This document shows positions 1 through 64,000 of a DNA stretch of 64,000 bases, in pieces. The stretch is from Candidatus Heimdallarchaeota archaeon (GTDB lineage: Archaea > Asgardarchaeota > Heimdallarchaeia > Hodarchaeales > Hodarchaeaceae): positions 96,001 through 160,000 of the forward strand of contig RDOB01000004.1 of assembly GCA_011364965.1 (NCBI GenBank). The letters run 5' to 3'. The first letter of the stretch is position 1. The number at the start of each line of letters is the position of its first letter. The notes under the pieces were generated by a model. The model was given only the letters and a program-made list of their open reading frames with translations, did no database searches and was not told where the DNA came from. The position numbers and the translations under genes are program-made.

Positions 1-1
1 A

Positions 2-430
2 GATAACGCTTCACCGATTGGAAGATTGATCATTCCTGGCGTTGCAATGGGTATCGCATCCGCAGGATTTTATGCAAGGATAACACGTTCTAGTATGTTG
101 GAGGTAATCAGACAAGATTACATTATGACTGCTCGTTCAAAAGGACTTGCAGAAAAAATTGTTATCTATAAACACGCTCTGAAAAATGCCTTAATCCCTG
201 TTGTTACTATTATTGGTCTCGATCTTGCGGGTCTTTTTGGCGGAGCTGTGATTATGGAGACAATTTTCTCATGGCCTGGAATGGGACGATATGGATATCG
301 AGCTTTACAAATACGGAACTATCCTGTCATTATGGGAGTTGTACTGTTCAGTTCCACTCTCCTGATCATTATGAATCTGGTTGTAGATATAGCTTATGCT
401 TATCTTGATCCCAGAATCAGATATGGATAA
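2..430 (+). CDS. dppB: ABC peptide/nickel transporter permease DppB/OppB (5'-truncated by window)
   Basis: Frame is open from base 2; EAA-loop motif 'DYIMTARSKGLAEKIVIYKHALKNAL'; C-terminal 'YAYLDPRIR'. Confidence 0.93.
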   Translation, partial: DNASPIGRLIIPGVAMGIASAGFYARITRSSMLEVIRQDYIMTARSKGLAEKIVIYKHALKNALIPVVTIIGLDLAGLFGGAVIMETIFSWPGMGRYGYRALQIRNYPVIMGVVLFSSTLLIIMNLVVDIAYAYLDPRIRYG

Positions 431-438
431 TAAAGTAG

Positions 439-1410
439 GTGAATACCATGGGCATGAGTTTAATGTCACAGAGTGAACTTGTTGATCAAGTTAAGAGAGA
501 ACGAAGATTCCGAAATAGATTAATCGCGTATTTCAAGTCCCTATTAGGTAGCTGGACCGCGACCTTAGGACTTATTATTGTACTGGTATTCTTTGGAACT
601 GCCCTTTTTGCTGATTTTATTGCTCCTTATCATCCTACACAGGATGATTATACAGTTGGAATGCCATCTTTTCAACCACCTTTTACTATTCCTGAGCAAC
701 AACCTTTTCCCTTTGTTTTTGGAACAGATTGGTCTGGACAGGACATTTTTTCTAGAGTTATCCACGGAGCGCGTAGTGCAGTACTTGCGGGGACTATTGC
801 AATATCAGTTGGGCTTACAGGAGGAATACTCCTAGGTGCTATCTCAGGATACGTTGGTGGATCTATAGACAACATTCTAATGCGAGTGGTAGACGCATGG
901 ATGTCAATTCCTAGCTTTTTCATGCTGCTAATTATTGTAGCAGCTTTATCCGAGCAACCATGGAATCCAGCAGGTAAATATACTTTACTTATAGCAATGT
1001 TCTTTGTTGGTTTTATGGGGATTCCAGGATATGCAAGGATTATTCGCGGATCTGTTCTATCTGTTAGAGAAATGGATTTCATTGATGCTGCGAGAGCTAC
1101 TGGTTCAAGTGAAGCTCGAATTATAGCAAAGCATGTAATTCCTAATGTCTTCCCAATCATACTTGTTTATGCTACAATGGGAATTGGAGGAGCAATTATG
1201 AGTACAGCTGGTTTAAGCTTTATTGGGCTTGGAGCCCGTCCCAATCAACCAGACTGGGGTGGTGATATGAATGGAGCTAGATCTATCTTCTTCCAGTATT
1301 GGTGGCCTATGTTTTTCCCTGGTCTAGCAATATTTGTTGTGGTTCTTGGATTTAATCTCTTAGGAGATTGGCTTCGAGATGTTTTGGACCCAAGAACAAG
1401 GGATGTGTAA
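439..1410 (+). CDS. dppC: ABC peptide transporter permease DppC/OppC
   Basis: 'FGTDWSGQDIFSRVIHGAR', 'DFIDAARATG', 'NLLGDWLRDVLDPR'. True start may be one of the ATGs at 448-463. Confidence 0.93.
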   Translation: MNTMGMSLMSQSELVDQVKRERRFRNRLIAYFKSLLGSWTATLGLIIVLVFFGTALFADFIAPYHPTQDDYTVGMPSFQPPFTIPEQQPFPFVFGTDWSGQDIFSRVIHGARSAVLAGTIAISVGLTGGILLGAISGYVGGSIDNILMRVVDAWMSIPSFFMLLIIVAALSEQPWNPAGKYTLLIAMFFVGFMGIPGYARIIRGSVLSVREMDFIDAARATGSSEARIIAKHVIPNVFPIILVYATMGIGGAIMSTAGLSFIGLGARPNQPDWGGDMNGARSIFFQYWWPMFFPGLAIFVVVLGFNLLGDWLRDVLDPRTRDV

Positions 1411-1413
1411 TTA

Positions 1414-2388
1414 ATGGCATCAAATGGTACATTATTAGATATCCGCGACCTCCGTACATATTTCTATACCAAGAAAGGAGTAGTTCGTGCAGTGGATGGG
1501 ATCTCTTATAGCATCAAGCGAGGAGAAAGTCTTGGTCTCGTTGGTGAAAGTGGTTGTGGTAAAAGTGTTTCCGCGTTGACTCTTATGCGATTAATTCCTC
1601 AACCCCCAGGTAAAATTGTAAGCGGAGAAGTCTACTTCGATGGAATCAATTTATTGAAGTTACCTATGCATGAAATGAGAAAAATCCGTGGGAATAAGAT
1701 TTCAATGATTTTTCAAGATCCAATGACTTCACTAAATCCAGTTTTAACTGTAGGAGATCAGGTCGGTGAAACAATAGCACTTCATCAAGAATTAACAAAA
1801 AGAGAAGTTATTGAAAGAGTAATTGAGTATTTTGCGATGGTTGGTCTCCCAAATCCCGAAGATAGAGTAGAAAATTACCCCCATCAACTTTCAGGTGGAA
1901 TGCGTCAACGAGTGGGAATTGCAATGGCATTATCCTGTAATCCTAATCTCTTGATAGCAGATGAACCCACAACTGCACTGGATGTCACTATTCAAGCACA
2001 GATATTAGAAATTATGGCGAATTTAATGCAGGAAATTCAAACTTCTCTTATTTTGATCACACATAATCTTGGGCTTGTTGTTGAACTTAGTCAGAAAGTA
2101 GCAGTTATGTATGCAGGACATATCGCTGAATTTGGACGAGTGGACCATATTTTCGAAGCTCCAATGCATCCTTACACAATAGGTTTGCATGAATCTATCC
2201 CCAAGATTAATATAAAACGGGATAGGCTTATTCCAATACCAGGGGAAGTCCCAGATCTCATCAATCCTCCACCGGGCTGTCCTTTCCACCCAAGATGTTC
2301 TAAAGCCATGCCGGTCTGTCGGGAGAGTTATCCTGATACAGTGGAAATTGAACCTGGTCATAAGGTAGCGTGTCACCTTTATTTATAG
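1414..2388 (+). CDS. dppD: ABC peptide transporter ATP-binding subunit DppD/OppD
   Basis: Walker A GESGCGKS, signature LSGGMRQR, Walker B LIADEPTT, oligo_HPY C-terminus with Cys motif. Confidence 0.95.
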   Translation: MASNGTLLDIRDLRTYFYTKKGVVRAVDGISYSIKRGESLGLVGESGCGKSVSALTLMRLIPQPPGKIVSGEVYFDGINLLKLPMHEMRKIRGNKISMIFQDPMTSLNPVLTVGDQVGETIALHQELTKREVIERVIEYFAMVGLPNPEDRVENYPHQLSGGMRQRVGIAMALSCNPNLLIADEPTTALDVTIQAQILEIMANLMQEIQTSLILITHNLGLVVELSQKVAVMYAGHIAEFGRVDHIFEAPMHPYTIGLHESIPKINIKRDRLIPIPGEVPDLINPPPGCPFHPRCSKAMPVCRESYPDTVEIEPGHKVACHLYL

Positions 2389-2403
2389 CAAGGAGAAGAT
2401 TAT

Positions 2404-3393
2404 ATGTCAGAGAATATTATTGAAGTAAAAAATCTAAGGATGTACTTTGAAGTATCAAGAGGTCTCTTTTCTAGTGAAACACTTACATTAAGGGCAGTCG
2501 ATGATGTCAGTTTCAATATAAAAAAGGGCGACACACTTGGATTAGTCGGAGAAAGTGGATGCGGAAAAACCACTACCGCTAGATGCATTTTAAAGCTATA
2601 CGAATCAACTGGAGGCAGCATCAAATTCGAAGGATTAGAGGTTACAAAGCTTAAAGGGCGAAAACTTAGACAACTTCGACGAGATATGCAAATCATTTTT
2701 CAGGATCCTTATGCTTCATTAGATCCAAGAATGAAAGTTGGAGATATCATTGGAGAACCATTAATTGTTCATGGGGTTGCAAACGCTTCAGAAAGATCAG
2801 AAATTGTATTTAATTTGATTAAGACTGTTGGACTAGCTCCTGATCATTATTATCGATATCCCCACGAGTTTTCTGGGGGACAGCGACAACGAATTGGAGT
2901 AGCACGTGCTTTAGCGTTAAATCCAAAGTTCATCGTAGCAGATGAACCAGTTTCTGCATTGGATGTTTCGATTCAGGCTCAAATTCTTAATTTATTACAG
3001 GATTTACAAAATGAACTGAATTTAACGTATTTGGTTGTCGCGCACGACTTAGGAGTCGTTAGACATATAACGAGAGAAACAGCAGTGATGTATGTTGGTA
3101 AACTTGTAGAACAATCCCCAACCGAAGATTTATTCCATAATCCATCACATCCATATACTGAAGCTCTTATTTCAGCAGTACCAAGCTTGGATCTTCAACG
3201 GAAAATGAATCGGCTTGTTCTTCGAGGAGATGTTCCTTCTCCGATCTTCCCACCACCAGGATGTCGATTCTCTCCACGATGTATTTATGCAAAATCAATC
3301 TGTTCTCAAGAAGAACCAAATCTAGAGGAAATATCTCCGGGTCATTTTGTAGCATGTCACTTCCCTCTTGAAGAATCTGAGTATGCGTATTAA
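2404..3393 (+). CDS. dppF: ABC peptide transporter ATP-binding subunit DppF/OppF
   Basis: [30 protein letters not shown]...GCRF...CHF. Confidence 0.95.
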
Positions 3394-3396
3394 TAC

Positions 3397-3420
3397 CCTT
3401 TTTTCCTCTTTTTTCTCTTC
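3397..3420 (+). terminator. Archaeal pyrimidine/U-rich terminator after the dpp operon
   Basis: T/C tract CCCTTTTTTCCTCTTTTTTCTCTTC immediately after the dppF stop. Confidence 0.55.
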
Positions 3421-3488
3421 AAATCATCTATTGAAAATTTGTTGCACTAATCCTAAATTCATATATTGATGTTATTATCGGAGAGACC

Positions 3489-5492
3489 TTGATTTATATG
3501 AACACCATAATTAAACCTGTTACATTAATTTGCGTGTTTTTTTTCACTACTGGACTTCTTATCAAAACATCGCATGTTAATGCGTCATTTTATGATATCC
3601 CTGAAATCTCTTATGGAGATTCGACCATTTATTCTCATATTATTTTTACTGGCTTTAATCAGGAGATCTTAGCTAATATTGTTCCCATTTCTCCTTTCTC
3701 CCAATCTCTTCTTCCAGAATATGTTTCAAACTCTTTTAAACAATCTTTCACTAGCGAAACTTTCTTCATTAGACATTCATATGAAATTTCATCTTCCATT
3801 TTTGAGGGTTTACTCTTTGATCAACTTAATATCTCAGCTCAATTAAACACAGTCAATTTAACTGATGGAACCCAAGTAACTGGAAAATTTATTAATGCCA
3901 ACGATACCTTAAACTGGATAGGGGAAAGATACGAAACTTTCTTTGGTTCAATACCAAAACCAGGGTATAGTTTGATTATTGCTAACTATTCCAATCTTGA
4001 TGATATCACACACCCAAATCATTGGTATAATCAATCTTGGAAGGATCCAGATACAGAAAAACCATTAGAAAGTCAGTTTATGACTGGGTTTGGATCACAA
4101 GACCGAATTTATTATATAGATTTATCCACTGATTCATATATTCTTCAGGATTCGGGAGAGAACGGAACTCTTCAAGAATTGGAATATTTATACAATTTTA
4201 ACACTGAATTTGGGCTAAATAAGCTTGCAGAATATTTAGCTGAATGGATCTATGAAATAGAACGAAATCTCTTCATCCAAGAGTTCCAATATCAACCACT
4301 GATTCCAATGGGAGACCTTTGGAGTGGCACTCAATTCTTGTTTGAAACCCTAGTACTCTGTAATATATCTGATTATAGTGCTAGTGACCTCAATTGGACA
4401 ATCAATGAGGATTATCTTCTTGAGAAAATGAAAGATGTTTATCCGTGGATGAAAATGGAATTCAAGGTCAGATTTGTAAATTTGACTGATGTACCTGTCC
4501 TTGATGAATTAATATATAACTCTATGGTATCGTGGGATACCTATAATGATCAATCGTCTCATAAATACGGCATTGATGTGAGTTTGATATATAGGGAATT
4601 ATATACGAGGTCCGATTTTTATATGGAGGAAGAAATTAGTTCCTCATTTTATACTATTCATTTCAAAACATTTGCTTTTCTGTTTGATAATGCGTTATTT
4701 GGTACCCCCCATAAAGCTAAACTAGAACCTATTAGTAGAGGGCTTGCTTTAAGAGATGCTGCGAATCGTCCATTGAATATCATTGGTAAAAGTTTTCAGG
4801 AGATATTTGGCGAGAATCGTTCGAATCCTTCTCCAAATATAGGATTAAGTCGGGCTATTTTACAAGAATTCGGACACCAACTTGGATTGATCCACACCTT
4901 TCAATCTGGAGCTGTGGGGAATTTTGTAGATGATGTGATGGCATACTATCCCTATTCAACTAGATTTAGTATTTTTTCCATTGATAATGCTAGAAGAGGT
5001 CAAATAGACTTTCTTGTAAGGACAGGGGTTTTAAGATATCAAATAGCAGCGCAAAATGTTGAGAAAAAAGTGTATGATGAGAATTTATTAAATTACTTCT
5101 ATTTTCTTGCAGATTCCTATGAAGAAATCCTTACTTATTACAATCAAATGAATTATAGTAGAGCTTTTTCGTTAGCTAAAACTTTTTATTTAACTCTTCT
5201 AGACTTTGATCCTCAATTAAGAGGATATGCTGACTCTAGAGATAGGACAGAAATGACACCAGTTTTTTTCAGCTTAATGCTTGTCTTCCTGATAATTGCA
5301 GTTTATTATCGAGGAAAATTTCAAGTTTTTAGGAAGATGCACCCAAGGAGGGATCTTCTTACACCTGATATGGTTACTAAATTTGAAGAAAAAGCTCGGG
5401 AGAGGTTTATAGCTTCCCGACAAGCTGCTAAAGAAAAATTCTTAGAGACTCAACAACGGATCCAAGAAGAAAAAAACAATGAAATAGAATAA
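3489..5492 (+). CDS. Secreted, C-terminally membrane-anchored metzincin-like protein (variant Zn motif)
   Basis: N-terminal signal peptide; QEFGHQLGLIH matches HExxHxxGxxH except the first His; Met-turn-like 'DVMAY'; C-terminal TM helix and charged tail. Confidence 0.65.
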   Translation: MIYMNTIIKPVTLICVFFFTTGLLIKTSHVNASFYDIPEISYGDSTIYSHIIFTGFNQEILANIVPISPFSQSLLPEYVSNSFKQSFTSETFFIRHSYEISSSIFEGLLFDQLNISAQLNTVNLTDGTQVTGKFINANDTLNWIGERYETFFGSIPKPGYSLIIANYSNLDDITHPNHWYNQSWKDPDTEKPLESQFMTGFGSQDRIYYIDLSTDSYILQDSGENGTLQELEYLYNFNTEFGLNKLAEYLAEWIYEIERNLFIQEFQYQPLIPMGDLWSGTQFLFETLVLCNISDYSASDLNWTINEDYLLEKMKDVYPWMKMEFKVRFVNLTDVPVLDELIYNSMVSWDTYNDQSSHKYGIDVSLIYRELYTRSDFYMEEEISSSFYTIHFKTFAFLFDNALFGTPHKAKLEPISRGLALRDAANRPLNIIGKSFQEIFGENRSNPSPNIGLSRAILQEFGHQLGLIHTFQSGAVGNFVDDVMAYYPYSTRFSIFSIDNARRGQIDFLVRTGVLRYQIAAQNVEKKVYDENLLNYFYFLADSYEEILTYYNQMNYSRAFSLAKTFYLTLLDFDPQLRGYADSRDRTEMTPVFFSLMLVFLIIAVYYRGKFQVFRKMHPRRDLLTPDMVTKFEEKARERFIASRQAAKEKFLETQQRIQEEKNNEIE

Positions 5493-5709
5493 AACTAAAT
5501 TTTCATGCTGGATTTATTGTGAAACATTGACTCTTATACCCAAAGTGTCAACAAGATCTAAAAATTAGATTTTTTAAGAATCCAAGTCAGATGAATCAGT
5601 TGCATATATCATGAAGGATATAAAGGAATTTACAATATATCTAAAAGAAGAATCCTCGAATTCAAACCGGGAGGATTTTTTAAGGAAATAATTTCTTATA
5701 TGATCGAAG

Positions 5710-6459
5710 ATGCCCCGTTTAAATATTTCAGATCGTGACTTGATAATAGCAGCAGTAATCACTATAATCTATCTTCTTACAGGTTTCACCCCGAACCCTT
5801 TAGAATGGCCTAATCAAATTGAGAATCGTTTTACATTAATGGAATCCATACAACCAGAAAATCCCGATATTATTGAGTTAAATGCCAAATTTGAGGCTTT
5901 CTATCAATCAGAATACCAAAAACTTGGCACCAAGGACATGCGAGAGGAGCAAATTGAAGCAGAGGCATTAGAGGAATTCCTCTATGCAGAAATTCCGTAT
6001 ATTAATGACTTTGAAAACTATTTTGCTTGGGAGCATTTCCCTGAGATTTCAGAAGTGATTACCCGAGGAGATGATTGCGATGGTATGGCAATCGTTGCAT
6101 GTTCGATACTCACCAGAAGGGGATATGAAAGTTATGTTTTGAATTCCAAATGGCACTCCTGGATAGAAATCTACCTTGATGATGGGGTTGTATTATCAAT
6201 TTTAACTGATCCTGAAAGCATGACGACACCTTGGTATTTAAAATATAACGCAAATAGCATTAATTTTCGATTAATTTCTTATCTTGATGTGGTTTTTCAT
6301 AATTTTATCTTATTGCTCTTTTTAGAACAGATTTTTGTTACTTTTTATCTTTTAATAAAAAGATATGATTCTTTTCAACAAATTTACACAACTTTACTAG
6401 CATTACTTTTATCCCCTCTCCCAGTATTACTGATGTTTGCTAGCTTATTAGGTTATTAA
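5710..6459 (+). CDS. Membrane-anchored transglutaminase-like cysteine protease domain protein
   Basis: 'GDDCDGMAIVACSIL' catalytic Cys motif and 'HSWIEI' His motif; N-terminal and C-terminal hydrophobic helices. Confidence 0.7.
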   Translation: MPRLNISDRDLIIAAVITIIYLLTGFTPNPLEWPNQIENRFTLMESIQPENPDIIELNAKFEAFYQSEYQKLGTKDMREEQIEAEALEEFLYAEIPYINDFENYFAWEHFPEISEVITRGDDCDGMAIVACSILTRRGYESYVLNSKWHSWIEIYLDDGVVLSILTDPESMTTPWYLKYNANSINFRLISYLDVVFHNFILLLFLEQIFVTFYLLIKRYDSFQQIYTTLLALLLSPLPVLLMFASLLGY

Positions 6460-6497
6460 GAAATCGTAATCTTACAATCGTAAAGGAAATAATATTT

Positions 6498-6947
6498 CTA
6501 CATACCAGAGGTAGTTAATGTCTGATAAAAAAGCCATAAAATCCAAACAACTACCATCGAAGCTAGTACAACAATTCCGCTGTACAGAAATTTTAAATCT
6601 CTTTCAATAAAGAAGGAATTAGATGATGGGGGATTTTTAGCTACATTTTTAGATTCTACTTTCCTATATTCTTTATATTTTGGGGTAAAACCAGTCTTTT
6701 TTTCCTTAGTAACAGTAGCTGGTTTTCGGATAAATGGAGGAATAAGACCAAAAGCAATTAGAATAGTTCCAATGAAGAAAAGAAAATTACTCATGGCTGT
6801 GGATACTAATTGTAAATAAGGAATATTGCTCAGTGTAAGATCAACCGTTAATATTAAGCTGATTACAGAGAAAAAGAAGCTTAAGATAATTGCAGCAGTA
6901 CTCCATCTGATTATGTCAGGTATTAATGGTTCGAAATGTTTAATCAT
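6498..6947 (-). CDS. Hypothetical 3-TM membrane protein
   Basis: Three hydrophobic segments with a Lys-rich loop; last gene of a tightly packed minus-strand operon (6 nt gap). Confidence 0.7.
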   Translation of the reverse strand: MIKHFEPLIPDIIRWSTAAIILSFFFSVISLILTVDLTLSNIPYLQLVSTAMSNFLFFIGTILIAFGLIPPFIRKPATVTKEKKTGFTPKYKEYRKVESKNVAKNPPSSNSFFIERDLKFLYSGIVVLASMVVVWILWLFYQTLTTSGM

Positions 6948-6953
6948 TAATTA

Positions 6954-7829
6954 TCACTTAATAGTCTGTTCTCTTATAGGATATTCAATACTAATAGGGA
7001 ACTCCCCTAAGAGCTTCAAGCTCTCTGAAGATGTTAAAAATCTTCTTTTTGTAAGAATTTGATAAATTCTTATTGTATATTCCACCCGTGAGAGAAGTCC
7101 TTTATAATTGTGTTGATAATCGGATGGAATTTGAAATTTAATTGGAATATCGGATAAATTTTGACTAAATTCAATTTGACCTAGGGGGAGTTCTGTTAGA
7201 TCGCTCTCTATGATCACATTTGAAGCTTTTACAACTTCTCTTCGAGCTAGTACAAATCGAACGGGACTAATTTCCATTAAATTATATGTGGATATTGAAA
7301 TCAAGTTCTCAGATCCAATTAACAACGGTTCAAGTGTTTTCAAAGAGAGACCTCCATGATCATACTCAAGTTCCACGATTTTGTCTGATCTTTTATAGGA
7401 TGAATCTATTAAAATTCTTTGCGATTCCTGGTACCGCTTCCCACTTTCTAGCATTATATCGAGCAGAACTCTATATTCTACTTTGCAATTTGCTCCATAA
7501 TACGAAGGAATGGCGTTTTCAGGTACCTCAAGTTTAATTCTGGTTTCTAAAAGGAATTGAGATTTTTCAATGACTTGAGTTTGTGTTAAGAACTCAGTTT
7601 CTTCCTTTAGATGTTTACTTGGCAATAAAAAACTCCATGTTGGATGAAATCCTTTCTTTCCTAATAATGATTGAATTGTGAATTCGACTTTTTCCACTCC
7701 AATAAGTGAAGCTGAAGCTTCAATTACTGCTTCTTTCTCTTGAGGAAAAGAAATCGCCAGATCAATGAAGTCTCCCTGAGAGAATACCTGTTTTAGAAGT
7801 TTTATCATATTTAAATCCAAGCTTTTCAA
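6954..7829 (-). CDS. Arrestin-fold protein (arrestin_N/arrestin_C; Vps26/SpoOM-like)
   Basis: 'KQVFSQGD...LIGVEKV' and two repeats of the arrestin-type motif ('LEVPENAIPSYYGANCKVEYRV', 'FQIPSDYQHNYKGLLSRVEYTI'); TTG start overlaps the upstream TGA. Confidence 0.7.
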   Translation of the reverse strand: MKSLDLNMIKLLKQVFSQGDFIDLAISFPQEKEAVIEASASLIGVEKVEFTIQSLLGKKGFHPTWSFLLPSKHLKEETEFLTQTQVIEKSQFLLETRIKLEVPENAIPSYYGANCKVEYRVLLDIMLESGKRYQESQRILIDSSYKRSDKIVELEYDHGGLSLKTLEPLLIGSENLISISTYNLMEISPVRFVLARREVVKASNVIIESDLTELPLGQIEFSQNLSDIPIKFQIPSDYQHNYKGLLSRVEYTIRIYQILTKRRFLTSSESLKLLGEFPISIEYPIREQTIK

Positions 7830-10753
7830 GTAATTTCAGATAATATGTCAGCTCGCGCGATTCTTAGTGTTTCTAGATTTAATTCAGGATGATATCTACT
7901 CAAAAAGTACAAATATCCTCCTGTTATCTCTTGCATCACCAAAAGCAAAAGGTATGACCACAAATGAATGAAATGTCTTCCCCTATAGACCCCTGAATCA
8001 GAAATGAGATTTTTAAGTAGATCAGTGTACGTTTCTGCTTTGCTCATAGGAATAGAACGAAGTAAAGAAGCTCCTCGCGTATTTGTGCTGAAGATAGTGA
8101 GAGAGATTTTTTCCTTCTTTATCTGATGTGCTAGGGATATACAATCTTCAATAGCGAGTTTTACTGCAAGATCAATACCTAAATTCCGCAATGATTTCTC
8201 TCGAGAAAGATTTGTAGTTGGATCTACAAGTAAGGGTATATTAGTAGCTCCGTCTGTGATGAGTATTATCATAGGTATCGTTTCATGTTTACTACGAATT
8301 CTATCAAGTTTAATTAACTCTAACGCCTTCTGTAAACCTCCAGGCAGTGGGGTTGAACCTGATGCACGAAGATCCATAAGTTTGCGTTTTACTAAGTTCA
8401 AATTGGACGTGGGTGGCTGAATTATTACCCCTTGTGTTCCTTGTAAGACTACAACACCAACACGATCACGATAAAGATAAGCTTGTCTACTTAACCAAGT
8501 CACAGAATCAGAGACTGATTTGATGGTATTAACTATTGATTCAGATAAATCTAAAACGAAAATTATCGTAGCTGATACTCTCGTACAGTAGACGTTTTCT
8601 CGGATATCGTCTTTTTCTATTGAAAATGGAACTCCTTTTTGCAATAATCCTTCCCTATAGTTTCTTAAAATTGCGTTTTTAATCGTGGCGAGGATATGCA
8701 TATTTTTAGGTATTATTTTAAAATCTTGATGGCCAATTACTCGTCCCGAATCGAGACCAGTTATACTTAAAGCGCGTTTACCTATTTTGCTTCGAATTTT
8801 TGAATCAGGTTTGGATTTGATGCTAGGTGAAGAGTCAAAGACAACTTTAACTGGTTTTGTTTCCTTTGATGTTTGTGCAATAGATGCAATCAATGGAATA
8901 CCATCTTTTTCCTCTGAACTTTGACTTTTTACCAAATTTAAATCCTTTAACTTATCCATTAAATTCAATCCATACTCTTCAGTCCGATTTGGAATTTGAG
9001 GGGCAGAATCCTTGGGTGATATATGAGATCCAATTCCACCGCTTTCTAATGGTATACTAGTTTCAGAGGGTGACGCACCAATATCTGCAACTCGTTTAAT
9101 CTGCCATTGCTTTTTCATTAAAGCAGATATAACTCCAATCGTAACCAAACACAAAAAGAAGAAGATTAAACCCAACCAGAATTCAGGAGGTAGTATTAAT
9201 ATTAAGTAGGTATATAGTATTATACTTACTAGGAGTATAATAATTCCATATATAGACAACCAAAACCGCTGGCGCTCTGTAGGAGAAATCATTCCCCTTC
9301 TTTGCCTTAATCCGAAGAATCGGAGAATTCCTCCTTTTTTACTACGGTTTTCTTCAATATCAAGAATAATTTCAGTTTTGGGTTTTGTTTTAGCTTCTTT
9401 TGTTTTCTCAGTTAATTTTAAACTTTTTACGCGGGAAAAAGAGGTTATATTAGGTTTTTTCATGTTCTTGGTCAGGATTCCATGTTCTTCCATAATTTTT
9501 TGTCGTCTTTTAAACCATAAAAAGAGAAGGAAGGAGGAAAATCCCCATAAAACAATGATACTAAAAAATTTTAATAGCATTTCTGGAACAGAGAATATAG
9601 TTACCAGTATAATAGCAATTAAATATGCTCCAACAGTGATTCCTAATATAGAGGCAAACCATTCAATTATCCTCCTCTTTTGCAAATGAGATTCATCACT
9701 ATATGGAAGCTTTCTAGAGAGATTGATTTCGGAAGAAGCTGTAGAATCAGTTTGGCTAGATGGCATTTCCGATTTAATTAACTGCTGGAGAATTTGAATT
9801 TTTTCGTTAGATACTCTATGATTTAAAACGAAGGGAGCAAGTAATATAATATCCTCTTTAATAACTTTGGATCTCCCATCGAGGCTAGCGAGAGCTCGTG
9901 CACCACGAGCCAGTGCTATATCAGCTCTTTGGCCTTGAAGACCTGCGCGAAGACAGAGAGAAGCGATAAAGTTAAGACATTCCTTTGAAATTATAACATT
10001 TTGTAGGAGTATTCGGGAGTTAGTAATAATTTTGTTGAATTTTGATTCTTCTAAGGAAAAATGCAAACCATTGGGAGAAATGTTACGCTCAAGTATATCT
10101 ATCCTTTGATTAATGGTATTATCATATTGTATTCTATATGAAAACGCAAATTTATCAAGGATAGAACTTGAGATATCTGAAAATCCTGTATTTATACTGG
10201 AAATTAAACAAAAATTACTCGGGTGTTGAAAGGAGAGCATATCTCTTTGAATTATATTTGTATGATTCTTCCATATTTCCAAAATGATGTTTAAGATGTT
10301 TGGGGGTAATAAATGTAGATCATCGATCAACAGATATCCGTTGTTAACCCTACCTAGAATTCCAGGACGAAAAGTTAATTTAATATCAAAACTTCCAATA
10401 ATAGCCTCTATTGAAGCATGGGGAGGTAAAAAAATTAGGGGCGAAAACCCCCATACTTTCGTTCTTATTCCTGCTTCAACCCTTTTTAAACAGGAGGAAC
10501 AAAGGTTCTCCTGATCGAAAGAACAATTGTATGGACAGTTCTCGATTTTCTGGAGGGGAATTTTCATTTGAGAAAAACCTCTCAAGAATTGGGACTTACC
10601 AACACCAGTTTCACCTAAGATGACCAAACCATCGATTGAGGGATCGATAGCTAATAACAATAGAATTAACTTGAGATATTCATTGCCTTGAAGCTCAGAA
10701 AGACCTAAAAAATTATAGTATCTTGGTTTAGATTCATTCTGATCTTCAACCAT
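7826..10753 (-). CDS. ChlI/ChlD-like chelatase AAA+ module - 4 TM helices - vWA domain fusion
   Basis: Walker A GETGVGKS, CPYNC..CSSC motif, 'PGILGRVNNGYLLIDD', 'GQRAD'; vWA MIDAS DLSES, TPL, ITDG. Start reassigned to the ATG at 10753 (MVEDQ), 14 nt after the upstream stop. Confidence 0.8.
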   Translation of the reverse strand: MVEDQNESKPRYYNFLGLSELQGNEYLKLILLLLAIDPSIDGLVILGETGVGKSQFLRGFSQMKIPLQKIENCPYNCSFDQENLCSSCLKRVEAGIRTKVWGFSPLIFLPPHASIEAIIGSFDIKLTFRPGILGRVNNGYLLIDDLHLLPPNILNIILEIWKNHTNIIQRDMLSFQHPSNFCLISSINTGFSDISSSILDKFAFSYRIQYDNTINQRIDILERNISPNGLHFSLEESKFNKIITNSRILLQNVIISKECLNFIASLCLRAGLQGQRADIALARGARALASLDGRSKVIKEDIILLAPFVLNHRVSNEKIQILQQLIKSEMPSSQTDSTASSEINLSRKLPYSDESHLQKRRIIEWFASILGITVGAYLIAIILVTIFSVPEMLLKFFSIIVLWGFSSFLLFLWFKRRQKIMEEHGILTKNMKKPNITSFSRVKSLKLTEKTKEAKTKPKTEIILDIEENRSKKGGILRFFGLRQRRGMISPTERQRFWLSIYGIIILLVSIILYTYLILILPPEFWLGLIFFFLCLVTIGVISALMKKQWQIKRVADIGASPSETSIPLESGGIGSHISPKDSAPQIPNRTEEYGLNLMDKLKDLNLVKSQSSEEKDGIPLIASIAQTSKETKPVKVVFDSSPSIKSKPDSKIRSKIGKRALSITGLDSGRVIGHQDFKIIPKNMHILATIKNAILRNYREGLLQKGVPFSIEKDDIRENVYCTRVSATIIFVLDLSESIVNTIKSVSDSVTWLSRQAYLYRDRVGVVVLQGTQGVIIQPPTSNLNLVKRKLMDLRASGSTPLPGGLQKALELIKLDRIRSKHETIPMIILITDGATNIPLLVDPTTNLSREKSLRNLGIDLAVKLAIEDCISLAHQIKKEKISLTIFSTNTRGASLLRSIPMSKAETYTDLLKNLISDSGVYRGRHFIHLWSYLLLLVMQEITGGYLYFLSRYHPELNLETLRIARADILSEIT

Positions 10754-10767
10754 AAAATAAAGGGCTC

Positions 10768-11238
10768 CTAAATAGAAGTTCCTTCCGTTAATGGATTCTC
10801 TCCTTTTCTGATAAAGAAAAATAATAAGGTTAAGAGAAAGCAATTTGCAGAAGCCAACGTAAAGATTTCTTCCACGAAAGCTATTAATAACAATACACCA
10901 ACGAACCAAAGAACAGAAATGACAGCTGCACGACGAATAACCCACTTTAATAATATTCTTTCTTCTTCATTCAATCCTTCATCGATTGCAAGCATAATTA
11001 CAACATAACCAAAATTATATACAAAAACCATCATTCCAACAAACAAAATTAGTAAAAGCACAGTTTGCATTAAGATGAGGATAGGAGAACTTGTCTGAGC
11101 ATACCCTGAATATGTAAGTAATGCAACTGATCCGAATATAATTCCAAAGAGGAGAGAAAAAAAGACACCCTTGTGATCTGAGATCCAACCACTAATACCT
11201 TGAGGTGATTTCTTTTGTTGCTGCCACTGCACTTTCAA
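10768..11238 (-). CDS. Hypothetical 4-TM membrane protein
   Basis: Four hydrophobic helices; TTG start preceded by GGAG; first gene of the AAA/vWA-arrestin operon. Confidence 0.7.
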   Translation of the reverse strand: MKVQWQQQKKSPQGISGWISDHKGVFFSLLFGIIFGSVALLTYSGYAQTSSPILILMQTVLLLILFVGMMVFVYNFGYVVIMLAIDEGLNEEERILLKWVIRRAAVISVLWFVGVLLLIAFVEEIFTLASANCFLLTLLFFFIRKGENPLTEGTSI

Positions 11239-11308
11239 TCAAGCTCCAAATGTATATTTTCGAATGAGTGATTAAATCTACTGAATGATGAAAGTAAAAT
11301 CCTTCCTA

Positions 11309-13195
11309 CTAAAAAAACTTCATGGAGACATGCGTAAGTGGAGAATGAAGTTTGATTCCCGTACGCTCTTCAACCAAAGCAATTAGCTCCTTATATAACT
11401 CTAAATAATCCACCTCTGAGTTATTTGTTAATCCAGGGATGTTAATCTTATTAGCCTTGGCAATCTCTATAGCTTCTTCATATCCAGCTGCAGCATGACG
11501 TAAAACTGCAGACATAGGATCCCACGTGAGAACACGGAAAAGTCGCTCCTGAGAAAGTTGAGTCCCATCAGCTACACATACTTGCCCAGCATGCAAGGAA
11601 TATCCAACACCAACCCCTCCTCCCCCGTGATAACTCGTCCAAGTTGCTCCACATAAGGAATTCCCAAGGAGATTTAAAACAGCATAATCACCAATTGCAT
11701 CTGATCCATCTTTCATTCCTTCAGTTTCGCGATAAGGACTAGCAACAGATCCACCATCAAGATGATCCCTTCCAATAATGACGGGAGCTTGGATTAATCC
11801 GTCAAAATACAACTTATTTAGAAGCATTCCAAAAGCTGCCCTTCCTTTGTAACCTGCCCAGAACACACGAGCGGGAAGTCCATTTTCAAAGGGAATGAAT
11901 CGGGAAGCCAGATCTAACCAATTTAAAAGCATAGGATCGTCTTTGAACAACATCTTTGCATACTCATCCGTCACATAAATATCTGCAGGATTATTAGATA
12001 AAGCTGCCCATCTGAAAGGCCCCTTTCCTTGACAAAATAGGGGTCTGATGTAATTGGGGACAAAGCCTGAAAAATTGAACGCGTTTTTTGCTCCTGCTGA
12101 ATGAGCTTGAGCTCGAATATTATTCCCATAATCAAATGTTTCCGCGCCTCGCTCTTGTAACTTCAACATGGCTTCTACATGTTTTTTCACTGTTTCATAA
12201 GCCAATTGTTTATATTTAGTGGGATCACTTTTTCTAAGAGATTCTGCTTGAGAATAGGTCATACTAGCAGGTACATATCCATTTAACATATCATGAGCGG
12301 AAGTTTGATCAGTTAAAACGTGGGGAGTAATGTTATTTTCAAGTAAATATTCTAAGAGATCAACTGCATTACATAAAACGCCAATAGAAGTTGCTTCTCC
12401 TCTTTCAACATATTCTTTTGCAAGAAACACACCTTCCTGTATATCATTCACTTTATTATCTAAATAAGGAGTCCCTTTACTCCTACCCTCATTGAACATA
12501 CGATCCAAATTTGAGGGATCTATCTCGGCGATTAATCCGATTTTCCCAGCCATTTTGATAGCTAACGCTTGAGCACCTCCCATTAATCCTAAACCTGCGG
12601 TAACTGCCAGATTTTGTTCAAAATGGGAGAGTTTGGGATAATTAGAGTTATTTTCTGCAGATTTAATCGCGGCAACAAAAGTTTCGTATGTACCCTGTAT
12701 GATTCCCTGAAGACCAATAAATATCCAACTACCTGCAGTCATTTGTCCATAAACAGTCAAACCAGCATTAACCATTTCCTGAAATGACTGGGTCCAATTG
12801 GGTACGATTACTGAATTGGTAATAACACAACGTGGGGCAAAGGGATGCGTAATCATCTTACCATAAGGAACTCCTGATTGCATGAATAGCGTTTCATTAG
12901 GTTTCAGGGTTTTTAGATATTCAATAGTGTCAAAAAAAGCTTTCCAATTCCTCAGGGCTTTCCCACTGCCTCCATAAATGAAAAACTTTTCCCAATCCTT
13001 CCCATTATGGAGATTCGATATTAAAGCACGAATAATACCTTCGGTTTGCCATCCTGCTTCAGTCTTTGGCACGAGAGCGTCGTTTCCTCGGGGAAGTGGA
13101 GGAATTGTATCTGGTTTTATATCCAATCTTAGACGAGTTGATTCGTCTAGCTGGTACTTTCCCTCAATAATCTCCTGCAGACGTGACTTTTTCAT
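11309..13195 (-). CDS. hutU: Urocanate hydratase
   Basis: 'YGQMTAGSWIFIG', 'TDQTSAHD', 'FDYGNNIR', 'GRDHLD', 'HGGGGVGVG'. Confidence 0.96.
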   Translation of the reverse strand: MKKSRLQEIIEGKYQLDESTRLRLDIKPDTIPPLPRGNDALVPKTEAGWQTEGIIRALISNLHNGKDWEKFFIYGGSGKALRNWKAFFDTIEYLKTLKPNETLFMQSGVPYGKMITHPFAPRCVITNSVIVPNWTQSFQEMVNAGLTVYGQMTAGSWIFIGLQGIIQGTYETFVAAIKSAENNSNYPKLSHFEQNLAVTAGLGLMGGAQALAIKMAGKIGLIAEIDPSNLDRMFNEGRSKGTPYLDNKVNDIQEGVFLAKEYVERGEATSIGVLCNAVDLLEYLLENNITPHVLTDQTSAHDMLNGYVPASMTYSQAESLRKSDPTKYKQLAYETVKKHVEAMLKLQERGAETFDYGNNIRAQAHSAGAKNAFNFSGFVPNYIRPLFCQGKGPFRWAALSNNPADIYVTDEYAKMLFKDDPMLLNWLDLASRFIPFENGLPARVFWAGYKGRAAFGMLLNKLYFDGLIQAPVIIGRDHLDGGSVASPYRETEGMKDGSDAIGDYAVLNLLGNSLCGATWTSYHGGGGVGVGYSLHAGQVCVADGTQLSQERLFRVLTWDPMSAVLRHAAAGYEEAIEIAKANKINIPGLTNNSEVDYLELYKELIALVEERTGIKLHSPLTHVSMKFF

Positions 13196-13348
13196 TTTTG
13201 GGCCTCATATAAAGAAATATTATAAACTCCAATTGAATAGTTAAAGATGAAAATACAGAAGATATACTTCATTTAAAAATCTAAGTTCTGAATAATTAAG
13301 AAAAATCTATAGTAATTAAAAATTGAAGAAAAACGGATAAAAAGCTGA

Positions 13349-14053
13349 TTATGACTTTTGGAGCTGAGAAATGATAATATCTCGGATTACCATCTGGATA
13401 GGTTGAATAATCCGCTGAACTGCCTGTGGACGCTGTTTTGGATTCCATTCACCACGAGTCCACGCATCTTTCAAAGCACTGAGGGCTTCTAGGCAACTCA
13501 CCTCAAATGTACTGGCAAACGTGTCTCGTAACTTGTCAGAAATGCCTGCTTCAATCATAAGACGTCCAACATCAGCAGCAGAGATCCGGGTTTCAGCAGG
13601 TAAATCCATTTTATTTAACATAATTGCCATTTTTACCTCTCTACTATACAATTTATCACCTAATATAGTAAATAATTCTATTAAACTCTCTCTATTCTCC
13701 TCCCAGCGAGCTTTCTCGGAATCAATGACAACAATTAAGCCATGCAGTCCATTAATGACAATTTTTCGCATTGATTTAAACCGATCTTGTCCTGGGGTGG
13801 TGAAAAGATGGTACTTAAATGCCTTTCCAGCACCAGTGCCAAGACCAAAGGTAGCTTGGTCAAATCCGATTGTACGTTCTGTTGCTTTGTCTTCAAGTTT
13901 TAAAAAATTGTAAACACTCTCAGGGTCTTCTTTCTTCTTAATTGCGTGAAATAAGCTTAGGGCAGTGGTCTTCCCAGCCAAAGTTGGGCCCCAAAAAACA
14001 ATTTTTACCCCTTGTTGAGACTCTTCAAAAACCAGCTCTTCTTCTTGGCTCAA
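13349..14053 (-). CDS. Small Ras-superfamily GTPase, MglA-like
   Basis: G1 GPTLAGKTT, G2 ERTIGFD, MglA-type G3 TTPGQ, G4 NKMD. Confidence 0.85.
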   Translation of the reverse strand: MSQEEELVFEESQQGVKIVFWGPTLAGKTTALSLFHAIKKKEDPESVYNFLKLEDKATERTIGFDQATFGLGTGAGKAFKYHLFTTPGQDRFKSMRKIVINGLHGLIVVIDSEKARWEENRESLIELFTILGDKLYSREVKMAIMLNKMDLPAETRISAADVGRLMIEAGISDKLRDTFASTFEVSCLEALSALKDAWTRGEWNPKQRPQAVQRIIQPIQMVIRDIIISQLQKS

Positions 14054-14365
14054 TGATGCTTCCTCGGGTAATTTGACAGTCTATCTGATGAATAATTCGA
14101 TTGTAACTGTATGAAAATTCAAAGAGTAGAGAAATACTTTCATTCTACGTTCTTGAACAAATCTAATTTAAGATTAGTATTCCTAATATATAATATTTGG
14201 CAAATTCATTCTAGACTTGCTTCTTCTGAAAGTTGATAGAAAGAGGAAAACCCTAGTATTTTTAAAAAAACCATTATTATAATATTATTATCTTCTCAAC
14301 CAAAAAAAATTCCGTGAATATAATAAGAAAGATAAAGAAATGTCTATTTCGGAGGATCTAATTAA

Positions 14366-15091
14366 ATGGAAATTACTTTTGATGTATTAGCTGTCTCTCC
14401 CCATCCTGATGACGCAGAAATTGGGTGTGGAGGCACTTTAGCGAAATTAGCACAGGCAGGGCACAAGGTAGGAATAGTTGATTTAACTAACGGTGAACCT
14501 ACCCCGTTTAATGATGATCCTGATATTCGGATAAAGGAAGCGAAAAATTCAGCAAAGATTCTGGGAATCAGGAGGATAACTCTTGATTTACCAAATAGGC
14601 AGTTGATGGATACAATTGAGGCAAGAATAGAACTAGCTAGAATATTTCGTCAGACAACACCAAAAATAGTAATTGGTATGCAAGGGATGACACCTGGTGC
14701 ATCACCAGATCATTATCAAAGTCAACTTATCTTTGATGCTGCAATTTTTTATAGTAGATTAACAAAATGGGAACATCTATTTAATGGATTAAAACCTTGG
14801 AGAATCGAACATGCATATTATTACTATACTGCGAGAGAACTAACTCAGATCAATCATCCAACGCAATTCATTTCTGATATAAGCTCATTCTTTGAAACAA
14901 AAAAGAAATCCCTTTTATGTTATCAATCCCAGTTCAAGGCTCACTCCTCGTATAATCCTCCAATTGTGGATTGGATTGAGGGAATGGGACAATATTTTGG
15001 GTCGCTAGCTGGATTTAAGTATGGAGAAATCTTTTTCGGTATGAAAATTCTAAATATTGATATATTTGAACATTTTCTTCAGCAAGACTAG
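14366..15091 (+). CDS. bshB1: PIG-L/LmbE deacetylase, BshB1-like (bacillithiol biosynthesis)
   Basis: 'SPHPDDAEIGCGGTL', 'IVDLTNGE', 'PDH', 'CYQSQF', 'YGE'. Confidence 0.78.
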   Translation: MEITFDVLAVSPHPDDAEIGCGGTLAKLAQAGHKVGIVDLTNGEPTPFNDDPDIRIKEAKNSAKILGIRRITLDLPNRQLMDTIEARIELARIFRQTTPKIVIGMQGMTPGASPDHYQSQLIFDAAIFYSRLTKWEHLFNGLKPWRIEHAYYYYTARELTQINHPTQFISDISSFFETKKKSLLCYQSQFKAHSSYNPPIVDWIEGMGQYFGSLAGFKYGEIFFGMKILNIDIFEHFLQQD

Positions 15092-15765
15092 CAGAAAGTA
15101 ATAGAATTAAGCTTCCCGATCTTATTCTCTTCAATTATCCTTTGAGCTAGTTCAAAAGCATAATTCAAATCGATTTTAGAGATCCCCGGGACACCAAAAG
15201 CTATTAAATATGCAGCTTGTGTATTGAGAGTTATTTTTGTTCTCTCTGCATCACGATGGGGAAATATGCATATAATTCCTTCTTGATCAGAGAGTACCAA
15301 TTCAGAGTGAGAGAGGGGTTTGGGTTCATTCATTCCAATACCCCAAAATGCTTCACCAGATTCAGCAAATCTAACATTTAAGGGATGTTTAATAGAGAGT
15401 TTATCATAAGCTCCGAGTGAGATTCCTGAAGCTGCAGAAGCTAGATTATAGGCATTTACAAACGTATTAATTTTCCAAATATTGTTTTTTATCAAAATTC
15501 TTCGAATAAGTGCCTCGGAAGCTGGTCTTACCTTTGTTGGGTCTGCAATGCCCCACTTCCAATAAAAATCACGATAAGCCCTTATAAGAGGGGAATCTTT
15601 CAGTGTTTCCGTAGTATATTTTTTCCTAATCTCTTGGAATATCTTATTTTGTGAATCAGCTAGAATTGCGAGATCTTTCGAAACTGAAACATCAATAAAT
15701 TCAGCTATACCTAACCTTAATCCTTCCTTCTTTTGCGAGGAAGGAATCAACCAATTAATTTCCAT
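15088..15765 (-). CDS. Stand-alone B3/B4 domain protein (PheRS-beta editing-like, putative trans-editing deacylase)
   Basis: 'YRDFY..GI.DPTKVRPASEALIRR', 'INTFVNAYNLAS', 'GAYD', 'RDAERTKIT'. Confidence 0.85.
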   Translation of the reverse strand: MEINWLIPSSQKKEGLRLGIAEFIDVSVSKDLAILADSQNKIFQEIRKKYTTETLKDSPLIRAYRDFYWKWGIADPTKVRPASEALIRRILIKNNIWKINTFVNAYNLASAASGISLGAYDKLSIKHPLNVRFAESGEAFWGIGMNEPKPLSHSELVLSDQEGIICIFPHRDAERTKITLNTQAAYLIAFGVPGISKIDLNYAFELAQRIIEENKIGKLNSITFC

Positions 15766-15801
15766 CAGCTATTCAACCAAGATTCACCCTTCGGGAAATT
15801 C

Positions 15802-16725
15802 TTAATCATCATATGACCGAACAATTTTCGCAGCAAATAATGCATATTCCAAGAATTCATTAGGCTCCAATTGATCAATGGAATCTTTCAATGCTGTAAG
15901 AATTCGAGTTTGTTCATCCTCATTGCGTGATACAGGTTGCGAAAGACATTTAGAATAAAAAATCGCAGAATCTTGAAACTCCCCAAGGTGATATAATCCA
16001 TCTGCTAAAGATTGATACTCTTGTATATGATCAATTCGAGTCTCAGCAGTTAGATCATCGAGTAAAGATGCATAGTGTTTTAATGCGATTATAGCACATC
16101 GAAGGCCTTCAATAATAGCATGTTTTGCTAGCCGATCACAGATCCTCCCCCTAAGATCAATGATTCTTTCTTCCTCTTCAGGTTTGTTTACCCTTAGTTT
16201 CACGAGACTTGTATTAACTCGCCAAAATTGAGGAATTTCATAGCCTTGAATAGGATCAGGAAACTGCTGTAATATTCTGGATTTGATACCATGAGCTGCC
16301 AAGTCTTTAACTTCGCTCTCAACCCCAAGTATTTCAGATATTCCAAATTCACGGAATTTATGTTGATAGAAAGAACGAAGATAACTATAATAATCGAAAT
16401 TTTCGGGATAGATCTCCTTAATATAGTGTAAGACAGTTCTTCGGAACTGCTCGTATTTAGATGGTTCTAATAACTGAAATAATTGGATCTCAGATCCATG
16501 CACAATTGAAACGGAAATGATTTGTCCTTCAGGACCATCAGATTCGATTTTAAAAATAGCAGTCCCCTGTGGAAGGGAGATAGGAATACTCACTCGCTTT
16601 TCAAATACTGCTTTACCTAAATCGGTACTTTCTATCCAATCTTCCATTAAAAGATTGCTGAATATCCAGAGCTCTGGTTGATTGGAGATTTCCAGCAGAG
16701 TTCTTCGAGATCGTTTTCTAGGCAA
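15802..16725 (-). CDS. Hypothetical protein with C-terminal TPR-like helices
   Basis: 'YQSLADGLYHLGEFQDSAIFYSKCL' fits a TPR consensus; the rest is unrecognised. Confidence 0.6.
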   Translation of the reverse strand: MPRKRSRRTLLEISNQPELWIFSNLLMEDWIESTDLGKAVFEKRVSIPISLPQGTAIFKIESDGPEGQIISVSIVHGSEIQLFQLLEPSKYEQFRRTVLHYIKEIYPENFDYYSYLRSFYQHKFREFGISEILGVESEVKDLAAHGIKSRILQQFPDPIQGYEIPQFWRVNTSLVKLRVNKPEEEERIIDLRGRICDRLAKHAIIEGLRCAIIALKHYASLLDDLTAETRIDHIQEYQSLADGLYHLGEFQDSAIFYSKCLSQPVSRNEDEQTRILTALKDSIDQLEPNEFLEYALFAAKIVRSYDD

Positions 16726-16830
16726 AAGAATATCCTTCTTCTTTTAGAGATGAATAACTCCTCACATAGTTTCTCAAAAGGATTTCGATAATTTTTGGTA
16801 AATTTCTACACTTTGCTTATAATTATTAGG

Positions 16831-18777
16831 TCAACGGCGAATTTGTACAGCGATTCCGCGATCAAATGATAACATCTCTTTTGCTGCAAGAATTGCACGA
16901 CCAAAATTAAGAAAATTATCAGAATTATCTACTACGAATACCTCTTCACCACAGCGAATCTCAGGGTCAACATCCAAGACAAATTTAGCCATAAGATCTC
17001 GATTTTGAGTAACAAACGGAATTGCATCTGGAGCTGCAATGACTCGTTGGTGAGGAGGAGAAAGATATTCATGTAAAAGAGTAGCTAATCGAGGTGTAGG
17101 GATGATACTGAAATCAGATGGCCGAATAGTTCCCAGGTTATCTTCAGAATCAGAAAATCGACGAATAATAGTTGTTTTCCTAGAACGATCAATAATTAAA
17201 TCACGATTCTGAAGACACAGGTGTGCATTTTTTCCAAACTGAAAATCTAGTAAAGCATTGATAATATGTCTTTCATCGAGCTTGGTTTCATCCTTATTCC
17301 GAATAAATTTTCCATCAGGAATGTCTGAGGTCGAAAATTGATCGAGAAATGAGAAGATGTTACAGACAGAAGGATGTACAATAACCTGTTTGAATTCATT
17401 GCAGAAGCTAGTGAAAAAAGAACGAATATAGTTCAGTATTTCCTCTTTAAACTGCATGGAAGGACGCTCATTCTGAACTAGAGGATATTGTCCTCGTAAT
17501 TCATCAGGAATTATACCAAATAAGGGAGAAAGCTGAATAACTTGGTATTTGCTAGTAGAATGGATTTTTTGGAAATCCTGTGTGACCAATAATTGATTAT
17601 TCCAGCGATAAAATCGATCTAATAATCGAGAACGATAGCGTTGTAGAAGAGGTTGGTGAACAAGTAAATCATCAACTATAAGTATGGCCCGAGGATGAGA
17701 AATTGGAGTAAAAGGTTCAATTTCTTGAGATGTCATTCTTCCAAATATTGTTTCTCGGATTTGAACAAGAGAGGGGTGATTCCGGAGTCTAGTAGCTACT
17801 AATTCCGATAAGCGCCCCATAATGATTGCTTGTTTAATACGCTTAATCTCTTCTAGACTAACCAATAAATTATGCTTTGCAAGCATAAGTATCCGAGTTT
17901 GAATATCAAGTTTCTGAAGCTCAGATGCTGAAAATTCCTGACATACAGAGCAGGAACAGGGTAGATATTGGAGCTGCTCTAGATATTCGGTACCAAACAC
18001 CGTGATATAACGATTTTTCTTAGCATAAAGGATATAAGCGGCGGAATCAAACATATCGACACCTAAATAAACCGCAATTGCGAAATACATGGGGTGACCA
18101 GCGCCAAACAAATGAATTGGACGGTCAATCGGAAGAAACCTCTTGGAGGTGAGGATCATCTTGCTGACTTTATCAAACTCATATCTTTCAAGGAGGGGAA
18201 CCACAGATCCGATAGGGTGGATATCGAAAGGCAATTTCGCCATGGATGTTGCGGATGATTCGACAAGGTCAAGAAATTCCCCACCTTGGATGGGTCCCGC
18301 CCATAAAATAGGTACATTGGTACTTCGACATTGGATATGATCCGCAGCCCGATTTAAAGTCTCAGTCAAGGCAGTAGAAAAATCTTGATATCTACCCCCT
18401 TTAGTGGGTAAATCTAGAAAGACCCCAATATCACTGCCTATGCGCTCCTGAAACTGAGTTATCTCCTGATTTGAAACAGAAACCTGACCATATTCCATTA
18501 ATTGAAAAGCACCAGAATCAGTCATTAAAGGGCCATCAAATCCAATAAAAGAATGTAAACCCTTCTCTAATGCTATAATGTGATTTTCAGGATTCCGAAA
18601 TAATAAATAAGCATTGGTAATAAAAGCTTCTGCACCACAACGAGTCATATCAGTGGGAGAGATTAATTGGCGATTGGGATTGATGACAGGAAGGAGAATA
18701 GGAGTATTAATCTTACCATGTTTAGTTTCAATGATACCAATTCTTGCTAAGCCATCCTTTTTACGAATAGAAAACAT
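16831..18777 (-). CDS. tgtA: Archaeosine tRNA-guanine(15) transglycosylase with C-terminal PUA domain
   Basis: 'LMTDSGAFQ', 'GPIQGG', 'HLFGAGHP', 'FDSAAY', Zn motif CSCSVC..H; PUA 'DPEIRCGEEV'. Confidence 0.95.
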   Translation of the reverse strand: MFSIRKKDGLARIGIIETKHGKINTPILLPVINPNRQLISPTDMTRCGAEAFITNAYLLFRNPENHIIALEKGLHSFIGFDGPLMTDSGAFQLMEYGQVSVSNQEITQFQERIGSDIGVFLDLPTKGGRYQDFSTALTETLNRAADHIQCRSTNVPILWAGPIQGGEFLDLVESSATSMAKLPFDIHPIGSVVPLLERYEFDKVSKMILTSKRFLPIDRPIHLFGAGHPMYFAIAVYLGVDMFDSAAYILYAKKNRYITVFGTEYLEQLQYLPCSCSVCQEFSASELQKLDIQTRILMLAKHNLLVSLEEIKRIKQAIIMGRLSELVATRLRNHPSLVQIRETIFGRMTSQEIEPFTPISHPRAILIVDDLLVHQPLLQRYRSRLLDRFYRWNNQLLVTQDFQKIHSTSKYQVIQLSPLFGIIPDELRGQYPLVQNERPSMQFKEEILNYIRSFFTSFCNEFKQVIVHPSVCNIFSFLDQFSTSDIPDGKFIRNKDETKLDERHIINALLDFQFGKNAHLCLQNRDLIIDRSRKTTIIRRFSDSEDNLGTIRPSDFSIIPTPRLATLLHEYLSPPHQRVIAAPDAIPFVTQNRDLMAKFVLDVDPEIRCGEEVFVVDNSDNFLNFGRAILAAKEMLSFDRGIAVQIRR

Positions 18778-18912
18778 AGAAACGCGTTGACTCCATTATA
18801 AAGGGCATAATGGTCGAATCGAATATATTTCAACCAAGTCCTGCCAACAAAATACTCCTCATATAATTTATTGTTAAAACAGACATACATGAAAAAAAAA
18901 GAATAATGGATT

Positions 18913-19815
18913 TTATTTTGGGGATTGAACTTTTTGTTTCAATTCAGAGAGTTCTATCGAAGTATCAGCAGTTGAACCATCAGCAGAAGCTTCGGTTGTA
19001 GGAGAAGTCTCACATACATCCAAAACTGTTTGAAAAATCCGATGGACCTCTTTTACCTTAATTTCCTCTTCGTTCTGAGTAAATTCAGATGGGAGTGGAA
19101 TTTCAGTCCAGATTTCCGATTGGGAGAACCCAGTGAATACTGAACTCTTCTGGAGCTCATTTTGAACCACAGAGGCATCTTTGAGTTTTAAATTGAGGAA
19201 ATTCAATTCAATAAAACTCTCTTCGACATTTAAAGAAATTTCTAGACCAAAACTCTCAGTTATACACTCAACAATCGAACGAAACATTTTAAGACTATGG
19301 ACTGTTGTATCCTGTGCGTTTACAAGGCATAAATCTAATTTCGGCCAAAGAAGAAAGATCTGTCCACGAATATAGTTAGTTTCAATTAATTGATCCATAG
19401 CCCCCATTGGAAGAACTTCTTTGCTCTTGATAATGGTTCTACGTATTAAATCAGAGGCAGATCGAAGACTAGTGGATTGCTTGTCATGGATAATTTTCCA
19501 AAAGTCATCCAGATAAATATACACATCAGGCTGTAGGGGTTCACCTTCTTGAAAAGCTCGAGACAAACCTTTCAACCGTTGAGAATAGCAGAACATAGGC
19601 ATGTTTTTCTTATTTTCACGCTTTAATAAGAGAATATCTAAGTATCGACGATCAGTACACTTCGGACGAAGCATATTGACCACTTTATTGTTCTGACACT
19701 TGGTTAGGCAAAACTCACGGCGATCGCGGACCATTTCTTCCCATAAGGTAATGCCAGATACTAAATTGAGAGTTGTTATCCCAACTTTGGGGGCCTCCTT
19801 TTCGGTCCACTTCAT
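18913..19815 (-). CDS. Hypothetical protein with N-terminal four-Cys cluster
   Basis: 300-aa ORF, SD-like AAGGAG upstream, downstream T-tract; Cys pattern CLTKC...C...FCY. Confidence 0.7.
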   Translation of the reverse strand: MKWTEKEAPKVGITTLNLVSGITLWEEMVRDRREFCLTKCQNNKVVNMLRPKCTDRRYLDILLLKRENKKNMPMFCYSQRLKGLSRAFQEGEPLQPDVYIYLDDFWKIIHDKQSTSLRSASDLIRRTIIKSKEVLPMGAMDQLIETNYIRGQIFLLWPKLDLCLVNAQDTTVHSLKMFRSIVECITESFGLEISLNVEESFIELNFLNLKLKDASVVQNELQKSSVFTGFSQSEIWTEIPLPSEFTQNEEEIKVKEVHRIFQTVLDVCETSPTTEASADGSTADTSIELSELKQKVQSPK

Positions 19816-20296
19816 TTGGTGTGATGCTCCTTATATCGGCTGAGTGATGAAAAAATACAAGAATAAGCAACGTTTTTTCAGAGAAATATCGCTAGATGCA
19901 ACTACTAGGATACACGATGGTGCTACGTTCTATAAACAAAAAATGCACCGCATCATAAAAATCTTGCCGTATTAGAACCGCACCCTAAACCAACTGAGTT
20001 GAAAAACTACAAACACCGACAAAAACTCCTCAAAATAATCTTTAAGGGGAAAAGCGAGAGAAGACTGATTTTGGTCAAAGAAGCTGAATTCTAATTTAAA
20101 ACATAAAATTTTAGATGTAGAATTTGATTACTGAATTTTATACTAATGAGGTGGGAATAAATTATAATAAGACGAGTAAGAGGTAAATAAGAAAAGAAAA
20201 TCTTGGAAGAAATTAGTTCTTTCATAAATTTGCCTAAGAGGAAAATTAAAATAGCTAAAAAAAAATTAAATAAGAAATACTGAAATAAGAGTCTGG

Positions 20297-21043
20297 ATGG
20301 TAATTAAATTGGATATTGATAGACAAAGAATATCTGCGGTCAATATAGAGAAAGTCATTAACTATAGGAAAACCAAACCGACGAAAGAACAGGATATTTT
20401 AATAAAGAATCGATCTCTTGTCGAAAAGCTGTTAAATACTCTCAAGGGGAAAGAATCAAGCCCAGAGGAGATAACCGCTCATATTAAGTGGTTAGAAAAA
20501 GTTTCTAAATACATTCCAATTTCTTCAGAAAAAGAGCTCGAAGAAATAATAAGGTATATGATCCTTTTAAGCAAAGAACGAGCAAAATATAATGAATTGT
20601 ACGACTATCCAGGGCTAGACCTAATGAAACGCGTTCGGGAGACAATGATTCGCTATATGGTTGTTTTGAGCGAATTACGTGCGCGAAGAAAGGAGTACTT
20701 GGAATATTGGTTTACTGACGAATATTGGATAACTGAATTAAGTCGAATATTATTTGATACGGAACCAACAAAGCCATTGAAGAAATATGGATTTGAAAAA
20801 GTCCCAGCAGGGGACTTCCTGCTCTTGTTGCTACTAGAATTGGCCACTGCAGATGATACCTCAAAATTAGATAAGCCTATGGTTCGATTACAAGCAATAA
20901 AAGGTAAAGAAGCAACGTTCATTGTCATTCCGACTGAAGCAGCAGCTTTAGAATATCAACCTCAGATTGATCAAATCCTTAACAACCAAATTACATTTAC
21001 TATCTGGGTAAAAGATACCTTAAGAGCATTCAAGTTACCATGA
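20297..21043 (+). CDS. Hypothetical protein
   Basis: 248-aa ORF with helical N-terminal half and alpha/beta C-terminal half; no confident family. Confidence 0.65.
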   Translation: MVIKLDIDRQRISAVNIEKVINYRKTKPTKEQDILIKNRSLVEKLLNTLKGKESSPEEITAHIKWLEKVSKYIPISSEKELEEIIRYMILLSKERAKYNELYDYPGLDLMKRVRETMIRYMVVLSELRARRKEYLEYWFTDEYWITELSRILFDTEPTKPLKKYGFEKVPAGDFLLLLLLELATADDTSKLDKPMVRLQAIKGKEATFIVIPTEAAALEYQPQIDQILNNQITFTIWVKDTLRAFKLP

Positions 21044-21067
21044 AAACTGATCAAATTAAACTGGAGT

Positions 21068-21124
21068 GAACTCGAAAATGTAGCTGACAAGCTGCATCAA
21101 ACCGAGTTCCATACTAATTTTTTA
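21068..21124 (+). terminator. Stem-loop followed by T-tract in the 3' region of ORF 20297-21043
   Basis: GAACTCG(21068-74)/CGAGTTC(21103-09) outer stem; ATGTAGCT-GACA-AGCTGCAT inner stem; T7 at 21118-21124. Confidence 0.5.
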
Positions 21125-21406
21125 TGAATTTATTTCCTTGCAAAAACAAGATTTGTATAAAAATAACAGGAGATAATTTTGTCCATTATTTGGCATGTTT
21201 TTTTCCTATTCATTAATTCTATATTAGTTAAAAACAATATACCACGAAGTTTAAAATTATACTTAAAGGTATATTCTTCTAAATGATATTTCCTAGTCAG
21301 CATTGGTAATATTCAAAGCTTATATTCAAATACCGCAAGGTTTAATAAGTCATATTAGAAAATATTATCCTACGTTCGTTCAAAATCGTGATGAGGTCGA
21401 GTAGAC

Positions 21407-22018
21407 ATGGCTCGGGGTAACAAGTATGAAACAGATCCAAAGCTACTAGATGTTCTACTTGAGACCCATAGACCTCTTTCTGTATCTGAGTTAGGACGGA
21501 TCAGTGGATTAGGACGAGACAAAGCTCGTAGTTTCACAGATCGAATTATTCTAGGCAAAGCTGGAGTCCCTCCCCCTCCTGGGGTCAGAATTGTTGATAT
21601 ACTCATGTCTCGTGTTAATTCAAACCATCACTTCCGTTTTGTAGGAATAAAAGACGAGTCTTACTGGAAAGATTGGTTAAATCAAGTCACTAAGGAAGGA
21701 TATCGAATTGCAAGAGATCATTTTGATATTTTTCCTAATTATGAACTTGATCCTGCCCTTCTCGATACCATTCGGAAGAATGTATCAGCAATTAAAGAAG
21801 CAGCAGGTCGGAATAATCGTTCTCCAGAACGCTTCCTTGATGAAATGCTTGCTTATGTTTTACATCCTAATTTCGAGAAAGGAAGGTCTTTACTAAATAT
21901 TATTGCTGCAGCAGCTCAATCTAATGAGGATCAAACAGAGAAATTAGTAGCTTTGAGATTTTTATCTCGTTCAGGCTTCATTAGAAGCCAATCTAACCCC
22001 AAAAAGGAGGATAGCTAG
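21407..22018 (+). CDS. Putative winged-HTH DNA-binding protein
   Basis: 'KLLDVLLETHRPLSVSELGRISGLGRDKAR' resembles an IclR/MarR-type HTH; GAGG upstream; its stop overlaps the next GTG. Confidence 0.6.
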   Translation: MARGNKYETDPKLLDVLLETHRPLSVSELGRISGLGRDKARSFTDRIILGKAGVPPPPGVRIVDILMSRVNSNHHFRFVGIKDESYWKDWLNQVTKEGYRIARDHFDIFPNYELDPALLDTIRKNVSAIKEAAGRNNRSPERFLDEMLAYVLHPNFEKGRSLLNIIAAAAQSNEDQTEKLVALRFLSRSGFIRSQSNPKKEDS

Positions 22019-23043
22019 TGGTTAAGAAGGTTCAAAAAATAAAACCGATTTCACGAACGCTCAATCCTCCTAATACCGATTTTGATAACATTCTTGATCG
22101 CTTAGCCAGCTTTGATACTCCTGAGGAGGAAATTATTGTAATCACCGATGTTTTCGGCGTAGCTGATAACATTCTAGATGACTTGGGTCAAATTGAAGCA
22201 GATATTTCTCGGATTCAAGAGCAGCGACCTGATTTTCAACCTCCCCGTAGAAAAGCTCTTATTTTTTCTGATTCCACTGATGTTCTTTCTGAGCTTGGCT
22301 CATTATTCCTAAATTGCCGTATATGTAACAATGGGATCCTTAAACACGAACTCATTAATGGACTCTGTTTTGAGTGTCATAATAAGTCCGAACTCGTTCA
22401 GGAAAAGGAACATCTTATTGTAGAGGATGAATTTAAATTTGAACCTCTCTTAAATCGGATTCGAGAATTAGAATCCCAAGTTCGGGAATTACGATCTAAA
22501 TTAGACGCCAATCTGCAATCAAATACTTTATTTTCATCCCCTACTGTTCATTCTACACCTCCTCCACCTCCTCCAGCTCCTTCTGCATTTAATGTTACAC
22601 CTGTTGTGGAATCCCAAGATATCAATTTTTCTGAAATGACCTTAGAGGAATTGAAAGCCCTCAATCCTATTCTTTTGGGCAGTTTATCACTTCATCAAAA
22701 AAACCTCTTCAATACTCGTTTAAAGGAGTTAGAAGAGCTGCAAAATTTGACTCCTTCTCAGAAAGCTGAATACCTCAAACGAAAGGAACACGAATCTCTT
22801 CAGGCTCTTCATCTAAATGAATTTAAAAATGCCTTAAAGAACTTGGAAGAACTAGGTAATCCATTATTTGCTAAGATGCGAGAGCAAGCCGAGCAATCGG
22901 CCATTACTGGATATGGTACTTTTGGAAGTTTCAGCAAAAAGACACTTTACATTCCCTGTTACAGTTGTGGAGATACCAATGAGCTGGAAGAAGATGATGA
23001 ATTTAGGTGTAAATTCTGTCAAGCTCCACTAAGTGAAAGATAA
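22018..23043 (+). CDS. Zn-finger / coiled-coil / polyproline / Zn-ribbon protein
   Basis: CRIC...CFEC, heptad 'LLNRIRELESQVRELRSKL', TPPPPPPAP, C-terminal CYSC...CKFC. Confidence 0.7.
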   Translation: MVKKVQKIKPISRTLNPPNTDFDNILDRLASFDTPEEEIIVITDVFGVADNILDDLGQIEADISRIQEQRPDFQPPRRKALIFSDSTDVLSELGSLFLNCRICNNGILKHELINGLCFECHNKSELVQEKEHLIVEDEFKFEPLLNRIRELESQVRELRSKLDANLQSNTLFSSPTVHSTPPPPPPAPSAFNVTPVVESQDINFSEMTLEELKALNPILLGSLSLHQKNLFNTRLKELEELQNLTPSQKAEYLKRKEHESLQALHLNEFKNALKNLEELGNPLFAKMREQAEQSAITGYGTFGSFSKKTLYIPCYSCGDTNELEEDDEFRCKFCQAPLSER

Positions 23044-23073
23044 GATTAGCTTTTAAATGAAGACTGATTCACC

Positions 23074-24942
23074 TCACCCATTTGGCTCCTCTCTCTTCTT
23101 TGTTTCAGTTATTTCTGATTTTTTCGTTTTTAGGCCTCTTAGGTTTGTTGAAGTACGCAATTTATCGATTCTATGATAGGCTTGCTTCCACAGTTTTTGG
23201 ATCTGCTGAAGTTCAGGCATTTTTGAGATAATCTGAGGATCTTTCGTGAGTGCATCCACCGTATCTGTTACAAGCAATAATTCAACATCTTTCACTTCCT
23301 CAGTCACCTTCTTTTTCTCAGGTTCGTCTGCAAGTAATACTAGTTGTCGCTTTTTCAAATTGAGATCAATCAGCTCTTCTGTATACCTATTTTTGGTCCG
23401 TTTATAAGCTGCTTCTGATATTTCCCCTTTTTCGCGGGCATTCAAGAGAATGTTCAATGTTTCTTCGACAAGGGAGATCTGATATTCTATGTATTCCCCT
23501 CTTGACTCCTCTTGTGCAAGTAAGGTCTGATATCTTTCCTCTAAGAGGAATAGTTCCTCTTTTAAGGGATAACTTAAGCGACGAAAATCACTGGATCTTA
23601 TCATTTTCTCAGTCCGATCTTTCACTAACTTTTCTAGCTCAGCCTCAATAGCAAGTTTTTGGGCCTTTATTTCCTCTAATTCACTTAGCTCCTCCACGAC
23701 TTCAGTTTTTCTTGAAACTGGCCTAATAATTAATCCTTGCAGGGTTCCAGTTAGTAACACCACAATAAGTGAGGAATAAAGAAGGAGTTCTGCAAGTGGA
23801 GGATTTAATGGTTCCAAATTAACATAAGCGTATAATGCCAGAATAGCTGTTGTCAGACCTTTAAATCCAGCGATTCCTACAAACAAGCGTTCTTTATTTG
23901 TGAAAAATCTAGCTGTTTTGATTTGTAATTCTAGTGGTAAGGTCACAGCAAATACCGCAATAATCCGACTGCCGATTACAATTAGACTAATAAGGGCAGC
24001 GATAAAAATATAATTAGGTAATATCTTAATGCTTAAAAGAACCCCAATGAATATAAAAGCCACGATTTCAAATAGAAACGTAACATCTTCCCAGAAATCA
24101 TAAAGGTGAGTACGTGAGAAGAACGCTTCCAAGCCGATATACCGAGGATTACGAATTATTACCCCACTAACAATGGCTGCAATCGCAGAGGATATCTGGA
24201 GGGGACCAGAAATTACAAATATCAAAAAAACTGCGCTTAAGGAAATAAATGAGATTTCACTTTTTTTCTCCACGATGACCATGAATCGAAGTGCTCCCCA
24301 GCCAATGATACCCCCAATAATGATTCCTCCAATGATTGCCCATCCACCAAGGATAATGAGGTTGAAGGAAAATTGAAGTTGTCCCTCCCCCTCAATTAGT
24401 TGAGGAACAAAGATAATTACCACTAATAGAATTGCTATTACATCATTAAAAGCGCTCTCTCCTCCTAAGATTGTCTCAATCTGTTCTTTGACCCGTGTCC
24501 CTCCTCCCCGAAGAATGGAAAACGTAGCTGCAGGATCTGTTGGAGCGATAGTTGCTCCTACTAATAATGCAGCTAATAAACCAATAGAAGTGAAATGAAA
24601 TAATTCAATAGATATACCAACTAAAAATGCCGTTAAAAAAGTCCCAAAGAAGGCTAAGAGGAGGATGGGGAGAAAATATCTCCTTAAGGCTGTGATATTG
24701 GTATGCATGCCCTCTTTGAAAAGCACAATAATCAACGCCATTTCTGCAATCAGTAAAGTAGTATCTCTTATTACATTCAATTCAAGGGTAAAATCGGTAT
24801 AAGCAACTAAAAAAGTAAGAACTAATCCTGTGAGTATTAAAGGAATTGTTTTAGGGAATTTATATATTTCCGCAGCTCTTCCAACTAATACACCGGCAAA
24901 AATCACAACAATGAGAGTATATACAGCTGTTAATTCGCTCAA
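23074..24942 (-). CDS. CPA1 (NhaP-type) cation/H+ antiporter with long helical cytoplasmic tail
   Basis: 'APTDPAA', 'GESAFND', about 12-13 TM helices, charged C-terminal domain. Confidence 0.9.
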   Translation of the reverse strand: MSELTAVYTLIVVIFAGVLVGRAAEIYKFPKTIPLILTGLVLTFLVAYTDFTLELNVIRDTTLLIAEMALIIVLFKEGMHTNITALRRYFLPILLLAFFGTFLTAFLVGISIELFHFTSIGLLAALLVGATIAPTDPAATFSILRGGGTRVKEQIETILGGESAFNDVIAILLVVIIFVPQLIEGEGQLQFSFNLIILGGWAIIGGIIIGGIIGWGALRFMVIVEKKSEISFISLSAVFLIFVISGPLQISSAIAAIVSGVIIRNPRYIGLEAFFSRTHLYDFWEDVTFLFEIVAFIFIGVLLSIKILPNYIFIAALISLIVIGSRIIAVFAVTLPLELQIKTARFFTNKERLFVGIAGFKGLTTAILALYAYVNLEPLNPPLAELLLYSSLIVVLLTGTLQGLIIRPVSRKTEVVEELSELEEIKAQKLAIEAELEKLVKDRTEKMIRSSDFRRLSYPLKEELFLLEERYQTLLAQEESRGEYIEYQISLVEETLNILLNAREKGEISEAAYKRTKNRYTEELIDLNLKKRQLVLLADEPEKKKVTEEVKDVELLLVTDTVDALTKDPQIISKMPELQQIQKLWKQAYHRIDKLRTSTNLRGLKTKKSEITETKKREEPNG

Positions 24943-25239
24943 GATATCACACTCACAACCTAGGTTTGTGTATTCATTTAATAATAGTAATCTTTGAGGT
25001 GATTAAGTAATTTTGAGATGGTTTTAGTTAAAATTCCTCAAATAAGAACCAGTAGTCTTAATATGAAAATCATTATGACAATAATAAAATCGTCTTAAGG
25101 CTTTTTGAAGAAATGAAGGGTTATATAGGTTTGAAATCTTGAAGATATTAATTCTCTTTAAAGATATCTTTCGACATTTATTGATTCGGGGTTAGAAATG
25201 TTCTCCTTATTAGTAATTAAAGTATAACAGTGAGGTTAG

Positions 25240-27765
25240 ATGGCTCAACTTATTAATCCTTGGGCAAAAGACAGTAGTGATCTGATTGATCTCTTAGAAT
25301 CAGATTTATATGGTTTAACACAAGAAGAATCCAATAAACGATTAACTCAATATGGTTTGAATTTATTAAGCCCAAAGAAAAAATTAAATACAGTTTCTGC
25401 TCTTTTAAGTCAATTTAAAAGTCCCATTATATTTCTATTGTTATCTGCTGCTTTTCTGGCCTTTATAACTGGAGACCAAATTGATGGAATAATAATAAGT
25501 GCAATAATCCTCTTTAGCAGTCTGTTAGGATTTTGGCAGGAAAGAATGGCGACTAATGCAATTGAAAAATTAATGTCTAGAATCCACACCCATGCTAAAG
25601 TTTTAAGAAAGGGAAATCCAGTCTTAATCCCGCTAGAACAGATTGTTCCAGGAGATATCATTCTATTATCTGCTGGGAACATTGTTCCAGCTGATTTACG
25701 TTTATTGGAAACAAATCAATTGTTTACCAACGAAGCTACGTTAACTGGGGAAACTTTTCCAATAGAAAAATCCCCGAGTATTTTGAATGAAGATTCATCT
25801 CTTTCTAAAAGAACTAATATGGTATATATGGGAACTTATATAGTAAGTGGCACTGGGAAGGGATTAGTTATTAAAACAGGTCAAGAAACTGAGTTGGGAA
25901 TGATTTCAGCAAGATTAGGGACCAAAACTCCCACTCCTGAATTTGAACGAGGAATTAAACAATTTGGATTGGTACTGATGGAAATTGTCCTTCTCATTAC
26001 CATTACAATATTTGGCATTAATGTGTATCTTAATAGGCCTGTTCTTGATTCATTTCTTTTTGCTCTTGCTTTAGCTGTAGGTCTGACTCCACAGCTATTG
26101 CCAGCTATAATCATGGTAAATCTCTCCCGAGGAGCAAAAAAAATGGCTGATAAGAAAGTGATAGTTAAAAAATTGACCTCAATCGAAAATTTTGGGAGTA
26201 TGAATGTGCTATGTTCAGATAAAACGGGGACATTAACCCAGGGGATTATGACAATTCATTCTACTGTTGATATTGAGATGCACACACAAGTAAAAATTTT
26301 GGATTATGCCTATCTAAATGCTTATTATCAAACAGGTTTTCAGAATCCTATAGATGACACAATTTGTGCCTCTCATACAGTTAATGCACCAGAATTTCGG
26401 AAATTAGATGAACTTCCATATGATTTTATACGCAAAAGAATTAGTGTTCTATTTTCCACTCCTGGAATGAATATTATAATCGCAAAGGGAGCTGTCACTA
26501 ATTTATTAGAGATATGTAATTATATCGAAAAATCTGATGGAGCGGTCCTTGAAATTGACATTTATACAGAAAAAATTCATTCACTCCTTTCCGAATTCAG
26601 TACTCAAGGATTAAGATGTATTGGAATTGCTTATAAAAATGTTGATACTTTAACGAAGATGAGTAGAGCTGATGAAGCTGAATTTGTATTTTTAGGCTTT
26701 CTTCTTTTAATGGATCCGTCTAAACCAGAAGTTCCAGCAGTCATCCAAGAATTAAAATCTTTGGGTATTACATTACGAATCATTACAGGAGACAATCAAC
26801 ATATTGCAAAAACAGTTGCAGAGAATGTTGGAATCATCCATCCCCAGATCATAACAGGCAATCAAATACGTAAACTCAGTGATGAGGCATTAATTATTCA
26901 AGCAAATCAAACTGATGTTTTTGCAGAAATTGAACCAAATCAGAAGGAGCAAATCATCCTAGCTTTAAGAAAAAGTGGAAATGTCGTTGGTTACATGGGA
27001 GATGGGATTAATGATGCTTCAGCCTTACATGCAGCAGATGTGGGGATCTCTGTTGATTCAGCTGTAGATGTAGCTAAAGAAGCTTCAGAAATTATTCTTC
27101 TCGAGAAAAACCTCGAAGTTCTTTTGAATGGTATCAATGAAGGGAGGAAAACTTTTGCAAATTCCTTAAAGTATGTTTTAATAACCATTAGTGCTAATTT
27201 TGGAAATATGTTTTCTATGGCAATAGCTTCTCTCTTTCTCCCATTCCTTCCCTTGCTACCAACACAAATACTTCTAATAAATTTTATGACCGATTTCCCC
27301 TCAATGACAATAGCTACTGACGATGTTGATCTGGAAATGATAAAAACTCCCAAAAGATGGAATATTAGAGATATTACGGAATTCATGATTACGTTTGGAT
27401 TAATGAGTACAATTTTTGATGTTTTAACTTTTATTGTGTTGATTTCCGTACTCCATGCCCAAGAAGCAGAATTTCAAACAGGATGGTTCTTAGTCTCGGT
27501 TGTATCGGAATTGTTGATACTTTTAGTGATTAGAACACGAAAGATATTCTATAAAAGCAAACCGAGTAATAATTTATTAATATCGACCATCATTGTGATT
27601 TTAGCAACATTAATCGTTCCCTTTACTCCTTTAATTTCCTTGTTTGGATTTTCACCCATTCCCCCAATGTTTTTAGTAATCCTTGCAGTTATTATCAGTC
27701 TGTATATACTTACAACTGAATTAGGAAAACGAATCATTTATTCTCACATTAAATTCTTTTCCTAA
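25240..27765 (+). CDS. mgtA: Mg2+-translocating P-type ATPase (P3B)
   Basis: TGET, 'AVGLTPQLLP', DKTGTLT, 'PYDFIRKR', GDGINDA, 'SANFGNMFS', 'FQTGWF'. Confidence 0.9.
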   Translation: MAQLINPWAKDSSDLIDLLESDLYGLTQEESNKRLTQYGLNLLSPKKKLNTVSALLSQFKSPIIFLLLSAAFLAFITGDQIDGIIISAIILFSSLLGFWQERMATNAIEKLMSRIHTHAKVLRKGNPVLIPLEQIVPGDIILLSAGNIVPADLRLLETNQLFTNEATLTGETFPIEKSPSILNEDSSLSKRTNMVYMGTYIVSGTGKGLVIKTGQETELGMISARLGTKTPTPEFERGIKQFGLVLMEIVLLITITIFGINVYLNRPVLDSFLFALALAVGLTPQLLPAIIMVNLSRGAKKMADKKVIVKKLTSIENFGSMNVLCSDKTGTLTQGIMTIHSTVDIEMHTQVKILDYAYLNAYYQTGFQNPIDDTICASHTVNAPEFRKLDELPYDFIRKRISVLFSTPGMNIIIAKGAVTNLLEICNYIEKSDGAVLEIDIYTEKIHSLLSEFSTQGLRCIGIAYKNVDTLTKMSRADEAEFVFLGFLLLMDPSKPEVPAVIQELKSLGITLRIITGDNQHIAKTVAENVGIIHPQIITGNQIRKLSDEALIIQANQTDVFAEIEPNQKEQIILALRKSGNVVGYMGDGINDASALHAADVGISVDSAVDVAKEASEIILLEKNLEVLLNGINEGRKTFANSLKYVLITISANFGNMFSMAIASLFLPFLPLLPTQILLINFMTDFPSMTIATDDVDLEMIKTPKRWNIRDITEFMITFGLMSTIFDVLTFIVLISVLHAQEAEFQTGWFLVSVVSELLILLVIRTRKIFYKSKPSNNLLISTIIVILATLIVPFTPLISLFGFSPIPPMFLVILAVIISLYILTTELGKRIIYSHIKFFS

Positions 27766-27824
27766 CCTCCATTCAATGGAAATTCCAATTGAATATTAGT
27801 ATGAAATTTCATATAGCTTGGAAT

Positions 27825-28505
27825 CTACCATATTTTAGGTATTAAACGATATGGTACCTTTTTTATATAGTCAATATAGCCTATAAGCTCTTTTTTCAAC
27901 ATTTTTTCTTCATTCTGTATCCGAAATACTAGGAAAAAGGGGATAAATGGAGCTAATACAAGTGATACCAAAGAACCAAGCGCAATTGGTGTGCTAAATG
28001 CCAGAAGTATAAAACTTACATACATTGGATGACGTACGTGTTTATACGGTCCAGTCATTATCACAACCTGATCTTCATGAGTCATTAATCCTTTTGACGC
28101 GAATGAATTCATTTTCATTACCCAAAAATTAAGGAGATAGGTAATCACGAGACCTGAAAAGCCAAATATTTTAATAATATTCGGTAATTGCGTCCATTGA
28201 AATTGATAATCAAATCCGGGAAGTATCATCACTAACAAGAAGAAAAATCCAAATATAATCAGGGCTGTATTTTCCATTTTACTCGATGAGAGTTTTCTCC
28301 GTTTTTTAAGTGTTGCAGGATCTTTGATAATGAAATAAAAAGTCATGAGGATATAGTACACAACTAATATTAAGATATAAATCCATCCCTCCATCCAATT
28401 CACTGTTCCTGCTGGAATAAATAGCAGAGCTCCCATAAATAAGATCAAAAATGGAATAGCAAGACTATATCTAATCATTTGAATTATAATGGTAAATTTT
28501 GACAT
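27825..28505 (-). CDS. Isoprenylcysteine carboxyl methyltransferase (ICMT/Ste14) family membrane protein
   Basis: 'GPYKHVRHPMY', 'RIQNEEKML...GYIDY..KVPYRLIPKIW'. Confidence 0.88.
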   Translation of the reverse strand: MSKFTIIIQMIRYSLAIPFLILFMGALLFIPAGTVNWMEGWIYILILVVYYILMTFYFIIKDPATLKKRRKLSSSKMENTALIIFGFFFLLVMILPGFDYQFQWTQLPNIIKIFGFSGLVITYLLNFWVMKMNSFASKGLMTHEDQVVIMTGPYKHVRHPMYVSFILLAFSTPIALGSLVSLVLAPFIPFFLVFRIQNEEKMLKKELIGYIDYIKKVPYRLIPKIW

Positions 28506-28620
28506 TTTTATCCTAATATTTATCTTGCTTATTTTAAGTTATAAGCCCTTACTAGAATTATTAAAGGTCAATTAGAATTTTGTGAACACCTCATCTTCCC
28601 CGAAAGCCCTTAAGAGTGCT

Positions 28621-30981
28621 TTATCCACACTTTGAATAGCCGCAAACCCGACAGAGACTACAACCTTCGCTATACTCTAGAATATTCCCACACTCAGGAC
28701 ATTCGGGTCGTTGGCCGGTTTCTATCCCTTTTGAGATATTGGTGATATGGAGGGAATCATCTTCAGTGGAAAGTTCTTTTTTAGTGACTTGGGAGGTTTC
28801 AGAGAATTTGAATTCTGATCCATTGTCACTATATTCTTTAAGAAAATGATCAATTGTTTTGGCTACGGCATCCGCGCACGATAGAATTGGGCCCTCGGAA
28901 CTGAAGGTTGGAGATGGACACCGAATGGATCTTAATTGAATGATAATTTCTTCAGGATCGATTCGACTTCGTAACGCGAGTGAGATTAATCGACCGAGTG
29001 ATTCTACATGAGATGCGACACATCCTCCTGATTTCCCAAGGGAAAGGAAGACTTCGGTTAAGCCTTCGTCATCTTCATTTATCGTGACAAATAAATTAGT
29101 TCCACACCCAACGCGGATTCGTTGAGTAATTCCCCGGGTAACATCAGGACGATAGCGAGGTTTTTTCGTAACCTGCTTCTCTTCGATTGTCTCGACCTTC
29201 GTCCCTTTGGAGTCTTTTGTACCAGTTTTGGACAATACATCATAGGATCGGGAGCCTGATCGATAGACCGTAATGCCTTTACACCCTAGTTCATATGCTA
29301 ATAGATAAGCTTGTTTGATATCTTCCTGAGTAGCAGTTTCTGGAAAATTTATTGTTTTGGAGACTGCATTGTCGACTCCTGAGGTTTGGAATGCTGCTTG
29401 CATTTTTACATGAGCTGCAGGGGTGATATCATGAGCGGTCGCAAATATACGCTTGATTTCTGCAGGTATTGTGTCAATCTTTTTCAAAGACCCCTGTTTG
29501 GCAACTTCCGCCATTAATTCAGATGAATAAAAGCCCTCATGTTTCGCTATCTCAACGAAATACGGATTTCCTTCAACAAGGATATCGTCATCTAATACAC
29601 GTCGCTCATAGGTCAGCATAAATAATGGTTCGATCCCACTCGAACAACTCGCGATAATTGAGAGACTTCCTGTAGGTGCGATAGTGGTGAGGGTCGCATT
29701 TCGCAACATTGAGTATTTTTCGCGAAAGATACTTCGGTTGAAATTTGGAAATGAACCCCGCTCCTCTGCTAATGTTTGAGACGCCTGTAGCGCAGAAGTA
29801 TGAATGAATCTCATAACTCGTCTAGCTACCTCCAAACCTTCCTCGGAATCATAGGGAACTCTCAGTTTGATCAGCATATCAGCAAATCCCATGACTCCAA
29901 GACCAATTTTACGATTCTCACGAGTAGTTTCAGCGATCTCGGGTAACGGAAAGGAAGAAACATCAATGACATTATCAAGAAATCTAACGGCTAATTTCAC
30001 CGTTTTTTCGAGTTTTCCATAATCGATGTGATATTTCAAAGGATTCGTAGAATCTTGATTAAGCATTCGGGTTAAATTGATAGACCCAAGATTACACGAG
30101 CCATAGGGGAGTAAAGGTTGCTCTCCGCAAGGGTTAGTTGCCTCAATGGCTCCTATTTCTGGAATAGGGTTTGTAGCATTAATCCGATCGAGAAAGATGA
30201 TGCCAGGTTCTCCATTTTTATGTGCCATAGCTACAATTTCTTCAAAAACCTCTTTAGCTTTGAGTTGCCCGACTTCCTCCTGATTTCGAGGATTGATCAA
30301 AGGATAATTATGATCATTAATGACAGCTTTCATAAAATCCTCCGTTAAACCCACAGAAATATTGAAATTGTTAAGAACGGTCAAATCTTCTTTACAATGG
30401 ATAAATTTCATGATATCGGGGTGATCAACCTTCAAAATCCCCATATTCGCTCCCCTGCGCCGTCCTCCTTGCTTAATTATTTCTGTAGCACTATTAAAGA
30501 CTGTCATGAATGAAATAGGCCCACTTGCTACCCCTCCAGTGGTTTGAACCTTATCATTAATAGGACGCAAGCGTGAAAAAGAAAATCCTGTCCCTCCACC
30601 AGTTTTGTGAATAATGGCAGCGTTTTTAACTGCTCTGAAGATGGAATCCATATCATCTTCCACTGGTAAGACAAAGCAAGCTGAAAGCTGGTTGATTGGA
30701 GTACCTGCATTCATTAAAGTGGGGGAATTAGGTAGAAATTCGAGATTAGCCATTATATTATAGAAGAGAGTCTCATATTTTCTAGGATCTCCGCCATATC
30801 GTGATTCATTTTCTGCAATTGAGCGCGCCACACGTTTGAAAAGCTGTATAGATGTTTCAATCAACTCCCCTCGTTCATTCCGCAATAAATAACGCTTTTC
30901 AAGCACAATTTTGGCATTTGGAGTTAATTGTGGAGTAACGAGTGCTATCGCAGATTCTTGCTTATCGAGCATAGATTTCAC
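28621..30981 (-). CDS. nrdJ: Class II (B12-dependent) ribonucleotide reductase with fused TSCPD domain and C-terminal Zn ribbon
   Basis: 'PNSPTLMNAG', 'LSACFV', 'TNPCGEQ', 'SCNLGS', 'TIAPTG', 'SKTIN', 'SCADA', CPEC..CRVC..KC. Start may be the ATG three codons in. Confidence 0.95.
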   Translation of the reverse strand: MKSMLDKQESAIALVTPQLTPNAKIVLEKRYLLRNERGELIETSIQLFKRVARSIAENESRYGGDPRKYETLFYNIMANLEFLPNSPTLMNAGTPINQLSACFVLPVEDDMDSIFRAVKNAAIIHKTGGGTGFSFSRLRPINDKVQTTGGVASGPISFMTVFNSATEIIKQGGRRRGANMGILKVDHPDIMKFIHCKEDLTVLNNFNISVGLTEDFMKAVINDHNYPLINPRNQEEVGQLKAKEVFEEIVAMAHKNGEPGIIFLDRINATNPIPEIGAIEATNPCGEQPLLPYGSCNLGSINLTRMLNQDSTNPLKYHIDYGKLEKTVKLAVRFLDNVIDVSSFPLPEIAETTRENRKIGLGVMGFADMLIKLRVPYDSEEGLEVARRVMRFIHTSALQASQTLAEERGSFPNFNRSIFREKYSMLRNATLTTIAPTGSLSIIASCSSGIEPLFMLTYERRVLDDDILVEGNPYFVEIAKHEGFYSSELMAEVAKQGSLKKIDTIPAEIKRIFATAHDITPAAHVKMQAAFQTSGVDNAVSKTINFPETATQEDIKQAYLLAYELGCKGITVYRSGSRSYDVLSKTGTKDSKGTKVETIEEKQVTKKPRYRPDVTRGITQRIRVGCGTNLFVTINEDDEGLTEVFLSLGKSGGCVASHVESLGRLISLALRSRIDPEEIIIQLRSIRCPSPTFSSEGPILSCADAVAKTIDHFLKEYSDNGSEFKFSETSQVTKKELSTEDDSLHITNISKGIETGQRPECPECGNILEYSEGCSLCRVCGYSKCG

Positions 30982-31622
30982 TGATTTTCCTTACTGTCAG
31001 CTCAATGGGATTGCTGATTCAATTCTATGTAAATGAGTCTGTTTTGTTATTCAATTGGAGATTTTCATATAAGGACACGAATTAGAAATTGAATCCTGAC
31101 AATTTTCATCCCGCTTGGCATCACAATATAGATTCAAATGATAATTTATTAAATTAGTTCTTTCATTCAATTTGTCGGTTCATCATTTTAAATAAAGGAT
31201 TTTCTGTAGATTTTTCAAGTCATCATCTGAGGAGGAATTCTGGAATTCACTCGAAATTTAGGGGAAAATCAAAGAATCGTAAGAGGAATGACCGAGTGTT
31301 CTTCTAGACATTGATTTTTAGATTATTAGAGAAAGAATCAATCGATGATGATAAATTCTATTCGAATATATCAGAGCATTTGTGTTTTCGAGAAGTTTAT
31401 TAAGGGTACCAAGCACAGAATACCCATCCTCCTAGCTTTGTCTTTTTCATATTAAATGAATTAATAAATTGTATAGCCCTTAAATTTTCTATTGGTAGTC
31501 TAGTTTTCATCAGATTATTGATCTCATCAGAACACAGATTGAAAAAAAGCTTCTTATATCTATTGTAGTAATTCCCAGCAGTGAGGTTGTCCCTTTCCTG
31601 TCTTGATTGATGAGATTTTTGT

Positions 31623-31651
31623 ATATTACCGTTGTATCACGAGCGTAATAT
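31623..31651. promoter_or_regulatory. Inverted repeat upstream of cdrS, candidate RHH operator
   Basis: ATATTAC-N15-GTAATAT about 75-105 bp upstream of the RHH gene. Confidence 0.3.
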
Positions 31652-31726
31652 CCCAGAATTACTGTAGATTATAACCCCCCATAATATTGAGTATCCTAAT
31701 CACCTAAAAATTGAGGTTCATTCCCT

Positions 31727-31921
31727 ATGATGAAGTTAATAACCGTGCATCTCCCAAATGATCAAGTTTCTGGTTTAGATGAGCTCGTTCGAACTGGTAG
31801 ATATCCTAACCGAAGTGAAGCTATTCGTTTTGCTATCCGTGACATGCTCAAAGATGAACTTTGGAATTTAAGAGGTACCTCCTATCTTCCTCAAGCATCT
31901 GCAGCACGAGATAGCTACTAA
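31727..31921 (+). CDS. cdrS: Ribbon-helix-helix regulator, CdrS-like (archaeal cell-division regulator family)
   Basis: 'MKLITVHLP..Q...LDELV..GRYPNRSEAIR.AIRDML' matches the CdrS/CopG pattern; GAGGT SD; strong T-tract downstream. Confidence 0.8.
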   Translation: MMKLITVHLPNDQVSGLDELVRTGRYPNRSEAIRFAIRDMLKDELWNLRGTSYLPQASAARDSY

Positions 31922-31950
31922 TCTTTTTTTTTACCTTTTTTTCCTTTCTA
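31922..31950 (+). terminator. U-rich terminator after cdrS
   Basis: TCTTTTTTTTTACCTTTTTTTCCTTTC directly after the stop. Confidence 0.6.
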
Positions 31951-32083
31951 TTCCTTATTAAGACCCCAAATTTTTACAGAACACCAGAATTTCTTGTCTT
32001 TTGCAGAGGTTTAACAGAATCTTTTTATATTCTTATTCTGTTTAGGGTATTATCGTGAACTTCCTTCTCTGTATCCATTTAAT

Positions 32084-32725
32084 TTGATTTTAGTTGATAT
32101 TATGTATGAAGATAAGCAACCTCGAGCTTGGAGATTTGTTAAAGATAAAACTCCTATTATTGGAATTGACGATGGTGGCTTTGATCGGGACCTTATTCCT
32201 TCCAACACAAATCAAATACCTGTTTTTGGTGTTGTAATGAAAGGTGCTGCTTATGTTGACGGAATAGTTCAATGTCAAATTAAAAAAGACGATTTAAATC
32301 CCACTGAAATTCTTGTACAAATGATTCTTGCTTCTACTCATAAGCCTCAGCTTCAAGCGATCATGCTTCAGGGAATTACTATTGGTGGATTTGGAGTTAT
32401 TGATATTCGTGAATTATTTGAAAAAACTGGAATTCCAGTGATAGTTTTGCTAAGAAAAATTCCGAATTTTGAAAATATTCAACTTGCCCTTCAAAAGAAT
32501 TTTCAGGATGCTGAAGAGCGATGGCAGCTTATTCAAAAGGCTGGAACACCGCAAAAAATTCAAAATCAACCTGAAATATATCTACAATTAGCTGGAATTA
32601 GACAAATTGATGCGGCACGTCTTATCAAAAAGTGTACTAAGGTTGGAGTCATTCCTGAAGCGCTTAGGATTGCTCATTTTATAGGAGCTAGTCATTATCG
32701 CTTCTATAGTAGATTAGTGAGTTAA
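32084..32725 (+). CDS. DUF99/UPF0215 family (endonuclease V-like fold, 'endonuclease dU')
   Basis: 'IIGIDDG', 'LQGITIGGFGVIDI', 'IPEALRIAH'. Confidence 0.85.
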   Translation: MILVDIMYEDKQPRAWRFVKDKTPIIGIDDGGFDRDLIPSNTNQIPVFGVVMKGAAYVDGIVQCQIKKDDLNPTEILVQMILASTHKPQLQAIMLQGITIGGFGVIDIRELFEKTGIPVIVLLRKIPNFENIQLALQKNFQDAEERWQLIQKAGTPQKIQNQPEIYLQLAGIRQIDAARLIKKCTKVGVIPEALRIAHFIGASHYRFYSRLVS

Positions 32726-34263
32726 ATGGAAGGAGGAAAAAACTCTTCCTTCAATAGAACTAGTGGGGCAAGTAACCAGGTAGCAGCTCCCCCTATCACA
32801 AACGAGGAAAAATTATTCACAAACGTCCATCCTGACTGACTCCAGCCCCAAATCCCTATCAGTATAATATTTATTGAAAAGATTAACGCAATCAGTGAAT
32901 CACGAATAACATGAAATTCTCTATTCCACACGCTTGTTTCACTGAGAGGAGTGTTTTTTAATAATAATCCTTCGACCACCCCAGTAATTAAATATAAAAA
33001 TGCTCCCATAGAAAACAGGATGAACGGAATTAAGTGAAGAATACGACGCCAAACTGGTTGAGTTCGTTCTTCCCAGTATATTGCAAGGAAAGCGTCGAAT
33101 AAATAGGCTAGACTCACCAATGATGGCATTAAATAGGCAAGATTGAGTCCAAGAACGTAGGGACGGAGTATTGGTATATTTAAGATGATCATTGTGCACA
33201 AAATTGTAATAAAAGCAACGATACTGATCCCTGAAAAGAAAGCAAACGCGTTCAGAATAAGTTCTAATTTTTCAGCCCATTTAAGCTTGGAGCTCAAGAT
33301 AGAACGTGTTCTAATTCTCAGAATGTGGCATGCTCCATGTGCCCATCTCCACAATTGAGACACTTGGCTTTTTGCCGTTTCGGGTACCAAACCAGTAGAT
33401 CCAATATGGTCAATGTATCTTCCTTTGCCCCCATTGCTTAAAATTTTAATTGAGGTATCAATATCCTCAATAAAGGTCTCCTCTGAGAACCCATCGATCT
33501 CGGTTAAAATATTTTTTCGAAAACATCCAGTTGTTCCATTAAATAACACTACTCCACGTCGATCCTTGGAGGATTCGAACACTTCATAGAACTGGGAGTA
33601 TAATATTGAGTTAGCTGCTTGATATAAACGATAAGTATTTCTGTATCGCACTTTTGCTTGCACGTAACCCACATTTTTATCACTCATTACCTTTGAAAAC
33701 TTCTCTAATATATCTGGGGTAGGTATGTGATCTGAATCCAATATAACAATTAAGTCTCCCTTTGTGTGGGTTAAAACAGCATTTATATTCCCAGCTTTAA
33801 AGCCACGTGTGTCGTGCTTGTGATAAAAGGGGATTTTCTTTTCTATACAGAATTTTTGCAAGTTTTTAGTTACTTCTGGATCTTTTCCATTATCACTTAC
33901 GATAATTTCATATTTAGGGTAATTTATTGCTAAAACTCCTTCTATCGTAATTTTCAATGTTTTGAAGGAGGTTCCATGGGATGGGATTATTATTGTGAAA
34001 AAGGGGTTATATTCTGGAGTAAACTCGAAAATTTGCGATTTATACCGAAATTCGAAGGCACCTGACGCAGTATAAAGCAAATAATACCCGAATAGAAACC
34101 CAATTATTTCAACAAATAATAAGGAAATATTTAGGAAAATCTCAAACAAATTACCTGAATTCATCATCACGAAAAAACTCAAGACAATATAAACTGGCAA
34201 TAAGCCTAGAACTAGGATTGAAAGAGCTTTAAGAACATATGAACTCACACGATATATCCACAT
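32722..34263 (-). CDS. Processive GT2 glycosyltransferase, cellulose-synthase-like
   Basis: 'GFKAGNIN', DxD (DSD), 'FNGT', 'IED', QxxRW (QLWRW); 2 N-terminal and about 5 C-terminal TM helices. Confidence 0.88.
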   Translation of the reverse strand: MWIYRVSSYVLKALSILVLGLLPVYIVLSFFVMMNSGNLFEIFLNISLLFVEIIGFLFGYYLLYTASGAFEFRYKSQIFEFTPEYNPFFTIIIPSHGTSFKTLKITIEGVLAINYPKYEIIVSDNGKDPEVTKNLQKFCIEKKIPFYHKHDTRGFKAGNINAVLTHTKGDLIVILDSDHIPTPDILEKFSKVMSDKNVGYVQAKVRYRNTYRLYQAANSILYSQFYEVFESSKDRRGVVLFNGTTGCFRKNILTEIDGFSEETFIEDIDTSIKILSNGGKGRYIDHIGSTGLVPETAKSQVSQLWRWAHGACHILRIRTRSILSSKLKWAEKLELILNAFAFFSGISIVAFITILCTMIILNIPILRPYVLGLNLAYLMPSLVSLAYLFDAFLAIYWEERTQPVWRRILHLIPFILFSMGAFLYLITGVVEGLLLKNTPLSETSVWNREFHVIRDSLIALIFSINIILIGIWGWSQSGWTFVNNFSSFVIGGAATWLLAPLVLLKEEFFPPSI

Positions 34264-34357
34264 ATTTAGGATTCATCCGTTATCATACGGTAAAAATTAA
34301 TTATTAAATCTGCTTCTACATGATTCCATTGAAATTATATATTAAGATTTTAGTATT

Positions 34358-35206
34358 TTAAAATCCCAACTTCCCTGCTAAGTAATCTGCCCATCCTTGA
34401 GTAAATTTTTCAGGGCTGTTTATATGATTCCAATAAACAGGTGCTTCAGGAAGATAACCATAGATAAGGTTTTCATTTGCTAATTCGGGAAAGATATTTT
34501 TTTCCAATGAAGATACTTCTTTTGTAATATATTCAAAAATTTCTGGTTCAAAAATATAAATCCCTGCATTGTTATATCCCAATCCCTTTTTTCTGCTGTA
34601 ATTAAAATGAACAATTCTCTTGTTTTGGATATCAAATTCTACCTGGCCTGTTTCATCTTCTATTATAAACATCGTAGCAATTCCCCCTTCTTTCACACTT
34701 TTTCTATGAAATTCTAACATATCATTAACATTAACATTAGTTATAAGATCTCCATTCATGACTAAAAAAGTGGATTTCATATTTTGTTGGGCGTTCAATA
34801 CTGCTCCTGCTGTATCCAATGGTTTTTCTTCAGCTATAAGGCTGATACTCTTACCTGGAGTATTAGTTTCTGGAAATTGGTTTTGGATGTGTTCCTTAAG
34901 ATATCCTACTGAAAGATAAATATCTGTTAAGGCATGTCTGAGTAGAAGATCAATACAATATTGAAGTATTGGTTTATAGCCGATGGGGAGCATAACTGCG
35001 GGTATAGCAACATTAACTGGCCTAAATCCAGTTCCTCGTCCTCCTGCGAGAATTAAGGATTTAATAGTATGCGCTTCTAGGGCAACTTTTAATGCTTGGA
35101 TTATAAATTGTTTTACCTTGCCAGTTCCTGCTACTTCAACAAGATTTAACCAAAAATTTTCTGTAAATTCTATTGTATATTTATGGATATCTTTTTTATT
35201 ACTCAT
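34358..35206 (-). CDS. RHH-like domain fused to a degenerate NDP-sugar pyrophosphorylase (NTP_transferase) domain
   Basis: N-terminal strand-helix-helix; 'LILAGGRGTGFRP...PAVMLPIG', 'EEKPLDTAG', 'NGD', 'NAGIYIF', 'SLEK.IFP'; no LbH domain. Confidence 0.8.
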   Translation of the reverse strand: MSNKKDIHKYTIEFTENFWLNLVEVAGTGKVKQFIIQALKVALEAHTIKSLILAGGRGTGFRPVNVAIPAVMLPIGYKPILQYCIDLLLRHALTDIYLSVGYLKEHIQNQFPETNTPGKSISLIAEEKPLDTAGAVLNAQQNMKSTFLVMNGDLITNVNVNDMLEFHRKSVKEGGIATMFIIEDETGQVEFDIQNKRIVHFNYSRKKGLGYNNAGIYIFEPEIFEYITKEVSSLEKNIFPELANENLIYGYLPEAPVYWNHINSPEKFTQGWADYLAGKLGF

Positions 35207-35408
35207 ATGAAGTCTTCCGTGTGTTTACCAACTCATCTTTCTTTCCTAGTGGTCATGGACTTTAGGTATATTAACCCATACTGATAATACTGGTAGGAAA
35301 AACGGGTTATTAAAACGTTTTCTATGGCATATTGAAGGGATTTATGAATTGAGTCAAATGAAGAGAGAGGAAGAGATGAGAGGGAGAATCTCACTTCACG
35401 AATTATTT

Positions 35409-36413
35409 TTATTTTTCCCTTTCAATAAGGAATCTGACTAAAATTTTGAGAAATTCTATTAAATCATCTGCTTCGGTGTCATCAGGTGAGATTTCATTTT
35501 GTACTTCATCTAATCCGTTTATTGCAGCATTATAGTACTTATTTCTTACTTCCTTCACCTGTTCTGTGCATGAATGAAAAACCTGTAAAACATATTTGAT
35601 GTCTTCTTTGCTTTTTTCTCCCACAGATTTATTATAGATAGCTTTTATTTTCTCCGCGTGTTCTGTTTGGAGGGCAAAATATAGGAATAAATTCCTTTTT
35701 GATTCTTGTATATCCCAATATTGAACTTTCCCAAATTGCTCTGGATCCCCCTGAATGTCTAAATAATCATCTTGAATTTGAAAGGCGATTCCAGCATCAA
35801 TTATGGCTTTGTCTAATTTTTTGGTAAATAGATCCATTCGATTGGCTGCAAGACACCCTAGTCGGACGCATCCTGCAAAGACAATAGCAGTTTTTAATTC
35901 CATGATTTTGATCACGTGAGCTAAATCAAAATTAAAGTTCTGATCCAATCTATCTTCTAATTCTATAGCGTTTCCTAAACCCACTTGATACGCATAATCT
36001 ATTACATAAAACAGACTGGGGTTATCTTTGAGGAGCGTTAGGGCATAAGCATGTAAAACGTCTCCATCATGGAGGGCACGATCCCGACCATGAACTATAT
36101 GGAATGAATCTTTTCCACGTCGAATTGGAGCATTGTCTATAAGATCATCATGGATCAATGTCATGTTATGCAATAGCTCAATGGCGATTGCTGAATTATA
36201 AGACTTCTGCATCGCTTCTTCCTCCCCATTACTTCCTTCAGCTAATAATTTAGTCGTAAGTGCAATCAATGAGGGTCTTAGCTGCTTACCTTTGGTAGAT
36301 AGAATAAAATTTCGAATTCGTTCTTTCGTGGGACTCTCCATTGCTTCGATTGCTTGATCTAGCTCTTTGTTTAAATTTTCCAATATTACTTCATCTAAGA
36401 ATTGTTCTGCCAC
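35409..36413 (-). CDS. idsA: Trans-polyprenyl diphosphate synthase (GGPP synthase-like)
   Basis: GKQLRP, FARM DDLID..RRG, KT, SARM 'AFQIQDDYLD', 'FGK'. Confidence 0.85.
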   Translation of the reverse strand: MAEQFLDEVILENLNKELDQAIEAMESPTKERIRNFILSTKGKQLRPSLIALTTKLLAEGSNGEEEAMQKSYNSAIAIELLHNMTLIHDDLIDNAPIRRGKDSFHIVHGRDRALHDGDVLHAYALTLLKDNPSLFYVIDYAYQVGLGNAIELEDRLDQNFNFDLAHVIKIMELKTAIVFAGCVRLGCLAANRMDLFTKKLDKAIIDAGIAFQIQDDYLDIQGDPEQFGKVQYWDIQESKRNLFLYFALQTEHAEKIKAIYNKSVGEKSKEDIKYVLQVFHSCTEQVKEVRNKYYNAAINGLDEVQNEISPDDTEADDLIEFLKILVRFLIEREK

Positions 36414-36608
36414 TTGTTAAGACCTCATTACTCTGTCATTACCGCAAAATGCTCATTAAATTGTTAGGTGGGATATTCAGGTTTCTTTTTTGAAAAAGAT
36501 TAAGTAGGACTATATTTTTAGCAATTATATAATAGATTTGCTCAAAGATTGGGAGCTATTGATAATTTTATATTGATAATTATCTTGGTATAAATTAGGG
36601 TATGTAGC

Positions 36609-37889
36609 TTGGAACTATTAATTTGCATTGAGTGTGGACAAGAAACTCCACCAAATCGGTATTGTGTATTTTGTGGGAATCCTCTGCCTCAAATAAAATT
36701 ATGTTGGCGCTGTCAATCTAGGATACCCATTCAAATGAATTTCTGTACTAATTGTGGAGCTAATCTAAACCAAAATTGGAATTATGTATCTAATTTGGCC
36801 CCATCAAGATTTGATAAGATTCTATTATATTTTCAAGCGGGGATTTTAGTTATATTCCTCCTATCTATGTATTTCTTTGTTCAGATTTTGCTGGGATTCA
36901 TTTTATTCTCAGTATTTGCTGAAAATCCTTCAATGGAAGACGCGAGTTCAATTTCTCTAACAGTTATTGTTATGATACTGAGTAATATTATAATGGTGGG
37001 ATTGATAACTAAAATTTCTCCCTCAACCTTTGGAAAAAGTCCATCAAAAGCTATCACTATAAAAATACTCGTTATTTTAATTCTTCTCCTATTTTTTCTG
37101 TTATTTTTTCTAGAACTTGTCTTAATGGTTTTGAACCATATATTAGATACCGCTGGATTAAGTTCTGATCAACTTTCCCCCTATGATTCTTTTTTTGAGG
37201 ATCCTGTTAATTATATCTTGTTTGCTATTCTAGCAGTATCTATTGGTCCGGTTTTTGAGGAACTTGTATTTCGTCAAGTCTTAATTAACACAATGCACAA
37301 ACAAATTAACTCGAGATACACCCTAGTGATAATTAGCGCTATCATCTTTGCTCTCTCACATACTGCAGGAGATCTAATAGATGGATCTCTACGTTACGCG
37401 ATTCTACATTTGGCAGCTACTTTTATTCTTGGAGTGTTTCTAGGTATGCTTTTCATTTATAAAGGATTAAAGACTGCAATAATATTCCATTCTTTGTGGA
37501 ATTTTTTTTCTATTATAATACAAGTTATGGTCGAACTTGATCAAATTTCACTTCTTGATACAATTGTAATAATTTTGTTTATTATTTCTACTTCAATACT
37601 TATTTGGTTAATTCATGCAAATCGAAGAGAAATTAAATCTAGTTTAATAGAGGTGAATTTTCCGCAATTAAAAGATACAGGAATCATTGTTTTTAATCTC
37701 ATTTTAATATTAGCTTACGAATTAGCTCTACCATTAACTCTTTATTCAGAACCAGATTTCATTGCATTAACATTGATCTTAATCTTTCAGTTCCTAGGTG
37801 TGATCTTCGGTATTATTTTCATTGAAAATGAAAGACGAATTAACAGATCTAAAGGATTTAGAGCCCAAAAATCAAAAATAGGAGATTAG
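36609..37889 (+). CDS. Double Zn-ribbon fused to CPBP (Abi/Rce1-type) intramembrane protease
   Basis: Four CxxC pairs at the N-terminus; 'FEELVFR', 'FALSH', 'HSLWN'. Confidence 0.88.
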   Translation: MELLICIECGQETPPNRYCVFCGNPLPQIKLCWRCQSRIPIQMNFCTNCGANLNQNWNYVSNLAPSRFDKILLYFQAGILVIFLLSMYFFVQILLGFILFSVFAENPSMEDASSISLTVIVMILSNIIMVGLITKISPSTFGKSPSKAITIKILVILILLLFFLLFFLELVLMVLNHILDTAGLSSDQLSPYDSFFEDPVNYILFAILAVSIGPVFEELVFRQVLINTMHKQINSRYTLVIISAIIFALSHTAGDLIDGSLRYAILHLAATFILGVFLGMLFIYKGLKTAIIFHSLWNFFSIIIQVMVELDQISLLDTIVIILFIISTSILIWLIHANRREIKSSLIEVNFPQLKDTGIIVFNLILILAYELALPLTLYSEPDFIALTLILIFQFLGVIFGIIFIENERRINRSKGFRAQKSKIGD

Positions 37890-38875
37890 GTCATTTTGAA
37901 GTGGGCTCGTGGATCTTCTATAAAAACAGGCACTGCAGCTGCTCCTCTTTTAACTTCCACATCATCCATACCGAGGATCCTAACAATTTCCTTAAAACGA
38001 TTTCTAATCGTTACAGGGGTCGTTCGTGCAGCTTTGGCTATTTGTTGTTGCGTTCTCCGTTCACCTGTTTTGACACCAGCAATATACAAACATGCTGCTG
38101 CAATGGACATGGGATTTTTTCCTACTGTAATTCCACATTCACGCGTTTTCTTAGTAATACGGACAGCCTCCATCCTAGTAGGCATACTCAAGCTTAATTC
38201 CTCTCCAAGTCTATGAATTAGGGCTTCATGTCTTCCTGAATCAGGCTTTGTTTGTAGGTGTTGAATTATTGTACGAACACATCGTCCTAGTTCTTTGGAT
38301 GAAACGTTTGCATTAATTGCAACATCTTTCAATGTTAGAGGAATTTTAGTTTTTCTACAGGCAAGATAAAGACTTGCAGCAATCATTCCGTCAATGGAAC
38401 GTCCACGAATGAGGTTTTTCTTTAAACACTGTCTGTAGTAGGAACTAGCCATTTGTGCAGTTCTCTCAGGTAATTCCATTTGGCTTCGTAAACGTTTCAA
38501 TTCTCTTAAGGCTATACGGAGGTTGCGTAATTCGCTTTCATGAGCATGATTATCGACATTAGTCAAGCGATTAAACACTAAGCGCTTAGTTGACGATAAC
38601 TTTCTGCCTTTCCCATCTGTTCTAGATTTACTAATCTGAGTTTTGATACCTAAATCAGGCTGAAGAAGAGACAAGGGAGAACCACTGCGAGAACGATCCT
38701 GCTCTTCCTGATAATCATAAGCACGCCATTCAGGTCCTTGATCAAACATTAGAGAGTCTACAACCACCCCACAACATGCGCATATCCATTGACCTGACCG
38801 AGGATCAGAAACGATATTATCTAATGCCCCGCATTCAGGACATTTTCTATGTCGAACCATATCTTTCTGAATCAT
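37886..38875 (-). CDS. tfb: Transcription initiation factor IIB
   Basis: Zn ribbon CPEC/CACC, 'DQGPEWRA', two cyclin repeats 'IRGRSI' and 'GKNP..IAAA', 'TIRNRFKE'. Confidence 0.95.
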   Translation of the reverse strand: MIQKDMVRHRKCPECGALDNIVSDPRSGQWICACCGVVVDSLMFDQGPEWRAYDYQEEQDRSRSGSPLSLLQPDLGIKTQISKSRTDGKGRKLSSTKRLVFNRLTNVDNHAHESELRNLRIALRELKRLRSQMELPERTAQMASSYYRQCLKKNLIRGRSIDGMIAASLYLACRKTKIPLTLKDVAINANVSSKELGRCVRTIIQHLQTKPDSGRHEALIHRLGEELSLSMPTRMEAVRITKKTRECGITVGKNPMSIAAACLYIAGVKTGERRTQQQIAKAARTTPVTIRNRFKEIVRILGMDDVEVKRGAAAVPVFIEDPRAHFKMT

Positions 38876-39190
38876 AACAATCGACTCTCTTAGATAGGCG
38901 TAACATATAGATTTTTCTAGATAAATTTTCCGTATTCTTTATTTTGCTAATTCCTTTTCCTGATTCAATTAAATCGGAAACCATTACACTAGGTTTATTT
39001 TTTGTTCTATAATTGGCATTTTCTTTTCAAAAAGAATTTTTCCTTTGTTGAAGGGAGATTTAGAGTGCCTAGCAAAATTCTCCGATATAAGGAAACTCTA
39101 ACTAGGGATTAAAGATAAAATACAGATATTTACTTTAATTTCTCCAGAATCTAAGAGATGATTAGAGATGTTCACATCATCTATTATATT

Positions 39191-40090
39191 TCATTCTCTT
39201 AGACAATTTTTAATATAGTATTCTCCAGCCTTATAAGAACTTCTAACAAGTGGACCTGAAGCTACGTATAAGAATCCGAGTTCAATGGCAATTTTTTCCC
39301 AGTATTCAAACACCTCAGGTAGGATATATTCAATAACGTCAAGATTTTTGCGAGAAGGTTGCAAATATTGGCCAATTGTGACAATATCAACATCAACTAA
39401 TCTTAACTCTTTAAGAGCAGAGAAAACTTGATCTGAAGTCTCACCTAAACCGAGCATAATTGATGATTTAGTCAAAATATTAGAATCCAACCGTTTTATT
39501 GTATCTAGGATCTGAAGGGACTGATCGAAGCTAGCTCGTTTATCTCTCACCATTGGGGTCATTGCACGAGTCGTTTCGATGTTATGTCCCATCACATGCG
39601 GTTTGCTTTTGACCAAAGATTTTAAAGCACGTAAATTTCCTTGAAAATCAGGATGAAGGATTTCAATAATTACTTCCGAGGTCTCATTCTGAACTGCTTC
39701 AACACAGTGAGCTAGATGTAAAGCCCCACCATCTAGTAGATCATCGCGGGTTACTGAGGTCAGAACTACATATTTTAATTTCATATCTTTGACTGCTTGT
39801 GCTAAGTTTTTAGGTTCCAAGGGGTTAAGAATCCCATGAGGATCTTGGGTTGTGACATCACAAAATTTACAGTTTCGTGTACAAACAGAACCCATGAGTA
39901 AGAAGGTTGCTGTTCCCGATTCCCAGCATTCAGTCCAATTTGGACATAATGCTTCCTCACAAACTGTATGAAGCTGATTGTTCTTGAGAATTGATTTAAT
40001 TTCTTTGAATTTAGCTTTGGTGGGTAATTTAGATCTAATCCAAGTAGGTTTAGGTTGATGAGGGGATTTTTTAGTTCTCATTAGGATCAA
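39191..40090 (-). CDS. lipA: Lipoyl synthase
   Basis: CEEALCPNWTEC, radical-SAM CTRNCKFC, 'GQYLQP', RSSY. Confidence 0.96.
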   Translation of the reverse strand: MILMRTKKSPHQPKPTWIRSKLPTKAKFKEIKSILKNNQLHTVCEEALCPNWTECWESGTATFLLMGSVCTRNCKFCDVTTQDPHGILNPLEPKNLAQAVKDMKLKYVVLTSVTRDDLLDGGALHLAHCVEAVQNETSEVIIEILHPDFQGNLRALKSLVKSKPHVMGHNIETTRAMTPMVRDKRASFDQSLQILDTIKRLDSNILTKSSIMLGLGETSDQVFSALKELRLVDVDIVTIGQYLQPSRKNLDVIEYILPEVFEYWEKIAIELGFLYVASGPLVRSSYKAGEYYIKNCLRE

Positions 40091-40249
40091 TTCTCATATT
40101 ACTTGATTATTTTTACCCATTCTCTTGTTATTACCAAAACTTCATGTAGGTTATTATAAAAATCATAGGGATTATTCATATAATTTCGATATATTTAACT
40201 TTAAAATCACCAATAGTACTTCTGAATAACTTTTAGCTTATAATCTAAG

Positions 40250-42655
40250 GTGTTACATTCATTGATTCGGCAAATTGAGCTTTTGGATACTCTATCAGAG
40301 ATTCTTGACCTTCAAATTCTAGCAGGCATTTTCACGATCCTGCTAATTTTCGTTTTTTTCACAGAATTAAGAAAATTTCTCAAATACCGATCCTATCCCG
40401 ATTTAATGGAATTAAGCGGAGTGGGGTTGATGTTTACTGGATTATTTACTTTAACAGGAGATATTTTGCTCGCAGGATTGGCTAGTATATTAGCAATGAT
40501 GCTCATAGGATCTTTTGAGGTAAGAGAAAACCTCATTTGGTTTCGGATGATGCTCACTTTTACTATATCTTATGGTTTCTTCTTTATCATGGTGATTTTT
40601 GGTTTTATAACATCTAAAGCATTTCCAAGCATTGGTGAAAACCTAAAGGGGTTTTTGATAACAATCGGATTTGAATCAACTCTTGACATAAACCAATTCT
40701 TCGTTGGGATTGGATATAATCTTGTTTTATGGATAATGATCTTAACTGCATTTATTGTCTTTGGAAAAAGATTCATTATTGTAACAAGGTTCATCAGCCC
40801 CCAGATGGTTTATTTAGTGCTCTATCTGATAGCATTAATCTTTGTGTTACAATTAGACTTACCAGACTTAGCGAAGTATATAGCCATATTCGCTGTCAAT
40901 ATATTGGTTTATCTGGCATCGGGACCGATTTTAACTTTCCTATTTGGAATCAAACCATTAGAAGATAAGCGAGTGGAAAGAATTATTGAAGAAGTGCAAC
41001 AAAAAATCCAAACTCCCGTAAGAAAAGTCGGAATAGTGAATGCACCTATTCTTAACGCATTTGCATATGGGCCTTGGTTTGATCAAAGGATTGCATATAT
41101 TACTTCAGAACTTGATAAATTTACTGATAGCGAAATACGGGGAATTACTGCACATGAACTTGCTCATGTCAAACGAAGACATACTTTACTTCTACTAGGA
41201 ATAACTGCTATTGAATTAATTATAAAAGCAATCTTAAATGCTCCAAGTAATTATTGGGAATACGTTTTAGGTTCAAATACTACTTGGGATTTCCTAAGCT
41301 TTTGGTTATTTAATATTAGCTTATTTGCAGTTTTACTGACGTTTGTCAAAATGTTAGAGGGACAGGCTGATAAAATAACCCGTGAAGAGGGATTTGGAAC
41401 TGATCTTGCAGAGTCCTTATACAGATTAGAAGGATTTTATTATGGTATTGCTGGAGAAATTGGATTCAATACCCAATTGATGACTGGAAAGACCCGAACG
41501 AGAGAGGAAGATATCCGTTTTATGGGTGACGAAGCGTTCTATCTATATAAGAATCTTGCTCCAAGTAGAATGACCTGTTTTATGAACCTGATAGCATCCC
41601 ATCCCTTAACATCTATCAGACTATCAATGCAAGTTGATAAATCTATCGGAGCCATTAAAGCTGGATTCATGATATGGTTCTTACTACTTCCGGGATTGAG
41701 AAAACGGACTATTAAGAAACTCCAAAGTAACCACTTAAAAGTTGCAGGAATGTTATCAAATAAATATTCGCGCGATTTTGGAACAATTAAAGAATATAAT
41801 GAAATAACTTTTGAAGAAGCTCCCTTTAAGTATTATATTGGTCATTTTGTTTTAGCAAAATCCTGGTTAATTGATGGAGAGGCACATTGGGGAAAAATGG
41901 TTGGATACAGAATAACAGAGGATATCGTTTCTCCAATAATTTTTGACTTAGAGTTGATGAATGGATCAACGATTTCGATCAGAAAAAGTGATTACTCTCT
42001 AATTATGGCAGAACCGAAGCATCAATATTTTACTAAGCAAGGGAAGATCGTTACACTTGAAAATATCGAGTTAAAAGACGGAAAATTTAAGAAATTCGAA
42101 TTTTCCTCAAACGGAAAGAATTTTCATTCAAATACAATAGGATTTGCGGTAAAAGAGCTTGAGAACCATCAAAACTGGTTTGTGTACAAACAAGGAGTTA
42201 TTAACGCTTGGAAATTAGATAATTTAGAGATTAATGAATCATTTCAGAATTCAAAATTCCTTTTCCTAGAAGAAGATAAAAAATATGAATTCACTGGTAA
42301 GGAGCTTGTAGCATTAGTACCACCCCAATTTCAAATGATTTATGCTAAAAACTGGGAAAAGGAAAAATTCTTCTTTAAAAGACTACAATTACTGAAAGAA
42401 CCGATAATTCTTTATGATAAAGAAGATATAGATATAGGAGCCCCTTGTCTAATATCTGGAGTTAACTTTGAAGATAAAACAATCTCAATAATTGAGAATG
42501 GAAAGCAAAGAGAATTAAATATTAAAAAAATTGATGCAATAGTATTGGATTATCCTTTCTATTTTCTTTCTTTCAAAAAGGAAATGGGTTTCACTAATGT
42601 CTTATCTCTAAAATTATTTAATCGTGGAGCCAAAGCTAAATATATTGGGGTGTAA
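40250..42655 (+). CDS. M48 (HtpX/Ste24) membrane Zn metalloprotease with extra N-terminal TM region and large C-terminal soluble domain
   Basis: 'NAFAYG', HELAH, 'EGQAD', 'SHP'. Confidence 0.85.
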   Translation: MLHSLIRQIELLDTLSEILDLQILAGIFTILLIFVFFTELRKFLKYRSYPDLMELSGVGLMFTGLFTLTGDILLAGLASILAMMLIGSFEVRENLIWFRMMLTFTISYGFFFIMVIFGFITSKAFPSIGENLKGFLITIGFESTLDINQFFVGIGYNLVLWIMILTAFIVFGKRFIIVTRFISPQMVYLVLYLIALIFVLQLDLPDLAKYIAIFAVNILVYLASGPILTFLFGIKPLEDKRVERIIEEVQQKIQTPVRKVGIVNAPILNAFAYGPWFDQRIAYITSELDKFTDSEIRGITAHELAHVKRRHTLLLLGITAIELIIKAILNAPSNYWEYVLGSNTTWDFLSFWLFNISLFAVLLTFVKMLEGQADKITREEGFGTDLAESLYRLEGFYYGIAGEIGFNTQLMTGKTRTREEDIRFMGDEAFYLYKNLAPSRMTCFMNLIASHPLTSIRLSMQVDKSIGAIKAGFMIWFLLLPGLRKRTIKKLQSNHLKVAGMLSNKYSRDFGTIKEYNEITFEEAPFKYYIGHFVLAKSWLIDGEAHWGKMVGYRITEDIVSPIIFDLELMNGSTISIRKSDYSLIMAEPKHQYFTKQGKIVTLENIELKDGKFKKFEFSSNGKNFHSNTIGFAVKELENHQNWFVYKQGVINAWKLDNLEINESFQNSKFLFLEEDKKYEFTGKELVALVPPQFQMIYAKNWEKEKFFFKRLQLLKEPIILYDKEDIDIGAPCLISGVNFEDKTISIIENGKQRELNIKKIDAIVLDYPFYFLSFKKEMGFTNVLSLKLFNRGAKAKYIGV

Positions 42656-42660
42656 AAGGA

Positions 42661-43914
42661 TCACTCCTTAATTTTAAAAATTTCAGTATAAAGTTCATTA
42701 GCTCGCTCTCCTCTCTCAACAAGAGATTCCTTGAATTGAGCTAATTCTTTTTCTTTCAGCTTTATATCCTCATCGTTTTCTGCGATTTTTACTTTAAGTT
42801 CCTCCATTTGAGATTCAAGATCTGTAAGCTTTTTATTTATTTCAATATACTCTGGTGTTTTCTCATTGCTAATTTGAGCTGCTTCCAAAGTCTTCCATTC
42901 CTCCTTCATCTTATTCATTTTTCCACTCTTTATCTGATTCAGCTCTTGTCGTAGATTATTGATATCCTTTTGTTTCAATTTTAACTCAGTTTCCCCAATT
43001 TTCAGCAATTCCTCAATTAAAGCGGTAATTTCTGGGTTCTCATCGGTTTCAGTTAAAAATCTCTGAACAGGGTCTTCTTCATAAGACAGTGCTGCATTTA
43101 CAAGTCCAAAATCCCCCGAAAATGTTCCACGTTGAATCTCTCTTGCATATTTCTTAAATATTTTTTTGAACGAATTTAAATGCTTACCCAACTCAATTTC
43201 AAGCTCTCTCATTCTAATTGTCCGTTGCCTAGATGACTTAATCAAGATATTTTCAAGATACAGAGAAATTTGTTTTTCAATTTCTATCTCTTCTCTCTTT
43301 AATGTTTCAAGACGATTTTGAGCTTCCATCAATTCGTTTTTTGTGTCTTGAATATTATCATCTAATGTATTGACTTCAGTTATAATGTCCCTTAAGTCCT
43401 CAATAGTTTTAATTATTTGATATTCATTTTTCTGGAGTTCACGAAGCGTAGATAACTCTGATGCCAACTTTCCAATGGGTACATAAACAGAACGCTTTTT
43501 TAGCATGAAATCTAAACCCATTATTGAATCAGTTTGTTTTGTTTCCTGATTTACATCATTTATCAATCTAGAAAAGGTTCGAATGAATTGATTGAATTCT
43601 GAGGAGGTGAATTGATGATTAGGATCAGGTACATCAAAATCATTGAATTTATCAGCAAGAAGATGTACCAATCGATTTATTGCTTTTAATGAGTTAAAAT
43701 AAATTTTACCTTTTTTAGTGATTTTTTTTACTCCCTCCTCGGTCAATTGAGGATCCGTTTCTTCAATGAGACTTTTACATCCTTCTTTGACTTTGTCAGT
43801 ATTTTTAACAATTGATTCTCTTATTTTTTTGCTGTTATTGTAAGCATTTGAAATTTCTTTCTTTTTTTGGTCTTCAATTTGCTCAATATACCCTAAAATC
43901 TCTTTTTCTAACAT
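42661..43914 (-). CDS. Long coiled-coil hypothetical protein
   Basis: E/K-rich heptad segments throughout; no Walker motifs. Confidence 0.7.
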   Translation of the reverse strand: MLEKEILGYIEQIEDQKKKEISNAYNNSKKIRESIVKNTDKVKEGCKSLIEETDPQLTEEGVKKITKKGKIYFNSLKAINRLVHLLADKFNDFDVPDPNHQFTSSEFNQFIRTFSRLINDVNQETKQTDSIMGLDFMLKKRSVYVPIGKLASELSTLRELQKNEYQIIKTIEDLRDIITEVNTLDDNIQDTKNELMEAQNRLETLKREEIEIEKQISLYLENILIKSSRQRTIRMRELEIELGKHLNSFKKIFKKYAREIQRGTFSGDFGLVNAALSYEEDPVQRFLTETDENPEITALIEELLKIGETELKLKQKDINNLRQELNQIKSGKMNKMKEEWKTLEAAQISNEKTPEYIEINKKLTDLESQMEELKVKIAENDEDIKLKEKELAQFKESLVERGERANELYTEIFKIKE

Positions 43915-43921
43915 AGGTTTC

Positions 43922-44317
43922 TCATCTGCCCTTTTTTGCCTCGTAAATTGAAGTTAGAAATAGTTCATCGAGTTTTGTAATCATAATCTCTAAGTATGGA
44001 TCTCCTGTTCCTTTATCTCTGATACCAATTGTGATGTGATTAACTTCCCCATCAACAATATCCGCGAAATTTAAACCCAGAGGCGATGTACTGGCATTTT
44101 CCCAAATCTGAGGTAAAATAGCAGATAATTGCTCAAATTCAACTGCTTCCATATCAACAATTGATCCCTCTCTTCTTTTTAACCCAGTTAATGGAAACCC
44201 ATTTTCATCGCTAACAAATGATGAAATAACTTTATGCTTACCTTCTCCTGTTAACATCTGTTTTGATAAAATGGCACGAAGAGATAAGCGCATTTGGTCT
44301 TCCAGATTTTGACCCAT
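43922..44317 (-). CDS. Roadblock/LAMTOR (MglB-like) domain protein
   Basis: Helix - 'VISSFVSDENGFPL' - helix 'EQLSAIL..IWE' - three beta strands; GAGG SD. Confidence 0.65.
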   Translation of the reverse strand: MGQNLEDQMRLSLRAILSKQMLTGEGKHKVISSFVSDENGFPLTGLKRREGSIVDMEAVEFEQLSAILPQIWENASTSPLGLNFADIVDGEVNHITIGIRDKGTGDPYLEIMITKLDELFLTSIYEAKKGR

Positions 44318-44531
44318 TTTTTTATCCTCTCTAGTTTTATTATACTCTTTAATGTTAGCGTTTCGTCATCTAAAGGATGAAATGAGATTCTTAAGAATTT
44401 TTGGCGAACGGCATTCTATGAAGGAAAAAAATCATGGTTCGAAAAGATAATATTTTCAAAGAAAGTCGATGGCACATGGCTAAGATTCCTCAGCCAAGAG
44501 ATGTCAATTTAGTAATCGGCGCGTAAAACTC

Positions 44532-47500
44532 ATGGTTACACTTAAGTATTCATTAAGAAAGTGTTTTCTAGTTATTCAGTGCTTTTTTATATTAAGCTTA
44601 GTAGTTCTCCCAGTATCATCTTTTTCAGGGTTTAATATCAATTTAAGTTTGAAAGATACATCTTCTGGTCTCTCCTCAACAGATATGGATCAAAATACTA
44701 TTCTGAATTCTATTTCAACGAACGAGGATTTAGCTGAAAATCTAACTTTCGATCTTGAGGAATTACTGAATTATATTGATGGTTTACACAACTCTCAAGT
44801 TGGTATATTCAAAGAAGCCGCTAATGGTTACGAAACATCAATTGCAACTTTTGAAGCACTTTCCACTTTGAGGTTTTTTGGGTTAGATTATCATTTGTTT
44901 GGAAACGATTGGCAACTTCGAGAAGATAAAATCTCAACTAAATTGATAATAGATTTATTAGATAGTTCTGGCGGATTCTTACTAACAGAAGAATCTTCAA
45001 AACCTACATTAGAGGGAACTTATGGTGTTGTTTCAGCTTTGTGGATAATGTATGAAGTTTCCCCTACTAAACTAAAAGGAAAAGCCTCTGCTTTAATGGA
45101 TTTTGTTATTAATGACACTTATGACAAGGAAATCGGAGCCTTTGCTGAAACAAATCAAGAAGCTTCTCTTGAGGCCACATTCAAAGCACTAACTATCCTC
45201 GATCTTATACAAAAAACAGCTGTAATTCCAGCCTATATTGATGAAACGATTACTCCAAGAGTTAATAATACGGTATATGAGTTTATGAAAAACTATACGG
45301 AGGATTTATCATTATTCATTAATGGTAATTTTGTAAATGGAACACATTTTGATTCTTATAATCCATTAAATACACCTCTAGAGGATACATGGTATGCATT
45401 ACAATCTATTGCGGTGTTAGAAAGATTTAATGAAGATTTAGGATTATCTATGACAGAAAATCTTCAGTATTATAAGGATTCTGTTGTTAATTGGCTTAAA
45501 AATTTGCAAAAAACCTCAGGAGAAACACAAGGTGGTTTTGGTATAAAAGAATTTGCCACAGTAACAGAAACTGGTTATAGTTTTGCAATTCTAAACCTTC
45601 TTAATTCAACAGATATGGTGGATCGTAAAAAAGCAATTTCATTCATTTACGCTTCACAATTTCTTAAAAGAGAGAATAGAACGTATTCAACCGTTGAAGA
45701 AGAGCAAATTGGGGGATTTGGTCCTAATAATCTGACTTATTCCAGCAAAACAGAGAATCATAGAATCAATGTACATGATACATATTTTGCCAGTCTATCC
45801 CTGCTTTTATCAGGAGCGATTTTTGAATCCACAGAAACTAGTATAATAACAAGCCGATACAAAGAACAGAGTTCTATAAATAAAACTAATCTAATAATTC
45901 AAGGAGAACTCGCTACTATTGAATTAAGTTTTAAAGTGTACAATTTTAAAACCCATGGTTCTCTGGATCTATCCACAACGGTTGATAACTGGAATCTGTC
46001 TTATTCTTCATATAGAGAAACAAATCCTACTTTCAGAGGAAAATCAAGCGCCATTTATAGCATTCAACTAGAGAATGATTCTGAATCGAATTTCAATTGG
46101 ACATTGGGTGGCCATCTTATAGCAAACAAAATTTCTATCCGTCATCTCCCAGTGATTAAATCACCAAGCTATTTGTTAAACGATATACTCTTTGTTTCGT
46201 ATAAATCTTTGGTGCATTTCAATCAATCAACAATTGCTCCAGGAGATAATATCTCAACAACAATTTACTATCAAAATAAATCAATCAATTCTTTCGAGAT
46301 ATTCAATATAACATCTGGATTGGTAAGTGCAACCCTTACCAAAGCTAATGCAGAAGAAGAAGTACTTTTTATTGATAAAACAATCAATGAGACAATAGGG
46401 GCAATTAAAATCTTTATTAACATTTCTAAGCAAGCAGTGCTTGGAACTTGGAGCTTAAACCTGACATATCAGCAATCAAGCTTTATATTAATGTCTATTT
46501 TCAAAATAGAAGTAACAGATACAATTATGCTATACAATATTGATGGTTTACCAGAATATTACCCAGGAGAATTTATGAATCTTAATGTATCGTTGAAATA
46601 CTCGAGTGGCCAATTTACACCTAAAGCTAATGCTACTATAGCCTTTATTAGTAATTCAACGAGTAATGAGGTATTTTACTTGAATTTAAGACATTCTAAT
46701 GGCAATATATATACTGCTATGGAACAAGAATGTCCTAGAAGATATCTAAAGGGTTTCTATAATATTTCAGTCAAATTTACTTGGAATTCTTCCTCCTCTA
46801 TCCAACCAAAATCAGTTAAGAATGATAGCTTGCGTACAATTCAAATCGGAGGGGAAGCAGTTTTATCAGAAGTGGAATTGTCTTCAGATCAGAGAGGAAA
46901 TCTTACTTTTGTTGCTAATAACATAATTTATTTTGGAGAGACAATAAATTTATCATTAACAATCGGATTTATTACTGATTCAGGAATAAACTATAGAACA
47001 AATGATACTATTAATATTAAGGGAGGTTTGATAAATAACTCTATCCCCAAGGCCTATATTCAACTCTTAAATACAATTATTGATAATGACTCAATAGTTT
47101 TGAGAGGCATGATCAGTACAAATTTACCCAAAGAGACATTTGGCTCAAGATTTCAGATAAAATCAGAATGGAATGGCTCCTATATCTATCTATTGGATCC
47201 AAATAATATTAATAGATCAATAGGGTATAATTTTACCTTGGATGGACAATTTCTTATCTCAGATATAAATTACATAGGAGGTACTTTATCAAGAGGGCTA
47301 TTTACCTATGCTTTGGATACTACAACCACAGTTATAATATCTTTTCGAGTAGTTAATGGAAAATTAGATAATATCAGCATTGCAAATTTAAATCTCTATG
47401 CAATATTAGATATACTAGACGATGAATCAGATTTAATCAATCAAACCCTCCCCAGTATTACTGAAGGACGAGATGCCAATGATACATCCATATACTTCCT

Positions 47501-47720
47501 TTCTGTTCCGATAACAAATTTAAAACCTAAAGATTACCAGATATCGCTTTATACTAAAACTGCTTTTTCCAAGAATCTATTGATAGGGCAGCTACTTCCT
47601 GGTATGAAAATAGTAACGAAACTCTCCCCTCAACCACTTTTTCAAGTTCATGAAGTCTTAATTCTTATAGGAGTCGGTTTTCTTGCTATTCTTCTATATT
47701 TGAATCTAAAACGGGGGTAA
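44532..47720 (+). CDS. Large secreted glycoprotein: prenyltransferase/squalene-cyclase-type alpha/alpha repeats, beta-sandwich domains, C-terminal TM anchor
   Basis: Signal peptide; repeated 'GGF...T(Y/F/W)..(L/V)..L' units; many N-x-S/T sequons; terminal hydrophobic helix followed by KRG. Confidence 0.72.
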   Translation: MVTLKYSLRKCFLVIQCFFILSLVVLPVSSFSGFNINLSLKDTSSGLSSTDMDQNTILNSISTNEDLAENLTFDLEELLNYIDGLHNSQVGIFKEAANGYETSIATFEALSTLRFFGLDYHLFGNDWQLREDKISTKLIIDLLDSSGGFLLTEESSKPTLEGTYGVVSALWIMYEVSPTKLKGKASALMDFVINDTYDKEIGAFAETNQEASLEATFKALTILDLIQKTAVIPAYIDETITPRVNNTVYEFMKNYTEDLSLFINGNFVNGTHFDSYNPLNTPLEDTWYALQSIAVLERFNEDLGLSMTENLQYYKDSVVNWLKNLQKTSGETQGGFGIKEFATVTETGYSFAILNLLNSTDMVDRKKAISFIYASQFLKRENRTYSTVEEEQIGGFGPNNLTYSSKTENHRINVHDTYFASLSLLLSGAIFESTETSIITSRYKEQSSINKTNLIIQGELATIELSFKVYNFKTHGSLDLSTTVDNWNLSYSSYRETNPTFRGKSSAIYSIQLENDSESNFNWTLGGHLIANKISIRHLPVIKSPSYLLNDILFVSYKSLVHFNQSTIAPGDNISTTIYYQNKSINSFEIFNITSGLVSATLTKANAEEEVLFIDKTINETIGAIKIFINISKQAVLGTWSLNLTYQQSSFILMSIFKIEVTDTIMLYNIDGLPEYYPGEFMNLNVSLKYSSGQFTPKANATIAFISNSTSNEVFYLNLRHSNGNIYTAMEQECPRRYLKGFYNISVKFTWNSSSSIQPKSVKNDSLRTIQIGGEAVLSEVELSSDQRGNLTFVANNIIYFGETINLSLTIGFITDSGINYRTNDTINIKGGLINNSIPKAYIQLLNTIIDNDSIVLRGMISTNLPKETFGSRFQIKSEWNGSYIYLLDPNNINRSIGYNFTLDGQFLISDINYIGGTLSRGLFTYALDTTTTVIISFRVVNGKLDNISIANLNLYAILDILDDESDLINQTLPSITEGRDANDTSIYFLSVPITNLKPKDYQISLYTKTAFSKNLLIGQLLPGMKIVTKLSPQPLFQVHEVLILIGVGFLAILLYLNLKRG

Positions 47721-48090
47721 TTTGCCTGCTAATATTCGAGATCCAATCTTCAATAAACTTAATGAAATCATTAATGGCAGACCTAGAAATATGAGGAAAA
47801 TGAATTCCTAACAGTACAATAGTGTTTTTACGAGTATTTTTAGCAATAAGACGGGCAATCAGACCAGCTAGCTCACCATCTCGATGTGAGGGAACTGAAA
47901 AACTGTTGCAATTGGCTGAATTATCTCCATTTCTACGAGTATAGGGAAAACCAACTCCTATTCCTCCTAGATGGTCATTAGGGCCAATTATTTCAACAAC
48001 AAGTCCATCACCTTTTAGATAGAAAATCCCCTTTATTTTAAATCTGAGATATTCCGATTCAAAAGTAGCAATCTTTTTCAAAGATTTCAA
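47686..48090 (-). CDS. LpdD / PAC4-like (proteasome-assembly-chaperone fold) protein
   Basis: 'G...HLGG', 'PSHRD..LA..IA', 'V..GIH..HIS..I' pattern. Confidence 0.65.
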   Translation of the reverse strand: MKSLKKIATFESEYLRFKIKGIFYLKGDGLVVEIIGPNDHLGGIGVGFPYTRRNGDNSANCNSFSVPSHRDGELAGLIARLIAKNTRKNTIVLLGIHFPHISRSAINDFIKFIEDWISNISRQITPVLDSNIEE

Positions 48091-48130
48091 CTCATTGAAA
48101 TCAATTTTTGAATTTTAATTCCGAATTTTA

Positions 48131-48613
48131 TTAATCAGCTTCTTCAGATGCATTTTCCTGCATATTATGCTTTTTTTCTTGCAATGATTTGATTTCAGAG
48201 TTAAGAAATCCCAGTTTAGTCTCTAGAGTTCGCAGATTGGTGGTTAATGTCGATTTGTTTGCATTTAATTCTTTTATTGTCTGATTCAGAGATTGTATTT
48301 CTGTTTTCGAATACTCAAGTTCACGGTTCAAGTCCGAAATTTTTTCAGAGTTTGATGTTCTTCTCAATTCGAATGAAGGGATATCATCATCGATCGTCTG
48401 TAAGTGAGAATTCAATTCCTCTATCTTGGACTTAAAAGATTCTTCTTTTTCTGTAAACATTTTTTGCAGATCCTGCAGATCTTTTTGAAGCTCTTCTATT
48501 GATTTTCCTTTCCGTTGGGGAGAATCTTCAACTAGCTGCTCAACTCCTGGTGGTGAACAGACTGGACATGGTGGTCTAATAAAGTAAGATCCACATCTTG
48601 GACATTTTGGCAT
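48131..48613 (-). CDS. Zn-knuckle + coiled-coil protein (paralog B)
   Basis: CPRCGSYF...CPVCSP followed by about 115 aa of heptads. Confidence 0.75.
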   Translation of the reverse strand: MPKCPRCGSYFIRPPCPVCSPPGVEQLVEDSPQRKGKSIEELQKDLQDLQKMFTEKEESFKSKIEELNSHLQTIDDDIPSFELRRTSNSEKISDLNRELEYSKTEIQSLNQTIKELNANKSTLTTNLRTLETKLGFLNSEIKSLQEKKHNMQENASEEAD

Positions 48614-48614
48614 C

Positions 48615-49091
48615 TTATGTCACTCCTACCTCACTTTTAAGATTGGATAATTCTCTTTCTTTATCTGTTATGATCTGTTCCAAAGAATTAATTTTTTGGT
48701 TCAATACTTTTATTTCTTGTTCTATTTTATGTTTTTCAACAGTAGCTCCTTGCTTTTCTTCCTGTTGGGTCTGAAGAGCTATTGTCAACTCACTTATTTT
48801 AGAATCAGAGAGAGATAATTCCTTTTTTGTCTGTTTTCTTACTTCTTCCCGTTCTGTTACATGTTCTGTTATATTTTTAATCTCAGCTTCCGATACTTCT
48901 GTTAAAGTTTGAATTTTCTCCTTCAAATCATCTAATGCTTCAATTAACTCAATAGGATCAACCATTCTGACAGTTTTCTTTTCTTTGACCTCAATTGTCC
49001 TCACAGGAGAATCAGGTGAATCATCTGGTGTACAAAATGGACAAGAAATTTCACTATAATAGGATCCACATTTTTCACAAATTGGAGACAT
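48615..49091 (-). CDS. Zn-knuckle + coiled-coil protein (paralog A)
   Basis: CEKCGSYY...CPFCTP followed by heptads. ATG at 49091 preferred by alignment with paralog B (ORF track start is TTG at 49127). Confidence 0.75.
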   Translation of the reverse strand: MSPICEKCGSYYSEISCPFCTPDDSPDSPVRTIEVKEKKTVRMVDPIELIEALDDLKEKIQTLTEVSEAEIKNITEHVTEREEVRKQTKKELSLSDSKISELTIALQTQQEEKQGATVEKHKIEQEIKVLNQKINSLEQIITDKERELSNLKSEVGVT

Positions 49092-49317
49092 CTTTATCAG
49101 CTCAAATAATTGTTTGTTTGCTACCAAATCTGAAATAGTCTAAAATAACCTTCTAGATAGGTAATTTTCAGTCTTGTATGGAATATAACTTCAATAGATA
49201 GCTTTTAACCCTTTTCATTTAATAGGTTCTATAAAAAATATTTATTCAATTAAATTCTTTTGAGCTATATTAACAAGAAGAATGAGATAACAAAAATTGG
49301 CTTGGAGAAAATAATTT

Positions 49318-51939
49318 ATGGACGATCCACGGGCATTAAGTCATATAAAAACGGTTATGATCTTGCCATTGGGGCAGGACCATACAATACAGCTGTATGG
49401 TTTTTCCCGTGGAAAAATTTCGCAAAGAAAACCTACTATTCGAGGTAAAATCGAATATTTCCTAAAACATGAGAATCTGTGGAGACCCCGCAGACTTTTT
49501 TGGGAAGAAAAAGGAAAATGGATCGCATTTCCCCCTAAAAATACACTCCAAGAATTATTTCAGAAAGCATCCAATATAATTCTAGCAATGGAACTCCCAG
49601 AAGAAGAGAAAAAGGGGATACAGGGATTTTGTCAAGATTTTAACATTTCTATCCCAATTTATGAGAGAAATCTTTGCCCATTTTGTTTATATCACGAGAA
49701 AGTAACAGATTTACATCGAAAAAGGAAATTTATGTTCTATGAAAGAGAGATATGTGATGTTTGTGCAATACAAGAATTAGAAAAAGAATTAAAAGTAAAG
49801 AAAATCGATTTGTTAAACAGTTTACCTATTAGAAAGTATGCTTTGTCAATGCTAAGGCGCTTAGGAGATGTTCATCAAGTTTTAGAGATTTTTACGAGTG
49901 GTAACACGAATATAAGCGATTTAACTCTTGTAAAAAAGGTTGAGAAAGTAGCTGACACAAAATTAGCTCCATATATCAAAGAAATCACTAGTTACAATTT
50001 ACCAGAAGAGATTACGAGGTATCTTAAAATCCGAGAAATTTCAACTTTCCTCCCTATACAAGTAATTGCAATTAAGAAAGGACTCCTAAAGAATCAAAAT
50101 ATGCTAATTATTGCTGACACTAGCGCTGGTAAAACTCTAATAGGAGAACTAGCTGGATTACAACATCTTTTAAAGAAGAAAAAATTTATTTTCACTGTTC
50201 CGCTTGTTGCTCTTGCAAATACCAAGTATGAGGAATTCAGGCAAATTTATGGAAAGGATTTTAAGGTAGGCCTTCGAACAGGACGCTCCCGCATTTTTAA
50301 CTCTATAAAAGAAAGAGAGACATTTTACAGAGACCGCTTTTCTATTAAAGAAGCTGATATCGTTGTTGCTACCTATGAGGGGCTAGATTTACTCCTTCGA
50401 GCAAACCACATTAACTTTAAGGAGATTGGATGTATTGTTATTGATGAAGTTCAATCACTAACTGATGAGGAAAGAGGAGCTACCCTAGATTGCCTAATAG
50501 CTAAAATTAGAGTTCAATCTAGAGAAACTCAAGTAATTGCTCTATCTGCAACAGTTGGAAATCCAAGTGCATTTGCACGAGATCTCAATTTAGTGCTAGC
50601 AACATTTAATCAACGCCCTATTCCTTTAGAAGAACATATTTTGATATCACGTGGTGAAACTGAAAAAAGACGTCAAATATATAGATTGGTAAAGAAAGAA
50701 AGACAAATTAACTCGTCAAAAGGGTTTATGGGGCAAACAATTGTATTTACAAACTCAAGAAGGAAAACTGTTGAAATTTCGGAATATTTACGTTCATCAG
50801 GGATAATAAAAGCTCATGCTTATCATTCTGGTTTAGCTTTTAATCAAAGAAAACGAATCGAAATGGATTTCTCATCAGGAATATCTCCAGTTGTAGTAAG
50901 TACATATGCCCTTGGTGCTGGGGTGGATTTTCCTGCCTCTCAAGTAATCTTTGAATCTTTGATGATGGGTAATCAGATTTTAGAATCGAACAGCTTCACC
51001 CAAATGACTGGGAGAGCTGGAAGATTAGGCAAACATGATCGCGGACAGGTTGTTTTACTTTGTAGTGGAGAATCTATTTCTTCTCTTGATAACAGGAGTG
51101 AAATTGAGATTGCATTTGAACTCCTCAAAGCAAATTTGATTCCCATTGAACCAAATCATTCCGAGGATTCCTGTGGGTCTCAAATTTTATCAATTTGTTC
51201 AATGAGGAAAAGCCTTTCTCCAGCTAAAGCAAAATCAATATATGAAACCATGATTGGAACTAGTTCATTTAGTTTTATGCGAATCACAAATTATTTAATC
51301 CAAAATGGACTCATTCAACTAAAAAATAGAGAGAAACAGCGCTTTCTGCAACTAACACCATTAGGAAGAGCAGGAGTACTTTCATTTTACTCCCCTGTGA
51401 AGATCAAATCAATAACATCTCAGCTTGGGAAAAAAAGAGAATTCCTAAGTATAGCTTTAGAAGCGAGTTCTCCTAAAAACGTCTATCTTTCAAAAAAATT
51501 GCATTCATATCTGGAGAAAACATATCACATGCGTTTTTCAACACGATTAATAAATAGTCCTGTTTTAGATGTGATGAGCGCCTCTCTAAAAGGGAAAGAA
51601 CCTACGGAACTAAGCAAATGGTGTTTAACAATTTTTGCTAAATGGACTCAGAATTTCTTTAATTGCGAATGTAAAGAAAATCCATTTTGTGAGCATGGAA
51701 GTGAGCAAATAGGAAGATACTTGATAAGAGAACGCTTAAAGGGAAAAGATATTGATCAAATCTCAAGAAAGATTGGACAATTTGAATTCTTGATATATCC
51801 AGGAGATATTCTATCATTCTTGAATACATTAATTCATGAGCTTGAGGGGATTCAACGGATTTGTATTGCGCTTAATTATGAACAAATATCTTCTGAAATT
51901 GAAAAGATGATCAAAAATCTAGAAATACCTTCATCCTAG
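49318..51939 (+). CDS. Archaea-specific SF2 helicase (COG1202 / ASH-Ski2, DUF5814)
   Basis: N-terminal CPFC..CDVC, 'TSAGKTLIGELAG', DEVQ, SAT, QMTGRAGR, C-terminal C.CKENPFC.H and 'YPGD'. Confidence 0.9.
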   Translation: MDDPRALSHIKTVMILPLGQDHTIQLYGFSRGKISQRKPTIRGKIEYFLKHENLWRPRRLFWEEKGKWIAFPPKNTLQELFQKASNIILAMELPEEEKKGIQGFCQDFNISIPIYERNLCPFCLYHEKVTDLHRKRKFMFYEREICDVCAIQELEKELKVKKIDLLNSLPIRKYALSMLRRLGDVHQVLEIFTSGNTNISDLTLVKKVEKVADTKLAPYIKEITSYNLPEEITRYLKIREISTFLPIQVIAIKKGLLKNQNMLIIADTSAGKTLIGELAGLQHLLKKKKFIFTVPLVALANTKYEEFRQIYGKDFKVGLRTGRSRIFNSIKERETFYRDRFSIKEADIVVATYEGLDLLLRANHINFKEIGCIVIDEVQSLTDEERGATLDCLIAKIRVQSRETQVIALSATVGNPSAFARDLNLVLATFNQRPIPLEEHILISRGETEKRRQIYRLVKKERQINSSKGFMGQTIVFTNSRRKTVEISEYLRSSGIIKAHAYHSGLAFNQRKRIEMDFSSGISPVVVSTYALGAGVDFPASQVIFESLMMGNQILESNSFTQMTGRAGRLGKHDRGQVVLLCSGESISSLDNRSEIEIAFELLKANLIPIEPNHSEDSCGSQILSICSMRKSLSPAKAKSIYETMIGTSSFSFMRITNYLIQNGLIQLKNREKQRFLQLTPLGRAGVLSFYSPVKIKSITSQLGKKREFLSIALEASSPKNVYLSKKLHSYLEKTYHMRFSTRLINSPVLDVMSASLKGKEPTELSKWCLTIFAKWTQNFFNCECKENPFCEHGSEQIGRYLIRERLKGKDIDQISRKIGQFEFLIYPGDILSFLNTLIHELEGIQRICIALNYEQISSEIEKMIKNLEIPSS

Positions 51940-51965
51940 AAATAATTATTGCTTAATTGATTTTC

Positions 51966-52169
51966 CTAGAGCTCTCCTTTTCGGGATCTATAATCTTTAA
52001 GCAGTAATCCTAATCCAGCAAATGCAATTAAAAAGCCAATAATGTAAAATAGGGCAACCTGCCATGTACTCATGGTGCCACCGAAACCTGCAATAATTAA
52101 TCCCCCCATAATTAATATTGATCCGATTAAGCGATTATCAACCATATTATTAATTCCCTTCAATATCAA
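51966..52169 (-). CDS. Small 2-TM membrane protein
   Basis: Two Gly-rich hydrophobic helices; probable start at the internal ATG (MVDNR). Confidence 0.6.
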   Translation of the reverse strand: MILKGINNMVDNRLIGSILIMGGLIIAGFGGTMSTWQVALFYIIGFLIAFAGLGLLLKDYRSRKGEL

Positions 52170-52209
52170 TGTGCTTTCATTAAGGAGAAGAATGGAGTAA
52201 TTGAGAGAT

Positions 52210-53613
52210 TTAGGCTGAAATCTTATATTTTTTCATAAGCTTGGATATCTCGTTATTAACGATTTCTTCTGCGAATTTAGTATAATATGATAAATGTCCG
52301 TCAGAATATGCCTCAGCTCGAAAAGAAATCGCAGGTTCTGTCCCACTTTTACGGATGAGTATCCATCCATCTTCGAATTCTGCTCTTATCCCATCTAATG
52401 TTATTATTTTCTCGGTTTCCTTCATAAGCGTTTGCTTAAGATTGGTAACTACTTCAGATTTAATTGAATCATTGCAAGGCACTCTTACCTCGTCAGATGT
52501 ATAATAAGAAGGTAATGAAGCAATTTTAGTCGAAATACCTCCTTCATATTCAGGTAATAACTCCAATAAACGAAGAGCAGAATATATGGCATCATCAAAG
52601 CCATAGTAATCATACCCAAAGTAGTAATGTCCACTTAACTCACCTGCAAAAGCAGCTTTAGATCTTATTAATTCTTCATGAATCCAAGAGTGTCCTACTT
52701 TTGTATACTTAATATGAGCTCCCTTTCCTGATAGATAATCATATGTAGCGCGGGAAGTCTTTATATCAACTAATATCTTTGCATTCGATTGGTATTTTAA
52801 CATTAATTCCCCAAAAAGCATTATTATATGATCGGGCTTGATAATTACTCCTTTGTCATCCACAAATCCCACACGATCTCCATCAGTATCAAAACCTATC
52901 CCTAGCTGATAACTATCTTTTTTCATTTCTTCTTGGATGAATCTTAGTGATGAAGCTTTAGCCGGATCTGGAATCATTATAGGAAAGTGACCATCTGGTT
53001 CAGGATGAAGGGGATTAACTAGGACGCTGAAAGATTGGAGTAAAGGAATAAATGGAAAGCAGGAACCGTTTCCGACTTCGATGATAATTTTCAAATCTTT
53101 TTGGAGATTAGATTTCATTTTCTGGAAATCCCAATATTGATTTGCAGAAATTTTTGTTGAAGACAATTGTTGACCATATTCTAAATGATCAACATTAGCA
53201 ATTTGGCTACTATCTATCATCTTTTTTATCTTAATAAAGAGATTATCAAAATAGAACGATATTCCGTTGTTATCGCATACCTTGATTCCATTATACTCAA
53301 TCGGATTATGGCTAGCAGTTACCATTAGTCCAAAATCTATATTCTCGTTATGAGCAGCTAAAAAATAAATTGTGGGGGTAGTACATATTCCAATATCTAA
53401 AACGTTGCATCCAACTTCCATTAAACCTGCTTTAAGAGCTGAAACAATTATCGGAGAGGAAAGACGAACGTCTGAGCCAATCACAACATTTTTTCTGATT
53501 CCAAAAAAAGTACCGAACGCTTTACCCAAGTCTAAGACATCTTTAGTTGAAAATTGAGACGGAAATTTACCTCTTATATCATAGGTTTTAAATATGTGTT
53601 TATCTATTCCCAT
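52210..53613 (-). CDS. Phosphomannomutase/phosphoglucomutase
   Basis: 'YDIRG', TASHNP, FDTDGDR, GELSGH, 'RKSGTEP'. Confidence 0.93.
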   Translation of the reverse strand: MGIDKHIFKTYDIRGKFPSQFSTKDVLDLGKAFGTFFGIRKNVVIGSDVRLSSPIIVSALKAGLMEVGCNVLDIGICTTPTIYFLAAHNENIDFGLMVTASHNPIEYNGIKVCDNNGISFYFDNLFIKIKKMIDSSQIANVDHLEYGQQLSSTKISANQYWDFQKMKSNLQKDLKIIIEVGNGSCFPFIPLLQSFSVLVNPLHPEPDGHFPIMIPDPAKASSLRFIQEEMKKDSYQLGIGFDTDGDRVGFVDDKGVIIKPDHIIMLFGELMLKYQSNAKILVDIKTSRATYDYLSGKGAHIKYTKVGHSWIHEELIRSKAAFAGELSGHYYFGYDYYGFDDAIYSALRLLELLPEYEGGISTKIASLPSYYTSDEVRVPCNDSIKSEVVTNLKQTLMKETEKIITLDGIRAEFEDGWILIRKSGTEPAISFRAEAYSDGHLSYYTKFAEEIVNNEISKLMKKYKISA

Positions 53614-53658
53614 TGAAACATCAAAATCCTTTGGTGTTTTTTTAATTTTAAATGATCT

Positions 53659-54447
53659 TTATTTATTTTTAAAAAAATTATCCAATTTTGGTTTTTTCCT
53701 TTGAAGAATTAATTGTAAAGGAGGCCAATTCCACTTATATCGAATGAAGGGGTATTTTCGGTTGTAAATTTTGTCAGAATATTCCTGCAAAAACTCTATA
53801 ATGTTTGTATCCGCTGGGTTTGGGTAACCACGACCTAATTGGTAATTTGGAAGATTCCACTTTGCTTCAATTTCTCTTAACTTGCTATCTCGGTGAGTTT
53901 TAGCCACACAAGATGCAGCAGATACTATAGGAAAATCTCTATCAGCTTTTTTTGAGATTTTAATAATTCGTTCTTGAATTTCATTCTTAATAGAAAACCG
54001 TATACATTTAGAGTCAGTGAAGAGAATTTTAGACCTAAAATCGGGTGATTTTTCTTGAAAATACCTCATCAAAACCTCATATGAATACTTCGGAGTAGAT
54101 AAATTATCAATTATGATTTCAGAAGAATCTAATCTAAAAATGATATCAGCAAAATGCCTAAGTTCCAGCAAATTTAAATTATCGTGTGGTCGATTATCTA
54201 AAGTCACATCAATATCCTGAGCTTGAATTTCTATAATTTCTAACTCTGTGGCTTTCTCCTCAATAATTGAGGATAATTTTGCTCGTTTTCTCTCTCCTTT
54301 TACTCCATTGAATAACTTAGAATCTTTTAATCCTAATTTTGAAATCTGTTTTAGGTTTTCCTGATCTAATGATATACCAGCTATGATTAGAGGGCCAACA
54401 AGACTTCCACGACCAGCTTCATCTATTCCAGATATTAGCAATCCCAT
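53659..54447 (-). CDS. rnhB: Ribonuclease HII
   Basis: GIDEAGRG, DSK, KAD..P.VSAAS..AK, GYP; PIP-box-like C-terminus 'KLDNFF'. Confidence 0.92.
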   Translation of the reverse strand: MGLLISGIDEAGRGSLVGPLIIAGISLDQENLKQISKLGLKDSKLFNGVKGERKRAKLSSIIEEKATELEIIEIQAQDIDVTLDNRPHDNLNLLELRHFADIIFRLDSSEIIIDNLSTPKYSYEVLMRYFQEKSPDFRSKILFTDSKCIRFSIKNEIQERIIKISKKADRDFPIVSAASCVAKTHRDSKLREIEAKWNLPNYQLGRGYPNPADTNIIEFLQEYSDKIYNRKYPFIRYKWNWPPLQLILQRKKPKLDNFFKNK

Positions 54448-55542
54448 TTAATCGATTCCAGTCATCTCGATTGCATTTTCTGCAGCTGATTTTGTCAAAC
54501 CTTCTGATAAGATAGTATACCGAGAAGGACGGATTTTTTGTGCCTCATTAAGAGCATTAAGCATTAAATCGCGATCAATCCCTAATTCTCCCAGTGTTAC
54601 GGGTGCATTTACCTCTTTTAGTAAATCTCGAGTTCTCTTCCAATCTTCGCCATGTAAATACATCATTAATATTGAAGCAAAGCCAGTTTGATGTCCGTGA
54701 GCAATATTTAAGTTTAAATTATTTATTTTTGTTAATTTGTCTAGTGCATGACTTACGAGATGTTCTGATCCACTTGCAGGACGTGATGATCCAGCAATAC
54801 ACATTGCAACTCCACTACTCCCTAATGCTTTTATCAATACTCTTGCGCCTTGTTCACTGAAGAAAAGCTTCTTTAAGGATCGAACTTCATCTTCAACCAT
54901 ATTAGCAGTCATTTCAGCAAAAGTTGCGGCATAGATATCAAATTTTGAACCTTTAAGTCTATGGGCGAGTCTCCAATCAAGTACTGCCACTCTTTTTGCT
55001 AGAATGTCTCCTACTCCTGCGCTTAATGATATTGGAGGAGCCTTACTTATTAAAGTAGTATCCCCTATAATCGCAAGGGGTGACGTAGGAGTATAAGCTT
55101 TACCTCCCTTTTTTTGGGATTGAGCGAGAAGTTGCTCTCGTAATGTAAAATTAATATATGGACTGGAGAAACCATCATGACTGGCATTTGTTGGTATAGC
55201 TATATAATCTGACTTAGAAAAACTTGATATAACCTTCACATAATCAATTATTGTTCCCCCTCCAACTGCCATTAAAGATGATTTTTCATCCTCAATCTCG
55301 ATTGCTTCATCAATTAGATATTCCAGATTAGTGGATTTCGGAAGTATTTCGTGAGTATAATCGATTGGGCTATCGATATTAGGTAAAATGGAATTAATAG
55401 TAATATTTTTTGTCAAGGAAGATCCACTATAAATCTTTAGCTTGTCAATTCCAATATCATTGCAAACACTTGAAATCCGTTCGATAGCATTTGGCCCAAA
55501 AGCAACTCTTCGCGGGACTGTGATTTCTTGTATAGAGGAGAC
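54448..55542 (-). CDS. egsA: sn-glycerol-1-phosphate dehydrogenase; start not canonical (see findings)
   Basis: GGGTIID, PTNASHDG, SSRPASGSEH, HG. The conserved N-terminus 'EITVPRRVAFGPNAIE' lies upstream of the ORF-track TTG (55416), in frame up to a TAG at 55557-55555. Confidence 0.88.
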   Translation of the reverse strand, partial: VSSIQEITVPRRVAFGPNAIERISSVCNDIGIDKLKIYSGSSLTKNITINSILPNIDSPIDYTHEILPKSTNLEYLIDEAIEIEDEKSSLMAVGGGTIIDYVKVISSFSKSDYIAIPTNASHDGFSSPYINFTLREQLLAQSQKKGGKAYTPTSPLAIIGDTTLISKAPPISLSAGVGDILAKRVAVLDWRLAHRLKGSKFDIYAATFAEMTANMVEDEVRSLKKLFFSEQGARVLIKALGSSGVAMCIAGSSRPASGSEHLVSHALDKLTKINNLNLNIAHGHQTGFASILMMYLHGEDWKRTRDLLKEVNAPVTLGELGIDRDLMLNALNEAQKIRPSRYTILSEGLTKSAAENAIEMTGID

Positions 55543-55717
55543 TGTTTTTTCCTCCTAAATAAGGGGATTTTTTGAAAAGGGACATTCAAAACGAAAATAC
55601 TCTGATTTTTAGGATTTATGGATTTACTTTTTTCGCTTCCAAAAATCCATTGTATTCCCTTTTTAATAAGTAGGTGAGAGAGATCAGATTAATTAATATT
55701 TCAGTTGTGAAATAATT

Positions 55718-56752
55718 TTATTGTTTCGAATCTATGAATGAGACCTTCTCCTTTCGATATCTTAATACTTCTGTACCTCCTAATCTTAAAGTGGAATATC
55801 CTCCAAAGATCATTAGAAGTATTGATTTTAAAATACGATCAATTAATGGCACAATTGTTGCATAAGCTTGCTGATAATTTGGAGATCTCGATAAAATTAG
55901 AGCTACAACGACTTCATATTCCCCCATTGCACCAGGAAGTATAGGAATGATGAATGTCAAGTTTCCTAAAGAAGAAGCCAAGAAAATCAATCCTAATTCG
56001 CTCAAACTGTAATTTAATACTGAGTTAGTGATGATATAGAGCATTATTCCCTCAAAACACCATATGCTTGTAGAGAGTAAGATAACAACTAATAGAACTA
56101 GAGGTTTTGTCCTAAAATCGTTTACTCCCTTTTGAAAAGCAGTAAAAATGGACAATAATGGTTTCGCAAGCGCTTGAGGGAAAAGATTAATAATGCGTTT
56201 CACATATTGCGGAAAAAATAAACTTAAAGATATAATGATTAATATGAAAAGGATTATAAGAAATCCGAGAATTATCAAGCTAGTTTCAATGGTAGAGGGG
56301 CTAGTACTAAGAAAAAAACCGCCAACTAATATTAAGCTACCTATTATGACTGTAATTAAACCAATCACACTCAAAATTTGCTCTAGTATTATTGTTGATA
56401 AAGTATCTGATAATTTAACATTATGACTTCGTTTCAAAGAATAAATTCGAATAGTTTCCCCTGCGCGAGCAATTGTAAAAATATTTATTGCTAATGCTGA
56501 AGTTAAGGGGATTAGCAATTGCGCTACAGGAATCTCAACTCCTTGGGATCGTAGAAGTAGCTTCCATCTTACTGCTCGTACTAATAAGTCAAGAAGATAA
56601 ATCATTACAAGAAGGAAGATACTAATGATTCCTAGATTGTAAATATTTGATATAATGTACTGCGGTTGAGCAAAAAGTATCAAAAAAATTAGTACTATTA
56701 TTGTTAAAGAATAAATAATATAGTTCTGCCATCGCTGATTAAGTATATTCAA
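55718..56752 (-). CDS. UPF0104/AglD2-like (lysylphosphatidylglycerol synthase TM / flippase-like) membrane protein
   Basis: 'RAVRWKLLL', 'ARAGETIR', 'PILPGAMGEYE', 'DR'. Confidence 0.85.
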   Translation of the reverse strand: MNILNQRWQNYIIYSLTIIVLIFLILFAQPQYIISNIYNLGIISIFLLVMIYLLDLLVRAVRWKLLLRSQGVEIPVAQLLIPLTSALAINIFTIARAGETIRIYSLKRSHNVKLSDTLSTIILEQILSVIGLITVIIGSLILVGGFFLSTSPSTIETSLIILGFLIILFILIIISLSLFFPQYVKRIINLFPQALAKPLLSIFTAFQKGVNDFRTKPLVLLVVILLSTSIWCFEGIMLYIITNSVLNYSLSELGLIFLASSLGNLTFIIPILPGAMGEYEVVVALILSRSPNYQQAYATIVPLIDRILKSILLMIFGGYSTLRLGGTEVLRYRKEKVSFIDSKQ

Positions 56753-56757
56753 TCAAA

Positions 56758-58680
56758 TCACATCTCATCTACTAAAGGAATACCTAGAATTTGTAATACA
56801 TTTTGCATTATAATATGGAAATCTTTTACTAATTTAATTCTAAATGATTTTAGAGGTTCAGATTCAGCATTAATCACTCTAGAGGTTTCATAGAAGCGAT
56901 TAAAAGAGCTAGATAATTCAAAAGCGTATTTTGTGACCTGAATGGGTTGAAACGAATCTGCAGCTGATTTAATCACTTCTGGAAGACGATATAAGTCAAG
57001 AATAAGCTGTTTCTCGTTTAGGGAAATATCGGAATCAACAATTGCAAGTTTTGATTGAAATTTCATCTGTTTTGATTTCTCAAGTATTTTTTTAGCTCGA
57101 ACGTATGAATAAAGAAGAAAAGGACCAGTATCACCTTCCAGAGATGTTGCATCTTCAATCCTAAATTTTATTTCAGTTTCTGTAGAGAATTTTGCCAACC
57201 AATACCTTAATGCAGCAATAGAAACATTTGTAGTGATTATTCTCTTGTTCTCGGGATGTTCATCAAGATCCGGCCTTTTAGAGGTAAGTACCTTCATTGC
57301 TTCGTCGAATGTATCTTCTAAGACAGCATCAGCCCAGGCTCTTTCCTCATACCAATTACCTGATCGACCTGAAAATCGTGCTTGGGGAGCATTCACATGT
57401 TTATATGAGAGGTGATATGAATTTCGATATTTATCTTCTAAATCAAGCAACTTAAGAGAATAACGGACAATTTCCTGTAAATATTCTTGTTCAACTCCTA
57501 TCACGTTGCAAACTCTGTCCGCATTACCAAACTTTCTCGTATAAGGAAAATCAATTTCATAATCAGTACTAGTCCATAATTCTTTTGTCTTTCCATGCTC
57601 ATTTTCCTGTTTTAAAAGACTTCTAATTCGTAATTTTGGTGTAACAAGCCCATATTTCCAAAGTTGTAATCCAACATCGTGTGCAACATACGTTGGGACA
57701 CCATTTGAGCGAATGAATATTTTTATGGGATTTTTCTTATCTTCAAACTCAGGAAGATGACCAAGATATGCAACAAAGCAACCCTCATTCTCCCCTTCCT
57801 TTTCCCAGTAAAAATATTCATTTCTTTCTAATAAAGATTGGGCCTCTTCCCAAATGCCTGATCTGGAGATATCAGATTCCCAAACTAAAAAATCATACGT
57901 GATCCCATGTTTCCATGCTGTTTCTAGATTAGAATCCACACATTCTTGGCATATACTTCGCATAAATCGATAGATGGCGGGATTATTACGCATATCGATC
58001 ATTACTTGATCGACTTCCTTCCATCTCTGGCTAGCTTCTAAAACAGAATTGCAATGTGAATATACCCTCCCTAGCCAGACGTCAAAATTCTCCTTGTAAT
58101 TCCGACTTATATCAAGGTGAACATTATTTAATAATCCCCAGATCAAGGTGGCCACTTGCCGACCATAATCATCTATTAAATTTTGAACCTCAACCTCCCA
58201 TCCGTTCCATTCATATAATCTACTCATAATGTCTCCTAAAATAGCATTTCTAAGGTTCCCGATATGTAAAGGTTTTACAGGATTTATTGAGGTATGCTCT
58301 ACTATAATTTTTTTGCCTCTTCCAGAGCTATTTCTTCCGAACTTGTGCTTCTCACGATCTATTCTCTTATCAAGTATATTAAAAAGATGACGAAAGTCAA
58401 AATAGAAGTTTATGTAACCCTTTACAGCTTCAGCATATCTGATTTCTTTTATTTTTTCTCTGATGGCATTTATTTCGGAGGAGAGTGTTTCAGCGATCTC
58501 AAATGGTGATTTTCTTAATGATTTAGCTAGTTTGAACGCGATATTTGACGATCTTTCGCCAAGTTCTAAGGTGGGAGGAATCTCAATAGACATCTTCAAC
58601 ATTCTTAGAAGTTCTTCATCCATCTCTGTTTGTTTTGAGATAGCTTGAGTTAATGCTTCAAATAAGAATTCATCTATCAT
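56758..58680 (-). CDS. argS: Arginine--tRNA ligase (archaeal type)
   Basis: 'VEHTSINPVKPLHIGNLRN', 'FSGRSG', 'GDTGPFLLYSYVR', DALR domain. ATG at 58680 preferred to TTG at 58761. Confidence 0.94.
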   Translation of the reverse strand: MIDEFLFEALTQAISKQTEMDEELLRMLKMSIEIPPTLELGERSSNIAFKLAKSLRKSPFEIAETLSSEINAIREKIKEIRYAEAVKGYINFYFDFRHLFNILDKRIDREKHKFGRNSSGRGKKIIVEHTSINPVKPLHIGNLRNAILGDIMSRLYEWNGWEVEVQNLIDDYGRQVATLIWGLLNNVHLDISRNYKENFDVWLGRVYSHCNSVLEASQRWKEVDQVMIDMRNNPAIYRFMRSICQECVDSNLETAWKHGITYDFLVWESDISRSGIWEEAQSLLERNEYFYWEKEGENEGCFVAYLGHLPEFEDKKNPIKIFIRSNGVPTYVAHDVGLQLWKYGLVTPKLRIRSLLKQENEHGKTKELWTSTDYEIDFPYTRKFGNADRVCNVIGVEQEYLQEIVRYSLKLLDLEDKYRNSYHLSYKHVNAPQARFSGRSGNWYEERAWADAVLEDTFDEAMKVLTSKRPDLDEHPENKRIITTNVSIAALRYWLAKFSTETEIKFRIEDATSLEGDTGPFLLYSYVRAKKILEKSKQMKFQSKLAIVDSDISLNEKQLILDLYRLPEVIKSAADSFQPIQVTKYAFELSSSFNRFYETSRVINAESEPLKSFRIKLVKDFHIIMQNVLQILGIPLVDEM

Positions 58681-58998
58681 TAATATGGTCCACCAGATGC
58701 TTATGTGTTTCTCTTCTACCTCAGATTCAATTTTTGGTAGAAATATAATTCTATCCTTCAACCTGATTATATTTTATTTAGTAGGAATTACTATTTGTCA
58801 AAAATTGGCTTTAGTTTATTAGTTATTTTAAAATATCACTAGGTATAATCCGCACTAATTTCTCTCGGGATTAGAATCTGTATTTCCTTGAGTTTGTGAA
58901 ATTTCAAAATTAATCATATCTTGCTATGTAAAGTATATAAATTCCTTGAGTAGCTGAATCGTTGGATTACTTTTTTGCCATTTTATTGACATTTTGAA

Positions 58999-60270
58999 TT
59001 GGAAGAAATATTTATGGTACCACCTTACTATGATAATTTAGCAGAATGGACTAACTTTGTACCCGAAAGTGAAATTCGTCGTTTATTATTGACGCAAGTT
59101 AAATATTATTTTGGTGGAGGTAAACCAGGAAGCCTGCCTATTGAAACCTTCAAAAAAATTATGTATCAACTTGCTGACGAACTTGATGAAGATGGTATTA
59201 ATATCTTGAACTATGGACCCACTAGCGGGATTTCTTCTCTGAAAAAGGTACTTTTTGACCGAATGAAAAGAGTAGATGGTATTAATATTCCTAATGGACT
59301 TGATGATATTTTAATATCAACAGGTTCTCAACAAATGCTTTATGGACTTCTCGATATATTACTCCGCCCTCATGATATTGTAATAATGGCTCGACCCTCA
59401 TATTTAGGTTTTGTAGTACCCGTTACCAAGCTAGGAGGTGATGTTCTTACTGTTCCATCCGATATGGATGGTTTAATTCCCGAACATGTTGAAAGTGCTG
59501 TCACTCTGAGTGAAAAAAAATTTAATCGTACTCCAAAAGCTATTTATGTAGTTCCAGATTCAGACAATCCCAAAGGAACGACTTTACCTGAAAAACGACG
59601 CAAACAATTATATGAAATTGCTGTTCAACACGAAATTTTACTAATTGAAGATGCAGCTTATCGTGAGATTCAATTTTCCAAAATTCCACCTCCCATTAAG
59701 CAGTACGATAAGGAGAACGAGTGGGTAGCGTATTTAAGAACGAGTAGTAAGGAAGCTGCTGTTCTAAGATTAGGATATTCAGTTCTTCCACCACAAATGA
59801 TGGATCCTATGATCAAAGATAAAGGGTACCTTGATCTTTGTACACCGACATTGAATCAAAAAATCCTAGAAATTTACTATTCAAGATTTATTGATGAGGT
59901 TTTAGGCTATAATCTGAAGGTTTATGAAGAAAGATGCGATATTATGAGGAAAGTTATAGATGAATATTTCCCGACAAACGGAATGCGAACCAATCCTACC
60001 GGGGGCTTTTTCTTTTGGTATCAGATGAAGAGTGAAGCGTTTGACTCAGCTAAATTCATGGAAGAAGTTGCTATTCCAAATGATGTGCTTTATGTTCCAG
60101 GACAAGCGTTTTATCCAATAAAAGGCTATTCAGTTAGTTCAGATGGATCAAAAATGCAGGGAAATAGAATAAAAACGAATGGAATGCGATTAAGCTTCTC
60201 ATTCACAACTCCAGATATCATAACTGAGGGTATGGAAAGATTAGGAAAGCTACTTCAGAAAACTGTGTGA
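58999..60270 (+). CDS. PLP-dependent class I/II aminotransferase (LysN/Aro8-like)
   Basis: 'FGGGKP', 'YGPTSG', 'GSQQ', 'DNPKG', 'IEDAAY', 'TSSK', 'RLSFS'. Confidence 0.9.
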   Translation: MEEIFMVPPYYDNLAEWTNFVPESEIRRLLLTQVKYYFGGGKPGSLPIETFKKIMYQLADELDEDGINILNYGPTSGISSLKKVLFDRMKRVDGINIPNGLDDILISTGSQQMLYGLLDILLRPHDIVIMARPSYLGFVVPVTKLGGDVLTVPSDMDGLIPEHVESAVTLSEKKFNRTPKAIYVVPDSDNPKGTTLPEKRRKQLYEIAVQHEILLIEDAAYREIQFSKIPPPIKQYDKENEWVAYLRTSSKEAAVLRLGYSVLPPQMMDPMIKDKGYLDLCTPTLNQKILEIYYSRFIDEVLGYNLKVYEERCDIMRKVIDEYFPTNGMRTNPTGGFFFWYQMKSEAFDSAKFMEEVAIPNDVLYVPGQAFYPIKGYSVSSDGSKMQGNRIKTNGMRLSFSFTTPDIITEGMERLGKLLQKTV

Positions 60271-60285
60271 AAAACTAAACTTGCC

Positions 60286-61962
60286 TTATGTAAACTTGCC
60301 AGGAGTAATATACCAAGTAAAGCCAGGATAAGCTTCTTGCTTTAACTGTCTTTGGAAAATATTGCTGATACCGTTTATTCCAGTAAATAACGCAAGATCT
60401 AGCCAATTCCAAGATACTTCTTGAGCTTTCTTCCTTGGAGCGAATCGTCCATAATTGTGAGAAAGCATTAACTCAAGATTTAAGATTTCTTTGCGTAATT
60501 TTCGATTTTGAGGCATAGATTTCAGTGTTTCTTGTTTTTCAGTTAAGAACGCTAGGATCTTCTTATGTTGGTTCTCTAGATTTATTCTCATGCTTTCTAG
60601 GGCAGATCTTACAATACTTGGCTCTGAAGCTTGATTATAATCTCTAAAAACATTGTACACTTCAGGAGTAAGCATTGGAGTGTTGATATCTGACGCGCTT
60701 TTCTCTCCCCAAGGGGTACTATAATAAAACCGATTAGATCTTAATAACACAGGGGGATTAATTCCAAGACGTCTCATAGTGGGAATAACAGCAGAATAAT
60801 AGCTTGTTTCTCCTGGTCCGCCCACATGAGCCAAGAGAGGGAATGAATAATTGTTTACTATTGCACGAGAATCCGAACGAGGTGTCAGAGAATGTTTTAC
60901 CTCACTCAAATCTGGTTTTTTTTCGTTATAAGAAAATGAGTAGTCCTCGGTGCATACCCTACATTTTCCAGAGAGTACGCCAGGAGATATAATATTCAAT
61001 TGGACTCTTGTTTTAGTAGGACATTTTAAGCACTCCAAGAAAAATGGAACATAACTATCTTCACGATGAGTTAAACCTGGGATAAGCTTCAGTGATGTGA
61101 TCCTTGTATGATAGGTATTTAGTGTTTCAATGTACAGTTCGCGGTTTTTTTCTGTAATTAAAAATTCAAATGCAGGTAAAACAATTTCTCTGTACTCTAA
61201 ATCACTGGAAGGAGTTAGAAACACACTTAGATTATTTCGGAGGTTAAATAATTGAGTCCAAATTAGTTGTGTCCAATATGAGAAATTATTTGACCGCAAT
61301 GCAGTTTCGTAAACCAAGTCATACCAGTTGAGAAATCTTTCGAGTAGTAATTGCCTTAAATCCAGACGTACCTTAGATTCCTTCATTAATGCACGAATAT
61401 TCTCCTGAATTTTGGCTTTGATGTCATGCAACCAATCTTCACTTGGTACTGGAACTTGATGCATTGGGGTACCTTCAGGAACATTCCAATCAGGATGAGA
61501 TACAGTCAATCCAGTTGGAGAATTGGCTTGAGGAAAACGCGTGATAGTCAGTTCGTTTTGTATTGAATCATGATCCCCGATATAGAAAAGCGTTCCAATA
61601 TTAAGTATTTTCCCAAGCCAATCTGAATATGCGACTTTACTGATTAGGAATAAAGACCCTCCAAGTAAGAGAGGTTGATGCCCAACATCAAGAAATCCAT
61701 GGTTTACCAGATCAAGGCTATTTTGCACGCTTCTAGTGAAAGTTCCGTATTTTCGATGATTTTTTTTGACAATTTTCCGGAATTTTTCTACATTATGATC
61801 GTAAGAAGCAAAATCTATCTGTTTTTGCCTTTGCTCCATTGTTTTTATGAGATTTTGAAAATTTGATGGTATATCTCCCCAGAAATCCATACTATATTCA
61901 GTTGGATTTCCTAGAGCTGCTCCCCGATAAATATCCAATAAAGAAGAGAACTGATTTTGCAA
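60286..61962 (-). CDS. bshC: BshC-like cysteine-adding enzyme (bacillithiol biosynthesis)
   Basis: 'GHQPLLLGG.LF..SK', 'GDHD', 'FPLLAHVGGPGETSYY', C-terminal coiled coil and 'QE'. Confidence 0.8.
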   Translation of the reverse strand: MQNQFSSLLDIYRGAALGNPTEYSMDFWGDIPSNFQNLIKTMEQRQKQIDFASYDHNVEKFRKIVKKNHRKYGTFTRSVQNSLDLVNHGFLDVGHQPLLLGGSLFLISKVAYSDWLGKILNIGTLFYIGDHDSIQNELTITRFPQANSPTGLTVSHPDWNVPEGTPMHQVPVPSEDWLHDIKAKIQENIRALMKESKVRLDLRQLLLERFLNWYDLVYETALRSNNFSYWTQLIWTQLFNLRNNLSVFLTPSSDLEYREIVLPAFEFLITEKNRELYIETLNTYHTRITSLKLIPGLTHREDSYVPFFLECLKCPTKTRVQLNIISPGVLSGKCRVCTEDYSFSYNEKKPDLSEVKHSLTPRSDSRAIVNNYSFPLLAHVGGPGETSYYSAVIPTMRRLGINPPVLLRSNRFYYSTPWGEKSASDINTPMLTPEVYNVFRDYNQASEPSIVRSALESMRINLENQHKKILAFLTEKQETLKSMPQNRKLRKEILNLELMLSHNYGRFAPRKKAQEVSWNWLDLALFTGINGISNIFQRQLKQEAYPGFTWYITPGKFT

Positions 61963-62251
61963 TTCAGCAGACCTCAGAAGTTTAACTCATATGAGAATTC
62001 AAAATGATATATTTTGTGCAAACTTCATAATGATTCTGCCTAAAATAATACACATACTTAACCACCATGGTTATTATTATACACTCACTGATTCCTAAAC
62101 GATTTCAAGAAAGAATGGGGTTTGAAAATTCTTTTATACTCTAAACCTAGAAATTAATTAAATAGTAAGTTATCCTAGGCTTCTACCCAGTAGAATTCTT
62201 TAGGACACAATTACTTGTTTATTAACCCAATTTATTTGGAGAGATTGTTAT

Positions 62252-64000
62252 TTGATTCGAATCGCACGGTTAGCAAAGAATAAAAAGCGAGCTATTTCTC
62301 CTGTCATTGCAGTAATTTTATTAATCGGATTAGCGGTTGCGGCGAGCGCGGCAATATTTCTTGTTGTCCTTCCCTTACTTCAACCCACAAGTAATCTTGA
62401 AATGAATGATGCATACATCATTTATGATACAGATTATACGGTTGCTGCTGATGAAGGAGAGGGCTATGGAAAAGGTACTGTAAGTTTATCTAATGCAGGA
62501 ACTGGCTCAATAAAGATAAAGGATATTCAAATTTATTATGCGACAAGTTTTGTAGTAGCAGATTGGACAGAAATTACCGAAGCGGTAAGTATTCAAGATA
62601 TTTCAGTGAATAATCCATATGTACTAGATCCACTAACTACCACCGAGGAATTGACAATTCGTTTTCCGCTCCCTGAAAGAAATGATAATAATACAGTAGC
62701 ATATAAAATCATTGTTACTCCCACTCAAGGTTCTAGTTTGGATACAACTAAAGTAACGAGCGTTTCTGAAACAGATATGGAATTATTGGCTGATCGACCC
62801 CAGATTTCTTTTACAGGATCATTAGGAACTATTCGTCGAACACGACAGATAGCTCCCACAAGTGTTACAGACAATTCACAGATCAAAAATGTAGTATATG
62901 AGGTTTATAACGCTGTTGAAACACTAGTTAGAACCAAAACGATTACTCAATCCCTTTGGCGTTGGCAATGGAATACATTCAATTTTTCTTCTGAAGGATT
63001 GGATAATGGATCATATACTATGAAAATAACAGTAAATGATTATGCAGGATTGTCAAACTTTGTTAACGTCCCACTATTTACAATTGATAATGATTACGAG
63101 GAACCTAAAATCACAAATGTACAAGGATTAAGTACTAAAAATGGAATTGGAATTGCAGAAGTAGGCGAGTTTTATGCGGTAAGTGCAACGATCACAGATT
63201 CAGGTTCAGCTGTTTCCAGTGTTTCTGAAGCCTATATCTACTATAAATTGGATGATGGAGGTACAACCTATTCCATTGCTTCTATGACTCAGGGTACTGG
63301 TGATACGTGGACTGGTAATATTCCTGGTGCATTTATTGGGACAGCCGCATTAGCAAATAATCTTACATTTTATCTCAAAGCCATAGATGATGATAGTAAC
63401 GAAAAAAGTACAGGTTCAAATTTTGCAGAGGTCAAGGATACAACTTCTCCAAATTTCATCACTCATATATTCCAAGGAGAAACTATTGAAAGCCAAACAA
63501 CCTTAGTAGGAGACGAAGGTACGACTTTGAGCCTTTCAGTCGAAGTATCTGATAAAGACAGTGTGAATCAAGTAAATTTGGTCTGGCGAGAGCGAAATGA
63601 TATCGGAATTCAATCGGTTGGACCTTGGATTGTATCAAATAATATCTCCGTGTCAGGTAATGTTTACAATTTTCGACTTCCTGCTCTCAATGTCACTCTA
63701 GATGGTCTAGAATATTATTTCAATGCATCTGATCCCTCCAATAATATTGCATATGAAGGTAATGGTGCCTCTCCTTACAGAATCAGAGTATATGATGAAG
63801 CAAGTCCAATTATCACTATTCAGAGTACCGTGCCAGCTACTATTACTGAAGGAACTGATCTAACAGTAAGTGCAAGTATTATTGATAATGATCCCTCCTT
63901 TAGCTGGACTGGATTTGAAACAGGAACTGTTCTTTTAGGAATTAAAAGACCTGGTGAATCCGTTTATACGAACTTCGATATGACTCATACGAGTGGAGAT
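62252..64000 (+). CDS. Archaeal type IV pilin-like N-terminus fused to tandem Ig-like repeats (3'-truncated, at least 583 aa; absent from the ORF track)
   Basis: TTG start after GGAG; class III signal peptide 'KNKKRA|ISPVIAVILLIGLAVAASAAIF'; frame open to the window end; about 100-aa beta-rich repeats. Confidence 0.85.
   Translation, partial: MIRIARLAKNKKRAISPVIAVILLIGLAVAASAAIFLVVLPLLQPTSNLEMNDAYIIYDTDYTVAADEGEGYGKGTVSLSNAGTGSIKIKDIQIYYATSFVVADWTEITEAVSIQDISVNNPYVLDPLTTTEELTIRFPLPERNDNNTVAYKIIVTPTQGSSLDTTKVTSVSETDMELLADRPQISFTGSLGTIRRTRQIAPTSVTDNSQIKNVVYEVYNAVETLVRTKTITQSLWRWQWNTFNFSSEGLDNGSYTMKITVNDYAGLSNFVNVPLFTIDNDYEEPKITNVQGLSTKNGIGIAEVGEFYAVSATITDSGSAVSSVSEAYIYYKLDDGGTTYSIASMTQGTGDTWTGNIPGAFIGTAALANNLTFYLKAIDDDSNEKSTGSNFAEVKDTTSPNFITHIFQGETIESQTTLVGDEGTTLSLSVEVSDKDSVNQVNLVWRERNDIGIQSVGPWIVSNNISVSGNVYNFRLPALNVTLDGLEYYFNASDPSNNIAYEGNGASPYRIRVYDEASPIITIQSTVPATITEGTDLTVSASIIDNDPSFSWTGFETGTVLLGIKRPGESVYTNFDMTHTSGD

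What the first reader, a model, noticed from the sequence alone, without database searches (positions are those of the whole stretch)
6498..11238. Operon coupling a membrane-inserted ChlD-like AAA+/vWA protein to an arrestin-fold adaptor: candidate membrane-protein remodelling or sorting system
Seen: four tightly packed minus-strand genes (14-nt gap, TTGA overlap, 6-nt gap): 4-TM protein, AAA+-TM-vWA, two-domain arrestin-fold protein, 3-TM protein. Known: ChlD/BchD-type AAA+-vWA proteins are soluble and act with ChlI and ChlH/CobN. Arrestin-fold proteins (alpha-arrestins, Vps26) are adaptors for membrane cargo in eukaryotes. No tetrapyrrole or chelatase partner genes are in the window. Inference: a membrane-tethered AAA+/vWA machine working with an arrestin adaptor on membrane substrates. 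I know of no description of this arrangement.
Basis: partly seen in the sequence, partly recalled or inferred. Interest (0 to 1): 0.8.

Follow-up and report, generated by a model that had tools for sequence, protein, structure and literature searches.

The report
Membrane ChlD-like motor beside archaeal arrestin
In one family of Asgard archaea (Hodarchaeaceae), a chelatase-type ATPase/vWA protein with four membrane helices sits in a tight gene cluster with an arrestin-fold protein and two small membrane proteins. Its real ATPase partner is encoded outside the reported stretch, the two halves of the cluster can each exist alone, and the function is still only inferred.

Summary
There are four co-directional minus-strand genes: a 4-TM protein (g1), a ChlD-like AAA+/TM/vWA protein (g2), an arrestin-fold protein (g3) and a 3-TM protein (g4). 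The arrestin fold is solid: 303 Foldseek PDB hits at E<=1e-3, led by Vps26, arrestins and TXNIP, and Pfam Arrestin_N in 10 of 13 family members.

- g2's AAA+ module is degenerate in nearly all orthologs: Walker B reads DD in all 14, and LDKF replaces LDRF in 13 of 14. An intact ChlI-like ATPase co-occurs with g2 in 7 of 7 genomes. It lies at the far end of the same island, about 4 kb before the window start, and converges directly on g4 in two compact five-gene loci.
- The cluster is two separable modules. Four loci keep only g2 plus the ChlI-like gene. One keeps only g1-g3-g4.
- The whole block is a dispensable insert between hutU and hutH and has been lost in sister genomes.

No CobN/ChlH occurs in 24 Hodarchaeales genomes, so g2 is not a classical chelatase subunit. 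Binding of the arrestin to the motor is not shown.

The scan noted the same cluster before on two other genomes (e1-3233162, e1-1365415). Verdict: a new variant of a known kind, of moderate interest.

The parts
10768..11238 (-). g1: 156-aa protein with four TM segments. It has an invariant cytoplasmic loop (V/I-DEGLNxEE...W..RR, residues 85-103) and an invariant C-terminal tail (R-x-GENPLTEG).
   Evidence: ORF; hydropathy; alignment of 14 orthologs; no Pfam or NCBIfam family; found only in Hodarchaeales; present in 6 of 24 genomes of the order, always next to g2 or g3.
7826..10753 (-). g2: 975-aa ChlD-like protein, made of a ChlI-type AAA+ module, two TM hairpins and a MIDAS vWA domain.
   Evidence: Pfam AAA_lid_2, Mg_chelatase, VWA_2; TIGR02442 3e-95 and TIGR02031 1e-71, both below their cut-offs; BchI 1g8p 6e-40 and BchD vWA 2x31 2e-11; 14-ortholog alignment; AF2 model, mean pLDDT 64.
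9764..10696 (-). g2 AAA+ module (residues about 20-330). Walker A GxxGxGKS is intact. Walker B reads DD, not DE. The arginine-finger motif reads LDKF, not LDRF.
   Evidence: Alignments to BchI/ChlI and to the standalone ChlI-like paralogs. DD is in all 14 orthologs and LDKF in 13 of 14.
9083..9691 (-). g2 membrane insert (residues 355-557): two TM hairpins around a conserved basic cytoplasmic loop with the motifs SFSxVK and (E/D)IILDIEED. It replaces the soluble Pro/acidic linker of ChlD.
   Evidence: Hydropathy and K/R counts; AF2 helices 355-387, 390-423, 493-520 and 523-557 at pLDDT about 75-80; conservation.
7829..8575 (-). g2 vWA domain with an intact MIDAS (DLSES...T...D). It is the most conserved part of the protein: 73% mean pairwise identity, against 46% for the AAA+ module.
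6954..7829 (-). g3: arrestin-fold protein with two beta-sandwich lobes. Its likely true start is the ATG at 7808.
   Evidence: AF2 pLDDT 76.8, all-beta, two lobes. Foldseek PDB gives 303 hits at E<=1e-3; the 50 listed are Vps26/VPS26C, arrestins, TXNIP and ARRD-6. VIA Z is 12.7 for Vps26 and 11.9 for arrestin-2. Pfam Arrestin_N matches 10 of 13 family members, Arrestin_C 7 of 13 and Rgp1 8 of 13. Atlas neighbours are prokaryotic arrestin clusters.
6498..6947 (-). g4: 149-aa protein with three TM segments and a 47-residue basic cytoplasmic loop carrying an invariant FxPKY motif.
   Evidence: present in the same 6 of 24 genomes as g1 and g3; no family found.
11309..13195 (-). hutU (urocanase), the fixed left flank of the island. 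In genomes that lack the island, hutU abuts hutH directly.
1..6459 (+). Cargo found only in the long form of the island: Opp/Dpp-type ABC transporter genes (to 3393), a 667-aa protein (3489-5492) and a 249-aa protein (5710-6459). These converge on g4 and are absent from the compact five-gene loci. The ChlI-like partner gene lies beyond this block, about 4,060-5,082 nt before window position 1 (G000:C12:90919-91941, + strand; L018:8919-9941).

Best explanation
The four genes are the larger part of a five-gene system. That system is built from two separable modules that are interleaved on the chromosome.

Module A is a ChlI/ChlD-type AAA+/vWA motor. Shown: g2 is the D-type subunit. Its Walker A is intact, but its Walker B glutamate and arginine finger are replaced. 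It has a MIDAS vWA domain, and its soluble linker is replaced by two transmembrane hairpins. An even TM count and a very basic inter-hairpin loop place both the AAA+ and vWA domains in the cytoplasm. Shown by co-occurrence, inferred as a partnership: the catalytically intact ChlI-like ATPase is encoded separately, at the other end of the island and outside the finding's coordinates.

Module B is the arrestin-fold protein g3 plus the small polytopic proteins g1 and g4. Both small proteins carry invariant cytoplasmic motifs.

Inferred mechanism, by analogy with ChlI/ChlD, CobS/CobT and NorQ/NorD: a ChlI-like ring docks on membrane-anchored g2. The MIDAS face of the vWA domain grips an acidic motif on a client at the membrane. 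ATP hydrolysis in the ChlI-like ring then remodels that client. Where module B is present, it is the most likely client or adaptor, with the arrestin bridging cytoplasmic loops or tails of g1, g4 or g2. Module B is not obligatory for the motor.

The system is not a tetrapyrrole chelatase. It is an accessory trait carried in a dispensable island between hutU and hutH.
For: - Domains and topology.
- Degenerate AAA+ in g2: every one of 14 orthologs has DD in Walker B and 13 of 14 have LDKF, while the standalone ChlI-like paralogs keep DE and LDR.
- The ChlI-like ortholog (65-69% identity) is found in exactly the 7 of 24 Hodarchaeales genomes that have g2. It lies 12-14 kb away on the same contig in 5 of them (G000, G048, G049, G053, G063), adjacent in a sixth (G050) and on another contig in the seventh (G052).
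- In two divergent compact loci (L053, L059; their g2 proteins are 43% identical), the order is hutU-g1-g2-g3-g4, then the ChlI-like gene converging, then hutH, with nothing else between.
- In four loci only g2 and the ChlI-like gene remain, adjacent to each other.
- The order g1-g2-g3-g4 with gaps of 20 nt or less holds in 11 of 15 g2 loci.
- g1, g3 and g4 share one phyletic pattern, 6 of 24 genomes. They are lost together in the lineage that kept only g2 and the ChlI-like gene, even though g1 lies on the other side of the retained g2.
- The vWA domain is the most conserved part of g2 and its MIDAS is intact.
- g1 has an invariant cytoplasmic DEGL..EE loop and GENPLTEG tail.
- No CobN/ChlH above cut-off in 24 genomes, with the positive controls detected.
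- The published NorQ/NorD mechanism is a precedent for an AAA+/vWA pair that uses its MIDAS on a membrane protein (PMC9976466).
Against: - No direct evidence that any of these proteins bind each other.
- L005 carries g1-g3-g4 without g2, and four loci carry g2 plus the ChlI-like gene without g1, g3 or g4. So the arrestin and the motor can each persist alone.
- All loci come from one archaeal family and share wider synteny. Conserved order is therefore partly inheritance, and the loci are not independent.
- Whole-island losses in sisters of island-bearing genomes (G051, G059) show that the system is dispensable.
- Asp in Walker B and Lys at the finger position may still allow some hydrolysis. 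'Impaired' is inferred from ChlD/BchD and from general knowledge of AAA+ proteins.
- Expression and co-transcription could not be checked.
Confidence: 0.5

Rival explanations
1. There are two unrelated modules that are merely neighbours. A ChlI/ChlD-like membrane motor acts on some other, unlinked client. An arrestin plus two-membrane-protein module has its own function. They were juxtaposed by insertion into a recombination-prone hutU-hutH junction and stay together only by inheritance.
For: Each module exists without the other: L005 has g1-g3-g4 only, and L017, L056, L057 and L058 have only g2 and the ChlI-like gene. The junction is a variable hotspot: in G061 it holds an unrelated APH-M23-aminotransferase gene, and most loci have an Opp block inserted. 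All loci belong to one family with extended synteny.
Against: g2 sits between g1 and g3 with gaps of 14-20 nt, in the same order, in 11 loci whose proteins have diverged to 38-65% identity. An unrelated gene wedged inside an operon would not be expected to keep such tight spacing. The compact five-gene loci in two divergent lineages contain nothing but these genes.
Confidence: 0.3
2. A metal-handling role. The I/D pair acts as a chelatase-like or metal-insertion chaperone at the membrane, working with the adjacent Opp/Nik-family ABC importer in the long form of the island. The small membrane proteins and the arrestin would be accessory.
For: The closest families of g2 and the ChlI-like protein are cobalto- and magnesium-chelatase subunits. 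The substrate-binding protein's best, far sub-threshold, NCBIfam match is NikA (67 bits against a cut-off of 393). The genome's second I/D pair also lies next to an ABC permease gene. NorQ/NorD shows that AAA+/vWA pairs can drive metal insertion into a membrane enzyme.
Against: No CobN/ChlH in any of 24 genomes. The ABC block is absent from the compact loci and from the loci with only g2 and the ChlI-like gene, so it is not part of the core. The ABC ATPase passes the dipeptide-transporter subfamily cut-off, not a nickel one. No metalloenzyme client is evident in the island.
Confidence: 0.1
3. A conflict or defence system of the NTPase-vWA-effector type, carried on a variable island, with the membrane proteins as effectors.
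For: Patchy distribution, repeated loss, and a location in a variable junction. MoxR-vWA ternary conflict systems are described in the literature (PMC7159879, listed).
Against: None of the four cluster genes matches PADLOC; only the ChlI-like ATPase gives weak generic AAA matches. There are no nuclease, protease, pore or other effector domains. Inheritance looks vertical with reductive loss rather than mobile, there are no integrase or transposase genes, and the flanking genes are housekeeping hut genes.
Confidence: 0.05

Closest known systems
ChlI/ChlD (BchI/BchD) motor of class I Mg-chelatase, and the single-chain ChlI-ChlD 'putative cobaltochelatase' (TIGR02442)
   Same: g2 has the same domain order: a ChlI-type AAA+ module, a linker, a pre-vWA region and a MIDAS vWA domain. 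Its AAA+ module is catalytically degenerate, as in a D subunit, and a separate intact ChlI-type ATPase always accompanies it.
   Different: The Pro/acidic linker is replaced by two TM hairpins and a conserved basic loop. Scores lie far below the family cut-offs (242 against 499.55 bits for TIGR02031). No ChlH/CobN exists in the order. The operon partners are an arrestin-fold protein and small membrane proteins.
MoxR-class AAA+/vWA chaperone pairs such as NorQ/NorD (also CbbQ/CbbO, RavA/ViaA, CoxD/CoxE)
   Same: The logic is the same: an AAA+ ring plus a vWA adaptor whose MIDAS binds an acidic patch on a client. In the NorQ/NorD case the client is an integral membrane enzyme, and no chelatase H subunit is involved (PMC9976466).
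   Different: The ATPase here belongs to the ChlI family, not the MoxR family. The vWA subunit carries its own degenerate AAA+ module and is itself membrane-embedded. The client is unknown.
Arrestin-fold proteins: Vps26/VPS26C, alpha-arrestins (TXNIP, ARRDC3, ARRD-6), visual and beta-arrestins, Rgp1, bacterial Spo0M
   Same: g3 has a two-lobe beta-sandwich fold of about 290 residues. Family members match Pfam Arrestin_N, Arrestin_C and Rgp1. The gene is next to polytopic membrane proteins with conserved cytoplasmic motifs, which fits an adaptor role.
   Different: No PPxY motif was seen when reading the sequence. There is no Pfam Vps26 match. The lobe orientation in the model differs from solved structures (TM 0.3-0.4, rmsd 8-16 A over both lobes). 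The family is restricted to Hodarchaeales: 8 clusters at 50% identity among 1.8 billion proteins. No retromer, ubiquitin-ligase or GPCR partner is in the neighbourhood.
Arrestin and Vps26 homologues already reported as Asgard eukaryotic signature proteins
   Same: Arrestin N/C-domain genes and retromer-subunit homologues, including Vps26, are already reported in Asgard genomes with a sparse distribution (10.1101/2021.04.02.438162; PMC10307638; 10.1101/2025.11.06.686947).
   Different: Those reports, as far as I could search them, give no link to an AAA+/vWA motor or to these membrane proteins.

Membership tests
Arrestin-fold superfamily (Pfam Arrestin_N / Arrestin_C / Vps26 / Rgp1 / Spo0M group) | Two consecutive beta-sandwich lobes with arrestin topology | tested here: met
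   The AF2 model (pLDDT 76.8) has two all-beta lobes. Foldseek PDB gives 303 hits at E<=1e-3, and the 50 listed are Vps26, arrestins, TXNIP and ARRD-6. VIA Z is 12.7 (Vps26; rmsd 11.1 A over 238 residues) and 11.6 for the ARRDC3 N-lobe alone (rmsd 3.9 A over 132 residues).
Arrestin-fold superfamily (Pfam Arrestin_N / Arrestin_C / Vps26 / Rgp1 / Spo0M group) | Significant sequence match to the family profiles | tested here: inconclusive
   The window protein matches only Rgp1, at E=9e-4 and below the cut-off, and a genome-wide scan with Arrestin_N and Arrestin_C finds nothing. Its orthologs do match: Arrestin_N in 10 of 13 (best 2.9e-8), Arrestin_C in 7 of 13 (best 2.9e-9) and Rgp1 in 8 of 13.
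Alpha-arrestins (ART/ARRDC) | PPxY or related motifs that recruit Nedd4/Rsp5-type ubiquitin ligases | tested here: not met
   No PPxY was seen when reading the 291-aa translation. This is a direct reading of the sequence, and no motif search was run.
Vps26 (retromer subunit) | Match to Pfam Vps26 (PF03643) and presence of Vps35/Vps29 partners | tested here: inconclusive
   No PF03643 hit at E<=0.1 for any of the 13 members. Vps26 structures are among the best fold matches. Vps35 and Vps29 homologues were not searched for.
ChlD/BchD, D subunit of class I chelatase | N-terminal ChlI-like AAA+ module with degenerate catalytic motifs | tested here: met
   The module aligns to BchI over residues 18-318 (6e-40). 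Walker B DD is in all 14 orthologs and LDKF in 13 of 14, against DE and LDR in the ChlI-like paralogs.
ChlD/BchD, D subunit of class I chelatase | C-terminal vWA (integrin I) domain with MIDAS | tested here: met
   VWA_2 7.5e-9; BchD vWA 2x31 2e-11; DxSxS...T...D is invariant.
ChlD/BchD, D subunit of class I chelatase | Soluble Pro-rich/acidic linker; a soluble protein | tested here: not met
   The linker is replaced by four TM helices in two hairpins.
ChlD/BchD, D subunit of class I chelatase | Score above the curated family cut-off | tested here: not met
   TIGR02031 scores 242.3 bits against a cut-off of 499.55. TIGR02442 scores 320 against 779.45.
ChlD/BchD, D subunit of class I chelatase | A catalytic ChlH/BchH/CobN subunit in the same genome | tested here: not met
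   PF02514 gives no match above its cut-off in G000 or in any of 24 Hodarchaeales genomes. The control genomes that have CobN were detected. G000 is 87% complete.
ChlD/BchD, D subunit of class I chelatase | A partner ChlI-type ATPase | tested here: met
   An intact ChlI-like gene (TIGR02030 364 bits, below the 467 cut-off) co-occurs with g2 in 7 of 7 genomes and is linked to it on the same contig in six of them. Physical interaction was not tested.
MoxR-vWA chaperone systems (NorQ/NorD type) | ATPase of the MoxR family (AAA_3/AAA_5, bpMoxR) | tested here: not met
   The best matches for g2 and for the partner are ChlI/BchI families. AAA_5 and bpMoxR matches are only secondary or weak.
Known anti-phage defence systems (PADLOC-DB 2.0) | Match of any component to a defence-system model | tested here: inconclusive
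   g1-g4 and the neighbouring p249, p667 and DUF5518 proteins have no hit. The ChlI-like protein gives only weak generic AAA matches. The library dates from 2023.

The most novel reading that the evidence does not exclude
The arrestin-fold protein is a true cargo adaptor. It binds cytoplasmic motifs of specific membrane proteins (g1, g4) and hands them to a membrane-anchored, ATP-driven ChlI/ChlD-type motor for extraction, sorting or assembly. That would be an archaeal, energy-coupled forerunner of arrestin/Vps26-type membrane-cargo handling, in the closest known relatives of eukaryotes.
Probability: 0.2. Interest if true: 0.85.

Novelty: new variant of a known kind. Interest (0 to 1): 0.55.

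Why it matters
Arrestin and Vps26 homologues are listed among the eukaryotic signature proteins of Asgard archaea, but nothing is known about what they do there. This locus gives one of them a defined genomic context: two small membrane proteins with invariant cytoplasmic motifs, and a membrane-embedded AAA+/vWA motor with a separately encoded ATPase. That turns an open question into a five-protein reconstitution experiment. It also shows a chelatase-type I/D motor in an order that has no chelatase H subunit. This widens the known uses of that motor towards the MoxR/vWA-like remodelling of membrane clients. The separability of the two modules and the dispensability of the island limit how much can be claimed.

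Tried and rejected
- Complex prediction on g2 residues 355-975 with g3, using alignments A4 and A2: score 0.00, verdict 'no answer'. This is not evidence either way.
- Profile search of the g3 family against PDB sequences: no hit at E<=10. Only the fold comparison shows the relationship.
- Scan of genome contigs with the g3 alignment: only the same Hodarchaeota genomes were found. Searches of 5.8 billion and 1.8 billion proteins found no g3, g1 or TM-type g2 relatives outside Hodarchaeales. The g2 search scored only the 8000 candidates sharing most words.
- Atlas look-alikes for g4: only unnamed bacterial clusters. The weak MARVEL match of g4 (E=0.006, below cut-off) was not pursued.
- PADLOC: nothing informative.
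- The sigma-70 promoter and terminator scan gave counts no higher than shuffled sequence, and the model does not suit archaea.
- Literature searches for arrestin with vWA/AAA+ in prokaryotes, and for arrestin in Hodarchaeales, found no description of this arrangement. The library is incomplete, so this is not proof of novelty.
- I considered the Arf/MglA-like GTPase upstream of hutU as a partner of the arrestin, by analogy with Rgp1-Rab6. I rejected this because the GTPase-hutU pair is equally present in genomes without the island.
Full report
**1. What is there**

The window is contig C12:96001-160000 of a 2.97-Mb genome that is 87% complete. All close homologs are named Hodarchaeota, Hodarchaeales or Heimdallarchaeota B3.

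Four minus-strand ORFs lie at the reported coordinates:
- g1: 10768-11238, 156 aa.
- g2: 7826-10753, 975 aa, taking the ATG that leaves the 14-nt gap.
- g3: 6954-7829, 291 aa.
- g4: 6498-6947, 149 aa.

The stated junctions are correct. However, homologs of g3 begin at its Met8. The TTGA overlap is therefore more likely a 17-nt gap.

Hydropathy gives four TM segments in g1 and three in g4. g4 also has a 47-residue loop carrying 13 Lys/Arg. In g2 there are two TM hairpins, at 369-414 and 503-545, flanking an 88-residue loop with 24 Lys/Arg. With an even number of TM segments and the positive-inside rule, the AAA+ domain, the loop and the vWA domain are all cytoplasmic. A full-length AF2 model (mean pLDDT 64) shows the AAA+ fold, four long helices at 355-557 and the vWA fold, joined by disordered linkers.

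**2. The arrestin fold is real**

The AF2 model of g3, built from 13 sequences, has pLDDT 76.8 and two all-beta lobes. Foldseek against the PDB gives 303 matches at E<=1e-3. The 50 listed are Vps26/VPS26C, alpha-arrestins (TXNIP, ARRD-6) and visual or beta-arrestins. An aligner that does not depend on Foldseek puts Vps26 (Z 12.7), arrestin-2 (Z 11.9), the ARRDC3 N-lobe, Spo0M and Rgp1 at the top.

The window protein reaches only Rgp1 at E=9e-4. Its orthologs do better: Arrestin_N in 10 of 13, Arrestin_C in 7 of 13 and Rgp1 in 8 of 13.

Two-lobe superpositions have high rmsd (8-16 A). The inter-lobe angle of the model is therefore not to be trusted. The family is narrow, with 8 clusters at 50% identity among 1.8 billion proteins, all from this lineage. 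It is the only arrestin-like gene I could detect in this genome.

**3. g2 is a D-type subunit, and its ATPase partner lies outside the finding**

g2 aligns to BchI over residues 18-318 (6e-40) and to the BchD vWA domain (2e-11). Its best NCBIfam models are the fused 'putative cobaltochelatase' and BchD-ChlD, both far below their cut-offs.

- Walker A is intact.
- Walker B reads DD where ChlI has DE, in all 14 orthologs.
- The LDRF arginine-finger motif reads LDKF, in 13 of 14 orthologs.
- The genome's standalone ChlI-like proteins keep DE and LDR.
- The MIDAS (DLSES...T...D) is invariant.
- The vWA domain is the most conserved region: 73% mean pairwise identity, against 46% for the AAA+ module.

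The genome has two further ChlI-like genes. One is at C12:90919-91941, about 4 kb before the window start and next to hutH. Its orthologs, at 65-69% identity, occur in exactly the 7 of 24 Hodarchaeales genomes that have g2. In five of them (G000, G048, G049, G053, G063) the gene lies 12-14 kb from g2 on the same contig. In G050 it is adjacent to g2, and in G052 it is on another contig. I infer that this is the I subunit that powers g2.

**4. The locus is an island of two separable modules**

In genomes without the cluster, the Arf-like GTPase gene, hutU, hutH and hutI are contiguous. Between hutU and hutH I found five states.

| State | Content between hutU and hutH | Loci |
|---|---|---|
| Long | g1 g2 g3 g4, then p249 p667 opp-ABC DUF5518, then the ChlI-like gene | 9 (this window included) |
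| Compact | g1 g2 g3 g4, with the ChlI-like gene converging on g4 and nothing else | 2 (L053, L059; g2 proteins only 43% identical) |
| I/D only | g2 and the ChlI-like gene | 4, in one g2 lineage |
| g1-g3-g4 only | no g2 | 1, distant metagenomic contig L005 |
| Empty | none of these genes | several |

Among the empty loci, G051 retains a 21-residue remnant of the ChlI-like gene, and G061 carries an unrelated gene at the junction.

On a HutU gene tree, the long forms branch early. The compact, I/D-only and most empty forms fall in a derived clade (SH-aLRT 91). Two empty genomes, G051 and G059, are sisters of long-form genomes. This is a single-gene tree and some nodes are open. The picture it gives is an old island undergoing repeated reduction and loss.

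Three conclusions follow:
- The compact loci argue that the ChlI-like gene belongs with g1-g4 and that the opp block is cargo.
- g1, g3 and g4 share one presence/absence pattern. They disappear together in the I/D-only lineage even though g1 lies on the other side of the retained g2. This argues that they form one module.
- Neither module strictly needs the other.

**5. Not a chelatase, not a known defence system**

No CobN/ChlH above cut-off was found in G000 or in any of 24 genomes of the order, while the control genomes were detected. None of the four cluster genes matches PADLOC. The ABC transporter of the long form belongs to the Dpp/Opp/Nik family, and its substrate is undetermined.

**6. 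Mechanism**

Shown:
- The domain architecture and the topology.
- The degenerate AAA+ motifs of g2 and its intact MIDAS.
- Co-occurrence and linkage of g2 with an intact ChlI-like ATPase.
- Conserved tight order with g1, g3 and g4.
- Invariant cytoplasmic motifs in g1 (the DEGL..EE loop and the GENPLTEG tail), in g4 (FxPKY) and in the g2 loop.

Inferred from ChlI/ChlD, and from the published NorQ/NorD model in which the vWA MIDAS binds acidic residues on a membrane enzyme and the ring's ATP hydrolysis remodels it (PMC9976466):
- A ChlI-like ring docks on membrane-anchored g2.
- The vWA MIDAS grips an acidic motif of a client at the membrane.
- ATP hydrolysis remodels that client.

The arrestin with g1 and g4 is the best candidate for client or adaptor, but nothing here shows binding. 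My rough odds:
- Architecture and domain calls: about 0.9.
- I/D partnership of g2 with the ChlI-like protein: about 0.75.
- Functional coupling of the arrestin module to the motor: about 0.4.

**7. Comparison with what is known, and novelty**

Arrestin and Vps26 homologues in Asgard archaea are already reported. AAA+/vWA pairs that act on membrane clients are known. Three features appear undescribed in the literature I could search:
- A ChlD-type subunit with TM hairpins in place of its linker.
- Its use in an order that lacks any chelatase H subunit.
- Its interleaving with an arrestin-fold gene and two small membrane-protein genes.

The scan itself had noted the same four-gene cluster in two other Hodarchaeales genomes (e1-3233162, e1-1365415). 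Those notes reached a similar 'partly supported' verdict. The additions here are the ChlI-like partner, the compact five-gene form, the separability of the modules and the island's history of loss.

I rate it a new variant of a known kind, interest 0.55. The anatomy is real and unusual, and it offers a testable handle on an Asgard arrestin. Against that, the taxonomic range is narrow, the island is dispensable and no function has been demonstrated.

Noticed in passing
window 13349-14053 (- strand): A small GTPase lies upstream of hutU, with Pfam Arf/Ras hits. Its P-loop (GPTLAGKT) and NKMD motif are intact, but the G3 motif reads TPGQ where DxxGQ is usual; from memory this resembles the MglA family. 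It is 78-89% identical across loci where HutU is 67-79% identical, and it sits next to hutU whether or not the island is present.
   Followed up: partly
hutU-hutH junction: L023 4117-7152 (G061); L049 8329-8391 (G051): The junction is a hotspot for variable content. G061 carries an unrelated 1011-aa APH-M23-aminotransferase fusion gene there. G051 keeps only a 21-residue remnant of the ChlI-like gene, which points to a recent clean deletion of the whole 20-kb island.
   Followed up: partly
G000:C2, L019 2668-3861 and 3957-5024: A second, soluble ChlI-like plus vWA pair lies next to an ABC permease gene. It is split into 397-aa and 355-aa ORFs here but is an ORF of about 800 aa in G057, G062 and G064. 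This is another I/D system with no CobN in the genome, and its function is unknown.
   Followed up: partly
window 3489-5492 and 5710-6459 (+ strand): Two conserved membrane proteins have no Pfam, NCBIfam or PADLOC family. The 667-aa protein has an N-terminal hydrophobic segment, a large acidic middle region, a C-terminal TM segment and a basic tail. The 249-aa protein has an acidic middle region and C-terminal TM segments. They follow the opp genes and converge on g4, and are present only in the long form of the island.
   Followed up: no
L018 3125-8623 (G000:C12:85125-90623, before the window): The hut cluster next to the island holds HutH, an M20 peptidase, a GlnA-like gene and a HutI-like amidohydrolase. 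Genomes fall into two types: those with M20 and GlnA and a 73-80% identical HutI, and those without them and a roughly 40% identical HutI.
   Followed up: partly
L020 6057-7375 (G065): A roadblock/LC7 gene (Robl_LC7, 2e-7) lies next to a 239-aa coiled-coil protein with weak, sub-threshold SNARE-family matches, close to the hut genes. This matches an earlier first-reader note on this genome.
   Followed up: no

Follow-up and report, generated by a model that had tools for sequence, protein, structure and literature searches.

The question raised by this locus is what function may be served by a nucleotidyltransferase-like protein that carries a putative ribbon-helix-helix (RHH) domain at its N terminus and is encoded between a polyprenyl diphosphate synthase and a cellulose-synthase-like glycosyltransferase. 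The gene is located on the minus strand at positions 34358–35206 of the window, the 64,000-nucleotide stretch of DNA from an Asgard archaeon (Hodarchaeales) analysed here, and its product (P0001) consists of 282 residues. The 52 orthologues of P0001 share 56–87% identity with it and are 281–290 residues long; the closest homologues are named Hodarchaeales, Hodarchaeum mangrovi, Heimdallarchaeota, and Promethearchaeota. In databases the family appears as 'NDP-sugar synthase' or 'nucleotidyltransferase family protein'.

The larger part of the chain (residues 49–267; 34406–35062, minus strand) forms an NTP_transferase domain with the GMPPB-like Rossmann/GT-A fold, recognized by Pfam, phmmer, and Foldseek. 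The score for PF00483 over these residues is 87.2 bits, compared to a cut-off of 21.2. The open reading frame and the NDP-sugar pyrophosphorylase-type domain noticed in an earlier, sequence-only reading of the window are both confirmed. A phmmer search of the PDB places a GMPPB-type chain first (E 2.5e-27), followed by human GMPPB (1.5e-25) and Arabidopsis VTC1 (8.9e-23), with GMPPA and the gamma and epsilon subunits of eIF2B lower in the same list. The AlphaFold2 model of the full-length protein, built from 87 sequences (pLDDT 88.6, pTM 0.83), superposes on GMPPB (7d72_E) with a Foldseek E value of 5.8e-20 and a TM score of 0.70. By both sequence and fold, P0001 belongs to the GMPPB/RmlA-like sugar-1-phosphate nucleotidylyltransferases, and its nearest relatives of known structure are GMPPB, VTC1, and GMPPA. 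The β-helix tail is missing. No hexapeptide or β-helix domain was found by Pfam, and the alignments to GMPPB and VTC1 stop at about residue 233–241 of their 360–379-residue chains, in agreement with the absence of an LbH domain proposed earlier.

The roles of individual residues in this fold were taken from the structure of VTC1, in which PPi is bound by Gly9, Thr12, Arg13, and Lys23, the catalytic residues are Asp111 and Asp219, and contacts to the base and sugar are made by other residues (PMC9168903). When these roles are mapped onto P0001 through the PDB alignment, Arg13 corresponds to G60, Lys23 to A70, and Asp219 to H261. This Arg and Lys, which hold the β/γ phosphates and PPi in active enzymes, are thus replaced within the degenerate signature loop G-G-R-G-T-G-F-R-P ... 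P-A (residues 55–70; 34997–35044, minus strand), whereas the aspartate is lost in the sequence W-N-H-I-N (residues 259–263; 34418–34432, minus strand), which stands in place of W-x-D-x-G in the orthologue alignment and has N263 at the position of the glycine. The motifs GRGTGF, PA, and WNHIN are all found as they were quoted in the earlier reading, but its count of three lost functional residues is too low, since the F-x-E-K-P motif is also gone and reads Y203, S204. Additionally, PLGTAG reads PLDTAG in P0001.

Conservation of these substitutions was assessed in one alignment that combines the 52 close orthologues and 33 canonical relatives. The loop Arg is found in none of the 52 (Ser in 39, Gly in 13) and in all 33 canonical relatives, and the same distribution holds for the Lys of the P-K motif (0/52, with Ala in 46, Ser in 3, and Pro in 3, versus 33/33) and for the Lys of E-K-P (0/52 versus 33/33). 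The metal-binding Asp of W-x-D, present in 29 of the 33 canonical relatives, is His in all 52 members of the P0001 family, and the Gly that follows is replaced by Asn in 51 of them. These changes are therefore traits of the family and not of the single protein. Other positions of the pocket are retained: G55, G56, E126, N151, D153, N213, G215, E235, and W259 are found in 52/52 orthologues, G58 of the glycine loop in 51–52, and K236 (the Lys of SLEK) in 46. Among them, E126 is the equivalent of the base-reading acid of VTC1, and E235 is the Glu of SLEK; the motifs N-G-D and N-A-G are likewise retained.

The cost of such losses can be estimated from published mutants, in which changes of the loop Arg reduce activity by 10^2 to 10^3.8-fold across GalU (~500-fold, T20M/R21H), GlmU (6000-fold, R18A), and ADP-Glc PPase (~100-fold) (PMC4643126). 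Taken with the catalytic losses, this cost makes it very probable that P0001 is not a working pyrophosphorylase. Since the replacement residues are themselves fixed, the family is, as judged from the alignment, a conserved pseudoenzyme and not a decaying gene. The fixed replacements (His in 52/52, Asn in 51/52) could also be read differently, as signs of an enzyme with altered chemistry or residual pyrophosphorylase activity that uses His261/Asn263 and the K-K-G sequence conserved after the lost E-K-P, and that supplies or processes the donor of the glycosyltransferase encoded next to it. Retention of D153 and E235 in every orthologue and of K236 in most of them would suit such an enzyme, as would an operon that contains a glycosyltransferase in need of a donor; furthermore, GalF, a degenerate member of the fold, keeps residual activity, and the loop Arg is dispensable in some eukaryotic UDP-Glc PPases (PMC4643126). 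We nevertheless consider continued catalysis improbable, because all 52 orthologues have lost the same four positions with roles in catalysis or in contacts to substrate phosphate, because loss of the Arg alone is so costly, and because PF00483 matches eight further proteins of the genome, six of them with higher scores than P0001. To judge from their sequences, these other proteins can supply the enzyme activity. The current annotation of the P0001 family is thus probably wrong as regards activity, and the sequences suggest that the same is probably true of the larger RHH_1-fused family described below, in which the loop is also degenerate.

The N-terminal part of the protein (residues 1–47; 35066–35206, minus strand) is a candidate RHH domain by its AlphaFold2 secondary structure, its conservation, and profile comparison with hhalign. 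In the model, an extended, unpaired segment comprising residues 8–14 (H-K-Y-T-I-E-F) is followed by helices 16–26 and 31–45, with pLDDT of about 80–90, and the secondary structure agrees between the full-length protein and the domain modelled alone. Polar and hydrophobic residues alternate in the strand K-Y-T-I-E-F, and the second helix follows a conserved G-x-G-[N/K/S] turn, so that the predicted domain has the topology of an RHH monomer, namely about 45 residues arranged as strand-helix-helix with an alternating strand and a Gly-containing turn. Residues 8–14 make no β-bridge to the enzyme domain in the full-length model, which, together with the two helices, fits an RHH monomer with its strand awaiting a partner chain. 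Conservation also peaks in this region, with a mean pairwise identity of 89% for residues 8–45 versus 73% for the rest, and relatives at 35% identity still have H-K-[Y/F]-T without exception. The extension is retained in all orthologues, and no in-frame ATG, GTG, or TTG is present near residue 48.

Direct comparison with known RHH proteins gives a less uniform picture. The Pfam RHH models do not match the N-domain even at E 10, and its profile finds no RHH protein among PDB sequences, with only two chance matches (E 1.2 and 2.5). Against a set of 19 RHH_1 domains from this and related genomes, with column shuffles as the control, hhalign brings the strand and both helices into register with their RHH_1 counterparts at P of 0.0034–0.0048, a score reached by 0/100 and 0/200 shuffles. 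Against the Pfam-positive RHH_1 N-domains of another group of fusion proteins, the P0127 family, the alignment extends over 41 columns with P 0.0023, and 1/200 shuffles does as well. The hhalign probabilities of these RHH_1 matches are 7–12%, that is, weak though in register. Structure searches with the 50-residue hairpin monomer are uninformative due to its small size: the best match of VIA-align among 48,161 chains has Z 4.2 and all are generic helical hairpins, with the RHH protein SegB (7duv) at Z 3.4 only, whereas Foldseek finds nothing in the PDB below E 4 (NikR, 3od2_B, is at E 9.1). A feature search of the ESM Atlas with residues 1–48 returned no usable match. Prediction of a full-length homodimer from two copies and their own alignment, run without controls, scored 0.29 versus a mark of 0.42 and is counted neither for nor against an RHH dimer.

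The most telling circumstantial point in favor of an RHH domain is that two other lineages have Pfam-positive RHH_1 domains fused to NTP_transferase domains with an identical junction. In the P0127 family, RHH_1 scores 25.4 bits at residues 6–45 and the enzyme domain starts at residue 49; in P0062, RHH_1 scores 23.7 bits and precedes a canonical enzyme, the gene of which adjoins that of a phosphomannomutase. Taken together, the P0127 family and P0062 have RHH_1 at residues 4–45 and NTP_transferase from about residue 49, and the junction in P0001 lies at the same place. The N-domain is, in our judgment from these comparisons, probably an RHH domain. The RHH N terminus proposed in the earlier reading is supported by the predicted strand-helix-helix architecture and by in-register profile alignment, but it gains no Pfam match and the profile support is weak. 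The lack of any match in Pfam or among PDB sequences, as well as the return of nothing but generic helical hairpins by structure searches, would also be expected if the extension were a helical hairpin specific to this lineage and served as a cap or gate for the nucleotide pocket of its own chain. Such a role is hard to reconcile with a segment 8–14 that forms no β-bridge to the enzyme domain, as would fit a strand awaiting its partner, with in-register matches to two independent RHH_1 sets that beat 199–200 of 200 shuffles, and with a junction identical to that of the Pfam-positive fusions, and it appears to us improbable.

The likeness of P0001 to the P0127 family, which is found in Asgard archaea, and to P0062 extends to the order of domains and the length of 270–290 residues, and the P0127 family is also devoid of G-x-G-T-R and P-K. 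Their enzyme domains, however, form a separate lineage with 26% identity to P0001 over the enzyme domain only; the classical R-S-R-S-E start of the RHH helix is absent in P0001; and their neighbours are UDP-glucose/GDP-mannose dehydrogenases or a phosphomannomutase instead of a GT2. Databases already hold such RHH_1 plus NTP_transferase proteins, named simply nucleotidyltransferases, and among the papers searched none was found that links RHH to a sugar nucleotidyltransferase, fusions of the P0127 type included.

Closer relatives of the N-domain provide a view of its history. An HMM of the domain, compared with 1.84 billion proteins, retrieved six representatives, five of which are full-length fusions to NTP_transferase and one a fusion fragment of 109 residues. 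No stand-alone homologue was found among these proteins, and therefore no bridge leads from the N-domain to classical RHH proteins. In f3, another Heimdall family of the same class, the P0001-type N-domain fusion is present in 23/29 genomes; H-K-[Y/F]-T-[I/V]-E-F is invariant in these relatives, and their enzyme domain keeps the Arg, the Lys, E-K-P, and the Asp. Neither the synthase nor a GT2 neighbours the f3 genes in 10/10 loci. Another relative, P0125, has lost the Lys alone, and its gene follows that of a UbiA prenyltransferase. A link to isoprenoid genes was considered as a general rule and rejected, since P0123 and the f3 genes have unrelated neighbours.

In a tree of the enzyme domain only, all bearers of the P0001-type N-domain form one group (SH-aLRT 94), P0125 is the sister of the disabled family (92), and the RHH_1-positive fusions are found elsewhere (89); this tree results from a quick search, and its midpoint root serves for drawing only. 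Provided that the root lies outside the group, the presence of the N-domain on intact-motif enzymes in f3 relatives suggests that the fusion preceded inactivation, which would have taken place in the lineage whose gene became part of the GT2 operon.

That operon is defined by the two flanking genes, both on the minus strand. Upstream of the P0001 gene lies the gene for a trans-polyprenyl diphosphate synthase of 334 residues resembling GGPP synthases (35409–36413), which matches polyprenyl_synt of Pfam with 175 bits and has GGPP_syn as its best NCBIfam match, under the cut-off of that model. In turn, a membrane GT2 of 513 residues (32722–34263), assigned by Pfam GT2 families, starts 94 nt downstream of the P0001 gene. 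It matches CelA of NCBIfam with 144.8 bits over residues 23–398, under the equivalog cut-off, and BcsA chains in the PDB with E 5e-25. The motifs D-S-D, E-D, and Q-L-W-R-W (Q-x-x-R-W) are present in its translation, together with flanking membrane helices, in keeping with a BcsA-like processive glycan synthase, and no PilZ domain was found in it by Pfam. The earlier reading was correct in placing a co-oriented processive GT2 directly downstream. The polyprenyl synthase that heads the three-gene operon had escaped it.

The order polyprenyl synthase, P0001 gene, BcsA-like GT2 is conserved in 20/20 loci of the same genus. In 13 of the 20, only 34–49 nt separate the end of the synthase gene from the start codon of the P0001 gene, on account of which the three genes most likely form one transcription unit. 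The P0001 gene is found in 19 of 21 genomes of the genus. In the remaining two, G010 (one contig, 96% complete) and G009 (80% complete), neither the P0001 gene nor the GT2 gene was found, which fits a module gained or lost as a unit. A TFB gene is also located near the P0001 locus.

Within the window, the P0001 gene is preceded by a spacer of 202 nt (35207–35408) that is absent in most orthologues. It includes the hexamer ATACTG at 35278 and 35287, as noted earlier; as a cis-element, however, this direct repeat was rejected, since 53% of shuffles of the 202-nt leader hold at least one hexamer repeated within 20 nt and the leader itself is missing from most orthologues. With P0001 encoded by the middle gene of the operon, the relevant promoter is probably upstream of the synthase rather than in this spacer. 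Gene order points to the divergent intergenic region at 36414–36608 as the probable promoter of all three genes, and this region is probably the better place to search for an operator. Its counterparts in orthologues hold a conserved promoter-like element, whereas the copy in the window has diverged. An element of the type GGCTATCGGTTAAGGAAACCTATTAAATA is carried by the promoter of at least one orthologue.

Among the operon promoters, no conserved repeat or palindrome suited to an operator was found, nor was one seen that the f3 genes share, and the k-mers that 16 operon promoters have in common with 7 regions upstream of f3 genes are limited to AT-rich and promoter-like words. The sequence T-A-T-Y-G-G-T-W, followed by a TATA-like box, is found in about 7 of the 18 operon promoters and in 5 of the 10 f3 leaders; it is absent from the window and is not over-represented genome-wide. 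Given its patchy distribution, it may serve as a lead only.

The location of the P0001 gene between the synthase and the cellulose-synthase-like GT2 suggests that the most likely role of its product is that of a sensor or regulator of this module. We tentatively propose, and would give it close to an even chance from what the sequences and models offer, that P0001 descends from a GDP-sugar-type pyrophosphorylase, is disabled, carries an RHH-type domain, and acts as a DNA-binding nucleotide or nucleotide-sugar sensor of its own operon. The earlier reading likewise saw in it a one-component regulator; its anatomical observations are borne out more strongly than they were put, with four instead of three catalytic positions lost in all 52 orthologues, and its functional part stays a proposal. 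RHH proteins form intertwined homodimers with a two-stranded antiparallel ribbon and bind specific DNA sequences at repeated half-sites. Two chains of P0001 would pair in this way through their N-domains, and the β-ribbon of the dimer, with K9, T11, and E13 pointing outward, would read DNA. The former active site would bind a nucleotide or nucleotide-sugar without turnover, since the residues holding PPi and one of those holding metal are lost, while those on the base and sugar side are kept. Occupancy of the pocket would then alter DNA binding and thereby set the expression of the synthase, the sensor, and the GT2. It is speculation, but retention of the base-reading Glu could point to a guanine nucleotide as the ligand. 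In active enzymes, the Lys of E-K-P sets the affinity for the sugar-1-phosphate and holds the β-phosphate of the NDP-sugar (PMC4643126); as this Lys is lost in P0001, binding of the NDP-sugar product is not guaranteed.

Several of these observations are also consistent with P0001 being a regulatory or scaffold subunit that does not bind DNA but associates with the cytosolic face of the GT2 or with an active pyrophosphorylase, its N-domain being a mere dimeriser that replaces the β-helix. P0001 would then be comparable to GMPPA, GalF, or the large subunit of plant ADP-Glc PPase. Dead paralogues of this fold do regulate by protein contact, as GMPPA does with GMPPB (7d72), and as does GalF, and the β-helix that P0001 does not have is what makes the dimer in GMPPB and VTC1 (PMC9168903). 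The co-inheritance and joint absence of the P0001 and GT2 genes, a GT2 without a regulatory domain of the PilZ type, the lost Lys of E-K-P, and the failure to find an operator in the operon promoters or in common with f3 would all suit such a subunit. The same can be said of the N-domain itself, which is unmatched by the Pfam RHH models, is near-neutral in charge in the P0001 family, and has an invariant Glu at one of its ribbon positions; this Glu and the near-neutral charge are unusual for a DNA-reading face. Moreover, the P0001-type N-domain is also found on enzymes that seem to be active and whose gene neighbourhoods are unrelated, which is as compatible with a role in structure or oligomerisation as with DNA binding. 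On the other hand, a bare dimeriser has no need of solvent-facing H8, K9, T11, E13, and K32 that remain invariant across relatives with 35% identity and differing contexts; f3 and other relatives with this N-domain have no GT2 neighbour; and the homologues of the N-domain, together with the two Pfam-positive fusions, point to the RHH class, the known members of which bind DNA. We therefore regard the subunit role as rather unlikely, though the strongest of the alternatives, and the DNA-binding sensor remains our preferred, if tentative, reading of P0001.

A sensor of this kind would have parallels among characterized proteins. NikR and PutA are RHH transcription factors with a C-terminal ligand-binding or enzymatic domain; in NikR, the occupancy of the ligand site sets DNA binding, and PutA is both an enzyme and a repressor. 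By analogy, P0001 would resemble them in that a larger metabolite-binding domain follows directly, in the same chain, on an RHH-type module of some 45 N-terminal residues, and the counterparts of PutA, as enzyme and repressor in one, would be the f3 relatives, whose motifs are intact. The C-terminal domain of P0001, however, has the NTP_transferase fold and is neither an ACT-like nickel domain nor a proline dehydrogenase. In a different way, the pairing of a processive BcsA-like GT2 with a dedicated, in this case putative, sensor of a nucleotide-type ligand recalls bacterial BcsA, which is regulated by c-di-GMP through PilZ, although the candidate sensor here is a separate protein with a different fold.

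With GMPPA, GalF, and the large subunit of ADP-Glc PPase, P0001 shares the fold and a disabled signature loop in a protein that is under selection. GMPPA is reported to have lost catalysis through changes in its signature loop and to serve as a regulator still able to bind nucleotide-sugar (PMC11228364), and GalF and the ADP-Glc PPase large subunit are comparable cases (PMC4643126). P0001 has lost more positions than GMPPA (Arg, Lys, E-K-P, and Asp). Furthermore, GMPPA acts on GMPPB through its β-helix, whereas P0001, for all its inactivating changes, has no such docking domain and carries an RHH-type domain instead, so that it does not qualify as a regulator of the GMPPA type. The architecture of P0001 thus resembles both NikR/PutA and GMPPA/GalF but makes it a member of neither group.

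Very little is known about gene regulation and the building of the cell envelope in Asgard archaea. In its broadest form, our proposal is that P0001 is an Asgard one-component transcription factor with a dead GDP-sugar-type pyrophosphorylase as its sensor, adjusting the transcription of a surface-glycan module to the nucleotide-sugar pool, and that living relatives preserve a series from enzyme to sensor, from the intact RHH-fused f3 enzyme through the loss of the Lys alone to the disabled, operon-locked form. In this extended form the proposal is somewhat more doubtful than the sensor role by itself, although still a possibility worth considering. If it is true, the archaeal lineage closest to eukaryotes would possess a ready-made and testable sensor-regulator for a cellulose-synthase-like module, and the family would offer a clean natural series in which a metabolic enzyme already equipped with a DNA-binding domain became a pure sensor. 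P0001 would then be a prokaryotic, DNA-linked counterpart to the reuse of dead members of this fold in eukaryotes, as seen in GMPPA and in the gamma and epsilon subunits of eIF2B.

Upstream of the polyprenyl synthase gene (35409–36413, minus strand), which opens the operon, the same-genus orthologous loci (L053–L066) have in common a promoter-like block, AAAAGG-CTATCGGTT-AAGG-AAACCTATTAAATA, located approximately 108–139 nt before the start of the synthase. In these orthologues the block is followed by a leader of ~100 nt that contains hairpin-like palindromes, such as GGTCACAC..GTGTGACC. The copy present in the window (compared over 36414–36608) has diverged from those of the same-genus orthologues, and in the f3 genes, relatives from another Heimdall family with intact enzyme motifs, AAAAACCTATTGGTTAG is found at positions −125 to −150. 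These words show no genome-wide enrichment. The promoter-like block is a possible operator or activator site. A second element, an inverted repeat running right up to the ATG (for example, TGGGAAT-GTTG-AATCCCA-ATG), occupies the final ~20 nt before the start codon of the middle gene, encoding the RHH-pseudoenzyme, in several short-spacer orthologues (L053, L055, L062, and L065, among others). This repeat, absent from the window, could form an RNA hairpin acting on translation of the middle gene.

Divergent from the operon in the window, and likewise at locus L002, lies a gene for a CPBP/Rce1-like intramembrane protease (36609–37889, plus strand; 426 aa), which carries two zinc-ribbon-like C-x-x-C pairs at its N terminus. 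Just downstream of the GT2 gene, on the opposite strand, are found a stand-alone RHH_1 protein of 64 aa (31727–31921, plus strand; 34.3 bits) and an Endo_dU endonuclease (32084–32725, plus strand), a pair that occupies the same position in L002 and L003.

A BcsA-like GT2 with 35% identity is encoded in G013, a genome from a sister family within the same order (L087:220–3084), without the RHH-pseudoenzyme. It is adjoined by an Arf-like small GTPase and a Roadblock/LC7 protein, an arrangement in which a related synthase may be regulated by other means.

Fusions of RHH_1 with NTP_transferase are also found in two separate lineages. P0062 (L005:539–1369, plus strand), with RHH_1 scoring 23.7 bits, retains every canonical motif of the fused enzyme, and its gene overlaps the 5′ end of a phosphoglucomutase/phosphomannomutase gene; the protein may act as both enzyme and repressor, in the manner of PutA. 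In the P0127 family (~60 proteins of 270–290 aa), a Pfam-positive RHH_1 at residues 6–45 is joined to an NTP_transferase domain that has, like that of the window's protein, a degenerate signature loop (G-G-[N/G]-P-x-x-L ... Y-R-P-L, with neither G-T-R nor P-K). The member at L049:1472–2311 (plus strand; G008:C52, same genus as the window) is flanked on either side by UDP-glucose/GDP-mannose dehydrogenase genes, and none was found in the window's own genome, which is 87% complete. The P0127 family is probably another unrecognised group of RHH-pseudoenzyme regulators.

P0125 (contig ENA ERZ23498361), a relative bearing the same N-terminal domain as the window's protein, has lost only the Lys of P-K. 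Its gene is preceded, across a gap of 44 nt, by one for a UbiA-family prenyltransferase. This adjacency, lacking in other relatives, is a second link between the family of the window's protein and isoprenoid-lipid genes.
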